Origin: Octopus vulgaris
Lineage: Eukaryota
NCBI GenBank assembly: GCA_951406725.2
Contig: OX597826.1
Coordinates: forward strand, 52,886,001-52,950,000
Reading direction: 5' to 3'
Length of the DNA: 64,000 bases
Both the position numbers and the translations under genes were made by a program. This document shows positions 1-64,000 of this stretch, in pieces. The notes under the pieces were generated by a model. The model searched no databases and was not told where the DNA came from. It saw only the letters and a list, made by a program, of their open reading frames with translations. Within the stretch, counting starts at the first letter, position 1; every line of letters starts with the position of its first letter.

Positions 1-182
1 AAAGGTTCTGTCAAACTTTATCCATTAGAAAAAAAGATATTCAATTTTAATTCTCAAATTCTTATCAATTTTTGCGTGATATTAAAGGGGCACTACTCAA
101 GCATAACTACAGATTTCTGCACCCCATCCCCGAATTTGGATGATCATAACTTTCAGAAAAATGGATATTTTTTAATGAAATG

Positions 183-1290
<1,108 letters not shown>

Positions 1291-1946
1291 AATTGTCTAT
1301 GCAGATTTATATTATTAGAAAATAATATAAATAAAGTGTTAAAATCTGAAAGTAGTACTGAATCATGTAGCAGGGCTGTTCAGAAAAAAGGCAAATGACA
1401 AAAATTCAAATATTTTAACAGCTAATTTTCATTATTTTAAAAATTTCAAACATGCTAAAAATAACTTTATTTATAATTCATTTATTAATTTTATAGTAAA
1501 TAGAATATGGTTATTTGTGGCTTTGTCTCTATGATCATTACTGAAATCTGTAGTAAGGCTGATCAGAAAAGGTAAATGCCACTTGTAATTATATTCTATT
1601 CAATATTAATTTAATTTCATTTATTTAAAATAAAGTAATTTTATTAAATTTGTATACTCATTTTTTTCATTATTTAAAAAATTCTTTAAATATACTCATT
1701 TGTAAACTGTGTCTCTGTACAGTACTGAACTTACAGTACGTACATTATGTCCAGAAAAGCAAAGTTGCAATGATTATCATTCATTTTTAATTTAATTTCT
1801 AAATGAGAATTATTGAAAAGAAAAATCAAAATTTTGTTTGAATTTTCTTGGAAATTTTTGAAATCAAAATGACAAAAAAAAATGGTAACTATATATATTT
1901 TTAATTAAAATTTTACTATTACTGCAATGCCAGTAAAAACAATGGA

Positions 1947-2308
1947 CTAGCCAATGCAAAATGCGGACGCATTCTCACAATATTCTTAACAATGAAACCT
2001 GGAAAAGTAGAGGACATGAAAAAACTCATTAAAATTAGTACTTAAAATATTACTGCTAAAAGTTATATTAAATTTTTTTTAATAAATTCATTTAGTACAA
2101 AAAACAAAATTAAAATAAAAAAAAGGTAAAATGAAATTAATTGAATTTTTTAAAAATATGAGAGAGTACCCAGGAGATACTTTTTAATTTTAATTTTAGC
2201 AGCAATATTTTAAGCTCTAATTCTAATGAGTTTTTTCTTGTCTTCTACTTTTCCAGGTTTAATTATTAAGAATATTGTTAGTGTGCAACCGCATTTTTCA
2301 TTGGCTAG
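1947..2308. mobile_element. MITE-like element with diverged ~125-bp inverted arms
   Basis: CTAGCCAATGCAAAATGCGG... (1947-~2075) is the imperfect reverse complement of ...CCGCATTTTTCATTGGCTAG (~2180-2308). Confidence 0.75.
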
Positions 2309-2397
2309 CTTATATATGCAGGACTGATAAGTGCTAACACACACGAAACTCTCGCACTTTGAGCCACTCTGTTGCTTCTGATAAATATTAATATATA

Positions 2398-2591
2398 CAG
2401 GAGGTTAACTATATGGTCGGTCACAGAGTGACCAATGGTTTCGCATCCATAAAGCGCTTAGCCTTATAGACGACACGTCAACCCTCAAATTTTGCGACCG
2501 TCTGAGTCTGACGTGTTGTCTATAAGGCTAAGCGCTTAATGGATGCGAAACCATTGGTCATTCTATGACCAGCCTTATAGTTAACCTCCTG
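2398..2591. mobile_element. Tc1/mariner-type MITE (hairpin element)
   Basis: TA|CAGGAGGTTAACTATA...TATAGTTAACCTCCTG|TA; arms ~80 bp, TA target duplication, CAG termini. Confidence 0.8.
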
Positions 2592-5500
2592 TAAATACAT
2601 TACTGCTCTAACTTCTAGAGTATGCTTATATGTATGCTTCATAACACAAAGTTTGATCAGTATAGAGTGGTAATAAGAACAAAGCGATGACACTGGAAAA
2701 TACAATAGCGCAGAAATTCTAAGTCACAAATAGTAAAATAAAGTAAGAGCAGCGAGCCTTAAACTAATCGTCAATAAAAATCGCGAAGTAGTGGATGATT
2801 TTAAAAGACATTACAATTAATTTTTTTTTCCTTACACAGTAGAATAATTTTTATCTTTTTACGATATTTTCCTTTGAGACCAAATTGTTTCTCTTGAACA
2901 TATTGAGTAAATCTGGCATTATTGCTGTCTCTCTGGGTCTTTGTCATTGAAAATAAAAATCAATTGCAAAATATCTTTAAATAACATTTAGTGATGTATT
3001 TATTCGGTGGATAAAATGTCCGGAAGTAAATTTATCGAAAATGCAATTTTTAACATGACGATAAATGTACCAACAATGTGTTCGCCAATGATGTAAATAT
3101 CTTAAGATGAAATTTATCAGGCAATGAAATTATAAGTTATTTATTTACCAAGCGATGGAATTAGTTGATATTGTACACTTTACAGTCCAAAATGTCATTT
3201 CTTTTATGACTTGGGTGCTTTTTGATGGCAATTTACCTTTTATTTCTAGGCTCTTGTGATCCTGTTAATTCTCACCACCTCTGCAAAATATTCTGTGCGA
3301 TGTTCTTGTAATTCTATCGATGCACTGCTCTCAGTCACCATCAGTATGATCGATATCGTTAGTTGTAATGTTGAATGTCATACAAATAACCAGTAATCCG
3401 AGACGTTCTCGGATTGAAGCAATTTTTTATTTGCTTACATAATTAACTCCTTTGAAAGAAGCCGATATATAGAAAGAAGCCGATATATGTTCAGTTTAAC
3501 TGCAATACAAGCCAACGATTATATACGAAGTCGCCAGACCTGCTAGAAATAGTAAACAATTTTTTCGTGTTCAAAACCTCTCTTTGTTAAGTTAAGAAAC
3601 TTGGGACAATGAAGTGTTTGATAAATATAAAGATGGAATGGTCACGGCTGAAATGCGTTGGATCATAACACTTCTTAATCAATAATTAATCCGAATCTAA
3701 ACATCAACAACAACAATAGCAGTAGCAATACTAATTGAGAATTAAAATTTTGACATGTTATTGAAATGTAGCCCACTAGAAAAAGTGTGAATGCCACATG
3801 ATCGAATGGTTACGAGGCTCGTTCGGTTTGCTAATACGAAATCCCATATCCGACCCTTATTTTATGGAATGTTTGGTAAATAACTTCCATTATTATCTCG
3901 CCCTGTTTGTGAAATTTGGTGGACGGAAATTGTGTGAAAACCCGTCAGATGGGATGTACAAGGAATTCGAAAATACTTGTGTTACGTTGATTTTTACCTG
4001 AGGAATATATTACTGGTTCACATGTTTATGAAGTAATTCAGTTGATGGGAAAACTGAAACTTTATCACCAAAACTAACTCAGATCCAATTAATTTCTTTA
4101 CGAGAAAATGCGGTGTCAAAACTGTCACATTCATTAAATATTTCAATATGAGTTTTGAGAATAAACAATCATTTCAGATTCTATTGTTGTATATAATGTA
4201 GTGGTGATTCCATTAACTGGAGCTTGGTGAGTGTGACGAATTTAACGTCTAGATCTTAATACTTCTATGCAGACTCAAACCGTTTTATCCTAAATACAAA
4301 ACAACAGATTAATTTTAGTGCTTCATTTACCCATGGAATGTTTACCTTTTACCAAAGCAAGGTGTTAATGTATTCATACATTTAAATTAAGAAAGAGGAC
4401 TGAGTTCTGGATATTCGATTTTATTGATTAAACGAAAAAGACAGACACAAACCATTCTGATTTTCCTTGTATTCCTATTGCCAGGCCTTAACGGGAACTA
4501 TTGGGCTGTCTCCTGAAATTTCTGAGAAGAGTGCCTTGTCTTCCACTTGCCAAATAATATTTCCTAGAATGGTTTGTTTGTGAAAGATTCTAGTAATAGT
4601 ATTGGAGCTAGATTGAAGACCTTTATGCTCACATGTTCTATATATCCTAGAACAAGTTTGCATATTCTAGAACAGCTTACACATACACGATCATATTACA
4701 TACACTTCACTACTAATGTTGAAATTTATAAAGTATATTACAGAACATCTATTTATGTAGTAAACAGATAACAAATTATATAACGCTACACATTATACAC
4801 ACAAACCCTCCCTCGCACGCTCACATATACTCACAGACTCACGCAAACACTTATTCATGCATACATACATTTGCATATGTATACATTTGTGTGTGTTTGT
4901 GCGTGTATGTTTGTGTATGTGCGTTTGTGTGACTCTGTGTGTTTGCGTGTGTATGTGTGTGTGTGTGTAGGCGCGCAATGTCCTGAGTGTGAATATATTT
5001 GTACATGTTGTGTGTATGTCTGTACGTGTAAATAAACTTGCACTCATGGGTGTCCTGTGGTTACGTAGCCCAGTTCACCTCTGATAATAGGTACAAACAA
5101 AAATCCATAACCTGGATATAAGAACTGTAAATTTCTCATTAGTTCTTCTTAGATGTTATATTTTTCCTTAAATTTTGAATAGAGATTCACAACTACTGGG
5201 CAACTGATTTCTATATTGAAGCAATGCTTGAATTTTAGTCCCTGTCACATACTACTTTACTTCATTTGCTGCGCTTACACCAGGTTGCAGTTTTTATTGA
5301 AATATTCCACTAGCATTCTTCATGTTTAAAGTTGTGGATACTTTCTGTTTCTGATATGCCTTTAGCATGGCCGTCAGTGCAAGTCACCTCCTGTAGACTG
5401 TTACAGAAGGTAACATCACTGGTTGATTATCTATACCATTTGTGTTATAAATAAATCGATATATTTTACCAATAAGCTGAAAAGTTATGAGAAATAAAAC

Positions 5501-5917
5501 CGTTACAATTGCTCCCCAATATAAATAAACGAGCAATAAAAGAACGTTGTCTCAGGGACAATGTCCTGCCTCATGGAAAAGTAGTATTATGTATGCATGT
5601 ATGAATGTATGTATGCATGTATGTATGCATGCATGCATGTGTATATGTATAATAGATTAGCCCATATGCATATTAGCTAAACTTTCTTAGAGGATGGACA
5701 CGCCTACATCTTCGAATATATTATACACCTTCCAAAAATTAAGTAACGTGGATCTATACGAACATATTTTAAAATTTGCACCATTTACTAAAATGTGTTA
5801 AGCAACACATCCTTTTGTTTGTTCATCCGTTTGTTTGAATACATATGCATGTGTGTATGTGTATGTGTATATTATATATATATACGCACACACACACACA
5901 CGCACGCACACACACTA

Positions 5918-6012
<95 letters not shown>

Positions 6013-6084
6013 ACTATTCTGTAATGGTAAGATCAACAAAAAAATGTACTCCACTTGGTGACAGATAAATATTATTTAATAGAT

Positions 6085-6132
<48 letters not shown>

Positions 6133-6135
<3 letters not shown>

Positions 6136-6610
6136 TATTATAAAAGGCAGATTTTATCTGCCTCCCTTTGGGAGTTATAGAAATCTACAATATAGGATTT
6201 CTTCAATTACAATTTACCTAGCATTTTTAAGAGTACAATACATCGCGTCATGCCAGGTCCAGTTTTTAAAATTTAAACTCCAATTAAGCAAAATTTACAG
6301 AAAACTCACATTCTGGTGTGTGTGTCAAATGCTTTTCTTAGTCTGGTTTACACCACACGTAAACGCACACACACAGTGGGCAACGAATAAAATGAAAGTA
6401 ATTCACTTACTGTAGTGAGTGATTCTTTCACTCTGCCTCCCACTTCCACTTTCCACACATAGACACACAAATATATAAATAAAATTGTAAGCTAACGTGC
6501 GTGTGTGTGTGTGTGTGTGTGTGCGTGTGTGTGTGTGTGAGGGTGCGTGTGTGTGTGTGTGTGTGTGCGTGTGCGTGAGTGTGTGACAGGAAAGTTTTTT
6601 ACGACGAATA
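6133..6610 (+). mobile_element. non-autonomous Helitron-like 5' fragment
   Basis: Begins TCTTATTATAAAAG right after (TA)n, like the other Helitron 5' ends here; no 3' CTAG seen. Confidence 0.4.
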
Positions 6611-6614
6611 TAAG

Positions 6615-6902
6615 ACCTATATCCAAGTAGCAGAAAGATAAGACAGTAAGGTGTGATTTGAGGGAGATTTGGCTGCTATTTCTACCATGTCTAGCTGCCA
6701 TGTAGGGGTCTCCCTCATAGGCTCATACATACATATATACATAGATAAGACAGTAAGGTGTGATTTGGGGGAAATTTGGCTGCTATTTCTACCAGGTCTA
6801 GCTACCATGTAGAGGTCCCCCTCATTGGCTCATATATATATACATACATAAGACAGTAAGGTGTGATTTGAGGGAGATTTGGCTGCTGTTTCTACCAGGT
6901 CT
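6615..6902. repeat. minisatellite, ~3 copies of a ~105-bp unit
   Basis: AAGACAGTAAGGTGTGATTTG(A/G)GGGA.ATTTGGCTGCT.TTTCTACCA at ~6639, ~6747 and ~6850. Confidence 0.9.
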
Positions 6903-6969
6903 GTTAGGCCTTCTCATGTAAACTCAAGCTTTCTCATGCCTTGAACATAAGACCAAAGCAGAGAATGTA

Positions 6970-7190
6970 TTCTTTTATTCTTCTGCTTTTTCCAGCCATT
7001 GGTCTGTGGCCATGCTGGGGCAATGCCTTGAAGAATTGTAGTTTAATGAATCAACTCCAGTTTTATTTTTGTAAGCATTGTACTTATTCTATCTGTTTCC
7101 TTTGTCAAACCACTACGTGACAGGGATGTAAACAAACCAACATTCGTTGTCAAGCAGTGGTGGAGGACAATCACAAGCACAGACACGCAC
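6970..7190 (-). mobile_element. SINE family B, 3' half, diverged
   Basis: GGCCATGCTGGGGCAATGCC...GTAAACAAACCAACATTCGTTGTCAAGC matches the family B tail. Confidence 0.7.
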
Positions 7191-7220
7191 ACACACACAT
7201 ACATGCATACACATATACAC

Positions 7221-7255
<35 letters not shown>

Positions 7256-7275
7256 TATATGTGTGTATATATATA

Positions 7276-7597
7276 TTGCAGCGTGGAAGGTGTTTGTAAG
7301 CCATTTAAGAAACACACAAAAACCGTTACATTCACTTCAACATTTAAATTTAATTTGCCAAAATATTTTCGTCGCTTTGAGACCGCGACCTGTTCACTGA
7401 CAAAAATATCGTGCTAACAGGTCGCGGTCTCAAAGTGACGAAAATATTTTGACAAATTAAATTTAAATGTTGAAGTGAATCTAACGGTTTTTGTGTGTTT
7501 CTTAAATGGCTTATAAACACCTTCAACGCTGCAACTGTTTTCGTTCCAGCACACGATCTCAGATCAAGTCACTTGCTATGCAAGTACATCTCTGTAA
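7276..7597. mobile_element. foldback Penelope-type terminal repeat with inverted ~120-bp arms (7276-7394 / 7416-7534)
   Basis: Arms are near-perfect reverse complements; the same family recurs at ~23680-23910 and ~36645-36880. Confidence 0.75.
7354..7404 (-). ncRNA. minimal type-I hammerhead-like motif, G3-C8 core variant
   Basis: Minus strand TTTGTCA-GTGAACA-g-GTCGC ggtctcaaa GCGAC-GAAA-ATAT-TT-TGGCAAA; 7-bp stem I (one G-U), 5-bp stem II, palindromic loop III. Confidence 0.6.
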
Positions 7598-7696
7598 CTA
7601 TATATATATTTATATATATATATATATGTATATTGGTAAAAACAGTAAGATAACAAAAGAAAGAAAGAGACCTCAATATTATGTAAATAGAGGAAA

Positions 7697-8089
7697 TCTT
7701 TATATATAAAAGTGAGGTTGTGTGTCTGTCTCCTACGATTTAGATTCCTAACTACTCCCACATTTTGCGGTGCAGTTTAACCAAAACCGGGTATCTTATA
7801 GTCGTGATTCATATCGAGACCGTCTGGGTATTAGCGCGCGTCTACGATGAGTCTACGATTTAAAAAAAAATTACCATCAATTTTTCCCATTTTTAATCCA
7901 TTTTTGACATATATAAGGGAAGTAACTCTCTAAAATTTATTATTAAATCTCAGAACGTAAAGAGCTACAGTAACACCCCTCCCCCTTTGTGGTTAGCCAT
8001 ATTGAGATGGCTATTATACTTTACATCTCTAAAAATGCTTATATAATTATTTCCCTTACAAACCCGAGCAACGCCGGGCGATACTGCCA

Positions 8090-8090
<1 letters not shown>
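7697..8090 (+). mobile_element. non-autonomous Helitron
   Basis: 5' TCTTTATATATAAAAG; 3' hairpin CCCGAGCAACGCCGGG then GATACTGCCAG|T (CTAG-like). Confidence 0.7.
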
Positions 8091-8128
<38 letters not shown>

Positions 8129-8207
8129 TGTACATATACATATATCATATATATATACATATATATACATATATATACATATATATATACACATATATAT
8201 ACATATA

Positions 8208-8870
8208 TCTATATATATAAAACTCAACTTGTGTGTCTCTGTGTGTGTGTGTGTCTGTGTGTTTAACTTCCCGGCACATCTCCTCCTAGCCAACAAATAG
8301 TAGAACCACCAAAAATGGGTCATTTAAAGTTTAGGCGAATGAAAATTGAACTGCGCAATTTCTGTTCCGAAATTCATCTCGCAAGTGCAAAAACCGATAA
8401 TGTGTTTGTTTAGGCCTTATCCCATGCATTGAATAGTGAACTTTACTCAGTCAGCCGTTTGACGTGAACTGTGTCTACCATGCGTGCAAGCATGCGTAAA
8501 TTGCATGAAAAATAAAAAATCAAGATATAAAAACGAATCGCCGTAAACATTGTAGAAATTCGGCAAAGAAATGAATTTTCGGGATGTAGCCTGGAGAGTT
8601 TTTTCGTATTAATCGTTTGGACTTTGTGAACACATACCAATTGTTTTCATAACATTTTTAACGCTTTGTATAAAATGTGACCATTTTGCGTTGAGTCTGC
8701 AGTTTGAATCACTTTAACCAAATTTTAGCAGGCCGGATTTTTGATCATCCCGATACATCGCCAGCGCCTCCCTGAAACTTTCCCCTGAAATCCCCGTTGA
8801 GAAATCTCTCTATATATATAAAACTCAAATTGTGTGTATCTGTGTGTGTGTCTGTGTGTTTAACTTTTGG
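8208..8870 (+). mobile_element. Helitron-like 5' fragments (start repeated at ~8808)
   Basis: TCTATATATATAAAACTCAA.TTGTGTGT.TCTGTG occurs at 8208 and again at ~8808. Confidence 0.5.
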
Positions 8871-8916
8871 ATATACCAAGTTTCATTATTAAGGATGGAA
8901 AGTAGTGTGTAGCAAA

Positions 8917-9292
8917 TCTATATATATAAAGCTGAAGTTGTCTGTGTGTGGCTGGTTTGGTAGCCTTCAACTAACACTTTCTCCTTCGAGACCCTACAAC
9001 AAATTTGAGAGTATTATAGAAGGCTTGCTCTTCATTCTGTAGAAGATAAAATTCAAATCGGACCATATTAACACCCAAAATTATATACATCAAAAAGGTG
9101 CTATTTTTCTATGAAAATCCTTATTTTTTTACGATTTTTGACTGCTGTGTCACCATTTTTCGGTGTATTTCAACTGGAAAAATGTTCACTTGAAGAGAAT
9201 AACAAGTTGCATAATGTAAAATTTTAACTTTTCAAAAATTCCAATTCTAAAGGGTCGAAACAAACCTAAGCAAAACCGGGTGATACTGCTAG
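8917..9292 (+). mobile_element. non-autonomous Helitron
   Basis: A|TCTATATATATAAAG start; 3' AAACCTAAGCAAAACCGGGTGATACTGCTAG|T, same end type as 7697-8090. Confidence 0.75.
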
Positions 9293-9343
9293 TATATATA
9301 TATATACACAAATATATATGCATATATATATATGTGCATATAC

Positions 9344-9401
<58 letters not shown>

Positions 9402-10578
9402 AGCTATATACATGCATACATATATACACACATATATACATGTGGATATGCATGCATACATACATACATATATACATATACATGAAATATCTAAATGACA
9501 ATCTGAATAAGCCAGGGTCTTAATCAGAAATCAACCAACTCGCACGGTACAAATACAATTTGTAAGTGGAAAAATAAAAATATGTATGTCTTTTCTCAAG
9601 TTTAAAAAAGGCATTGATTTTGTTATCTACATTACAAAGATATAGCTTTGTGTCTCTATGTGACTCTTTCGTCAAAGGCAGAATTTGAATAATTAAAAAC
9701 GGAAGAGAACATACATATATTGCAAGAGAAAGAAAGAGAGAGAGACATACCCACAGACAGACAGATAGATAGAGACAGAGAGATAGAGATACATACACCT
9801 GTATATATACAAATGCATGCATACACATGCACGTGTGCACACACACACACACACACACACGCATACAAATACTCATATAAGCACGTAGATATCGAAACGT
9901 ACACGCAAATACACAGACTTAAAGGTGACAAATTTTTATCTTCTACAAGTGATATCACTGCATCGCAAACAAAATATCGCCTTTGTTATAAATTCTTACT
10001 CGTAGTATAGCAACGAACGTTTAGTAATTCTTTCACTACTGTTTTTTTCATTTTCAATTACAGCAAGTTCTACATTTCACTATAGGTGTCTTTCTATGTG
10101 TAGGCTGAGATTTATAATCTTATGAAAAAAATATCAGTCTTCGAATTAATTTTCTATTTGACTTGTCATCTAGGTAATATATCTAAATACTTTTACTATT
10201 TTACTTCTTTACGTAATCTTCAATAGGGCTATTGTCAAATCACTTCCGTCTTTTCCCCACAGTATATTGAAGTCTAAGCGTTTACACGATGAACATACAT
10301 CTCTTGCAAATATACTGTCCATGTGCTGCTTGACTGCTGTTATTTTAGTTGTTTAATTGTCCCTGTTACAAATGCCAATTAGGAATATCTCTATTCTTAT
10401 TTTCTTGTTCATTTTAGTATCATTGTGCTTGCTCTTGAAATTTGAAATGTTGCCACTAATTGACATATTGTTCGCAACGCACAGAATCATTTCCATTTAC
10501 TCTCAATTCAGCCACTAGAGGAAGTAAGCTACAATTATTATGTCAATCATTATTGGAAACAAGTTACAATGATATTCT

Positions 10579-10979
10579 CTTCTACTCTAGGCACAAGGCC
10601 GAAATTTTGGGGAAGATTCCAGTCGATTAGATCAACCCCAGTATGCAACTGGTACTTAATTTATCGACCCAGTAAGGATGAAAGGCAAAGTCGACCGCGG
10701 TGGAATTAGAACTCAGAACGTAAAGACGGACGAAATACCTATTTCTATTTCTTTACTACCCACAAGGGGTTAAACACAGAGGGGACAAACAAGGACAGAC
10801 AAACGGATTAAGTCGATTACATCGACCCCAGTGCGTAACTGGTATTTTATTTATTGACCCCGAAAGGATGAAAGGCAAAGTCGACCTCGGCGGAATTTGA
10901 ACTCAGCATGTAACGGCAGACGAAATACGGCTACGCATTTCGCCCGGCGTGCTAACGTTTCTGCCAGGTCGCCGCCTTC
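10579..10979 (-). mobile_element. tRNA-derived SINE family A, dimeric, with TSD
   Basis: Two tandem bodies containing GGATGAAAGGCAAAGTCGACC; direct repeat ACAAGTTACAATGATATTCT at 10559-10578 and 10980-10999. Confidence 0.9.
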
Positions 10980-11029
10980 ACAAGTTACAATGATATTCTA
11001 TCGTAAAGACACCAAAACTAACAGTGATC

Positions 11030-12105
11030 TATCAGACCATCCCATAAGTTCTGTATGAATTTTGAATAAAGAAAACAAGTGATCAGATGTATTTAATTGA
11101 AATTTAATCATCAATGTACTTTCTCTGATTATCTATGACTTCCTTCTATCTATTTACAAGCTTTTTAATCCCATCAATGTAAAACTCTTTTGGTTTCAAA
11201 ACAAAGAACTCTGAAATGTCAGTTTCGACCGTCTCCTGGCTTGCGAAAGTTATGTCCCCCAAATGATTCTGTAGACTACGAAATAAATGATAGTCTGAAG
11301 GAGAAAGGTCGGAAGGATAAGGTGGATAAGGAATTTTTTCCCAACCAAGGTCTTCGATCTTCTGTGATGTGATCTGCGATGTGGAGTCGCGAATTGTCCT
11401 GATGAAACATTACTCCTTTTCGATTCACTAAAGCGGTTTTTTTTTCTTCAAAGCTTGGTTTAAACGCTCTGGTTGCTGACAGTAGACTTGAGCATTGATT
11501 GTTGCATTAGTAGGTGGTAACAATTCAAAGTGAATTACTCGTTTGCAATCCCACCAGATAGAAAGAACATTTTTCCCATGAAGTTCCCTTCTCAATTGTG
11601 GTTGAGCTTTTTCCCTTTTACCAAGCCACTGTTTACGACGTTTAACATTTCGATAGAAGATCCATTTTTCGGCACCAGTCACAAGTCTATCCAAAAAGGG
11701 TGAGTTCGCGAGAACGGAGTGAAGAGCAGATGCCAACTCGGGATTTGTGGTTATTTTCGGACAATTCTTGAGGCATCCATTTTCAAAGTTTAGGAACCTT
11801 TCCAAGTTGTTGAAGATGACGATGAACAGTTGTATGGTTTGAACTAAGCTTTATTGCCAATTCTTCAACTGATAATGCGGGATTACGTCCTGTTCGATCA
11901 TCATTTTGAAGGTTGAAATCTTCACTTCTGAATTTTGCAAACCATCTTCTGCAAGTTCTTTAATTCAAGCATTCTTTTCCATAAACTGAATGTATGTTTC
12001 GAGCCACTTTGGCTACAGAGTTTTCTTCTTTGTACTCATAAAGCATTATGTGCCTCAAATACTCTTTCGATACTCCCATGTTAGAAAGAGTTTTAATCAA
12101 AGAAA
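11030..12105 (-). pseudogene. decayed mariner transposase with 3' TIR
   Basis: N-term MGVSKEYLRHIMLYEYK...; catalytic region LDRLVTGAEKWIFY, SIWWDCKRVIHFELL, FHQDN, then YSPDL-like; frameshifts and stops; TIR-like TATCAGACCATCCCATAAGTTCTGT near 11030; 5' TIR not found. Confidence 0.92.
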
Positions 12106-13683
12106 TTTGTGAGCTTCCCGTAGGTACTGCCCCGGATCCCGGTCGGGGTCCCAAATCCCGATTTTGAACAAGTCCTTCGTAAAGGATCCCACAACCATGG
12201 ACATGTTGGCCTCCGATATGACCTTCACAGTCACCTGCGAAGGCCAACTCCTGCCTCCGGTCCAGGCTAAGGGCTCCTCCGTCAAGCCTCGCTTCCTTAG
12301 GAAGCTTTCTATCGCCCCACCCTTCAGAAAGAATATGACAAACTTATCTTCCCTCATTCTGGGATGGGCCACTGCTCCCTCTGTCGGTGGCACACTTCCC
12401 ACCGACAGAGTTTCGGGACATGCTGGCAGTTGATCGTCAACTGCCAGTAATATCCCATTCTTTTTTCTCTTTTTCTTTTTTTTTCTCTTGTCGACGAGAG
12501 GTGGAGTTCCTCCAACTTGTCCGGGAGTCCCTCCTTCCCTCCTGCCGCCTCAGAATCCATCATTGGGCAACCATTGTTGCCCACCTTCTTTCTTTTTTCC
12601 TTTCGAGGGGGTTACCTCCTCCTCTACTTTTTATACCTCTCCCTCCATTATATAATCAGGAGGCTCCGTTGGAGGAAAAACATTATCCTCTATTAACTTC
12701 GCCAGTGCCCTTGCTTGATTCTTAGGGCAGATCTTCTTTATGTGGCCCGTTTCCAGGCACAGGTGACACTTAGGTGGAGGGGCGTCCCTCAAGAGTCACC
12801 GGATACCTAGAACCGGCCATCTTTAGAAAATCTAGATAAACCAGATCTTTGGTTGATTGGGTCCATAGGGTCAAAATTGATTTTAACACCACCCAATCAG
12901 TCACAGTAAGCACTTTAACATTCAAGAGCTTAGCTCCGCTGCTACCCAAATCCTGGCGGATAGTGTCCTCTATCCACTCAGGCTGTATTCCGTGTGGCAG
13001 CCCACTCACCCAGGCTCTTATCAATTTCCTCCCACGATATGTGGGGAGAAACAAATTTGTTTCCCCTTCCAGGGGCTGGCTAGCGAAAATGCTAGCCTCC
13101 TTAGGGGTGTCAAATAGCAACCACACTGTTGCAAATTTGACACCCCTTGCAATATACTTGATAGCTGGCAGGTATTCTGCCAACTCTTTTTTCGATTTCG
13201 ACTTGAAAGAACACAGTGATGGTGTCGAGGGACTTGGAATATGTCCTCAACACCACCATTCTCCAGTCGCAGCACAAAAATTAATCCTTCCTGCCTTCGT
13301 ACTCCTTGCATGTGGTAAATCCAAAGGAACTTCACGAACTAAGTAACACAAAGACAATTTTCATAATCAAACAATTTTTTGCGGAGGGGATACGCCTCCC
13401 CCAAAACACAATTCTCACTGCAAAGTGAGTCTTTTCACACGACCACAGGCAGGCAAATGTCTGGAGCAGAGTGGAGACTGTTGTTCTACAAAAATTATTA
13501 AATACAGAGCAACAAAACTCCACTAAGCCCCCTAAATTAAAACAGACGCCTACCTGTAGTCCAGCTTCAACGTCCAATATTTCACGACGAATGACATGAC
13601 TTTCAAGTAGCATGAAAATGCGAACTCTTCTGTCAAGTAAGGTAAGCGAGCTACTTACAACACAGCTTCTCCTTCTGCAACTG

Positions 13684-13684
<1 letters not shown>
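12106..13684 (-). mobile_element. Tx1/L1-type non-LTR retrotransposon 5' part (5' UTR + frameshifted ORF1)
   Basis: ORF 12770-13183 ends VTLEGRP and continues after a frameshift into CHLCLETGHIKKICP (CX2CX4HX4C zinc knuckle, ~12725-12768); GC-richer than flanks; 5' end abuts (TA)n; no ORF2. Confidence 0.75.
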
Positions 13685-13768
<84 letters not shown>

Positions 13769-14399
13769 TACTTATATATATACATCTGTATATACACACA
13801 CATTACATCAAACAGAAGAGCTGTGTGTATCTTTACGCTGTGAAATAAAGTAGGTATTAAGTTTACATTCATGATATTCACATTCCAATCCCAGACAATG
13901 TCACAATTTCCTTTTAACCTCTATATTCTGATGATTTTTCCTTGTTTGGGTCAGCTACCGGAGCTTCCATATGATCAATTGGATCTGCTACCTATAATAG
14001 TCAAATCTTCATTATGTCATACACTATCGGTTGAAACATGGGTGCATTTGATGATTTAGTCTATGTTACATCGTGTCTTCAATAAATAATGGAGATAGTC
14101 ACATGCTGATTGCCGTTGATCCTATGTTTGTTTAATCAGGACAGACGTGGAGTATAAGTCGTAAGAAGAACAGCAGCTACAATAATTATGTATATTTATA
14201 TTCTTATGGTGTCGCGGCTAATAATTTTCTCTCCCAGTTTCTTCGTATTACACCCATTAAATTCTTGGATTTAACCAACAGAGCAAAGCTGCCGTTAAAC
14301 AACATTCAGAGCTGAATTCGCCAAATCCAGTCGTAGCTACTGTTAATGAATCATAGCAGTTTTTCAGATTATAAGCTTCCTATGTTAAGCTCTTATTTC

Positions 14400-16323
14400 G
14401 GTTAATATAGGGCGTAACAAATATCAGAAAATCAAAAAAAAAATGTGTGTAATAGGTGTAAAACAACTTCCTATGAACGAATATGAAAAAAAAATTCGCG
14501 CACGCGAAAGGGGGGTGGGGGAGAGGCCTCGGAAAATTCACATCGGGAAGTTCCGAAAGCGTCTGAGGAGCTGACCCGGGCACCAAAACAAAAAAAAATA
14601 GTGTAATATGTGTAAAACAACTTGCTCTAAACGAATATGACAAAAAAAAATGCGCTCTCGCGAAAGAGGGGTGGGGGAGAGGCCTCGGAATATTTATATC
14701 GGGAATTTCCGAAAGCGTCTGAACCGGGCACAAAAACAAAAACAAAAACAGCGTAATAGGTGTAAAACAACTTGCTCTAAACGACTATCATGAAAAAAAT
14801 GCGCGCTCGCGAAAGGGGGTGGGGGAGAGGCTTCGGAAATTTCACATCTTCAGTCCACGGCCTTTAAACTAAGAAAAAATAGTGTAATTGGTGTAAAACT
14901 ACTTGTTCTAAACGAGTATCAAGAACACACACTCACACATGAATCATAAACTCCGTATTTCGCAAAAAAAAAAAAATAAAGAGAAGAAATTCTGGAAAAA
15001 GTGAAGAAATGTTGGATCTCCGCCATGTGAATCAAAATACGTGTCAGAAACATCTTGAAATACTACAGAAATTATGTTACGAAAATGATAATGTATACAT
15101 ACCTCTTTGAGTGGTCCATCGATAATGATGATAAAGAAATGAGTTGGATTTGAACTCAGAATATTGACTAACACAACTACATACTACAAGACTCAAAATA
15201 TTCAGCCAAGTCACCACCCTTTAACTAGCAATAATAATAACATCAATAACATAACAGCCAAAAGATTTATTTGTTCTGAAAATAACAATCATAGTAAATA
15301 AATATGTTCTTTAATATTCACATTCATGTGCACAGTTAAACACACTTACATACAAACAGTCACGCATGCATAATACAGAACGGAACACATAAATGAAGGA
15401 TGCATTACTTAGTATATATTACATCTAGAGAATTTTGATTAATAAGTCAAATATGCAAATTATAAAGATAATTAATTGCTTTACTAAACAGTGTTGTAAA
15501 GGTGAAAAAATAAATTTGGGAAAAAAATACACGCCAAAACTAATTAATAAAGGATAATTAGGGAAGGATTGACACAAAATAATAATTTTTTCTGTCTCTT
15601 TTTTTCTGATAAATGCATCTTAATAAGTGAGAAGAATTGCATATATCTGAACTATTTCAAAGAAAAGCATAAATTTAATGTTTAAAATAGCTTTAACCAA
15701 GGAATGAGATCCAACATTTCTTCACTTTTTCCAGAATTTCTTCTCTTTATTTTTTTTTTGCGAAATACGGAGTTTATGATTCATGTGTGAGTGTGTGTTC
15801 TTGATACTCGTTTAGAACAAGTAGTTTTACACCAATTACACTATTTTTTCTTAGTTTAAAGGCCGTGGACTGAAGATGTGAAATTTCCGAAGCCTCTCCC
15901 CCACCCCCCTTTCGCGAGCGCGCATTTTTTTCATGATAGTCGTTTAGAGCAAGTTGTTTTACACCTATTACGCTGTTTTTGTTTTTGTTTTTGTGCCCGG
16001 TTCAGACGCTTTCGGAAATTCCCGATATAAATATTCCGAGGCCTCTCCCCACCCCTCTTTCGCGAGAGCGCATTTTTTTTGTCATATTCGTTTAGAGCAA
16101 GTTGTTTTACACATATTACACTATTTTTTTTTGTTTTGGTGCCCGGGTCAGCTCCTCAGACGCTTTCGGAACTTCCCGATGTGAATTTTCCGAGGCCTCT
16201 CCCCCACCCCCCTTTCGCGTGCGCGAATTTTTTTTTTCATATTCGTTCATAGGAAGTTGTTTTACACCTATTACACACATTTTTTTTTTGATTTTCTGAT
16301 ATTTGTTACGCCCTATATTAACC
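14400..16323. mobile_element. young non-autonomous foldback DNA transposon, Merlin-like termini
   Basis: TIRs 14400-15020 and 15706-16323 essentially identical; ends GGTTAATATAGGGCG...CGCCCTATATTAACC; 8-bp TSD CTTATTTC at 14392-14399 and 16324-16331; internal sub-repeats in the TIRs; non-coding AT-rich core. Superfamily call is tentative. Confidence 0.9.
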
Positions 16324-16559
16324 CTTATTTCTACTTAATTATATTCTTGGTTGCGATTATAAGGTTGAAGCTGTACTTCAGACCAATAAGTAGCTTTGGT
16401 TGTATAAAGCAGCAAGTGAATAATATGCTATACGTTACGTTCATACATTCACACATACACACTCACGCGCGCACACATATAAGCACAAACACACACATGT
16501 GCGCGCACGTGTGCGTATGTGTGTGTGTGAATGTATGTACATAACATATTAGTGCACTT

Positions 16560-16568
16560 ATATATGTA

Positions 16569-16604
<36 letters not shown>

Positions 16605-16930
16605 TGCACGCACACATACAATCATACACACATGCATTCACCCATGCATGCATGCATGTATCCATCCATTCATACATATACACACAAACACATACATACA
16701 TCCATTCATTCATACACGCACATACACAAGCATACTCCTATCCATCCATCCATCTGTCCATCCATCCATCCATCCATCCATCCATCCATCCATCCATACA
16801 TCCATACATACATACATACATACATGCATGCATGCATGCATACATACATACATACATACATACATACATGCATACATGCATACATACATACATGCATGCA
16901 TACAAACATGCATGCATGCATACATACTTG
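16560..16930. repeat. compound (GTAT)/(CATC)/(CATA)/(CATG) microsatellite
   Basis: Tetranucleotide runs. Confidence 0.95.
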
Positions 16931-17506
16931 CATTGCAATAAGGTTGATCAGCTGAGGCAGTAGAGTAATGATTCTTCTCCAAAATATTCATTAATTCTAA
17001 GGTGGCCATTTAGAAGATCGCTCACCCTTTCATCCACTCTCCCACTAGCCTCATTCGCTCATATGTACATAAATAGGCCATTTGTACAGAATAGATTCAT
17101 TTTAAGGGAGGCAGCTAAAGCATGGCTTGTAAAGCGATGCATTTATTTGTGGAGAAAATCGCAACATAGATGTTGTCTTTGATTTATTGTATCTCTTTAT
17201 GCTATAGATATGAGAAAGAGGGGGAAGTGAAGATGTGTGCGCATGTGTATCTGTGTACATGTGACTGTGTGTCTCTCTGTGTTGATGTATGTAAAAAGAA
17301 GAGAAAGTATGAGTGCGGGATAAAAGAACGGTTATTGTGTGGCTGGAAAAGGGGTGTCCGATGTAGTGCGAGTGTGTGTGGGGGGGGTGAGCGGTGAAGT
17401 GCCTGAAAAAAAGAACGATAAAGTAAAAGGAGAATGTGTGATAGGATGAGAGCATGACATTCAGTAGTGAGTATGTGGGAGTGGTGGTTAAAGAGAGTAT
17501 CAGAGT

Positions 17507-17548
<42 letters not shown>

Positions 17549-18129
17549 GAGGGGGTGACAGAAAGAGAGATTGTAAATTGAGAGAGTAAGAAATATGATA
17601 GGGAAAGCAACACAACAAGACTGAGAAGAGACAGAGAAAGAGACTGAGCGTATATGCAAGTGAGAAAAAGAGAGAAACTGTCTGAGTGTGTATGTGTGTG
17701 GTGTATCTGTGCGTGTATGTGTGTGCGTGTATACGCGTGTGTGTGTTTGTGTATGTTTGTGTGGGGGGGTATATGTGTGTATACTGAAGAGATGGAAAGA
17801 GAGAGAGAAGAAAGATGGAAAGTCTGTAAATACATGCGAGAAAAGTGTATGACAATGAGTAAAAATAAGAGTGAGCAGGTGAGAAAGAAGAGTAATGTGT
17901 AATTTGACAGAGAGAGATAAGGAGAGACAGGACAGAGAGGAATACGGAGATAATGTACAAATGTGAATAAAAAAGGAGCAGAGATAGAGAGGCAAGGAGA
18001 AAAGGGAGAGAGAGATAGTAAAGGAAAGTAAGAGAAAAAAAGTGGGAGCATGAGAATCAGCGAAGAATAGCGTAGAAGTGTACGAATATTGACTTAAAAT
18101 ACAGAAAAAGAGATTTATGTATGCATATG

Positions 18130-18910
18130 TGTGTATGCTGCAGCTGTTTCTCAGTGAGCAGCTTAATGTTCAATATCTGCTCCGTAGTACTCCTTTGGGG
18201 ACTAAATCCTGCTTGTTCTTCTGCAAGGATTTCTTCTGCCTTCCCCATAAGTCTGTTTAACAGAACTCTTGGCAATTAGGATGACTGTTCTATAATTCTG
18301 GCAGTCTTCATTTGCCTTTCTTGGGAAAGGGCATCATCGGTGATTATGTCCACTTCTTTGACCACTGCTTCTTCGCCAATATTTTCTGACAGGTAGCTGT
18401 TAGTGCCTTGATAAGTTTTGTCCTTCCATGTTTTAGGTGTTCTGATGAGATGTTATCAACTCCCGAAGATTTACTTTCTTTGCGCATGGGCATCACTCCT
18501 TCGACTTCCTCTGGAGAACTGGAGTATTACCAAGTTCTCTGTTATTGTTGTTGTTGGAATTGTCTACTGTCATGTTTGAGTTTGTGATTGTAATGGTCTT
18601 CGCAGTACTCAGACGAGCTTTTAATGACAGCGTTCTCATCTTTGAAAATCAGTCCTGTTTTGTCCTCAATAATAGTGGCACTCTCTTTGTTTTCGTTATG
18701 ATTTTGCGGATTTTATAAGCAACTTTGTGGTTACCCTTCTTTATTCCAGCTTCAATTATTTTGCACTGGCCTTCCTTTTTTCCTAACCTTCCTATTCACA
18801 GCATTGTATTGCTGACTTGCTTCCTGAAACGCTTGCTTGTTCTTCACCAAACCCCGTCTTAGATCAAGATGTCATCAGTGACCCGTGGTTTCTTTATCCT
18901 TTCTCTCTTC
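18130..18910 (-). pseudogene. RTE-clade LINE ORF fragment (linker and RT start)
   Basis: RVLLNRLMGKAEEILAEEQAGFSPQRSTTEQILNIKLL matches the RTE-type EEQAGFR..RST.EQI motif; upstream S.GVDNI.SE-like segment. Confidence 0.85.
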
Positions 18911-20557
18911 ACATGTATATGTACTGTGTGTGCACGCGTGCGTGCATGTGCGCGTGTTGAAATGAGTTGATGAAAACTTCAGTGAACATGAAAAGGAGAC
19001 TCTTTTTAAAATATAATCTATCGTTGAATGGTGTATATCTGAGTTAAAGCGTTTCCGAATCCCAAAACGCTATGGTTTCGTTATATGATTCTACATTTCA
19101 CACTGTCAATTAAACAAAAGACAGAAGTGATATGAAATATGCCTATCCTAGATATGAAACATGTCTATCAGAGATATCCTTTCTCTCGGAAGAAATTAAA
19201 CTCGGCAGTGATTTCCGTTGGGCTGGGTTCCACTACTAAGCGCACGAATAGTATTTATATCACTACTTTGTCTGAGAAAAATTATCTAGGCAATGCAAGT
19301 TAGCTAATGACACTGCTGCTCCTGTCGGTAGAAATGAATTGTATCTGTGCTTTGACACTTGTGAGATATATTCATTGCTAGGTGGAATGGTTTCTTTACG
19401 AATATTCACAACCTCCGAAAACAACATCAGTATTACTTTCATGTTTCTGGGTTCATTCAAATAAAGTATACATCAAGTACTGGAATCGATTTATTATCCC
19501 TATATGACACCTTAGATATGAATGGAATTATAATAGAAGGGAACACGAACCTCTGAATTCTTGATGTTACTTACTTGGTTCTCTTATGACTCAGTCGTCT
19601 GTGCATTGATATGCAACGCAACAATATTCTAAAGTGATGAGAAAAAATGCTACCTTGCCAATTCTAATTAATCACAAACAAAAATGATCATTTTAGAGCT
19701 GAGAAAAATGGAATGGAACTATGTTCATGTATTTCTCAAGAACAATAAAGATATAAATGATAAGAGAGTGTTTCAAACGGGAATTGGAACTATGTCGTAA
19801 AATGCCCACATCAAGGGCTTCATTTTTGTTTAAATGCGCGTACACCACTCAGTTAATTATTTTAAAAATTATAAATGCTTGACAAAAGTAAGAATGGATG
19901 AACTTGTGTAGAGATCGGATAATGTTCGCCATGAATTCAAATCCAAGCAGCGACAACATTAATTATATTTTCAGAGTCGGTATAAAAAATTATAAGTGAA
20001 GTTCTGAGATTTAATAGACTGAGCACTTTTCTCAAAATAGTTTTAGTCTTGGCACAAGACTTAATCAGGATCGAAGACAGAAAGAGCGGTAGACACAATA
20101 GAATGTCGCATTAAATGAAATAACATATCTTGGTTTATATCGCTATCTTTTATGTTCAAATCCTACACTGAAGGACTTAGTATTTGAGGAAATAAATGTC
20201 AGATCTGTGAAACTAAGGTTCGTTCATATTGATTAAATTATTGTACTACATAATGATGGCGTGATTCCAATATAAGATAGCATAATTAATTTACGTTTAA
20301 TTTACTTGCTGCAGATTTAAAGAAGTGACGCATGAATCAGCAATCCGGCACGTCACTTCTACAAATATTCCATTGATCTTATGTGTAGATAATACATAAT
20401 TACTAGCCTTTCATTTATAAGCGAGAACAAGTACCACCAGATTTTGCGAAAGCATTCTTAGACAACCATGACGCTACCTATAGAAGATAATAAGAAACAG
20501 CTTTAACGTATAAAGAAACAAAATAATACTGATTGGGAGTCAATACTCAGTTTGTTA

Positions 20558-20753
20558 CGAGGGGTGCTGAAAAATTCTTGGCTTTGAGTAAAAGAAAATA
20601 AAGGAGGAGTAGTTAATAATGATTATATTCAGTATATTCCCCTCTCAGATTCCTGCAGTTATTGCAGCGGTCCTTCAGTTTTTTAAGCCCTGTAAAAGAA
20701 CTTCTAGATTTTAGTGATACTCTTAGAAGTAAGACCTTTTCAGTACCCCCTCG
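20558..20753. mobile_element. mariner-derived MITE
   Basis: TA|CGAGGGGTGCTGAAAA...TTTTCAGTACCCCCTCG|TA; related left end at ~38357. Confidence 0.8.
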
Positions 20754-20909
20754 TACATAGCTCAAGCGGTTGAGGAAAAACTTACCCAGCACTTTCTCAC
20801 TATCTGAATCTAGACTATCTTGGGGGTAAAATTGGGAAAACGATAAACTTTTAAAAGTATGTGATATCAACCATGGAGGGTTTGGATGTCAATATATCTG
20901 AATGCGTAA

Positions 20910-21292
20910 GACGGCGAGCTGGCAGAATCGTTAGCACGCCGGGCGAAATGCTTAGCAGTATTTCGTCTGCCGCTACGTTCTGAGTTTAAATTCCGCCAAG
21001 ATCGACTTTGCCTTTCATCGTTTTGGGGTCGATTAAATAAGTACCAGTTACGCACTGGCGTCGATATAATCGACTTAATCCGTTTGTCCGCTCTGTGTTT
21101 AGCCCCTTATGGGTAGTAAAGAAATAGGTATTTCGTCTGCCGTTACGTTCTGAGTTCAAATTCCGCTGAGGTCGACTTTCCCTTTCATCATTTTGGGGTC
21201 GATAAATTAAGTACTAGTTGCGTACCGAGGTCGATCTAATCGACTGGCCCCCTCCTCCAAAATGTTGGGCCTTGTGCCTAGAATAGAAAGGA
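20910..21292 (+). mobile_element. SINE family A, dimeric
   Basis: GACGGCGAGCTGGCAGAATCGTTAGCACGCCGGGCG head, B-box-like GAGTT(T/C)AAATTCC, two bodies, diverged flanking direct repeat. Confidence 0.9.
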
Positions 21293-21709
21293 ATGCATCT
21301 GATTTCGTAAGGAGTAGGGAAATCTAATGTTTCGATCTTTAATATTTTTGCACTTCCTGTAATAACCATATTTTTCAACACACAACAAACTCTCTTAGAC
21401 TATTTTAAGTTCGACGCTTACATGATATTCTATTACATTTATTCAAGATAACTTTGTAAACATTGGTGACCTATGAGCAAGTCTTCCAGTGTCTTCATCC
21501 ATTCACCTCTTCAAATATTTTATTACTAACATCACTTAAAATATCTGAAAGACCAAATATTTCATATTTTATGTTTTTAGTATTAAAATTGAATTTTTAC
21601 CAAAACATAACACTACACATTCATTATAAACACCTGCTCGCACGCGCGCACACACACACACACACACATACACACACACACTGAAAAAACCTTATTCGCA
21701 TAAATATGA

Positions 21710-22135
21710 TAAAAATTGCCGTAAAATGACTAAAGCTTTTTTTAAAATATTGATTGGTATTCTTCTTTGATTGAAATCCACATTTTTTTAAGACTAGATT
21801 CCTTATATTTAATCTTCAATCCATCATTGGTAGATATAGCTGCTAGTTCTTCGGTTAATGTTAAACTAGCATCATCTGAAATTTCTATGAATGGATTTTT
21901 AATCAAAGCGTACAGTTCAGTGTTATGTGATGGAAAATAATAATTTAATTTATCTTCCAAATTTGTCAAGTGTTCAAGTATTTATTAAAGGGAAGATATC
22001 ATTTCTGTAAGTTGTACAAAGGAAACATTTCCAAATTACTCTCAGAAGTTCTTTTCTTCCAGATAAGTAGGTTTATCTGAAATGCTTTCATTTTATCAGT
22101 AGATGTCGAAATATTTTCATAATTTCCTTGCATTC
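21710..22135 (-). pseudogene. hAT (Charlie/Buster-type) transposase C-terminal fragment
   Basis: YFPS...IKNPF...LTLTEELAAISTNDGLKIKYKESSLKKMWISIKEEY resembles the region leading into the hAT dimerisation domain. Confidence 0.8.
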
Positions 22136-22149
22136 AAAATATTGAGGCG

Positions 22150-22195
<46 letters not shown>

Positions 22196-22499
22196 CCAAA
22201 TACACTAATCTGCTAATCCAAGTATACTGCCGTTTCAGAAGCCGCTGCCACAATCCATTAACACATTAAAACACCAAGCCGGCAATGGACCCTTCATCAG
22301 GAAAAAATATCTTCACCAAAGTGGTTGCACATGCTGATTTCTTTATTGCCCACAGGGGCTAAACATAGAGGGGACATTACAAGGATAGACAAAAGCACAA
22401 ACGTGTGGACAAAGAAAAACGAATGTAAAGAGAATGGATTAAATAATAAAAATGAAAAATAAAAACTGAAAAGTGAAATGAAGCCATTCGACCCCACAT

Positions 22500-23215
22500 C
22501 CGGGCGACTTCATTTTTTCCTTGTTATAAACGATAAATTCTTTTTTAAACTTTTAGCATGTATTCAACACATAAAATATCTATTTGAAAGTCATTAATAA
22601 GTTCGTGCTAACTCACCGACATTGACATTCTCTTGGTGTCCATTTTCTTTTCGCAGTAAACAGCATTGTCCCCGTATTCTATCAGTCTTGGTATGTTCTC
22701 GGGGTCCGCTATAGCGCACTCAAAGTGCAAGGGCATCCCTCTACATTGTATAGTGTTTACCTCTATTAGTTGGTCCCAACTGTTTACCTCCTTAACCAGC
22801 TTATAATTTGACACATCGTAAAAGACAATATATTTTTCTCCACAGGGTGGAGTTGGGAATTTGGGGCTCTTGTGTGATTGTTGTTAATTTATCTGTGTCA
22901 GATGAGGTAGGGAGAGGGTTAGTGTCTACAGGGGAAAGTTGGAGACAGAGTGGGTCTGGGTGGGAGCCAGGTGGATGGGTGTTATCATTCACAGATTATG
23001 CCTTTTTCTCTTCTTTCCAGCAGTTTCCCATCCATCTTTGGTTTTTTTCATCTTCGGTGCTAAACTCTCTCCCACTGTTTCTCGCTGGTCGTGGAAGTAC
23101 AGTTCCCTTTCTAATTAAATATTCATTGCATTCATTGCGGAGTATTCCTGTTTGTTTTGGGGTTTTTTTGCGAAGTTTCACTTTCTCTTTTAATGTTCTC
23201 AATATCATGTTTTAA
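22500..23215 (-). pseudogene. unidentified decayed coding remnant, possibly retroelement ORF1
   Basis: Consecutive minus-strand ORF pieces (K/R-rich, P/T-rich, then globular-looking); no diagnostic motif. Confidence 0.3.
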
Positions 23216-23580
23216 CTCGCTATTTGGAAAACTGAGAGTTTCTTCTAGTAATGTATACGTAATGTAACAAATATTTATTGAATGAAAATTTTTTAGAATA
23301 CCCGTATAATTTTTGTAAAATATTTAAGAGTAATTATGTTGTTGTGGCTGTTTGGAACGCTATAAACCTTACAATAATAACTACCCGAACCGATTTTGGC
23401 CATTTCCCTTTTTAACTTAAAAAACATGGGAAGGAGCCTTTCGCTAAAAATAAAAAGAAATTGTAAATATTTTCAGAAGGAATGGTGAACACTTCGAGGG
23501 AGCCCTCTCCTAAACAGCCCTCTCCTTTCACTTTCTCATGTATTAATGTTTTTTCAATATTTTTCTCCCATTATACACAT

Positions 23581-25045
23581 TTTATGGAATGATGATAGCG
23601 AAATAACATACGCGTGGTCCATTGGTGGAAGAAAAACAACAAAATAAAGTGTAATCTAATCTTTTACTCCCACCGTCCATTTGAAATCGTGATCTGTTCA
23701 CTGACAAAACTTCGTGCTGCATCACTTTTAAATAGATCGCAGTTTCAAAGCGACGAAAATATTTTGACACAAATAAAATTTAAATGTTGAAGTGAAACTA
23801 ATTGTTTTTCTGTTCTTACATGGCTTACAAACATCTTCCATGCTGAAATTGTTTTGTTTCAGCCCAGGATCTCAAATTAAGTCACTCGCTATGCAAGTAC
23901 ATCTCCGTAATTTTTTAAAATCACTGTGGATAAATACCAGCAACGACCTTCTCAGGATCTCCAATATTTTAATTTCTCAACAGAAATAATCCGGGGCAGG
24001 GAGTGGGGTTGCAAAAAATTCACATTTTCTCAAATTTTCTTTTTTATAGCATATAAATGTATTTATAGAGAAAAAATCTTAGAAAACATCAATACATGCG
24101 AGAGTAAAAAAGAAACGAGGAGTGTTGCTAGAAACAACAGCCAAATCGTCCTTAAATCACTCATTTTTTCCTCTGAAAATATTGACATATTTTTGAAACA
24201 ATTTACTGAATATGTTCTTCCCATGGTTTTGAAGGGCAGAAAAAAAATTGGCCAAAATAGGTCGGATTGGAATGATGAGCGGGGTGCAAAAACAAAATTG
24301 TTTTCAAAACTTTATTTATACAAAGGTTCCCCCCATCCCCATAATTTCGAAGGCTGTGGTTTAAAAATCCCCCAACCGAAATTTCCCCAAAACTTTCTTT
24401 AAAATCGTAGTTGCAAAGCAATTTGTATGAATTTTCATTATAAGATACCCATTTACCTGAAAGTTATGCTGGAAAAAAGTCGTGTGAATTTTCCAAAACT
24501 CCTCTTTCCACCCCCTCGGAAAATTTCTTTCCCATATATTCCTATATACCCTGAAGCCACAATATCTAATTATAATTTTATTATAAGGAATCCATTTCTC
24601 TGGATGTTATGAGGCAACAAAGTCGGATGCCTATACATCTGTGGAACACCCTTATATTTATACGATGTTTTCATTTCACGTTTGTTTCATTCATTGTTTC
24701 CAATGTTGTCTTCCCTCCCTCTCTGTCTCTCTCTCTCTCTCACACATACACGGCAAAGCTTACAGATGGGCTGCTGAATTGTAATTTCTATGTTGTTGTG
24801 AGGGGAAGGTAAAACTTGGCAAATTGCTTCTCCCTCTGTTGTTGGATTACCGTGATGTTTGTTCAAAAGAGAGAGATTATGACTGTGATAAGATAATTAA
24901 AGCAATATTTACTAAGCAAGTGAGCATTATTATACAAATAAATAATTAGACGTAAAATATAAACATTATTAGAACTGGGAATCAAATGTGAAAACCTTAT
25001 CAATCAGCAAGCAGAAAACTGCCCGGAGGGCGGTCTTTCAGCTAG
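23581..25045 (+). mobile_element. ~1.5-kb non-autonomous Helitron containing a Penelope-type terminal fragment
   Basis: 3' hairpin AACTGCCCGGAGGGCGGT then TTTCAGCTAG|T; colinear diverged inverted copy at ~35425-36968. Confidence 0.7.
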
Positions 25046-25047
25046 TC

Positions 25048-25231
25048 ATTACAAGGAAGGAAGAAACATTTATACTGAGTGTGAACCAATTAAAAATTCA
25101 TAGGCCTAAAATTAAAAATTAAAAGCTTTAAAACATGATAGTATTACAAGGAAGGAAGAAACATATATTGTGTACCAATTAAAAATTCATTGGCCTAAAA
25201 TTAAAAAATTAAAAACTTTAAAACATGATAG
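25048..25231. repeat. tandem duplication, ~93-bp unit x2
   Basis: ATTACAAGGAAGGAAGAAACAT...AAAACATGATAG repeated. Confidence 0.85.
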
Positions 25232-25299
25232 CATCAGCAAGGATTCGTGTATAATTCATAATGTTTTTCCACTATCAAATAGGTGACTAGTATTCAGAG

Positions 25300-26150
25300 A
25301 TTGTTTCAATCTCTATCCGGTTTCAAAACCAGATGGGAAATCAAATGGTTATCTAATGGGCTTAATTTTATCTTTGTATATTTTCAGGAATGTAGGAAAA
25401 AATTATGATTGCAAAAGGGGATTACATCAGAGAATTTATTTAATACTTTTGGTCTTTATGATTTATGCACAATTTACATTTATGGATATTCACACTAAAA
25501 TGAGGGCCCCCCGAAATAATAGACCATTCAAGGTTGGAACTCCGATTTTTTCTCTTCGAGTCATATATGCATGAGGCAAGCGTAGTAGAGTTACAATATT
25601 TTGCATTCGATAAGGAATTTATGTGGGCCCTATATTTCCTTTTAGAATTAACCATACTCCCAATGTACACCTTATCTAAATTATTCTCCCCTTTAGCGAC
25701 ACGTTTATAAACCACATTTGTTTTTCAACAGTAACCAGCTAGGGGACATAAGTTAGGGTTTCTGATACTGTTATTAATAATAGTTACCTGGTTTCCTGTA
25801 TTCCTAATCCCAAATATCAGTTCATCAGGGTCCGAGAATGCTGATGAGTGCAATAAGTTGGCATTATTACCAGTATCCTTGTTAATGCTCTGAATCCCAT
25901 TAACAAAGCTTACACCAAAGGAATGTCCCATATTAACTTGTCTACTTATTTTGCTTCTATTGATGGATGCAATAATAGACGCTAAGTTTGGCATTACCGA
26001 GTATGAGAACTTAATAGACGACATATTACAAATGGAATAGTACTTATGATTCCAAGGAAAATTATCTTTGAAAATTAAAAAAAATAAACTAGCCAAATTC
26101 CTAACCTTAAGAGAAAAAGTGGGCAAAACCAAATAACTTCACGTGTTCTA
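25300..26150 (-). pseudogene. Penelope-like element C-terminal fragment (linker + GIY-YIG)
   Basis: PTFSLKV...NFPWNHKY..ICN...IKFSYSVMPNLASII, then CPLAGYC, VYK...YIG...KRKYRAH...STTLA...WSII...CKLC. Confidence 0.85.
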
Positions 26151-26163
26151 AAGTTTTTATAAT

Positions 26164-26195
<32 letters not shown>

Positions 26196-26197
<2 letters not shown>

Positions 26198-26390
26198 CTT
26201 TTACTCTTTTACTTTTTCAGTCATTTGACTGCGGCCATGCTGGAGCACCGCCTTTTGGCCGAGTAAATCTACCCCAGGACTTATTTTTTGGGACGCCTAG
26301 TACTTATTCTATCGTTCTCTTTTGCCGAACCGTTAAGTTACGGGGACGTAAACACACCAGCATCGGTTGTCAAGCCGGGGGACAAACACA
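26196..26390 (-). mobile_element. SINE family B 3' half
   Basis: CAGTCATTTGACTGCGGCCATGCTGGAGCACCGCC...GGACGTAAACACACCAGCATCGGTTGTCAAGC. Confidence 0.85.
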
Positions 26391-26456
26391 AACATACAAA
26401 CGTATACACAAACATACATATATATATATACATATATGGGTGTCTGTGTGTGTGTT

Positions 26457-26504
<48 letters not shown>

Positions 26505-27584
26505 TAAAAGAGAGTTTGTATGTGTGTGTGCGCGTAAGTTCCATATCCCTTCCAAAACCGAGTTGCCGATTTTGACGTAAGGAGTATCAAAAAATTCAGT
26601 AAGCTTTTGGCTACCAACTAAACTATATTTTCATTCACATATTTGCATTACAAAAAATTAACACTATCATTTTTCTTTTAGTCACCTAGCGTAAACGACA
26701 TTTTATATCACCACTTCGATGACGTTACCTTTTCTATATGAGTGTGTTCGCACGTTCGTTACCTACGTTAGGCCGATGACTGACAAGTATATGGGTGTAA
26801 CGATGTATGTATCTGTCAGTATACATACAATTTTGTGATGACTGACACTCACACATCTAATGACAGAGACAGCCAAGAACAGAGATAAGTTTCAAGTGTG
26901 CGTTAATGTACGTGTGTGTGTGTTAGTTTATGTATGTAACTTCTCCTTCCCACTAACAGTGAAATGCGCCGATATTGAAAGTTTACTTGCGGCCTGGACT
27001 TCAAACAAACAACGTTCACTTTCAAGTGAACATGCAGATTTGGCTGATTTAACACCGCTCACAATACTCGCAGATATATCTGAAAAAAAATGTTATTCTG
27101 GTTATTATAACAAATTCGGAAACTTGGCGAGGTAGAAAGCCTCAGCGGCTCTTTGAATATAATTACAGAAATGTTATTCCACTCCTAACCAATTTCAAGT
27201 TAATGTTTTGTTAACAGTTCTTGTATTCCTCATTACTGTATCAACCTCGCACAACCTTTTTACTGCGTTACACAGTTCAAAAACAGCATCTTCCTCTTTA
27301 TACACTTGGTTCAGCGTTCGCTTCAAAATTGTAAAATAAATTATTTTTGTATGAAAAATTGAATTATGCCTTTTGAATTTTCTTGGACTTTTACTTTCTT
27401 CACCATGACATTTATTCAATCGTGAATTTTATAACATTTAGTACATGTTCCAAATTAATGTTAACTTTCTGTATTTTCTTACATTGGTGACGCATACTAA
27501 ATTGGTTACTTCCCATGTTTTATAGCATAACTATGCTACAGAATGTATGTTTTGCACCTATATTAACTACATTTCGTTTCGCTT

Positions 27585-27822
27585 GAACTTCGTGCCAACA
27601 TATGATAAAGTAGCCATCCTTATTGTTGGTGATCCCATTGAAAATCATAATATTCTCATTCGTGTTCAAGATAACTTTAAACGTGTTTCACAGACTCATC
27701 CCTCTTAAGATACTCTCCAGTATAATCTTATTCTGTGGAATGGACAAGATGGGTATTATTTTAATATTCCTCGGATTGAATCAGCAACAGGATAGACAAT
27801 TACAAACAAAAGGGTGTCAAGT
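27585..27822 (+). pseudogene. Helitron RepHel fragment
   Basis: Approximately PTYDKVAILIVGD...KRVSQTHPS*DTLQYNLILWNGQDGYYFNIP...NKRVS, resembling the Helitron PT..EVA / ISETH.SYD.LQYPL.F..GEDGY motifs. Confidence 0.75.
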
Positions 27823-27865
27823 GACTTCTATTCTTACTAACTGATGTCAAGACCAGAACAATCAA

Positions 27866-27982
27866 ATCCTTTCTACTATAGGCACAAGGCCTGAAATTTC
27901 GGGAGAGGAGACCAGTCGATGGCATCGACCCCAGTATCTCACTGACTTAATTTATTGACCCTGAAAGAATGAAAGGCAAAGT
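27866..27982 (-). mobile_element. SINE family A 3' fragment
   Basis: GGCACAAGGCCTGAAATTT...ATGAAAGGCAAAGT. Confidence 0.75.
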
Positions 27983-28535
27983 GTTGCATTACGAGAGTGA
28001 CGATGTGTTAATAATGAAAATAATGTTTCTCCGAATTACTCACATGTGTATTATAATAAAGTAAGCTGCTTATCATCTATCTACTAAATAAATTGTTTTT
28101 GATTTAATTACTCTTTTTTACACCTAAAATAACCTCGGCAACTAGGTTGGGTTGCACAATTTTCAGGTAAATTTCGGAGAATATTTTGATTTGCTTCTAA
28201 TGTATCACTTTCGTCCGATGTTTCACACTTGCGTCGAATTCTACTCAGGCAAACATTTATGAAAATGGACACATAAATATTGTATTAAATTAAACCGCAA
28301 CCAAAAAAAATGCATTTAAAGACATCCATTTTTCTATATGTTATGAGGAAATACAGCCTCACGCTCTCTCTCCCTCTCTGTCTCACGCACAGAAAAGATG
28401 TATGTATATGTATTTATGGGCGAAGGTCAAGAATACGCACTCTGAGTGTTTAGGGTTACTGTTACGCCGAAAATGGGTGGAGTGCATATCCTTTACCTCC
28501 GCCAATTTATGTACGTGTATTATGTATGTGTGTGC

Positions 28536-28572
<37 letters not shown>

Positions 28573-29643
28573 TGAGTGCCACTTGCATATACATGCAAAA
28601 AATTTCATACATCACAACACACATCTTCACTCAATCACTCACTCTTTCTTTCTTTCTCTCTCTCTCTCTCTCTCTTACACACACTCACACACTTCCATTT
28701 CATATACACATACCTATTACATTTTCTCCTATATTTTACTTTCTTCTCTCCCTTCAAAGCAAATATCGCCTTTTCACTTTCTCCTCTCCTTCAATTTCTG
28801 TTTTCTTCAAAGCATACAGAAATTAAAACAATTTTACGGAAATTAACAAGCAATCATCCCATATATGTCGAGTTGATAACTTCGCTTCTTCAAATGAAAG
28901 AATGCCATAAAATAACTTCCTGTGACACACACACATGCATACATACACTCTAGGTAAAACTTCTGTGCGAATTATGTTAATTCTTGCAGTGTGCATGTGC
29001 AAATTCACAGCTCAAACCCAATTGAAAAGATCTTTTTTCATTGTGTAATTTGTATTTGTGATGTGCGTATTTAATAAACTGATCTTCGATATAAACTTAA
29101 AAGGAAGTTTTCCCAGAAATCCTGTCCTTTACCTCTTCTTTCTAGCATTCCGAGGTCACATTTCCGTCTCCCACCCACCTTATTTTTTTCCAAAGTTTCT
29201 TCCGATTCCTATGTTTGAGATACAGGAGATTATAATTTCACCTACAAAACACGTTTTCAATGTTTTTTCTCCCTCTCCACACCAAATTAATTTTTTTTAC
29301 TTTTTTCAAAATTTTATTCTTTATAATCCATGGAGAAAAAACAGAGAGTATAAATCTTTTAGAATTTTACCCATCTACACATTTCCAATGTTTCACTTTT
29401 AGCATTTTGGAAGGCAGGGAAGTTTCTTCAGAAATAATGTCGTTACTTGTTGTTTCTAGCATGTCGGGTTTTCAGATGGTGGTCTGGTACTTTTTAAGTC
29501 TACTTTTTCAGTAGAATTCTACGCATGCGGGAAACATCAGACAAAAGTGCAAGATTGGGAGATTTTAGCTTTTTGAAAGCTGGTACTGATGGGTGTGTGA
29601 GGTGGGGGAAGGGGCATTGAGTGTTTCTTTAAGAAAAATTAAA

Positions 29644-29699
<56 letters not shown>

Positions 29700-30002
29700 C
29701 CCAGATTCGTAATCTCTGTATTTATCAACGTGATTTCTGGACAAAATCGTATTAACCCACTTTTATATAATGAATCAATACATAGTTTCTGATCTTATCT
29801 TTGGAACAGAAATCACTTTCATGCAAACCCATGCAAATTGTACCCTCCCCTTTCACTATTAAACACAAAATAATTTCCATTATTCCACTAACTATATATC
29901 AGCTGTGCTGATTCTGCTCATAAGAAAGGGGTAAATAATACAATGTGCTTGTAGGTCATAACACCTGGGCAAAGCAGAAATGCATTGCTAGTGTATATAT
30001 AA

Positions 30003-30063
<61 letters not shown>

Positions 30064-30145
30064 TGTATTAGCATCATTTATCGATGTGAAATTTTTCAGA
30101 AATGATTGTTTAACTACTTATTAATTAATCATTGAAATTATTTCC

Positions 30146-30399
30146 GACTGCTCTCATGCCAGAGCACCGACATAGACAGAGAAATATAAGCTTTTACATT
30201 TCAATATTCTTATTTTGCGAAACTAAGTCTTATGTTAGGTAATTATGTCTGAAGACTCGATTGCGCTGAGACGTCTCAGCGCAATCGAGTCTTCAGACAT
30301 AATTACCTAACATAAGACTTAGTTTCGCAAAATAATAATATTTAAATGTAAAAGCTTATATTTCTCTGTCTATGTCGGTGCTCTGGCATGAGAGCAGTC
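30146..30399. repeat. 254-bp spacerless palindrome
   Basis: Centre ...GCGCTGAGAC|GTCTCAGCGC... at 30272/30273; about two mismatches between arms. Confidence 0.95.
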
Positions 30400-31721
30400 A
30401 AATGACTGGAAAAAACAAAAGGATAAAAGAGTATCTATCTATATATCTTTATCTTTATCTTTTTATCTTTTACTTGTTTCAGTCATTAGACTGCGGCCAT
30501 ATCTACATATCTTTTATTCTTCCTCCCAACTTAGTTTTCCTTCACATTCTCAATATTCTTTCTCTCTTTACACAAATACACGCTCCAACACACACACAAA
30601 CACACACACACACACACACACATTTACTCATACGCAAACACTTGTTCTTAAATCATTGGTCAGACTTAACAATACTTTAGCTCTTCCATTTGTCAGATAA
30701 ATACTAAAACTTAAGTGAGATCTAACAGAACCAAAGGTCCTACACCATTCCAATCTTCCTAAACCCCATAAAATGTGAACCAACGAGGAGGCAATTATGT
30801 GGTCGTTTGACCTGCTAAAATGTCAGCCAAACTCGCATCAACATAATCGCGACAGTTTGAAAATATATAGAGCATAATTGATAATGTAATCATAGATGCA
30901 CTACACCTGTAAAAAAGGATAAATCAGAAATTTGTTTAGCTAACCAAGTGTAAAATCCTATTAACATTGAGAAAGTCATTTTACACCATTCTGGAGCCTG
31001 TTGTTCCATTGGTGCTTTATAGTCTCCTCTTCAATATTTACCGCATTCTTGCTGAAGTCTGGTATTTATTCTATTGGTCTCTTTTTTACGGGATCGCTAA
31101 ATCACGGTGAATTAAACAAACCGACACCTATTGACAGAAGTGCTGTGGTGAAACACAAGCACAAAACACATGCATACGCACATGCATACGCACATGCACA
31201 CGCGCGCGCACGCACACACACACACACACACACATACACACACGCACACACACACACATATATAGAATGTAGATTTTTTCATTCGCAAAATATGCATTTT
31301 TAAAAGGAAGTTTAAAAAATCTGAAAATCGGCTATAATAATGTAGCCTTCCAATCTCATTACTATGAGGGTATGATGTTGTGGAGAAAAAAAAAATGGAG
31401 GAAAAAGTTACAGAGATTTAAAAATTTGAGAAATTGTGTATTTGTATCCAATAGCGAGACAGAAATTTTCTGTGCTTAGCGTAGTGGTATCAACTTTAAT
31501 GTTGTACCCAGTGAAATTTATAGTTTAGCATCTGTGACATCACCTGTTCATTGTAGGTTTCTAAATAAACAGAAATACCTAATAAAATCAACATGCATCA
31601 TCTTACTGTTTCTTTTGTATTTTTATTGATTGTATGTTTTTATTATTTTTTAAAATTTGTTATATTAATATATTTGCATGTGTTTACTTAATGTGTATTT
31701 CAGTTTTATGTATACTTGTCA

Positions 31722-31970
31722 TGTATTTGTGTGCATCCTTAATATATAAGTGCATATGGATATATGTATTCATATCTAAATTTATATGTACATTTAAGCA
31801 TTCATGTATTTGTGTGCATCCTTAATATATAAGTGCATGTGGATATATGTATTCATATCTAAATTTATATGTACATTTAAGCATTCATGTATTTGTGTGC
31901 ATCATTAATATATAAGTGCATGTGGATATATGTATTCATATCTAAATTTATATGTACATTTAAGCATTCA
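31722..31970. repeat. 83-bp minisatellite x3
   Basis: TGTATTTGTGTGCATC.TTAATATATAAGTGCAT...TTTAAGCATTCA starting at 31722, 31805 and 31888. Confidence 0.95.
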
Positions 31971-32435
31971 TGTGTGTGTGTGTGCATGTGTGTGTGTCTG
32001 TCTCCAAAACTTCAAAACTGTGTAACGTTTTCATGCTTAGGTTTGTAAACTACGATAAGAATAACACTGGTCAACAAAAGCACAGAAAAATAAGTAATAT
32101 TCTAACACACAGAAAAATTAAAACAAAAACACGCGGGTGAAAAGAATCTCGTGGTATAAAGAATCAAGTGTAAAAAAACAACATAGACCAACGTATGGCA
32201 CAGACAACAGTGGTTGTCATGATAAGCAGCTACTAATGCCACGCTGTGTGTTGATTGACTAAAATTACCCGAATTTCCCAACTTTAATTCTAAATAACTT
32301 CAGATTCTTTCATTTACGAGATACAGTAATTGGTTGATCGTAATCAAAATTCAGAGTTGCATCGATATACCAAAATTGAAAACAATCTAAGCAAAGTCAA
32401 AGGGAGTTTATTTTGCGAATGACAAAGACTAGATC

Positions 32436-32481
<46 letters not shown>

Positions 32482-33697
32482 TACGCACGCGGCTAAGGCG
32501 GTGGTCAACGGCTAATCGGGTCGTTGTCGTCAGCGGTATCGAGCACGAGTGCGTGTGCCGGTCGGCGCACGAACGCGACGATCTCTGCCCAGTGCTGCGA
32601 AGTGAAGACACGTTGGACAAAGCGCGGGCAAACGGTAGTAGTAACTCGGACTCTCTCTGAGAAGTATTAAGTAAACTTGGAAGCAAGCGATTAGCAGTAG
32701 CGTTGTTCGTTTTTTCTGTCATCCCTTCTCTAATTCTTTTTTCTCCCCTTCACCGCTTTCTATGTCTCTCTCTCTCTCTCTCTCTCGTTGCTCACACGTG
32801 AACTTTGTCCATCTTTCCCTTCCACACGTGATCATCTTTCTTTTTTTTTCAGTCTGTCGCGCAGTCCAGACGCATTCTTATCTATTTCCTCTCCTATCTT
32901 TTCTCAAACAATCTTCTACCAGCGTTCGCTAGCTTACCTCATCTTGGCCTAACGGCCCTCCCTATCTGTCTTCATTTCGGTTGGATTGTTGTATGTCCTG
33001 TTTTTGTTACCAACTTTGACCCTCCTCAAATCCCAAATTGTATTTTGGTTCGCGAGAACAACTGCCTTTGAAGTCTTATATTGTCGTTCATTGCTCGAAA
33101 TAAGGAGTAGAAGGACAGCCGACAACTGATGAAGGGTCGTTTTTTATGATACCTTGTTTCACATTTGTTTCTCTCGTTCTTTGCGTACCCAACTTTATTT
33201 TCGTATTTCATGTTGTTTACGTTTTATGACGTCCTGTACCCATATATGCGTACCTATATAAATATATATGTATGTATGTACATATATGTATGTATATATT
33301 TATATATCTATATATTATTTATATTATATATATGGAAATTAACAGTTATTGCCAAGCTAATATGGCAGTCCATAAATATAAGACTTAAGCTGCCGTTGAT
33401 TAGCTCCAAGAGGCCATCGCCTCTAGCTAGCTATAAGACACACGAACCTGTGTCCATTATAACCTTCGAATGTCTGTGTGTATATACATATATGTATATA
33501 TATATACATATACATATATATATACATGCACATATATACATATATATATATATATATATAAGAGTGTATAAAATATTTTTATACACAGGGAGTAGGCCAT
33601 TGATAATGTTCCTTAAAACTATGTTATGTCTTATGACTTTTATTTATGCTTGCTAACCACTGGTAATAAATTATTTTAATTTATTTCCCTCATATTT

Positions 33698-33745
<48 letters not shown>

Positions 33746-33887
33746 CATACACACACACCTATATATACATACATATGCAAATATATAATAGAAATATTCA
33801 AATTTCTAAGTCTCTCTAAAAGACTCTCTATAACCATTATAACTTTCGAACAGTGGAGGTCAGCCGATTCTCCTTGCTGGTCAGACA

Positions 33888-33930
33888 TCTGCAGACATGT
33901 TTCAGGGTATTTGCCCTTTATCAATGCAGA
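33888..33930 (-). ncRNA. minimal type-I hammerhead ribozyme candidate, U3-A8 variant, GUC cleavage triplet
   Basis: Minus strand TCTGCA-TTGATAA-AGGG caaata CCCT-GAAA-CATG-TC-TGCAGA; all helices Watson-Crick; palindromic loop III. Confidence 0.75.
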
Positions 33931-33979
33931 TTAGCCTTCGAACAGACAGTCGGCCGCGACGCCTGCTGTGTCTGGCTAC

Positions 33980-34022
33980 TCTCCATTGATAAATGGCAAA
34001 TACCCTGAAACATGTCTGCAGA
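33980..34022 (+). ncRNA. second copy of the U3-A8 hammerhead, one mismatch each in stems I and II
   Basis: TCTCCA-TTGATAA-ATGG caaata CCCT-GAAA-CATG-TC-TGCAGA. Confidence 0.55.
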
Positions 34023-34163
34023 TGTCTGACCAGCAAGGAGAAGCGGCTGACCTCCCTGTTCGAAAGTTATAATGGTTATAGAGAGTCTTTTAGAGAGACT
34101 TAGAAATTTTAATATTTCTATTATATATATGCATATGTATGTATATATAGGTGTGTGTGTATG

Positions 34164-34232
<69 letters not shown>

Positions 34233-34657
34233 TCGCAAATATGAGGGAAATAAATTAAAATAATTTATTACCAGTGGTTAGCAAGCATAAATAAAAGTCA
34301 TAAGACATAACATAGTTTTAAGGAACATTGTCAATGGCCTACTCCCTGTGTATAAAAATATTTTATACACTCTTATATATATATATATGTATATATGTGC
34401 ATGTATATATATATGTATATGTATATATATACATATATGTATATACACACAGACATTCACATACACGCATGCACACATTTAGAAAACACGCACACACGCA
34501 CACATAGATACATAGTAACACGCACACATGCGCGCATATACACTATCCATACATACGCATATATACACGTTGTAGTTCATATACAGACACAAGCATGAAC
34601 GTACGACTGACGTAAATACATGCACACATGCGCACACTTGTGGGTACACACACATAA

Positions 34658-34706
<49 letters not shown>

Positions 34707-34934
34707 CAAACATACACATAGACATATACACACAGACATATATGCATACATACATACATATGAATACTTATACTCATATGTGCGCGTTTGCATATGCTCC
34801 CAAACATATATATCTACATATACACAATTATACATAGATACATACATACACATATTCACACTCAAATACACATATATGATATCTATGCGGTTGTAATATT
34901 ATTTGTGTGTTAGTAAAGGGAGGGTTGGAAAGCA

Positions 34935-35160
34935 GTGATCTGGCAGAATCGTTAACACGGCAGGCGATATGCTTATTAGTACTTCGTCGCTCTTTACTTT
35001 CTGAGTTCAAATTCCGCCTAGGTCGACTTTGCATTTCATCCTTTCGGGTTCGATAAATTAAGTTCCATTTGCGTACTGGGCGCAAAATTTCGGGCCTTGT
35101 GCCTAGAGTAGAAAAGAGTATTGGGGGATTGGGGAAGGGTAGAGGGAGATAGGTTACTGA

Positions 35161-35204
<44 letters not shown>

Positions 35205-35380
35205 GTTGGCGAACTGGCAGAACCGTTAGCGCACCGGGCGAAATGAGTAGCGGTATTTCGTCTGCCGCTACGTTCTGAGTTCAAATTCCACTGAGGTCGA
35301 CTTTGACTTTCATCTTTTCGGGATCGATAAATTAAGTACCAGTTGAGTACTAGCATCGCTATAATCGACTATCCCCCTCC
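34935..35380 (+). mobile_element. two SINE family A copies separated by (ATT)n
   Basis: CTGGCAGAA.CGTTA...GAGTTCAAATTCC...GTCGACTTTG at ~34940 and ~35215. Confidence 0.85.
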
Positions 35381-35424
35381 TCTAAATTACAGGCCTGAAA
35401 TTTGTAGGAGGGGAATAGTCGGTT

Positions 35425-36968
35425 TTCTCCGGGCGGTTTTCTGATAGCCACTTGATAATATTTTCACATTTGATTCCCAATTCTAATAATTTTTATAATA
35501 TTTTACGTCTAATTATTTCTTTGTATGATACTGTGCATTTGCTTAGTAAATATTGCTTTCATTATTTTATCACAGTCATAATCACTCTCTTTTAAATAAA
35601 CATAACGGTAGTTCAACTACAGAGGGAGAAGTAATTTGTCAAGTTTTACTTTCCTCTCAAAGCAAAATAGAGATTACAATTCAGCAGCTCATTTGTAAGC
35701 TTTGCAGTGTGAGTATGTGAGTGTGCGTGTGTATGTGTGAGTCTGTGTGTGTGTCTGTGTGTGTGTCTGTGTGTGTGAGAGAGTGAGAGAGAGAAAGAAC
35801 ATTGCAAACAATGAATGAAACACACGTGAAATGAAAAAATCGTATAAATGAAAGAGTTTTCCTACAGATGTATATCATTCCGACTTTGTTGCCTCATAAC
35901 ATCCAGGAAAATGGATTCTTTTTAAACAAAAGTTTCTACAAATACCGCTTAGATGTTGTGGCTTCAGTGTATATAAGGAGTTATAAGAAAGAACATCTCT
36001 AGCGGAAGTGGAGAGAGGAATTTTGGAATATTCACATGATTTGAATTTTTTTCCGCATACTTTCACAAAAATGGGTATCTTTTAATGAAACTTTACACAA
36101 ATCCCTTTCAAACGGTATAGAGTACGATTTTAAAGAAATTTAAAGGGTAACTTTTTCGGGGATTTTCCCCATTTTTTCAAACCACAGCCTTCGAAATGAT
36201 GGTGTTGGTGCGGGGAGGAAACCTTCGTATGAAAAAAAAATCTTGAGAACATTTTTTACACCCTCTCATCATCCCACTCCGGATCTATTTTTGTTGATAT
36301 TTTTTCTTCACTTCAAAACCATTAGAAGAACATTTTTGGGAAAAAAATTTTAACTTGTTAATATTTTCAGAGGGAAAGTGAATGACTTAAGGACAATGTG
36401 GATGTTGTTTCTAGCACATCTAAAGACAACGCTCTTCGTTTCTTTATCACTCTCGCATGTATTGATGTTTCCCAAGATTTTTTTCTCCATAAATACATTT
36501 ATGTGCTATAAAAAAGAAAATTTGAGAAAATATGAATTTTTTGCAACCCCACTCTCTGCCCGGATTGTTTCTGTTTAGAAATTAAAATATTGGAGAGCCT
36601 GAGAAGATCATTGCTGGCATTTATCCACAGTGATTTTAAAAAATTACGGAGATGTACTTGCATAGCAAGCGACTTGATCTGAAATCGTGTACTGAAACAA
36701 ATCAATTGCAGCGTGGAATATGTTTGTAAGCTATTCAAGAACACAGAAAAACAATTTGTTTCATTTCAACATTTAAATTTTCGTCGCTTTGAAACTGCGA
36801 CCTGTTCGCAGGAAAAACTTCACAAAAGTGATGCAGCGCGAAGTTTTGTCAGTGAACAGGTCGTGGTTTCAAAGCGACGGGCGTGGTAAAAGATTAGAAT
36901 ACAATTTATTTTGCTCTTCTTCCACCAATGGAACACGCGTGTGTTATTTCGGTATCATCATTCCATTT
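35425..36968 (-). mobile_element. second, inverted, diverged copy of the 23.6-25.0 kb Helitron
   Basis: Block-by-block reverse-complement similarity, e.g. CGACTTTGTTGCCTCATAACATCCAG vs CTGGATGTTATGAGGCAACAAAGTCG. Confidence 0.8.
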
Positions 36969-37207
36969 TAATTTTGTTTTCGTAATGTTCCAGTTGATTT
37001 AGTGTTTGGAGTGTTCTTGACGTTTATTGCCCGTTTTGTTGTTTATTCCACCCCCTTTTTTGTTTGGTACCTATTACAACTGCCGAGGTCGCTATTTTTG
37101 TTGTTATGATCCCTATTGTTTTTATTTTTGTTATTGTTCCTATACCCTGAGTTGTTTTGTTCTGTTTATTCCGTGCTTGTGCTCGTTGCACTATTGTATT
37201 TGTGTAT

Positions 37208-37883
37208 GTGGTACTCCATGTTGTTGGATGTGGCGTACGATACTTCCACTGTGTGCTTCCTGAAGATACGATGATATTTATGGAAGCACCTATTTTAATG
37301 CAGCAAGCAATTCCTTACCCATTTTCGATGATATTTGCAATCCGAAAATTGGGTTGTACCATAAAACCTCGGAATTTTTGTACTTTTTGTTTGGTTCTTT
37401 TAACATTTTATGTGTTGTTATTTTATGCGTCATTGTTGCTATTATTGTTATTCTTTTTGGTTTGGGTTTTTTCCCTACTTTTCCCTTCTCTCTTGGGTTT
37501 GTGTATCTCTATTATGTGTTTGTTATTGCTTTTCATATTACGTGGTACTCCATGTTCTTGGATGTGGCGTACGATACTTCCACTGTGTGCTTCCTGAAGA
37601 TACGATGATATTTATGGAAGCACCTATTTTAATGCAGCAAGCAATTCCTTACCCATTTTCGATGATATTTGCAATCCGAAAATTGGATTGTACCATAAAA
37701 CCTCGGAATTTTTGTACTTTTTGTTTGGTTCTTTTAACATATTTTATGTGTTGTTGTTATTTTATGCGTCATTGTTGCTATTATTGTTATTCTTTTTGGT
37801 TTTGGTTTTTTCCCTACTTTTCCCTTCTCTCTTGGGTTTGTGTATCTCTATTATGGGTTTGTTATTGCTTTTCATATTACGTG
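37208..37883. repeat. 334-bp tandem duplication
   Basis: GTGGTACTCCATGTT.TTGGATGTGGCGTACG at 37208 and 37542; copies nearly identical. Confidence 0.95.
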
Positions 37884-38356
37884 TATTTTCTACTTTAGGT
37901 GTGTGAGTATTACTTTTATTTAGCGGTTCGCCAGGTGTTAATTTGATTCTTTTCCTTATGCCCAAACCTATCTAGTGCTTCATTGTAGCAAGGGGCATGT
38001 ATGGTTATAGATAAGCCGAATTTTTTTAATAATCTGTGTAGTTTTTTTAATTTTATAACTCTCTATTTCTCTATTTCTACCTTAGTACAATTATCTATTA
38101 TGAATAAGGCATCATATAGACGCCCCCCCCCCACACACACACACACTCACACACTATTTGTTGGAATGAGGATTTGATGTGGAATAAGTTGTAAATTCCT
38201 ACGATATCCGTGACCTGAGCTCTAACCTATTGGTATAGCGAAGGAATTCGTTATATCTGATCCCGTCCATAGTTTGTTGTCGTAATTAATAACAACTTCT
38301 GGAAACTCCTAGTTGAACGAATCTTTTATCTACCCTAATTATTTTGCATATACAAT

Positions 38357-38900
38357 ACGTTGGTGCTGAAAAGTTCCTATAAAAACATACAAGAGGATCA
38401 GTTACTTATGATTTTATTCAACACATTCTCCTCTCAGATTTACACACCTATTGCAGCAGTCCTTAAGTTTTGTAAGCACTGTAAAAGAACTCGGCAAGTT
38501 GAACCTCCAACCAGGCCTTTCGCGATACCCTTAGCGCCAGCAAATTTTCAACAGCCTCTCGTGTTAGAAGCTTTGTTATATAGAGGGTACTTACCAGAAA
38601 CAGGTCACTAAAGGGAAATTTCAACCTTACCTTCTGTCTGAGATATGTCTCAGGAGGGTTAATGTCTGCAAATATTCTTCTTATAAGAAGTCTCTATATA
38701 CTGTTGTCATTTGACCGTTTGTCAAAAATGATAAATCACAGAAACTGTTCAGAGATTTGAACCGTGTGAAAAACAGCTGTCAAGTTAGCATCATTAGGCT
38801 TGATGAAATGAGTGAAATTTGTTTTTTGTACGCACCTGACGCATGTGTCACGCTTAAGAGAAAAAATTGTTGAAAGAAATTTTGTTGCTTACATAAAATT
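38357..38900. mobile_element. decayed mariner-family remnant
   Basis: Left part homologous to the MITE at 20558 (GGTGCTGAAAAGTTCC...CCTCTCAGATT...TTGCAGC.GTCCTT). Confidence 0.55.
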
Positions 38901-39224
38901 TTTTAGCTTTATCTCTTGTAATTTCTGACTGAGATTTGAAACCACTATTTATGAGTTGTATTACTACTTCTTAACATCCTTGCCTACTTGGCCACCGAAG
39001 GAACAACGATCTTAAAGAGAAAATTTGACGCTCGTGTCGAACAAGGGAGAGAGGATGTGAGAGAGAAAAAGAGAGTGAGATGGAGTGGCTGATAGGTATT
39101 TGAATGCCTTTCTACGATTGAACTAAAATTGACCCCTGGCTATTAAAAGCCTAACATACACACATACATACACCACTACCACCACTACTACTACCACCAC
39201 CACCACCACCACCACCACCACCAC

Positions 39225-39400
39225 CATTGCTTGACAACCGATGGTGGTGTGTTTGCGTCCATTAACTTAGTTGTTTAGCTGAAGAGACTGATAGAATAAG
39301 CACCAGGCTTACGGGGAATATGTCCAGGGGTCAATTTCTTCGACTAAAGGATGGTGCTCTAACATGGCCATTAATCAAATGACTGAAACAAATAAAAGAA
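39225..39400 (+). mobile_element. SINE family B 3' half
   Basis: GCTTGACAACCGATGGTGGTGTGTTT...AAATGACTGAAACAAATAAAAG. Confidence 0.8.
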
Positions 39401-39570
39401 TACGAGAAAAACGTTTCCTACTCCTAAACCAGGAGGGTTCTCTGAATATGTAGGATGTATTTTAAGGCAAAGCAGTTCTGTTTACGATTGTTAACGGATA
39501 TTTTAGGTGGATTACATAATTATTGGTTTTACACTTTCTATATTCTGTAACTGTCGCAACATACTTTTCT

Positions 39571-39985
39571 GGCGGCGAGCTGGCAGAATCGTTAGCACGC
39601 CAGGCGAAATGCTCAGCAGTATTTCGTCTGCCGTTACGTTCTGAGTTCAAATTCCATCGATTACATAAGTACCAGTTACGCACTGGGATCGGTGTAATCG
39701 ACTTAATCCCTTTGTCCTTGTTTGTCCCCTCTATGTTTAGCCTCCTGTGGGCAATAAAGAAATAGGTATACTTTTCTAATATAGGCACAAGTTCTGAAAT
39801 TTTGAGGGGATGAAGCCAGTCGATTAGATCGATCCCAGTATGCAACTGGTACTTAATTTATCGACCCCGATATGATGAAAGGCAAAGTCAACCTCGGCAG
39901 AATTTGAACTCAGAACGTAAAGACAGATGAAATGCCGCTAAGCATTTTGCCTGGCGTGCTATCGATTCTGCCAGCTCGCCGCCTT
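39571..39985. mobile_element. two SINE family A units in opposite orientation
   Basis: Plus-strand unit 39571-~39768 and minus-strand unit ~39770-39985; GGCGGCGAGCTGGCAGAATCG at both outer ends. Confidence 0.85.
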
Positions 39986-40057
39986 AAACTGTCACAATAT
40001 AGAAACATTTCTCATGGCACCAGCACATAGTTTACAGATACTTACGTTTTTTATATT

Positions 40058-40700
40058 TTCCGTGAATTTTTCACGGGTCCAGCTAGTCTATATATTAATA
40101 CGCTAAGTCCGAATGCGTTATGCTGTCACGTGATTAGTTGAAGGGAGAAGAGAAGTGCGAGGAAAAAGTATTAACGACGTGCGGTAGGGGTAAGTAATAG
40201 TTACTACGTGGTTAAAAGTTTTTTGAAGAGAAAGATATATAGAAAGAGTTAAAAATACAATGTGTAGCAAGAAGTGATGTTCTGGTGGCGAGATTAAAGA
40301 TAGGAAGATAGACAGAGAGGGAGGCAGTTATATTACGATTGAGAAGTAGATAAGGCGAAAGACAGCGAGCCAGACGATGCATTGCCTTGGCAGGTGGTTA
40401 GTGGAAGTGAGAAGTGAAAAGAAAGAGAAAACTAATAAGGACGTGGTAATGATGATGATGGAGGTGAAGGTGGTGGTGGTGAGTTGATAGTGAAGTATGT
40501 ACTTTTTAACTATTGAACTAATTTTTTAATATCGCCTATCACTTAGCGCATGCGCATAAGTGCAACTATTTATTGTTCACTTGCTTAAACATTTATATTT
40601 GTTTATAAAATATGGATGGCAGATGATGTAAGCCAACAAGAGACAGAATGAGACGGTACAGACAACGACGTAAAGAGAAGCCGATAGAATGAAAATATAA
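40058..40700 (+). mobile_element. tandem Helitron junction and 5' fragment
   Basis: Hairpin CCGTGAATTTTTCACGG, then GTCCAGCTAG joined directly to TCTATATATTAAT; later an R-rich start (RDRMRRYRQRRKE). Confidence 0.6.
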
Positions 40701-40940
40701 TGCTTCCTCAATTACAGCCTTATCACCACCACCACCACCACCGCCACCGCCATCTTCATCATCATAATTAATAACTTAGGATTTGCACACGCTTTATGCA
40801 GTCTTCCGATCTGCTAAATATGGCAGCCAGAAATGCCGTTTTACTCAGTGAAAGATACTAATGCATATATAGATACATGCATACATATACCTGCATATAT
40901 GTGTGTGTATGTGTGTGTTTAAGTGTGAGTGTGTGTGTGT

Positions 40941-41003
<63 letters not shown>

Positions 41004-42635
41004 ACGTGCATATGAAGGACCGAACGACTTCCGCATAGCTTCTATCACTTAAACTCCATTCTCCAAAAGCTGGTTACGCTGACTGTATGATAGAATACAT
41101 TTTCCAAACGGCAATGATATCGAAGCCGGAATCACTAGTCACAAAAGAGCCCCACACTCGCGCATGCACTCATCCAGAGTTTAGTGATTTAACATCATTA
41201 AATCTTTAGAAGTTATAAAATGTTGAATCAATCAAATTCTATCGACACAGACAATGCGTTTTGATATAAACGGTAAAGAGATTCGGAATTATAATAGCTA
41301 ATGTATTATAGCGTTGCCTTGCCTGGGGTCCTCTACTTCTGCAAGAGTCGTAGAGGTACCGTCTTATTTTACGGCCTGTCTGGAGCACCCTTACTTCTCC
41401 AGATTTAACCAGAGGCGATTGCTTCCAGAGAGAAAGGAAATGCAGATTGGACCCAATAGTAAATAATTTGTCGACCCCTAACAGATAAAAGACAAAGTTA
41501 GCCTCTGCAGTATTTGAACTCACAATGCAGGGAGTGAGAACGAATACTGCAAGACAATTTATCCGACGCTCTAATGATTCTTCCAGTTGGTCCACACCCT
41601 CCACCCAGTGTCTTATAGACGGAGGAGTTAAATTTCATATCTTATCATCAAATCTCTTGAAATATTAATAACCAAGAGATTTAACACGTAAATACAAATC
41701 CAGATTTATGCATCTCAATACATCCTCTAGGGTTTACATAATGCGATCCAGTCAAATGCTATATCAATAGAAGGCTAAAATCAACTTTAGTTGTATTCGG
41801 ACGCTTGTTCAAGAGGAACGGAACTGTGGTCAGGAATGTTGTCAAGCAATCTATAAAGAAATATTGATTTTTAACATGGATACAAGGAATCAGTTCTTAC
41901 TGGGGGAATAATTGATTAATCGACACTTATTTTGATAGCTCGAATAGTGAAAAGAAACGTTGACACGAGCTGGATTTCAATACAGAATCAAAAAAAGACA
42001 TAATCAAGTATAACAAGACACGTTGTTATGTTCTCCTCGATGCATATCAAAACACGATGTTTGATGCTCCTCCGTGTGTAACACCTACCTTCTATAATAA
42101 AATACCGGTTTGTAGCATTTGCATAAGACCTCAAATTTGAAGGTGTATAAAAGCAATCAAAATTCCTGTACTTAAATACTACTTTCTTTAAGCGATCATA
42201 GTAAAATGAAAGGCAAATGTAAACTCAACGGGTTTTGAAGTCAGACCATTAAGGTCCGTAGCTAAAAATTTCAAAGCATTTTCTCCGACACTCTAGAGAG
42301 TCTCTGACCGATTGATTAACTGGCTGAATGACAACTGGATTAGCAAGAATCGTTAGAACCTATTTAGTGACGGACTTCTATGCTTGGTGTTTACATCCTA
42401 ATGAAATTGAATTTACCTGATATCCTTCGAAGTTCGACGAAAGAAATTACTAGTAAAATACTAGAGTATTTGATCGGGTAATAGTTCTCCCAAACTTCTC
42501 GGTCTTGTTGCTATATTAGAAGTGATATCATTAGCATTATTTCCGCTAAAGTATTCTTTGACGTTCATCTTTCAGAGATCAATTAGAGGCAGTATCAACA
42601 GAGTAAAGAGTCGATTTTATCAATTTTTTCATCCT

Positions 42636-42689
<54 letters not shown>

Positions 42690-42692
<3 letters not shown>

Positions 42693-42888
42693 ATCCAAAC
42701 AAGAAAGCACAAAAAAACACAACAACGCGAGGACGTGGAACAAATATAGTATTATTGGACGCTCAGGAAAGAAGGAAGGTTTAACGTTTCGAGCGGAGCT
42801 CTTCGTCGGAAACATAGGAGAAGGAAAGATCCAATGAAGGGAAGACAGAGGAAAAAAAATCGCCAACGGTACACACGAGGTCACATTT
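42690..42888 (-). mobile_element. Penelope-type terminal repeat with hammerhead-like motif at 42779-42813
   Basis: Minus strand GTTT-CCGACGA-a-GAGC tcc GCTC-GAAA-CG-TT-AAAC; abuts (TA)n. Confidence 0.55.
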
Positions 42889-43164
42889 TTATGTTACCAT
42901 TATACAATAGTCAAGATAAAACTCTGAGTTTCAGATGCCGAAGTGGAAAACCACTATAAGTCACTAATATCAGTAAATTTTCACTTCTACATTTTTAGAT
43001 AAAAAATCAAATATGAGGTCATGTTTGCATATGGTGACGATAACATTTTTACTATTTGTTGTAGTTATTGTTATTGTTGTCCAACCCTTCTTCAAGCTCG
43101 ATAGTCAGCATCATAATGTAAGGCATACCAGTCGTGACCAACTCTTTTTTCATCCTTAGAAATA

Positions 43165-43362
43165 TTGATTTCAAATTTTGGCACAAGGCCCGCAATTTCG
43201 GAGGAGGAGATTATTCGATTACAACATCGACTCCGTGTTCGACAGGTACTTAATTTATCGATCCCGAAAAGACGAAGGGCAAAGTCGACCTCGGTGAATT
43301 TTGAACCTTTGTGGCTAAGCATTTCGCCCGGCGTACTAACGATTCTGCCTGCTCACCGCCTC
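43165..43362 (-). mobile_element. SINE family A, diverged
   Basis: GGCACAAGGCC...GGCAAAGTCGACCTCGG...CATTTCGCCCGGCG. Confidence 0.8.
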
Positions 43363-44348
43363 TATCTTTAGAAATTTTGAACTAAAATTACATTATCCAA
43401 TGCGTGTCTCCTTTTATGAAGTTGCAGTATGACAGTTATTCCCACAAGGCTCCTCCATTGACCATACGTACTTTACAATAAAATTTGTGATTGTTCAGTT
43501 GAAAGCAATATTATACCAGTGCAAGTGATTCAATTGATTGAATTTTCTCAATTAGTATCACAAGTGGATGGATGATCAAATCTACTGAGTGCCTCTCTAC
43601 AATTTTGAGTTCAATTACTGAGATTAGAAAGTTATACCTAAATATATTTCCGTAATCCAGACTACTTCAGAATTAATTGATACACATGCAAATCATAGTA
43701 TCTAACAGTTATAACAATCGGCTGTCGGCAAATATTTGGGGTCACTACTAATAGAATGTTAATATGTGATTGAAAATCTACCCATGCGACCGCTCATTTG
43801 ATTGATTAATGTTCGTTGCTTTTATGCATTAACTGTAGACATACAAGCACAGACATACACAGACATACACATCATTCACATTGGCATACATGCATAGACA
43901 TACAAAGACATATATACGTATATATACATACAGACATCGATACATGCATTCATACGTGTGTGTGTATGCGTGTGTGTATGTGTGTGTGTATGTGTTTGGG
44001 TTTGTGTTTGTGTGCGTTCATGCGTAAAACACTTTACTCTGAAGCATATTTATATTTTGTTATATCTCTTGAGGGTCATCATGCCAATAATAAATACATG
44101 CACAGGTTCACTTTCACTTCTTATTATTTACTTGTGAATTGGATAACTATATAAAAAAAATTGAATAATTGATTGTTCGATTAATCGTTCGTTTAATCAA
44201 TCAGTTAAATTTGTCAAATTCCTTTCGTCGACTGTTGTGCTCATATCATTGATCTCATCAGTGATCATTCGCGATCTTATCTCTATACCAGTTCTGCTTC
44301 AAGTCAGCCTAACAGTTTGTATGTTCTATATTTCTGTAAATGATTCTA

Positions 44349-44580
44349 AAGACGGCGAGCTGGCAGACACGTTAGCGCGCTGGGCGAAATGCTTAGCGGT
44401 ATTTCGTCTGTCGTTACGTTCTGAGTTCAAATTCCGCCGAGGTCAACTTTGCCTTTCATCCTTTCGGGGTCGATAAATAAAGTACCAGTTTCGCACTGGG
44501 GGCGATATAATCGACTCAATCCCTTCGTCTGTCCTTGTTTGTCCCCTCTATGTTTAGCCCTTCTGGGCAGTAAAGAAATA
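44349..44580 (+). mobile_element. SINE family A
   Basis: GACGGCGAGCTGGCAGA...GAGTTCAAATTCCGCCGAGGTC.ACTTTGCCTTTCATCCTTTCGGGGTCGATAAA. Confidence 0.9.
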
Positions 44581-45016
44581 TATATTTCTGTAGTTGTATG
44601 GGCATGAGCGAGAATGCTGATGAGAGGGGCAACGAGTGAGAGAAAAAAAAAGTGCATGTTAGTGTGTGTGGAAGGAGAATAGTGTTCGATCATGCGTGTG
44701 TACACACAGGTGTGTGCGTGTGTGTGTGTGTGAGAAAGAGAGACAGAAAGGATGCACGTCACGTTAGTGTGGTATAGTTGACTGTGTAAGTAGACCGGAA
44801 AGAGCATGTGTGCGTATGTCTGCGTGAAGGTATATATGTCTACGAGTTCTTGTATTTGAGTCGACGTGTGCGTATGGCATGGATTTCGCAAAAGGATAGG
44901 ATAGAAAACATTTTCCCTTTTTTTTATATCTTTATTTGTTTTATGGCTCGTCCTTTTATCTTCTTTACGGGACCTTGTGTTCGTGTGCGTGTTTGTTCCT
45001 GTGTGTATGTGTCTGT

Positions 45017-45078
<62 letters not shown>

Positions 45079-45664
45079 ATGAACCTCAGCGCGTGGGTGT
45101 ACGTATATAGTCTAGCTGTGTTATTTGTTTGACTTATTTCCTCATGCTACTTGAAGTTACGTGGACCTGCAATCATGTTTATTTCTACGTTTATTTCTAT
45201 ACGTGTGCGTGTACATTTCTGTGGTTGTGTTAAGTGTGTATATGAATATGTATCTGTGTGCTTGTGCGCGTGTGTGTATGTATGCGTGTGTGTGTGTGCT
45301 TGTATAAACTGTGTGTATAAACTGCTTGTATAAACTGTGTGTGTGTGTGTGTGTGTTTGTGTAAATTGTGTGCCAGTATAAATATTTTACGCATAGCGAT
45401 ACTACTAATTAATTCTTAGAACTCGATAAACATGCTGAGCATGTATGGGAGAGGCTGCCAGGAATATAATGAAAAGCATGGACACTTCATCTTATATTAC
45501 AATAACTCGAAGAAATAAGAAGTTTAAGTACTGATCAACTCCTACACATTCAACTCATATACTTCCAAACACGCACAATACACACAGATGTAATACTTTA
45601 GCAGAGTGATGGTGGTGGTTCTACAGCCTTTAAATTTTAACATTATTTACTATTATTATTATTC

Positions 45665-46092
45665 CTTCGTAACGCAGAGTAGGTAAAATGCACTGGAGTC
45701 TTTAGTCATCTGTCAAGTCAAAACAAGACCCCCAGAGAGATAATACTTTCTTTAAGATATGCGTTGTGCCCAACAAGGCTGCTTTTTGCAAGACATCATT
45801 CTTGCTTGGGATTTCCAGTTGCCTTAAGTAGTCTTGAAGTTTCAACGGGATTGAAACCCAACGCTCCGACCACCACTGGTATCACTTTTACATTACCTTT
45901 TCGCATTCTATACAATCTTGCAATTTCAACTTTCAGTTCGGAGTACTTGGTGATTTTTTCCAACCTCTTTACTCACAGTATTCATGTCATTTGGTATGGC
46001 TATATCAATGATCTGACAGTATTTGTCTCTCTTATTCAATATGACAATATCCGTCCGACGGTGTTCAATTACACGATCAGTCTGAAATTATA
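45665..46092 (-). pseudogene. R4/Dong-type (restriction-like endonuclease) LINE 3' end in (TAA)n
   Basis: FQTDRVIEHRRTDIVILNKRDKYCQIIDIAIPND...KITKYSELKVEIARL...VIPVVVGALG; ATT repeats on both sides. Confidence 0.85.
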
Positions 46093-46114
46093 TCATATTA
46101 TTATTATTATTATA

Positions 46115-46173
<59 letters not shown>

Positions 46174-46721
46174 ATGATCGTTTCCATTCATTTATTAGTG
46201 TAATCTCTCGTAACTGTCGTAAAGATGCGTCTTATGTATGTATCGGAAGTATCTTTACACCAGCGTTATTAAGCATTCGGTCATGTTTATTCAATGCTTG
46301 CTGGTAGCGTGCCGAACTACCTTTCTTATCAGAGTATGCATTCCAGTTGCCCTGCATACTTTTCATTACATTCCTGAGAGTGTCTCCCATATATATTCAA
46401 TATGTGTATTGAGTTTTTAGGAATTAAGTATTTGTATCGCTATGCTGAAAATATATATATACAGGTATACAATATATATATACACACACACACACACATT
46501 CACACACACATTCACATACGCATAAATTCCGTATCGATTGTGGTCAGACGTGAAGAGAGATGCCCTCTGCGAAGTCTAAAATAAAGTAGGTGTACCATAT
46601 GGAACGACGGCACTCTTTCCACACCACTGAAGAATTAAAGAGGTAGAGAATGACCTGGCATATATGTATGTTTGCATGCGAGCAGGTGTGTGCGTGTGAG
46701 ATGGGATACTTGCGTGTTTGT

Positions 46722-46762
<41 letters not shown>

Positions 46763-46836
46763 GCGTGTGTATATACAATTACAATTCACAAAAGCCAAAA
46801 TAACATCACACATTACAATTACAAAATAATGTCAAA

Positions 46837-47454
<618 letters not shown>

Positions 47455-48611
47455 ATATAGTATTCAAATAAGTTATACAGCAAATGTTGTGGAAAAGATT
47501 GGTAACAGATTATGAATAAAGAATTCCCTCTCCGCAACCCTTCCCAAATGATTTTCTCTCTCTTACACAGGACAGTCTTTTTCATTTATTTTTAAATTAT
47601 TCAGGCAGTTTAACATAGCACTTAACCGGGAAAGAAGTAAATGAAAACTAGAGATGTAATCAAAAGATTTTACTCTTCATTGGCTCTTTCACGAGAAAAT
47701 ATTTTTTAGGTGGAATCAACGAATTAGTTCATTTAAATAAGGAGGAAGGAGGGGGTGGAAAAGCTGTGAATGGATTGTGTTAGAGGTTGCTCGCTTATAG
47801 TTGTAAATAAGTGATATGTTGCGAGAGACGTATATCATAGTTGGAGATGTTCACTTTTAAACACACAGCACAAACACACACACACACACACACAGACACA
47901 CACATACGAACATGCACACACACACACGCGAACATACATGAACACACACACAGACACACGCACACATTGGACTTGATTTACTACAGCCTTACCACACAAC
48001 AAACAGCAAACAGTGTGCAGTCTTAGGAGAGAATGGAAAGTTCTTATACATATTTATATCGATTTCAATTGTGCTTTGTAGTCGGATTTACAATATCGGA
48101 TTAGTGGTGTTAAGAAAATGGTTTAAGAATTAATAGCGCTGCTAATAAGAGATTCTTCCCAGCAAGAGTAATAGTAGTACTATTGACAAATCACCATAAC
48201 CAATTCCAGCAGGTGAGTGCTGCAAGTCATACGTAAGTTTCACAGAATTTTCCTGAACTGATTTCGTCTTGTTTTATTTAATGTTGATATAAAAACACAG
48301 TATAATATTTTTTTTTATTTGAGGGCGGGGGGTGGGGGGTAGGTGAAGGATTCTTTCAGCAGGCACACAGATTTCTAAACACAAAAGCTCTACCCTCTCA
48401 CACGTAAACACATGTATTCAACATTTTAGAATTTGTGTTTATAACCGAGTGTCAAAACCACATGTGCATGTGGGTATACACATGGACACACTTATAATGT
48501 GTATGTATATAAATTCACACACACACACACACACACACACTTGCACACATAGTATATACATACGTATATGTATAAATGATATCTTGTAACTGTAATGTTT
48601 TTCGGAGTGTG

Positions 48612-48647
<36 letters not shown>

Positions 48648-48758
48648 GTATATATATATATGTATAAATATATATATATATATATATATACGCACATACA
48701 TAGGTAAGGACATAAGTATATATGTGTATATATATATACATGTATCATGTATCATACA

Positions 48759-48803
<45 letters not shown>

Positions 48804-48846
48804 TACATGTATTTAATCGTACAAAACATACATACATACATATATG

Positions 48847-48929
<83 letters not shown>

Positions 48930-49177
48930 TAAGTTGAGGAAAAAGTTCGTGCGCCGTGTTAAAATAATGCTTCGCTATATATTTTTATGGTGTGTGTTCA
49001 TTTTAAAAAAACGCACAAACTTTTTCCTCAACGTAGTGTATATACATATGTATATCTATATGTATATGTAAATACACACCCACACCCACACACACACATA
49101 CCCACACAGACGCACATATATATATATAATATATATGTGTATATGTATATATATATGCGTTTTGTGTGTATATATAT

Positions 49178-49214
<37 letters not shown>

Positions 49215-49224
49215 TTATTTCTTT

Positions 49225-49395
49225 TATTCTTTTAGTCTTCTACTTGTTTCAGTCACTTGGTTGCGGCCATGCTGGAGCAATGTCTTTAGTCGAACAATTC
49301 GGCCCCAGGTCTTATTTATTGTAAGCCTAGTACTTATTCTATCGGTCTCTTTTGCGAAGCGCTAGTTTACTGGGATGTAAACACCACCACAGCCA
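49225..49395 (-). mobile_element. SINE family B 3' half
   Basis: ACTTGTTTCAGTCACTTGGTTGCGGCCATGCTGGAGCA...AGCCTAGTACTTATTCTATCGGTCTC. Confidence 0.8.
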
Positions 49396-49465
49396 TAGTT
49401 TTATATTTTATGTATATATATATATATACATACGCATGTACATACATGAACATATATAGCCATGC

Positions 49466-49574
<109 letters not shown>

Positions 49575-49579
49575 ACCAC

Positions 49580-49750
49580 TAAATCTACAAGTTTATTTCA
49601 TTCTCTCTGCTTATTTTCTCTTATTCCTTTCTGAGGAAGAGCGTAGGCCCGAAACGTAAAACAGCTCTTCATTTTCCCCTGTGTCAAACTAATACACCTA
49701 CTTCTTCTTAATACACCTATCTTCGTCTTTTGCTTATCTATAAATTTCAG
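49580..49750 (+). mobile_element. Penelope-type terminal repeat with hammerhead-like motif at 49628-49661
   Basis: TTT-CTGAGGA-a-GAGC gtag GCCC-GAAA-CG-TA-AAA; homologous to the reverse complement of 56280-56460; sits between (TA)n runs. Confidence 0.55.
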
Positions 49751-49919
<169 letters not shown>

Positions 49920-50105
49920 CATATATATATACATATAAATATATATATATACATATATATATAGACACATATGTGTATATATATATACACATATATAAAT
50001 ACATATATATTTTTATAGGCCTATACATACATACAGATATATATACATATATATAGACCTATATATATATACATACACACACACGCATATATAGTTATAT
50101 GTGTG

Positions 50106-50154
<49 letters not shown>

Positions 50155-50562
50155 GTATATATATATAAACACCTGTACATATGTGTTCTTGTCGTCGCAT
50201 TGTTTTTCCAAGTGTGTGGATTGTCACTAATTGTTTTTCTAAACAGTTTTATATGAAATTTGTCACAACTACATAACAGTTGCTATATTATAAAGCTTTT
50301 TCTCTAGATTTCTTTTCTAGCCGTACTTATTAAACTAAGCGTATGTCTTTCTGTTTGCCTGACTGTCTGTCTGTTTTCCTCGCTATCTCTCTCTCTCTCT
50401 CTTTCATTCTCTCTTTCTCTCTCTCGCCCTTTCTTTGTCTTCTTTTCGTGTTAAAAACCCTCACATACACGTATATAAATATAAATGTTTATACGTATAT
50501 ATATATATATATATATATATCCTCAAATCTATATATTTGTGGAACCATATGTGTGCACGTAT

Positions 50563-50836
<274 letters not shown>

Positions 50837-51112
50837 CAAAAGTTCGACACAGTGCTCATATTAGAGTCTGGTAGGCGTAGGACGCATCCACCTCATCAGA
50901 GGTTCGCAGGAAGGCTGTGTCTCCAATCATCTGACTAACTGTACTTCTACGCCCACGAAACTTTGAATAACATGAAGCTTTCAAACTGCTATTAAATGCA
51001 TATGACTAAAGAAATGTGCTGAGCTAGTTTAACCAGTCTTATATATGTGTGTGAGTGTGTGTGCATTTCAACGTGAAATTTATATATATATGCATATGTG
51101 TATAGGTTTGCG

Positions 51113-51252
51113 TTGGAGTTTTGTGGTTAAGAAACTCACTTCCACAGCCACAACCATATGGCCTTGAGTTCAGTCCTCCTGTGCGGCACCTTGTGCATGT
51201 GTCTGCTACTACAGCTTATCAAAGGGTCGCTAGTGGATTTGATGCAGATCTA

Positions 51253-51285
<33 letters not shown>

Positions 51286-51420
51286 GTATCTATGTATCTA
51301 TCTATCTATCTATCAATCTTTCTGTCTGTCTGTCTGCCTCACTCTCTTTCTCTTTGTATATATATATATATATGTGTGCGTGTGTCTGTGTGTGTGTGTG
51401 TGTGCGCGTGTGTGTATGTA

Positions 51421-51454
<34 letters not shown>

Positions 51455-51580
51455 TCCATATTTGTGTCTCATTGCATCACACTTGACAAACGGTGTTGTT
51501 TTAAGTGCCCGTAACTTAGCGTTTCATTACAGAAACCGAAACAGCATGGCCGTAGTCCAATGACTGAAACAAGTAAAAGC
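51113..51580 (+). mobile_element. SINE family B, diverged
   Basis: TGTGGTTAAG...GTTCAGTCC...GGCACCTTG head; tail CAGCATGGCCGTAGTCCAATGACTGAAACAAGTAAAAG. Confidence 0.7.
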
Positions 51581-52285
51581 TAAACGTTATGTTTATTGCC
51601 TTAGTGCTGAACAGTACACATCGTGATATTAATACCAGCCCTCCGACAAAATTCCCTATCATGTTTTAAGGGTTGTTCAAAAATTGTAAAAAGACAGGTC
51701 AGAGTATCAGACTGGAGGAATTGTTAGAGCGTGGCACAAATGTATATACGTGTTCTGTTTCTGTCCATTCCGTGTTCAAGTCACGTTCAGAATCCCATCT
51801 CAACGACGACGATAACAACAACAATAATAATAATAAATATTCTGCTCAATACCACATATTTGCTTGTCAGTTGTTTGACCATAACCAGTTGACCATGTCC
51901 CTTAGTGGCTGACGATATGTGCATCTCTGATCACGAGCAGAAGTAGTGGGGGAGCATCATATCCATGTGTTGAAAAGAATTCTTAGAGGTTTGGATAATT
52001 CATCTTTGGAAACATGGGTGTTTCGTTCAACATCCTTAAGCAATCCTTATTCAGGGACCTTTTGAGCGGGATGGGCTACTCGACCAGAACAAAATTCTAA
52101 ACTGCAAGGTCATGCGCTGTTTATCTTGATATGAGATCACCATGTCGCGCACATATGGTTGTGATGCATGTGCCTGGTGTACTCTTATCAGACGGGTAGT
52201 CATGATTGGTATACTGGGCTTCGTATATTTTACTCCAGTGTTACTTTGATGGCATGCACTGCTCTCTCACTCAATAATAATAGTA

Positions 52286-52595
52286 ATGATAGTTGATAAA
52301 ATGACGAAGGAAACGAATACCATTGACATTGCTCTACCTAAAGATGTGCTACTGGATGACAAAGTGCTAAAACTGACCGAAAATTGTAGAACACAAAAAC
52401 ATGAGATTGTACGAATGTGGACAATGAAGAAAGCAATTGCCATCTCCGTAGTTATAGGGACAATGGGAGCATTAATAGCCAGATTTGAGAAAACTGTTAC
52501 AGAAATTGGGATTGACATGAGGGTAGAGAATGCTCAGAAAACTACTCAGTTGCGGCTAGCTAGTACTCAGGTGTTAAGGATCGTGGAAAGAGAGC
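52286..52595 (+). pseudogene. R4/Dong-type LINE endonuclease C-terminal fragment
   Basis: IVDK...IDIALPKD...EIVRMW.MKK...VVIGTMG; preceded by AAT repeats. Confidence 0.75.
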
Positions 52596-52608
52596 CTGTG
52601 AGATGTTT

Positions 52609-52648
<40 letters not shown>

Positions 52649-53366
52649 ACACACAAACATACGCACGCGCACACTCACACACTCACACACGCAAACATAC
52701 ATATGTTGATTAAAACTTCGTCAGAAGTCACAACCGTCAGAAAGAATCAAGAATGGAGAAGCGAAGGCATAGTTCCCTTCTTTTAATCGACATGTGTGTG
52801 TATGTGTGTGTGATTGTCCAAGGATCTCACAGGCTCTCTTACAGAAGTGACCCGACCAAATAAAATCAAGCTCTGAGAAACGAATTGGAAATATTATTAT
52901 TGATTTCCAATTTTGGCACAAGGCCAGCAATTTCAGGGGAGGGCTATATGAATTGCATCGAATGGTACTTATTTTAGCAACGCCCAAAAGATAGAAGGCA
53001 AAGTCGACCTCGACAAAATTTCAATGGAAGTGATATTAAACTCTATACAAAAGTTGGTAAAGCAACTGCCAGAAGTCGCAACCGTCAGAGAGAGTCAATA
53101 ATGGAGAAAGGAAAGCATAGTTTCCTTATTTTAATCGACATATGTGTGTATGTGTGTGTGTGTGAGTGTGTGTATACACATGCATATATATACGTATAGA
53201 CATATATATATATAGACACACACACTTATATACACAAGCACATATACACACACTCACATGCTCACACAAATGCACACACACACACTTACACACATATACT
53301 ATACATACATATATGTATATATATATATATATATACGCGAGAATGAAGCAACAAGAATGGATAGGT

Positions 53367-53457
53367 TTTTAGTACAATCGTTTCATACAAGGACAGGTTT
53401 TATTAAAAGTTGCAAAAATTACAGCATATAAACGTGTCCCGTACTCATCAGCTAAAA
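53367..53457 (-). ncRNA. type-I hammerhead ribozyme candidate (inverted copy)
   Basis: Reverse complement of 54126-54216. Confidence 0.75.
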
Positions 53458-54125
53458 TACATGTGAGTTCTCTAGACATCCTAGTGGTTGAGGCTATACT
53501 CATGAAGTAATGTAGATAATTAAGTAACATAAACAGATTTCAAAAGTTCATTAAAGTTCTTTAAAGATGATGTACAGTCTTATCACAGAATTTTAAAAAA
53601 GTCCTAATAGCATCACAGAGAAGGTGACCTAATCCATAGTGCACATATGAATTTCCAGAGATATGATGAGGGATTACATACTCACAGAAGACAAATTTAT
53701 CCATTGTTAATTACAACGAGGTGGGTTTCAATTCCTGCTTATTAGCATTACAGAGAGTGAATTAATCCTTTGTATAGATGCACAATTTCCAATGGTGTAG
53801 GTGTAAATTTCCAAGGAATTTCATATTCACAGGCGATAAATTTATCAATGGTTGAACACAATGAGGTAGGTATCAATTCTTGCTATATGATTAGGTATTT
53901 GCCACATTAATCACATTACTGCTATTTACAATTCATATGTGCACTATGGATTAGGTCACCTTCTCTGTGATGCTATTAGGACTTTTTTAAAATTCTGTGA
54001 TAAGACTGTACATCATCTTTAAAGAACTTTAATGAACTTTTGAAATCTGTTTATGTTACTTAATTATCTACATTACTTCATGAGTATAGCCTCAACCACT
54101 AGGATGTCTAGAGAACTCACATGTA

Positions 54126-54216
54126 TTTTAGCTGATGAGTACGGGACACGTTTATATGCTGTAATTTTTGCAACTTTTAATAAAACCTGTCCTTGTATGA
54201 AACGATTGTACTAAAA
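54126..54216 (+). ncRNA. type-I hammerhead ribozyme candidate with canonical core and long stem-loop II
   Basis: TTTTAG-CTGATGA-GTACGGGACA...(~40 nt)...TGTCCTTGTAT-GAAAC-gatt-GTA-CTAAAA; predicted cleavage after 54210. Confidence 0.75.
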
Positions 54217-54363
54217 ACCTATCCATTCTTGTTGCTTCATTCTCGCTTATAATCACCCCACATTACTGTATTGTTAAATCAGTATAGTTTTTTTTGGTGC
54301 ATCTAAGTTAGGTACCATATTCAAGTAAATTCATTTAAATTAACTTGAATCTTTATTGCTTTT

Positions 54364-54458
<95 letters not shown>

Positions 54459-54459
<1 letters not shown>

Positions 54460-54743
54460 GGCGCAATGGCCCAGTGGTTAGGGCAGCGGACTCGCGGTCG
54501 CAGGATCGCGGTTTCGATTCCCAGACCGGGTGTTGTGAGTGTTTATTGAGCGAAAACACCTAAAAGCTCCACGATGCTCCGGCAGGGGGTGGTGATCCCT
54601 GCTGTACTCTTTCACCACTCTTTCTTCTGCTGGCCAGCTCGCTTAGCCAGCGGGGTGGCGTCATTCGAAGGCTAAAAAACAATGCGAACGCCTTGTGACC
54701 AGCGATGTATAACAACATCTGATGGTCTGGTCGGTCACGTGAT

Positions 54744-54750
<7 letters not shown>
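54459..54750 (+). mobile_element. tRNA-derived SINE family C
   Basis: GGCGCAATGGCCCAGTGGTTAGGGCAGCGGACTCGCGG...GGTTTCGATTCCC head (A and B boxes), then a non-tRNA body and tail into (TA)n. Confidence 0.85.
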
Positions 54751-54782
<32 letters not shown>

Positions 54783-54799
54783 GTTCACAGATGAGATCC

Positions 54800-55330
54800 A
54801 GATGTCTCCGTAAAGAAGACATTGAGTAGTGCTCAGAATATTCAAACTTAGACTCTGATGTCTTTAGAACGAATCATCCCACAAGGTAAATAAAAGCTAT
54901 AAGAGGGATCAAGTTGAGAGGGTATAGAAGCAATTATGTGGATCAACAAATTAGAATCATCATCTATATTATATATATCAAATAGATGAAATGCAACACA
55001 TGTAGACGAATATAAACATAGATATTTATCTTAATAGGTCCAACTTACACAGAGTAAAAACAACAGAGACATTTGAACTTATTTGCATTAAGATCTGAAA
55101 AAGTAAGATCCTCTCTACCCTGATGAGGGAGGCTCGTCGCATCCTATGTTAATTGCATCCATACGGCCCCATATTGTGATGAGCTAAATCTATTAACATT
55201 ATCATGGATTCCGAGTCCCCAGAAATTGCTGTTGGACTTATAACACCTTTCTTCCAGCTCTTTAATTTCCTCTGTCATTTGTACTCCGACTAAGTCGGAC
55301 ATATTAACATAAATATCTATAGATTTAGAC
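54800..55330 (+). mobile_element. Penelope-like 3' remnant with degenerate hammerhead-like motif (55117-55235)
   Basis: EAIMWINKL-like C-terminal residues near 54925-54955; CTGATGA-GGGAGGCTCG...CGAGTCCCC-a-GAAA. Confidence 0.4.
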
Positions 55331-55563
55331 GTACAAATTCATCTTCTGAAAGTTTCCACCTTTTGCATGGATACATATATACATATATATACATATTTTG
55401 TATTTGATGTATTTAATATATTTAATATATTTGATGTGTCTACTTTGTTTTTCCACATAATTGCCTATATGTACATATATATATATATATATATAAAAGT
55501 TCAAATAAAGGTTACAAATTTGAACAAGTAGGAATATGAACACCTAATTGTATATCTTTAGCC

Positions 55564-55646
55564 AACTCTGACGAGATTCGACTTTTAAATGGTTTTAATT
55601 ATGGTAATTAATTTATAGAGGTCAGGAATCGAAACAGATGTCTGAG
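55564..55646 (+). ncRNA. hammerhead-like motif with long stem II and poor stem I
   Basis: CTGACGA-GATTC...GAATC-GAAAC-agat-GTC; stem I not well paired. Confidence 0.45.
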
Positions 55647-56279
55647 ATAATGTCTAATTTTTTTAATTAATCAATAATTATTTTCTTTCTATTTTCTTAT
55701 CTTCTTTATGTATATGTGTGTGTGCGTGCGCGCGCGCATGTGTGTGTGTATGTATGTATATACTGAGGTTGGCTAAAAATCTTCATAAAACGTTACTCCG
55801 TGCTTCATGTGACTGATCATCAGACAGAATTCTGATAATGAGATGCGTGAGACCCAGTATAGCGGTACGTCTTTTTTTCAGCGTCAATAAAACGCCACAT
55901 TTCCCATTGCCTTTCATAAGTATACAATTATATGTATGCGCTTGTGATGTGTTTATCGTCTGTGTAGGTACATACACACGTATACGCACATTTTCACACA
56001 CAGATATGCATATATATTTATACATATGCATAAGTACATATATGAATGTGTGTGTATTTGTATTTATATGCATATACTTCGTGTCTATTGGTAAAGATAT
56101 AACTTCGTATAAGCCACTGTCGTTGCCCTAGCATGGCTGTGTAATTCAAGCTGCAACTAGTGAATGAAGATGAGAACTACATATCATACACGCTACACTA
56201 CATACCTATATGACATACATAAATGCATACATACACACACTTACATAAATAGATATATGAAAATACACACACATATAGG

Positions 56280-56460
56280 GAGAGTTCACGAAAAAAACAA
56301 AACAAAAGACGAAGACAGGTGGTGTAGAAAACAAATAGATGTATTAGTATAACGCTCAGGAATTGAAAAATTCTTTTACGTTTCGAGCTTACTCTCTTCT
56401 ACAGAAACGAACACAGAAGGAAACAAGGAGAGAAAAAAATGTGTAGTGGGTACTGATCTA
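56280..56460 (-). mobile_element. Penelope-type terminal repeat with degenerate hammerhead (56374-56407)
   Basis: Minus strand TTT-CTGTAGA-a-GAG agtaag CTC-GAAA-CG-TA-AAA; same family as 49580-49750. Confidence 0.5.
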
Positions 56461-57428
56461 TCGCATACATCAATACATTTATGATGCCATATATATACAT
56501 ACCCATACACATACAAATACATATATACATATACAATTCTTCGGAAATAGAAGTAAAACAGGAAATTTACGGAATCTGTTATGAAACCTTCAAATATTCT
56601 AACCAGATTTTAAATTAACGTTTACACCAATAATTTTTTTTTAGTAAGTACCTAACTAACACTATGGAAAATCTAGGGTTTTCAGGAAAAGAAATCAAGT
56701 ACCTAACATGCATATTACAAATACAATCTATAAGCAGAAGAGTACAAATATGCAAGACTGTTCTAAATTTCAAAATGTGAATATGCTTTTGTTGTCTACA
56801 TACCAAAGATTTTGTTCTATATCTGTTAGAAACTAGCATTTTCTTACAGGAATACTTCAGATAATTAAACACACACACATACTCTCACACACACACCCAC
56901 ATATGCGTACATACATGCATGCATAAACACGCTTTTGTGTGTATTTATGTGCAACTTACTTAGGATAGACAAACATTTAAGGAAACCAATGAAATGACGG
57001 AATGACTGAGCGACTTTGGTTGAAATTATACTGTTTGCTCAGTCTTCTTCATCTATTACTCAGAGAACGTTAATCAGCCTTTGAGGAAAACCAATGTTTT
57101 CCCCATTAACACAAGCACTAAATAAATATTTTTATTACAGAAAGAGGATAGCAAGCAAACGTGAGTTACACTTCGTTTTTTGTTTACTTTTATATTATGT
57201 CCTTTTATTTTACTTTTATTTATCTATTTATTTATTGCTATTTTTCTGATCTGTTAAAATGGTAAACATTAAACTAAGACTAAAGCAGTTTTCCTTCTTG
57301 GTAAAAGTATTTTCAAAAGCTCATACTCATTCTGATGTTTGTAACAAGATGCACATAAATGTTATTTCTGCCAATATCTATTCGTAACTGCATATACATA
57401 CACACACACATATATATATATATGTATG

Positions 57429-57500
<72 letters not shown>

Positions 57501-57690
57501 TGTATATATGCATGTATGTATGTATGTATATATATATGAAATACATACAGTTTATATATACATACACGCGGAGTAGATGAAACAGAGGCGACTGAAGAAG
57601 GGGGATTTTCCGTGCGTTGTATGTCCTGTACTCTATTTTTTCGTTGTTTAAGAAAAATGTCCATTTCCTTGGTTTTGTGTTTATGTTTTC

Positions 57691-57740
<50 letters not shown>

Positions 57741-57934
57741 ATGTGTGTGTGTGTGTATGTGTGTGTGCATGTGTGTGTGCCTCTGAATGACCCGTCCTTG
57801 TTTTTTCCAGTCACTTTTTGTATCGTCTAACTGTCCGGATGTTTTGTTGTCACCTGTTAGGTTCATGTTCCATTTTTGGTTTTCTTTTTTATGTATACGT
57901 ATAGTGATGTACGTACACTTTTGGTCACTTATAT

Positions 57935-58330
57935 GTAGTGGCTGTGTGGTAAGCAGCTTGCTTACCAACCACATGGTTCCGGGTTCAATCCCACTGCATG
58001 GCACTTTGGGCAAGTGTCTTCTACTATACTCTCGGGCCAACCAAAGACTTGTGAGTGGATTTGGTAGACGGAAGCTGAAAGAAGCCCGTCGTATATATGC
58101 ATATGTATATATATATATATATGTGTGTGTGTTTGTATGTCTGTGTTTGTCCCCCCAACATCACTTGACAACCGATGCTAGTGTGTTTACGTCCCCGTAA
58201 CTTAGCGGTTCGGCAAAGAGACCGATAGAATAAGTACTAGGCTTACAAAGAATAAGTCCTGGGGTCGATTTTCTCGACTAAAGGCGGTGCTCCAGCATGG
58301 CCACAGTCAAAGGACTGAAACAAGTAAAAT
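57935..58330 (+). mobile_element. SINE family B, near full length
   Basis: GTGGCTGTGTGGTAAG...GGTTCAATCCC head, internal microsatellite, tail GGCGGTGCTCCAGCATGGCC...GACTGAAACAAGTAAAA. Confidence 0.9.
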
Positions 58331-59019
58331 AGTATATATATATCTAAATTCAGCACGACTCTCTCACGCTTTCTTTCAGTCCCTTCACACTTACTTCGTT
58401 CTTTCCATTTTTCTTTTTTCTCTCCCACATTTCTTGGCGTTCCCTTCATTCTCACTTTGCCCCACTCCTTTACCTCGCTCCGTCCCTTTTCTTTCTTTCT
58501 CGTCCCTTCCTAATTCTTCTATTCCTCTGCTCCTACCTCTCTCCTCTCCTTCCACGAGACCAGTGTTCTGCCAAGCCTGACCTTTCTTTCTTGGTTCGAC
58601 TATCATCCGTGTAACATCTCTTATTATACTCCTTCCTATGACTTTCATCTCCTATCTCCTGCCGTAAGGCTTCACTTCCCCACACGCCAGCTTAATTTAA
58701 TTCGCTCTTAGTCGAAATACACCTGTTGTTAATGTTCTGTTTGTCAACCACTTCTCCTTTTTTTTTGTCCTTTCTTTCATATACATTAGCTTGCTTTCTT
58801 CCAAGGAATCTAGTGCTCTTAGCTTAGACTTTCTTGGGACCGGCCAGATTGGAGCGGTCCCGAATGTAACTGGCCGAAACTGCTGAAATAATCTGGAACT
58901 CGATTGAGGATAGAGAACTCCGAATGATCCGTTCTTGTTTTTTCCTGTCATTTTTTGTATCGTCTAACTGCCCGGATTTTTTTGTCACCTGCTACGTTCT
59001 TGTTCCATTCTTCGTTTTC

Positions 59020-59137
<118 letters not shown>

Positions 59138-59279
59138 AAAGTCGAAGTGCGATAAAATAAAATTAATTATTATCGCTGGTATATATATATATATATATAT
59201 ATATAGTTGAAACGGGGTCAAGAGTCCATACAAATCAAAAATTATGTTGGGAAAAGCACAAAAGTATAGTTTAAAGAAT

Positions 59280-59571
59280 ATGCCAAAGTGTAAATGTTGT
59301 GTATAGAATACAATGTAACAAATGCAACAAGTTCTATGTGGGTAGCACAAGACCGTTACACGTCCGTAACAAAGAACATCTGAACACGAGTGCTTCCTCC
59401 TTCAGAAAACATCTAGACAGATGCTGGAACACTGTCAAAAGTATAACAGTCAAAATAGAGGCCAATGAAAGAAATTTGGATAACTTAAGTATTAAGGAAG
59501 CGATACTCATACACATTCTAGGGCCCCAAATTAACAACAAACTGGAGGTTGGTAATCAATACATTATTTAG
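59280..59571 (+). pseudogene. Penelope-like GIY-YIG endonuclease fragment
   Basis: YRIQCNKCNKFYVGSTRPLHVRNKEH...LSIKEAILI...PQIN. Confidence 0.88.
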
Positions 59572-59681
59572 ATACATCTGGATGCGCGTAGGTTCATTTT
59601 TGATAACATGCTCATCTGTAGTATATAACAAAACAAAAGAGAAGAGAAAAAGAAGGGGGAAAAGGAAGCTGCATGTATAAT

Positions 59682-59917
59682 ACCTATTTCTTTATTACCC
59701 ACAAGGGGCTAAATACAGAGGGGACAAACACGGACAGACATAGGTATTAAGTCGATTACATCGACCCCAGTGCGTAACTGGTACTTAATTTATCGACCCC
59801 GAAAGGATGAAAGGCAAAGTCGACCTCGGCGGAATTTGAACTCACAACGTAACGGCAGACGAAATACCGCTAAGCATTTCGCCCGGCGTGCTAACGTTTC
59901 TGCCAGCTCGCCGCCTT
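59682..59917 (-). mobile_element. SINE family A with TSD
   Basis: Young-looking copy flanked by GCTGCATGTATAATACCTA / GCTGCACGTATAATACCTA. Confidence 0.92.
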
Positions 59918-60121
59918 GCTGCACGTATAATACCTAACTTAGAAGCAGCGCTACGGATGTACCAGCACATATGAGATTGAGACATGGCCGACCTCACGCA
60001 CTTCTCATGAGGAATTCCGGAAAGAGTGTCGTGAGACTATTGCTGAGACGCTTCCAAAAAATAAAAAAAGAAAAGCCGTTAGAAAACCGATTATAGCAGC
60101 CGATATAGAATCCATCTAAGA

Positions 60122-60158
60122 ATATCCGAAGAAGGAATATTATTCCGAAATATCATAT
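60122..60158 (+). ncRNA. hammerhead-like motif (C4 variant, extra A, 2-nt loop III)
   Basis: ATAT-CCGAAGA-a-GGAAT att ATTCC-GAAA-TA-TC-ATAT, downstream of and on the same strand as the GIY-YIG fragment. Confidence 0.5.
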
Positions 60159-60394
60159 CAGACTATGGATGACTAAATTACAACAGGTATATAGCCCATT
60201 GTCTCTATTATAGTGCATTGTTGAACCATTCAAAATTTTTTATTCTTTACTAACAATACACAAAGCTTCAAGCGAACTACAATACTCTCCTATTTTAAAG
60301 AATGTTTAATATTTTTGTTAGGTTCAAAAGTTCAAGTTTCTGGAATTTTATCGAAAAGAAATCTTTATATTCAGGATATTGCCGACCGTGTGCT

Positions 60395-60428
<34 letters not shown>

Positions 60429-60448
60429 TGTGCGTGCGTGTGAGTGTG

Positions 60449-60486
<38 letters not shown>

Positions 60487-61069
60487 TATTTGGAATATAC
60501 TGTCAAAATAATTTTCTCTTTTTTCCCTTTTTCTATTAGGAGAATATGGTCAGCGGTTAAGGATGGTCATTCAAAAGATTTAGAAGGAATTAATTTGCTT
60601 TGCTTTGTGTATTTGTGTGTTGTTTCGCCTGTGTGAATGCGTGTGTCTGTGTATGTTGTTTTGGTTTATGTTTTGGCGGGGGTGGATATGTTTGTTGTGG
60701 ATGTGTATCTGTTTTTGTTTATGTGAAGGAAGGATTTTTAGTGTGTTAATGTAGTGTGTGACAGATTTTTCATTGATTGATAGTAGGCGTTTAGGTATTT
60801 AGTTGTGGTTTAAATTTGTTAAAGAAATTAGTGTGTGCTTTTGGTTTTGTAGTGTGTGTGTTGTTTTGTCTGTGTGTGTATATGTTTTAGTGGTGTATGT
60901 GTGTGTATGTGTATGTATGTGTGTTTATTTCTTTTTTGGTGGTGATGTGTGTGCACATGTATGTGGGGTTTTTGGGGTTTGGGAAATATGTTCTCTAATT
61001 TGTAGTGTGTTGGTTTATGTTGTGTGTGTTTGGTTTTGTGGGAATGTTTTGTGTGTGTGCGCGCGCACG

Positions 61070-61935
61070 GCAGATCCTTATTTATTGATGAATGGTGGGT
61101 GTTTCGATATTTAGGTTTGGTCTATATTTGTTGAATTGTTTTCCTTGTTTATTCTCTGTTGTTCCCGCAGTTTGCAATGTGACTACTGGAAGCTTCTTCG
61201 TGCTTTCGTCTCGAATCTGTTGGTGGTGTAACGTCATTCTTTTGCATAATGAAGCACTCGTCTTTACTATGTAGTTTTGTTGGCATCCACCGCATGTCAT
61301 TGCGCAGATTGAGTTGTTGGAGTTACAGATTAAGTTTACTTTTGCTTTAAAGGTTTGTCCTTCCTTTAGGTATAAGCAGGTGGCACAATTTGTTCTTCCA
61401 CATGTTGTCACAGCTGGGTGAGGGATTTGTTTCTGTGTTTTCGTTCCAATAATGATTCGGTTGAGTGTTTTGGGCAGCCTTTTGTTTTTGATGATTTGTT
61501 ATGTTTCCAGAATTTTTTCATTTTTTCATCTTCAAGTAGAATGGGGAGGTTTTTGTGGATGAGGTCAAATATTTCAATGTTTCTGGGGTTGAAGGTTGAC
61601 ACATGGTAAAATATTTTTCTTTGTTTTGATTTTCGTTTGCCTTAGTTACTGAATATCAATGTTTTGCTCTGTCCATTCCATTGGTGATTAGGCCTAGTGG
61701 GAATGCTCTTTGGGTGGGAATGCTCTTTGGATGTGAATGTTTTTAAGTTTTTTTCTGTCTTTGTTCACGCTTAAATGGGTGTGACACTATTGCGCAAATT
61801 CGTTTTGCTAGGTTAAAGGGAATATTCAGTTTGGTGTGTTTTGGGTGGCATGATGTGAGTAGAAGGTCTTGTTTGGAGTCCATGGGTTTATAGAATATGT
61901 CTGCTTCTATTTTCCTATCTCTGTTGGTCATTGAA
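61070..61935 (-). pseudogene. Penelope-like (Neptune-type) RT thumb / Cys linker / GIY-YIG fragment
   Basis: DIFYKPMDSKQDLLLTSCHPKHTKLNIPFNLAKRI; TFNP; CGRTNCATC...CNSNN...CGGCQQNY...KRMTLH; a short inverted related piece at ~61975-62046. Confidence 0.88.
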
Positions 61936-62064
61936 ATATCCAGAAAAATCCATATCGGTATCCATGAAAATCAAAACGAAAATCAAAACAAAGAATTATA
62001 TTTTACCATATGTGTCAACTTTCGTCGCCAGAAACGCTGAAATATTAGTGTGTGCGTGCGCGTG

Positions 62065-62108
<44 letters not shown>

Positions 62109-62339
62109 TAGCTTCTGTATAATTCATAATTCTTTTTCACTCTCCTCCATTTGCTTTTGCCATATTGTTGATGTCAAATCGTATCTTGAAACAGATTTAA
62201 CTCTAGCACTTTTGCCAGTGCAAGTGTTCCGTATTGGCAAAACTTCAAACAACGTATAGTTTTTAAATTTTATATCTTTATGTACGCATTATATATGCGA
62301 ATGTGTATGTGTGTGTGAGTGTGTGTGTGTATGTGTGTG

Positions 62340-63360
62340 TGCTGGAACTATATATACTGAACATAGGGATAAATTAGGATCGCACAACTCTACTGAAGTG
62401 AGATAAACACAAGGGACCTGAAATTATAGGGTCGATCATCGTTCCTTGGAAGCCATGCTGAAAGCAGGAACGAACTGGCTAGTCTGTTCCGGAGGACTTT
62501 CCGTTCCGGAACTATCATGGATAATTTCCAGATGTCCATGGTTTGGCAGTGTTACCGGCGGGGAGTGGGGAGCTACTCGTTCGAGATAAACTCTACAGGA
62601 ACGGATGTGCTGTTAGATGGGTTTGTCCGAGGTGCACGCAGAGTGACGAAACCTTTCTGCACGCCTTCGTTCGGTAACTGGGCATTGCTGGCTTGTGGGG
62701 TTATGTTGAACAGCTGCTGTCGCGTGTGAGACGGATCTGGTTGTAAGCCGAGTCTATAGAGATGATCACACTGCCATCCTCCTTCAATCGGGCAGGCAAG
62801 GCAGTTTTCCTATGCCTGGTGGCTGTGGCGAAAGAGGTTGTTTGGTGAACAAGGCTGAAAGACATGAAGACAGATACATTCCTCTTTGGTAGGGCTCTCA
62901 TTGACTTCTTCAAGTTTCACTTGAAAAGGAAACTGTGAGTGGAGAGGGGAGTGTTGTCCTCGAGTAAGCTTATTGAAAGGTGAGTGAAAGTTTCAAAAAT
63001 GGCAAGAGTGGATGGTACCTCTCTAAGTGTAGACCTGTGAGTCGGAATGGGCGCTTGGGGTTTCAGGGAAATCTCGGCCGGTGGAGTTCTTCGATTATCC
63101 CTAGAGGCCTTACTGCATCAGGAGGACCACATCTCTACCATTCTCACCGCCACTTTTGTTTCTTTTTCTTATCTTGTTACCTTAAAAATATGCTATGAAC
63201 ATGTCCCTTCTTTTTCAGTTTATATCATGTATATTTAATTTCTTTCTTTCCTTTCCTAGCTTTTTTTAAAAATCATTTTATTATATGTAACCCCACGCTT
63301 ATATATCTGTCTTTGCATTGTCCCCTCACCCTTCACCCTCGTAGCAAATAAATGAAATCA
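62340..63360 (+). pseudogene. Tx1/L1-type LINE 3' end (ORF2 C-terminal zinc motif + 3' UTR)
   Basis: VRDKL...VCPRCTQSDETFLHAF near 62580-62670; GC-richer; ends AATAAATGAA followed by (TCA)n. Confidence 0.75.
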
Positions 63361-63388
63361 TCATCATCATCATCATTATTTATTATTA

Positions 63389-63459
<71 letters not shown>

Positions 63460-63518
63460 TATTATCATTATTATTATTATTAAATCCGAGGCGTGGTTAT
63501 TGCTAGTTGAAATTATTA

Positions 63519-63567
<49 letters not shown>

Positions 63568-63600
63568 CATCATCATCATCATCATCAATATTATTATTAT
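63358..63600. repeat. (TCA)n/(TTA)n microsatellite
   Basis: Trinucleotide runs. Confidence 0.95.
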
Positions 63601-63609
63601 CCTGAGCTG

Positions 63610-64000
63610 ATGAATTGGAGATGACTTCATACTCGCACAACATTCTGCAGAACGATGTTTTTTTTATATGGCTGCATTAACATTACCATGGATCCGGATC
63701 AAAAGCCCAACACCTGCTGCAGAAATCATTCCCCACGCCATTAAAACCCCACCTCCAAACTTCACAGATTTCTTCACGCATTTAGGGAGCAACCTTTAAC
63801 GTTTTTGACCTCTCGCGAATTGTCTAGTGTCGGAACCAATCAAATTCAACTTGCCTTTGTCACTGAATAACACCAGCGACCAGTTGTAGTCCATCCAAAG
63901 TACTAACTTCACCAGCAAAGACTAACCCGCTGGCAAAGACTAACCTCGCTTTTCAGCTCTTCATACTGATGAGAGGTTTAATGGTGGGGCAATGGGCATC
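63610..64000 (-). pseudogene. Tc1 transposase fragment
   Basis: Minus strand NWSLVLFSDKGKLNLIGSD...LLPKCVKKSVKFGGGVLMAWGMISAAGVG...GNVNAA. Confidence 0.9.

Follow-up and report, generated by a model that had tools for sequence, protein, structure and literature searches.

An aged retrozyme-type hammerhead foldback in Octopus vulgaris, probably inserted by a Penelope element and enlarged by a later local inverted duplication

The window analyzed here is a stretch of 64,000 nucleotides from Octopus vulgaris (assembly GCA_951406725.2, contig OX597826.1, positions 52,886,001 to 52,950,000, forward strand), and all coordinates below refer to it. In the window sequence as assembled, segments 33468-33936 and 33974-34458 are mutual reverse complements separated by 37 nt, and they carry hammerhead motifs on opposite strands, as reported in a first-pass annotation of the same DNA. 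The spacer of approximately 50 bp described there agrees with the 49 nt lying between the two hammerheads, but this sequence is no spacer and forms the 5' strand of a long stem I that belongs to the element itself. Only ~130 bp of each arm belongs to the element, the remaining ~340 bp being host flank, and a third piece of the same element (33335-33470, minus strand) was found just beyond the originally annotated interval of 33468..34458. The arms differ by 9 substitutions across 456 aligned bases, with gaps chiefly in (TA)n tracts; the substitutions are divided between the outer (5/369) and inner (4/87) aligned bases (P = 0.07 for a difference in divergence). The parts of the locus are as follows, with element positions counted from the cleavage nucleotide (0) and the terms original and secondary reflecting the history favored below.

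33322..33334, plus strand: left copy of the target-site duplication, 13 bp, sequence TATTATATATATG, low complexity
33335..33470, minus strand: fragment F, the original left arm, element positions +44 to +181
33463..33470, plus strand: first copy of CCTTCGAA, the 8-bp direct repeat on either side of the secondary insert
33471..33934, minus strand: 464-bp inverted copy of 33976-34455 (right arm and host flank)
33888..33930, minus strand: type I hammerhead motif, U3-A8, fully paired, predicted cut 33894/33893
33935..33942, plus strand: second copy of CCTTCGAA, where the right arm starts at element position -81 (the rod's 5' foot)
33935..34118, plus strand: E2, the original right arm, -81 to about +233 (site B)
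33935..34067, plus strand: extended stem I, an imperfect ~135-nt rod tipped by the hammerhead, folding z score -5.2
33980..34022, plus strand: type I hammerhead motif disrupted by two substitutions, predicted cut 34016/34017
34119..34131, plus strand: right copy of the target-site duplication, 13 bp
34132..34458, plus strand: host flank, source of the outer left arm, containing microsatellites and part of an unrelated repeat family

The segment at 33471-33934 creates the 1-kb foldback and supplies the second hammerhead. It has microhomologies of 3 nt and 2 nt at its ends and the 8-bp direct repeat on either side, the last 3 nt of the first repeat copy (GAA) being the microhomology to 34456-34458. 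Apart from this insert, the locus is a one-ribozyme foldback (33335-34118) framed by the 13-bp duplication, itself of low complexity. F has its 3' end at site A of the family described below and its 5' end where the family's junctions are concentrated, while E2 has lost ~138 nt internally, between 34075 and 34086, a deletion peculiar to this locus. No coding open reading frame (ORF) was found at the locus, in agreement with the first description; the sole frame of at least 120 amino acids overlapping the left arm is a low-complexity translation of (TA)n microsatellite. Within the host flank, positions 34232-34378 hold a fragment from a second family of repeats (299 candidates), other copies of which are often partly inverted and sit in (TA)n, so that it is perhaps another nonautonomous family of Penelope type; no clear hammerhead was seen among the four copies viewed.

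In the minus-strand motif, stem I (TCTGCA/TGCAGA), the TTGATAA core, stem II (AGGG/CCCT), GAAA, the CATG loop and the GTC site are all present and everything is paired, so that its earlier description as perfectly paired holds. The plus-strand motif has one mismatch in each of stems I and II and, when folded alone, is predicted to lose the hammerhead fold. Searches of Rfam with the window at the gathering score and with the core at an E value of ≤10 returned no match.

The 25-nt ribozyme core gave 251 exact matches across the 2.8-Gb genome assembly and its reversed control gave none; thus, the motif is not a chance occurrence. A motif located 93 to 117 nt downstream of the cut had at least 804 exact matches, again with none for the reversed control. 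These matches belong to an ORF-less unit of ~361 nt that is circularly permuted, its 3' part running back into its own 5' part. Many loci show the tandem seam at which site B runs on into the start of the unit, and 19 of 90 foldback arms were longer than one unit. One locus (L063) contains two complete hammerheads 365 nt apart, as in the tandem copies of retrozymes; such tandems were rare and long arrays of the unit absent among the fetched loci, and the window's own locus is not tandem. The unit folds more stably than shuffled sequences (z = -8.5), with the hammerhead at the tip of the ~135-nt rod. Median arm divergence from near copies was 2.9% (139 arms), and the arms of two foldbacks were identical over at least 200 nt, so some insertions are recent.

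To examine ribozyme conservation, 50 copies were aligned, comprising the window copy, 45 full-rod copies (from 68 ribozyme-bearing arms), and four from other locus sets. U3 and A8 were retained in 48 of the 50, and the other core positions in 46 to 50, in accordance with the type I hammerhead core (N3 U4 G5 A6 N7 N8 A9; G12 A13 A14 A15.1; U16.1 H17) plus a 3-8 pair. Helices I to III were paired in 91 to 97% of cells across the aligned copies, and a palindromic loop III, either CATG or CTAG, was present in 44 of 50. Double-sided swaps between subfamilies were identified in helix I (UA/CG and GC/AU) and helix II (AU/GC). Such changes occupied 52 cells compared with 17.5 in shuffled alignments, but eight pairs compared with 8.4, which is no excess, and the structure scored was drawn from the same sequences. 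As helix III is only 2 bp, a dimer form would be needed. Loop 2 reads CAAAUA in about half of the copies, and its last A (49/50) together with an internal-loop U (50/50) and C (44/50) match, by sequence, the residues forming the tertiary-contact pair of loop 2 and internal loop 1 described for the Schistosoma hammerhead (PMC2632901).

With its short ORF-less unit (within about 170 to 400 nt) and one type I hammerhead in each, the family is, judged by sequence, an abundant noncoding hammerhead repeat of the retrozyme type, and the earlier proposal of a noncoding retroelement with a conserved hammerhead is upheld. Contigs of sequencing runs guessed to be RNA contained pieces of the family, many continuing into other sequence, although RNA ends and circles are not visible in contigs. 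Among 23 listed rows of sequencing runs, no RNA source was named and all were small shares. A scan for sigma-70 promoters, irrelevant for an animal genome, had no match. Among the octopus, Penelope and ribozyme publications screened, none describes the family in its title or the start of its abstract; the supplements of PMC4209133, PMC7229834 and PMC8557442 may list the 361-nt family.

For the statistics on insertions, the first 100 listed of the 804 downstream-motif matches (contig 1 and part of contig 2) served as an unbiased sample, yielding 85 loci; an initial locus set, picked with the junction inside the query, was excluded from breakpoint statistics. Forty-five of the 85 loci are foldbacks, every one of them tail-out (3' ends facing outward), and the other 40 have no inversion. 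The 3' ends fall at two AT-rich sites ~55 nt apart, designated A (about +178) and B (about +233). Both ends could be classed in 31 foldbacks, 14 of the 45 having one unclassed end and being left out of the count, and of these 25 paired A with B, five B with B and one A with A (P = 3 × 10^-4 relative to independent choice). Simple repeats adjoin 66 of 103 loci (the 85-locus sample plus the core-motif set). End strings of 9 to 15 bp were shared in 12 of 22 nonmicrosatellite foldbacks compared with 22 of 462 mismatched pairs, and duplications of at least 9 bp were found in only two of 15 noninverted copies.

Elements of the endonuclease-bearing (EN+) Penelope-like group are described as having the same layout: an inverted 5'-truncated copy, a tail at one end, duplications of 8 to 10 bp, and (TA)n targets (PMC3846280, PMC8557442). 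The octopus copies share with them the head-to-head inverted 5'-truncated copy, the one-sided tail with two 3' ends, and the short duplication in AT-rich or microsatellite DNA, the last being weak for noninverted copies. Biochemically, a Penelope protein is reported to nick and extend both strands and to use uncut RNA, with two internal start sites defining the tail (PMC11167929). Taken together, these sequence patterns suggest that the family copies were likely inserted by Penelope-type retrotransposon machinery.

The arms themselves carry further information on this process. In 13 to 15 of the 25 A/B foldbacks, each arm has sequence absent from the other and the arms are therefore non-nested, while the two 5' ends of a foldback were not correlated (P = 0.24) and no clear difference in length was found between A arms and B arms (P = 0.11). 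A single strand copying itself cannot yield non-nested arms, so that self-priming, as proposed in PMC3846280, is disfavored, and non-nested arms with uncorrelated 5' ends would favor two independently primed cDNAs. At 35 of 55 junctions, the BLAST ends of the arms overlap by at least 2 nt. Junction ends were concentrated at +36 to +56, where 25 of 90 were located compared with 6.9 in simulations that presume a constant stopping rate, and none of 1,000 simulations matched this in any 21-nt window; microhomology blurs the BLAST ends from which these positions are taken. The palindrome TTCGAA lies within this interval, which is the rod's 3' foot (the foot of extended stem I) and the complement of its 5' foot. 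Over all motif-bearing arms, foldback or not, the peak was weak (15 compared with 8.9, P = 0.04; 9/150 after scan correction), and clustering at the 5' foot (7 compared with 3.7, P = 0.07) is not claimed.

With regard to the window locus, the most probable reading is that it is an aged retrozyme-type copy, likely inserted by a Penelope element, whose 1-kb symmetry and second ribozyme likely stem from a later local inverted duplication. The template would have been uncut multimeric or circular RNA of the unit, which is circularly permuted, ORF-less and carries a conserved type I hammerhead. A Penelope enzyme may have made two nicks in an AT-rich target, one per strand and spaced about 13 bp, and cDNA synthesis would then have been primed from each target end, the usual start sites being A (+178) for one and B (+233) for the other. 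The cDNAs often end at the rod foot, possibly by stopping there, and appear to be joined by short microhomology into a tail-out inverted pair. At the window locus, F and E2 would thus have been joined at CCTTCGAA with a single ribozyme, after which E2 presumably lost ~138 nt and mutated. A DNA-level template switch, the preferred cause of the inverted copy, would then have copied 464 bp of E2 and its flank, inverted, into the old junction, leaving through the GAA microhomology, returning through CC, and recopying 8 bp.

Several observations bear on this order of events. When the insert is removed, F meets E2 in a recurrent junction type (8 of 43 pattern matches, of which three were read and confirmed), and one locus (L185) is a near-exact analogue of the reconstructed F/E2 junction. 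The ~138-nt deletion junction occurs only in the two arms of this locus and in no other copy. The arms also share three private substitutions, the one covered by F being absent from it, compared with five that are arm specific, and the timing of the secondary duplication rests on these few differences and on the contrast in divergence between inner and outer arm given above; across 38 foldbacks of the family, the corresponding totals were 52 shared and 321 arm specific. The shared unique deletion and private substitutions indicate that the second hammerhead is a local copy, and the sense/antisense layout is thus likely a by-product. Transduction of 3' sequence from another source copy was ruled out, as the deletion junction is unique.

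The strongest competitor, which we nevertheless regard as unlikely, is a single complex insertion: synthesis of the left cDNA would have halted at the rod foot, switched to host DNA (or a read-through RNA) lying 340 bp farther right, and continued back along the new right arm. It would account for F ending exactly at the family hot spot, a second target duplication could explain the 8-bp repeat, and both template jumping and the capture of host DNA are reported for Penelope elements (PMC3846280). However, the deletion and the three substitutions would be needed at birth in one template, which could not be that of F, and the deletion is absent from every other copy. Furthermore, the arms differ from each other by about 2%, whereas E2 departs from the nearest family majority at 9 of 174 sites, and no comparable extension into the flank was matched in 55 other foldback junctions (two short matches). 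The two-step history is retained. The window locus belongs to a known class and is unremarkable within it, most likely being a dead copy; its F and E2 foldback is normal and its added inverted copy atypical.

To identify elements that could mobilize the unit, the genome was searched for GIY-YIG loci, which are abundant (148 matches among 150 scored; 6136 candidates). A young Penelope-like family (L172-L178 and L183) encodes a 781-amino-acid reverse transcriptase (RT) and GIY-YIG ORF, has terminal repeats >99% identical, and has (TA)n at its 3' end. In its representative L175, ORF1 and ORF2 lie at 818-2254 and 2176-4518 and the repeats at 289-797 and 5002-5510. The family carries a U3-A8 hammerhead-like motif with the same TTGATAA...GAAACATGT core as the 361-nt unit. 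Beyond this core, the unit shared no sequence with autonomous elements (20 endonuclease loci and 12 longer stretches of the 6136 candidates), and the family is therefore a candidate mobilizer only. It has a second, upstream ORF of 333 to 479 amino acids, the 479-amino-acid version being without a Pfam match. Only one ORF is described for canonical EN+ elements. The CxxxCxxC linker of the young family appears to resemble a motif of the Neptune clade as given in PMC8557442.

Unit copies were also noted within about 1.5 kb of Penelope ORF remnants at six loci (L118, L170, L027, L138, L014 and L108), perhaps through shared (TA)n targeting, and a decayed Penelope-like RT/endonuclease remnant was detected by tblastn in the window at 61109-61946 (minus strand). 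The one strong match of the unit to an autonomous Penelope, at L170, proved to be a neighboring separate insertion, and L094, where two copies lie 3.2 kb apart, was rejected as a terminal repeat (pLTR)-ORF-pLTR arrangement because no Penelope-like ORF is present between the copies.

The insertion layout, identical to that of autonomous elements, raises the question of whether the unit is the pLTR stump of a further autonomous Penelope element rather than a free retrozyme, particularly as only part of the genome's Penelope families was covered. This is improbable, since arms extending beyond the unit start always enter the unit's own 3' end, for up to 2.3 units. An RT and GIY-YIG ORF between pLTRs, as in autonomous elements, was found neither at the locus nor fused to the unit; the fetched loci have no ORF remnant fused to the 5' end, and Penelope matches lie alongside, are separated by simple repeats, or serve as targets. 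Moreover, a helix I of 6 bp, a helix II of 4 bp, and the conserved loop residues fit a canonical retrozyme and not the minimal hammerheads described for Penelope-like elements (PLEs) in PMC4209133.

The first-pass annotation had tied the inversion point to the ribozyme, as the end of the cleaved RNA template, and had suggested that the antisense copy in a transcript could sequester the sense ribozyme, in effect a built-in switch. The arms at the window locus do end 6 nt past stem I, and in a transcript spanning the whole locus the antisense arm is predicted to anneal to the sense ribozyme, burying it in a long hairpin; the predicted pairing agrees with the proposal, with no sign of function or selection. 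Nevertheless, the junction lies at -42/-81 rather than at 0, and the plus-strand ribozyme is decayed. Across the family, two of 90 foldback junction ends fall no farther than about 5 nt from the cut (-5 to +6), compared with 3.1 simulated, and the hammerhead region as a whole (-45 to +15) is not enriched (12 of 90 compared with 14.4). Of 65 motif-bearing arms reaching the cut site, 63 read through it. Random breakpoints had been named as what would refute this origin; in the 45 foldbacks, where junction positions vary widely, breakpoints were not at the GUC site, yet neither were they random, being clustered 36 to 56 nt downstream. Given the rod-foot peak without cut-site enrichment, breakpoints relate to the ribozyme's extended stem rather than to a cleaved RNA end, and the cut-end origin with its switch is very improbable. 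An assembly artefact (foldback chimera) is the least credible explanation, for although the flank extension is unique among examined loci, the arms differ at nine positions and in microsatellite lengths, both junctions have microhomology and the 8-bp repeat, and a 13-bp duplication is present at the outer ends.

A more specific mechanism can be put forward tentatively, and we hold it to be less likely than its failure. After a staggered cut, a dimeric RT-endonuclease would use each of the two target ends to start cDNA synthesis, with uncut or circular retrozyme RNA as the template and a different fixed start site for either strand; extended stem I would act both as a stop and as the annealing point joining the cDNAs, and the helper would be the young two-ORF U3-A8 Penelope family. 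If this is true, inverted pLTRs and the one-sided tail would be explained by twin priming and not by self-priming, and the family would constitute a natural library of footprints of Penelope integration.

Other inverted and tandem structures are present in the window. A spacerless near-perfect palindrome of 254 bp (98%) lies at 30146-30399. Two inverted duplications are very young (14400-15020/15706-16323, 98.9%, and 53332-53653/53930-54251, 99.7%), the former composed of ~150-bp tandem units, and older ones were noted at 7276-7534, 1947-2308 and 2392-2597. A tandem duplication with a period of 334 to 339 bp and 95 to 98% identity is located at 37205-37883, in which no hammerhead motif was found. 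The region at 32500-32700 is GC and CpG rich and gives the impression of a promoter or first exon; the hammerhead element may sit within the first intron.

Much of what is seen here has precedents, as U3-A8 cores, opposite-strand hammerhead pairs, and inverted pLTR-plus-tail insertions are already published. In the account of Schistosoma mansoni PLEs, U3-A8 covariation is reported for about 1,300 matches, and opposite-strand hammerhead pairs lie 100 to 700 bp apart (PMC4209133). Those hammerheads are described as minimal with a long helix II, whereas the octopus motif has canonical helix sizes, and its loop 2 CAAAUA is that of the full-length Schistosoma hammerhead (PMC2632901). Metazoan non-LTR retrozymes have been defined and linked to Penelope elements (PMC7229834; bioRxiv 10.64898/2026.07.22.740005). 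As presented in these sources, they resemble the octopus family in having an ORF-less unit of about the same length (~360 nt here, 350 to 390 bp in mussel), a canonical type I hammerhead whose helix III is short and palindromic, tandem or more-than-unit copies, a strong unit fold, and a proposed dependence on Penelope. In contrast to them, the octopus family consists mostly of dispersed subunit pieces and inverted pairs and has a U3-A8 core.

The pLTR-plus-tail insertions of EN+ Penelope elements, as set out in PMC3846280, PMC8557442 and PMC11167929, share with the octopus copies the tail-out inverted pair, duplications of ~8 to 10 bp, AT-rich or (TA)n targets, an optional one-end tail from two RT start sites, and copies reading through the ribozyme. 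The octopus family differs in lacking an ORF, in its tail of ~55 nt compared with 30 to 40 nt, and in junctions that cluster at the rod foot with non-nested arms, against the self-priming of Arkhipova 2013 (PMC3846280); the window locus further adds an inverted copy of host flank. The locus itself is of little import, being likely a decayed insertion with a local rearrangement. The family is more useful, as its hundreds of short copies provide countable evidence in the form of A/B pairing, non-nested arms, and stops at an RNA stem. The origin of Penelope inverted repeats and one-sided tails is stated to be open in PMC8557442 and PMC11167929, and the pairing of A and B ends with non-nested arms modestly informs the integration mechanism, for which the unit offers a small substrate in the existing in vitro Penelope assay.
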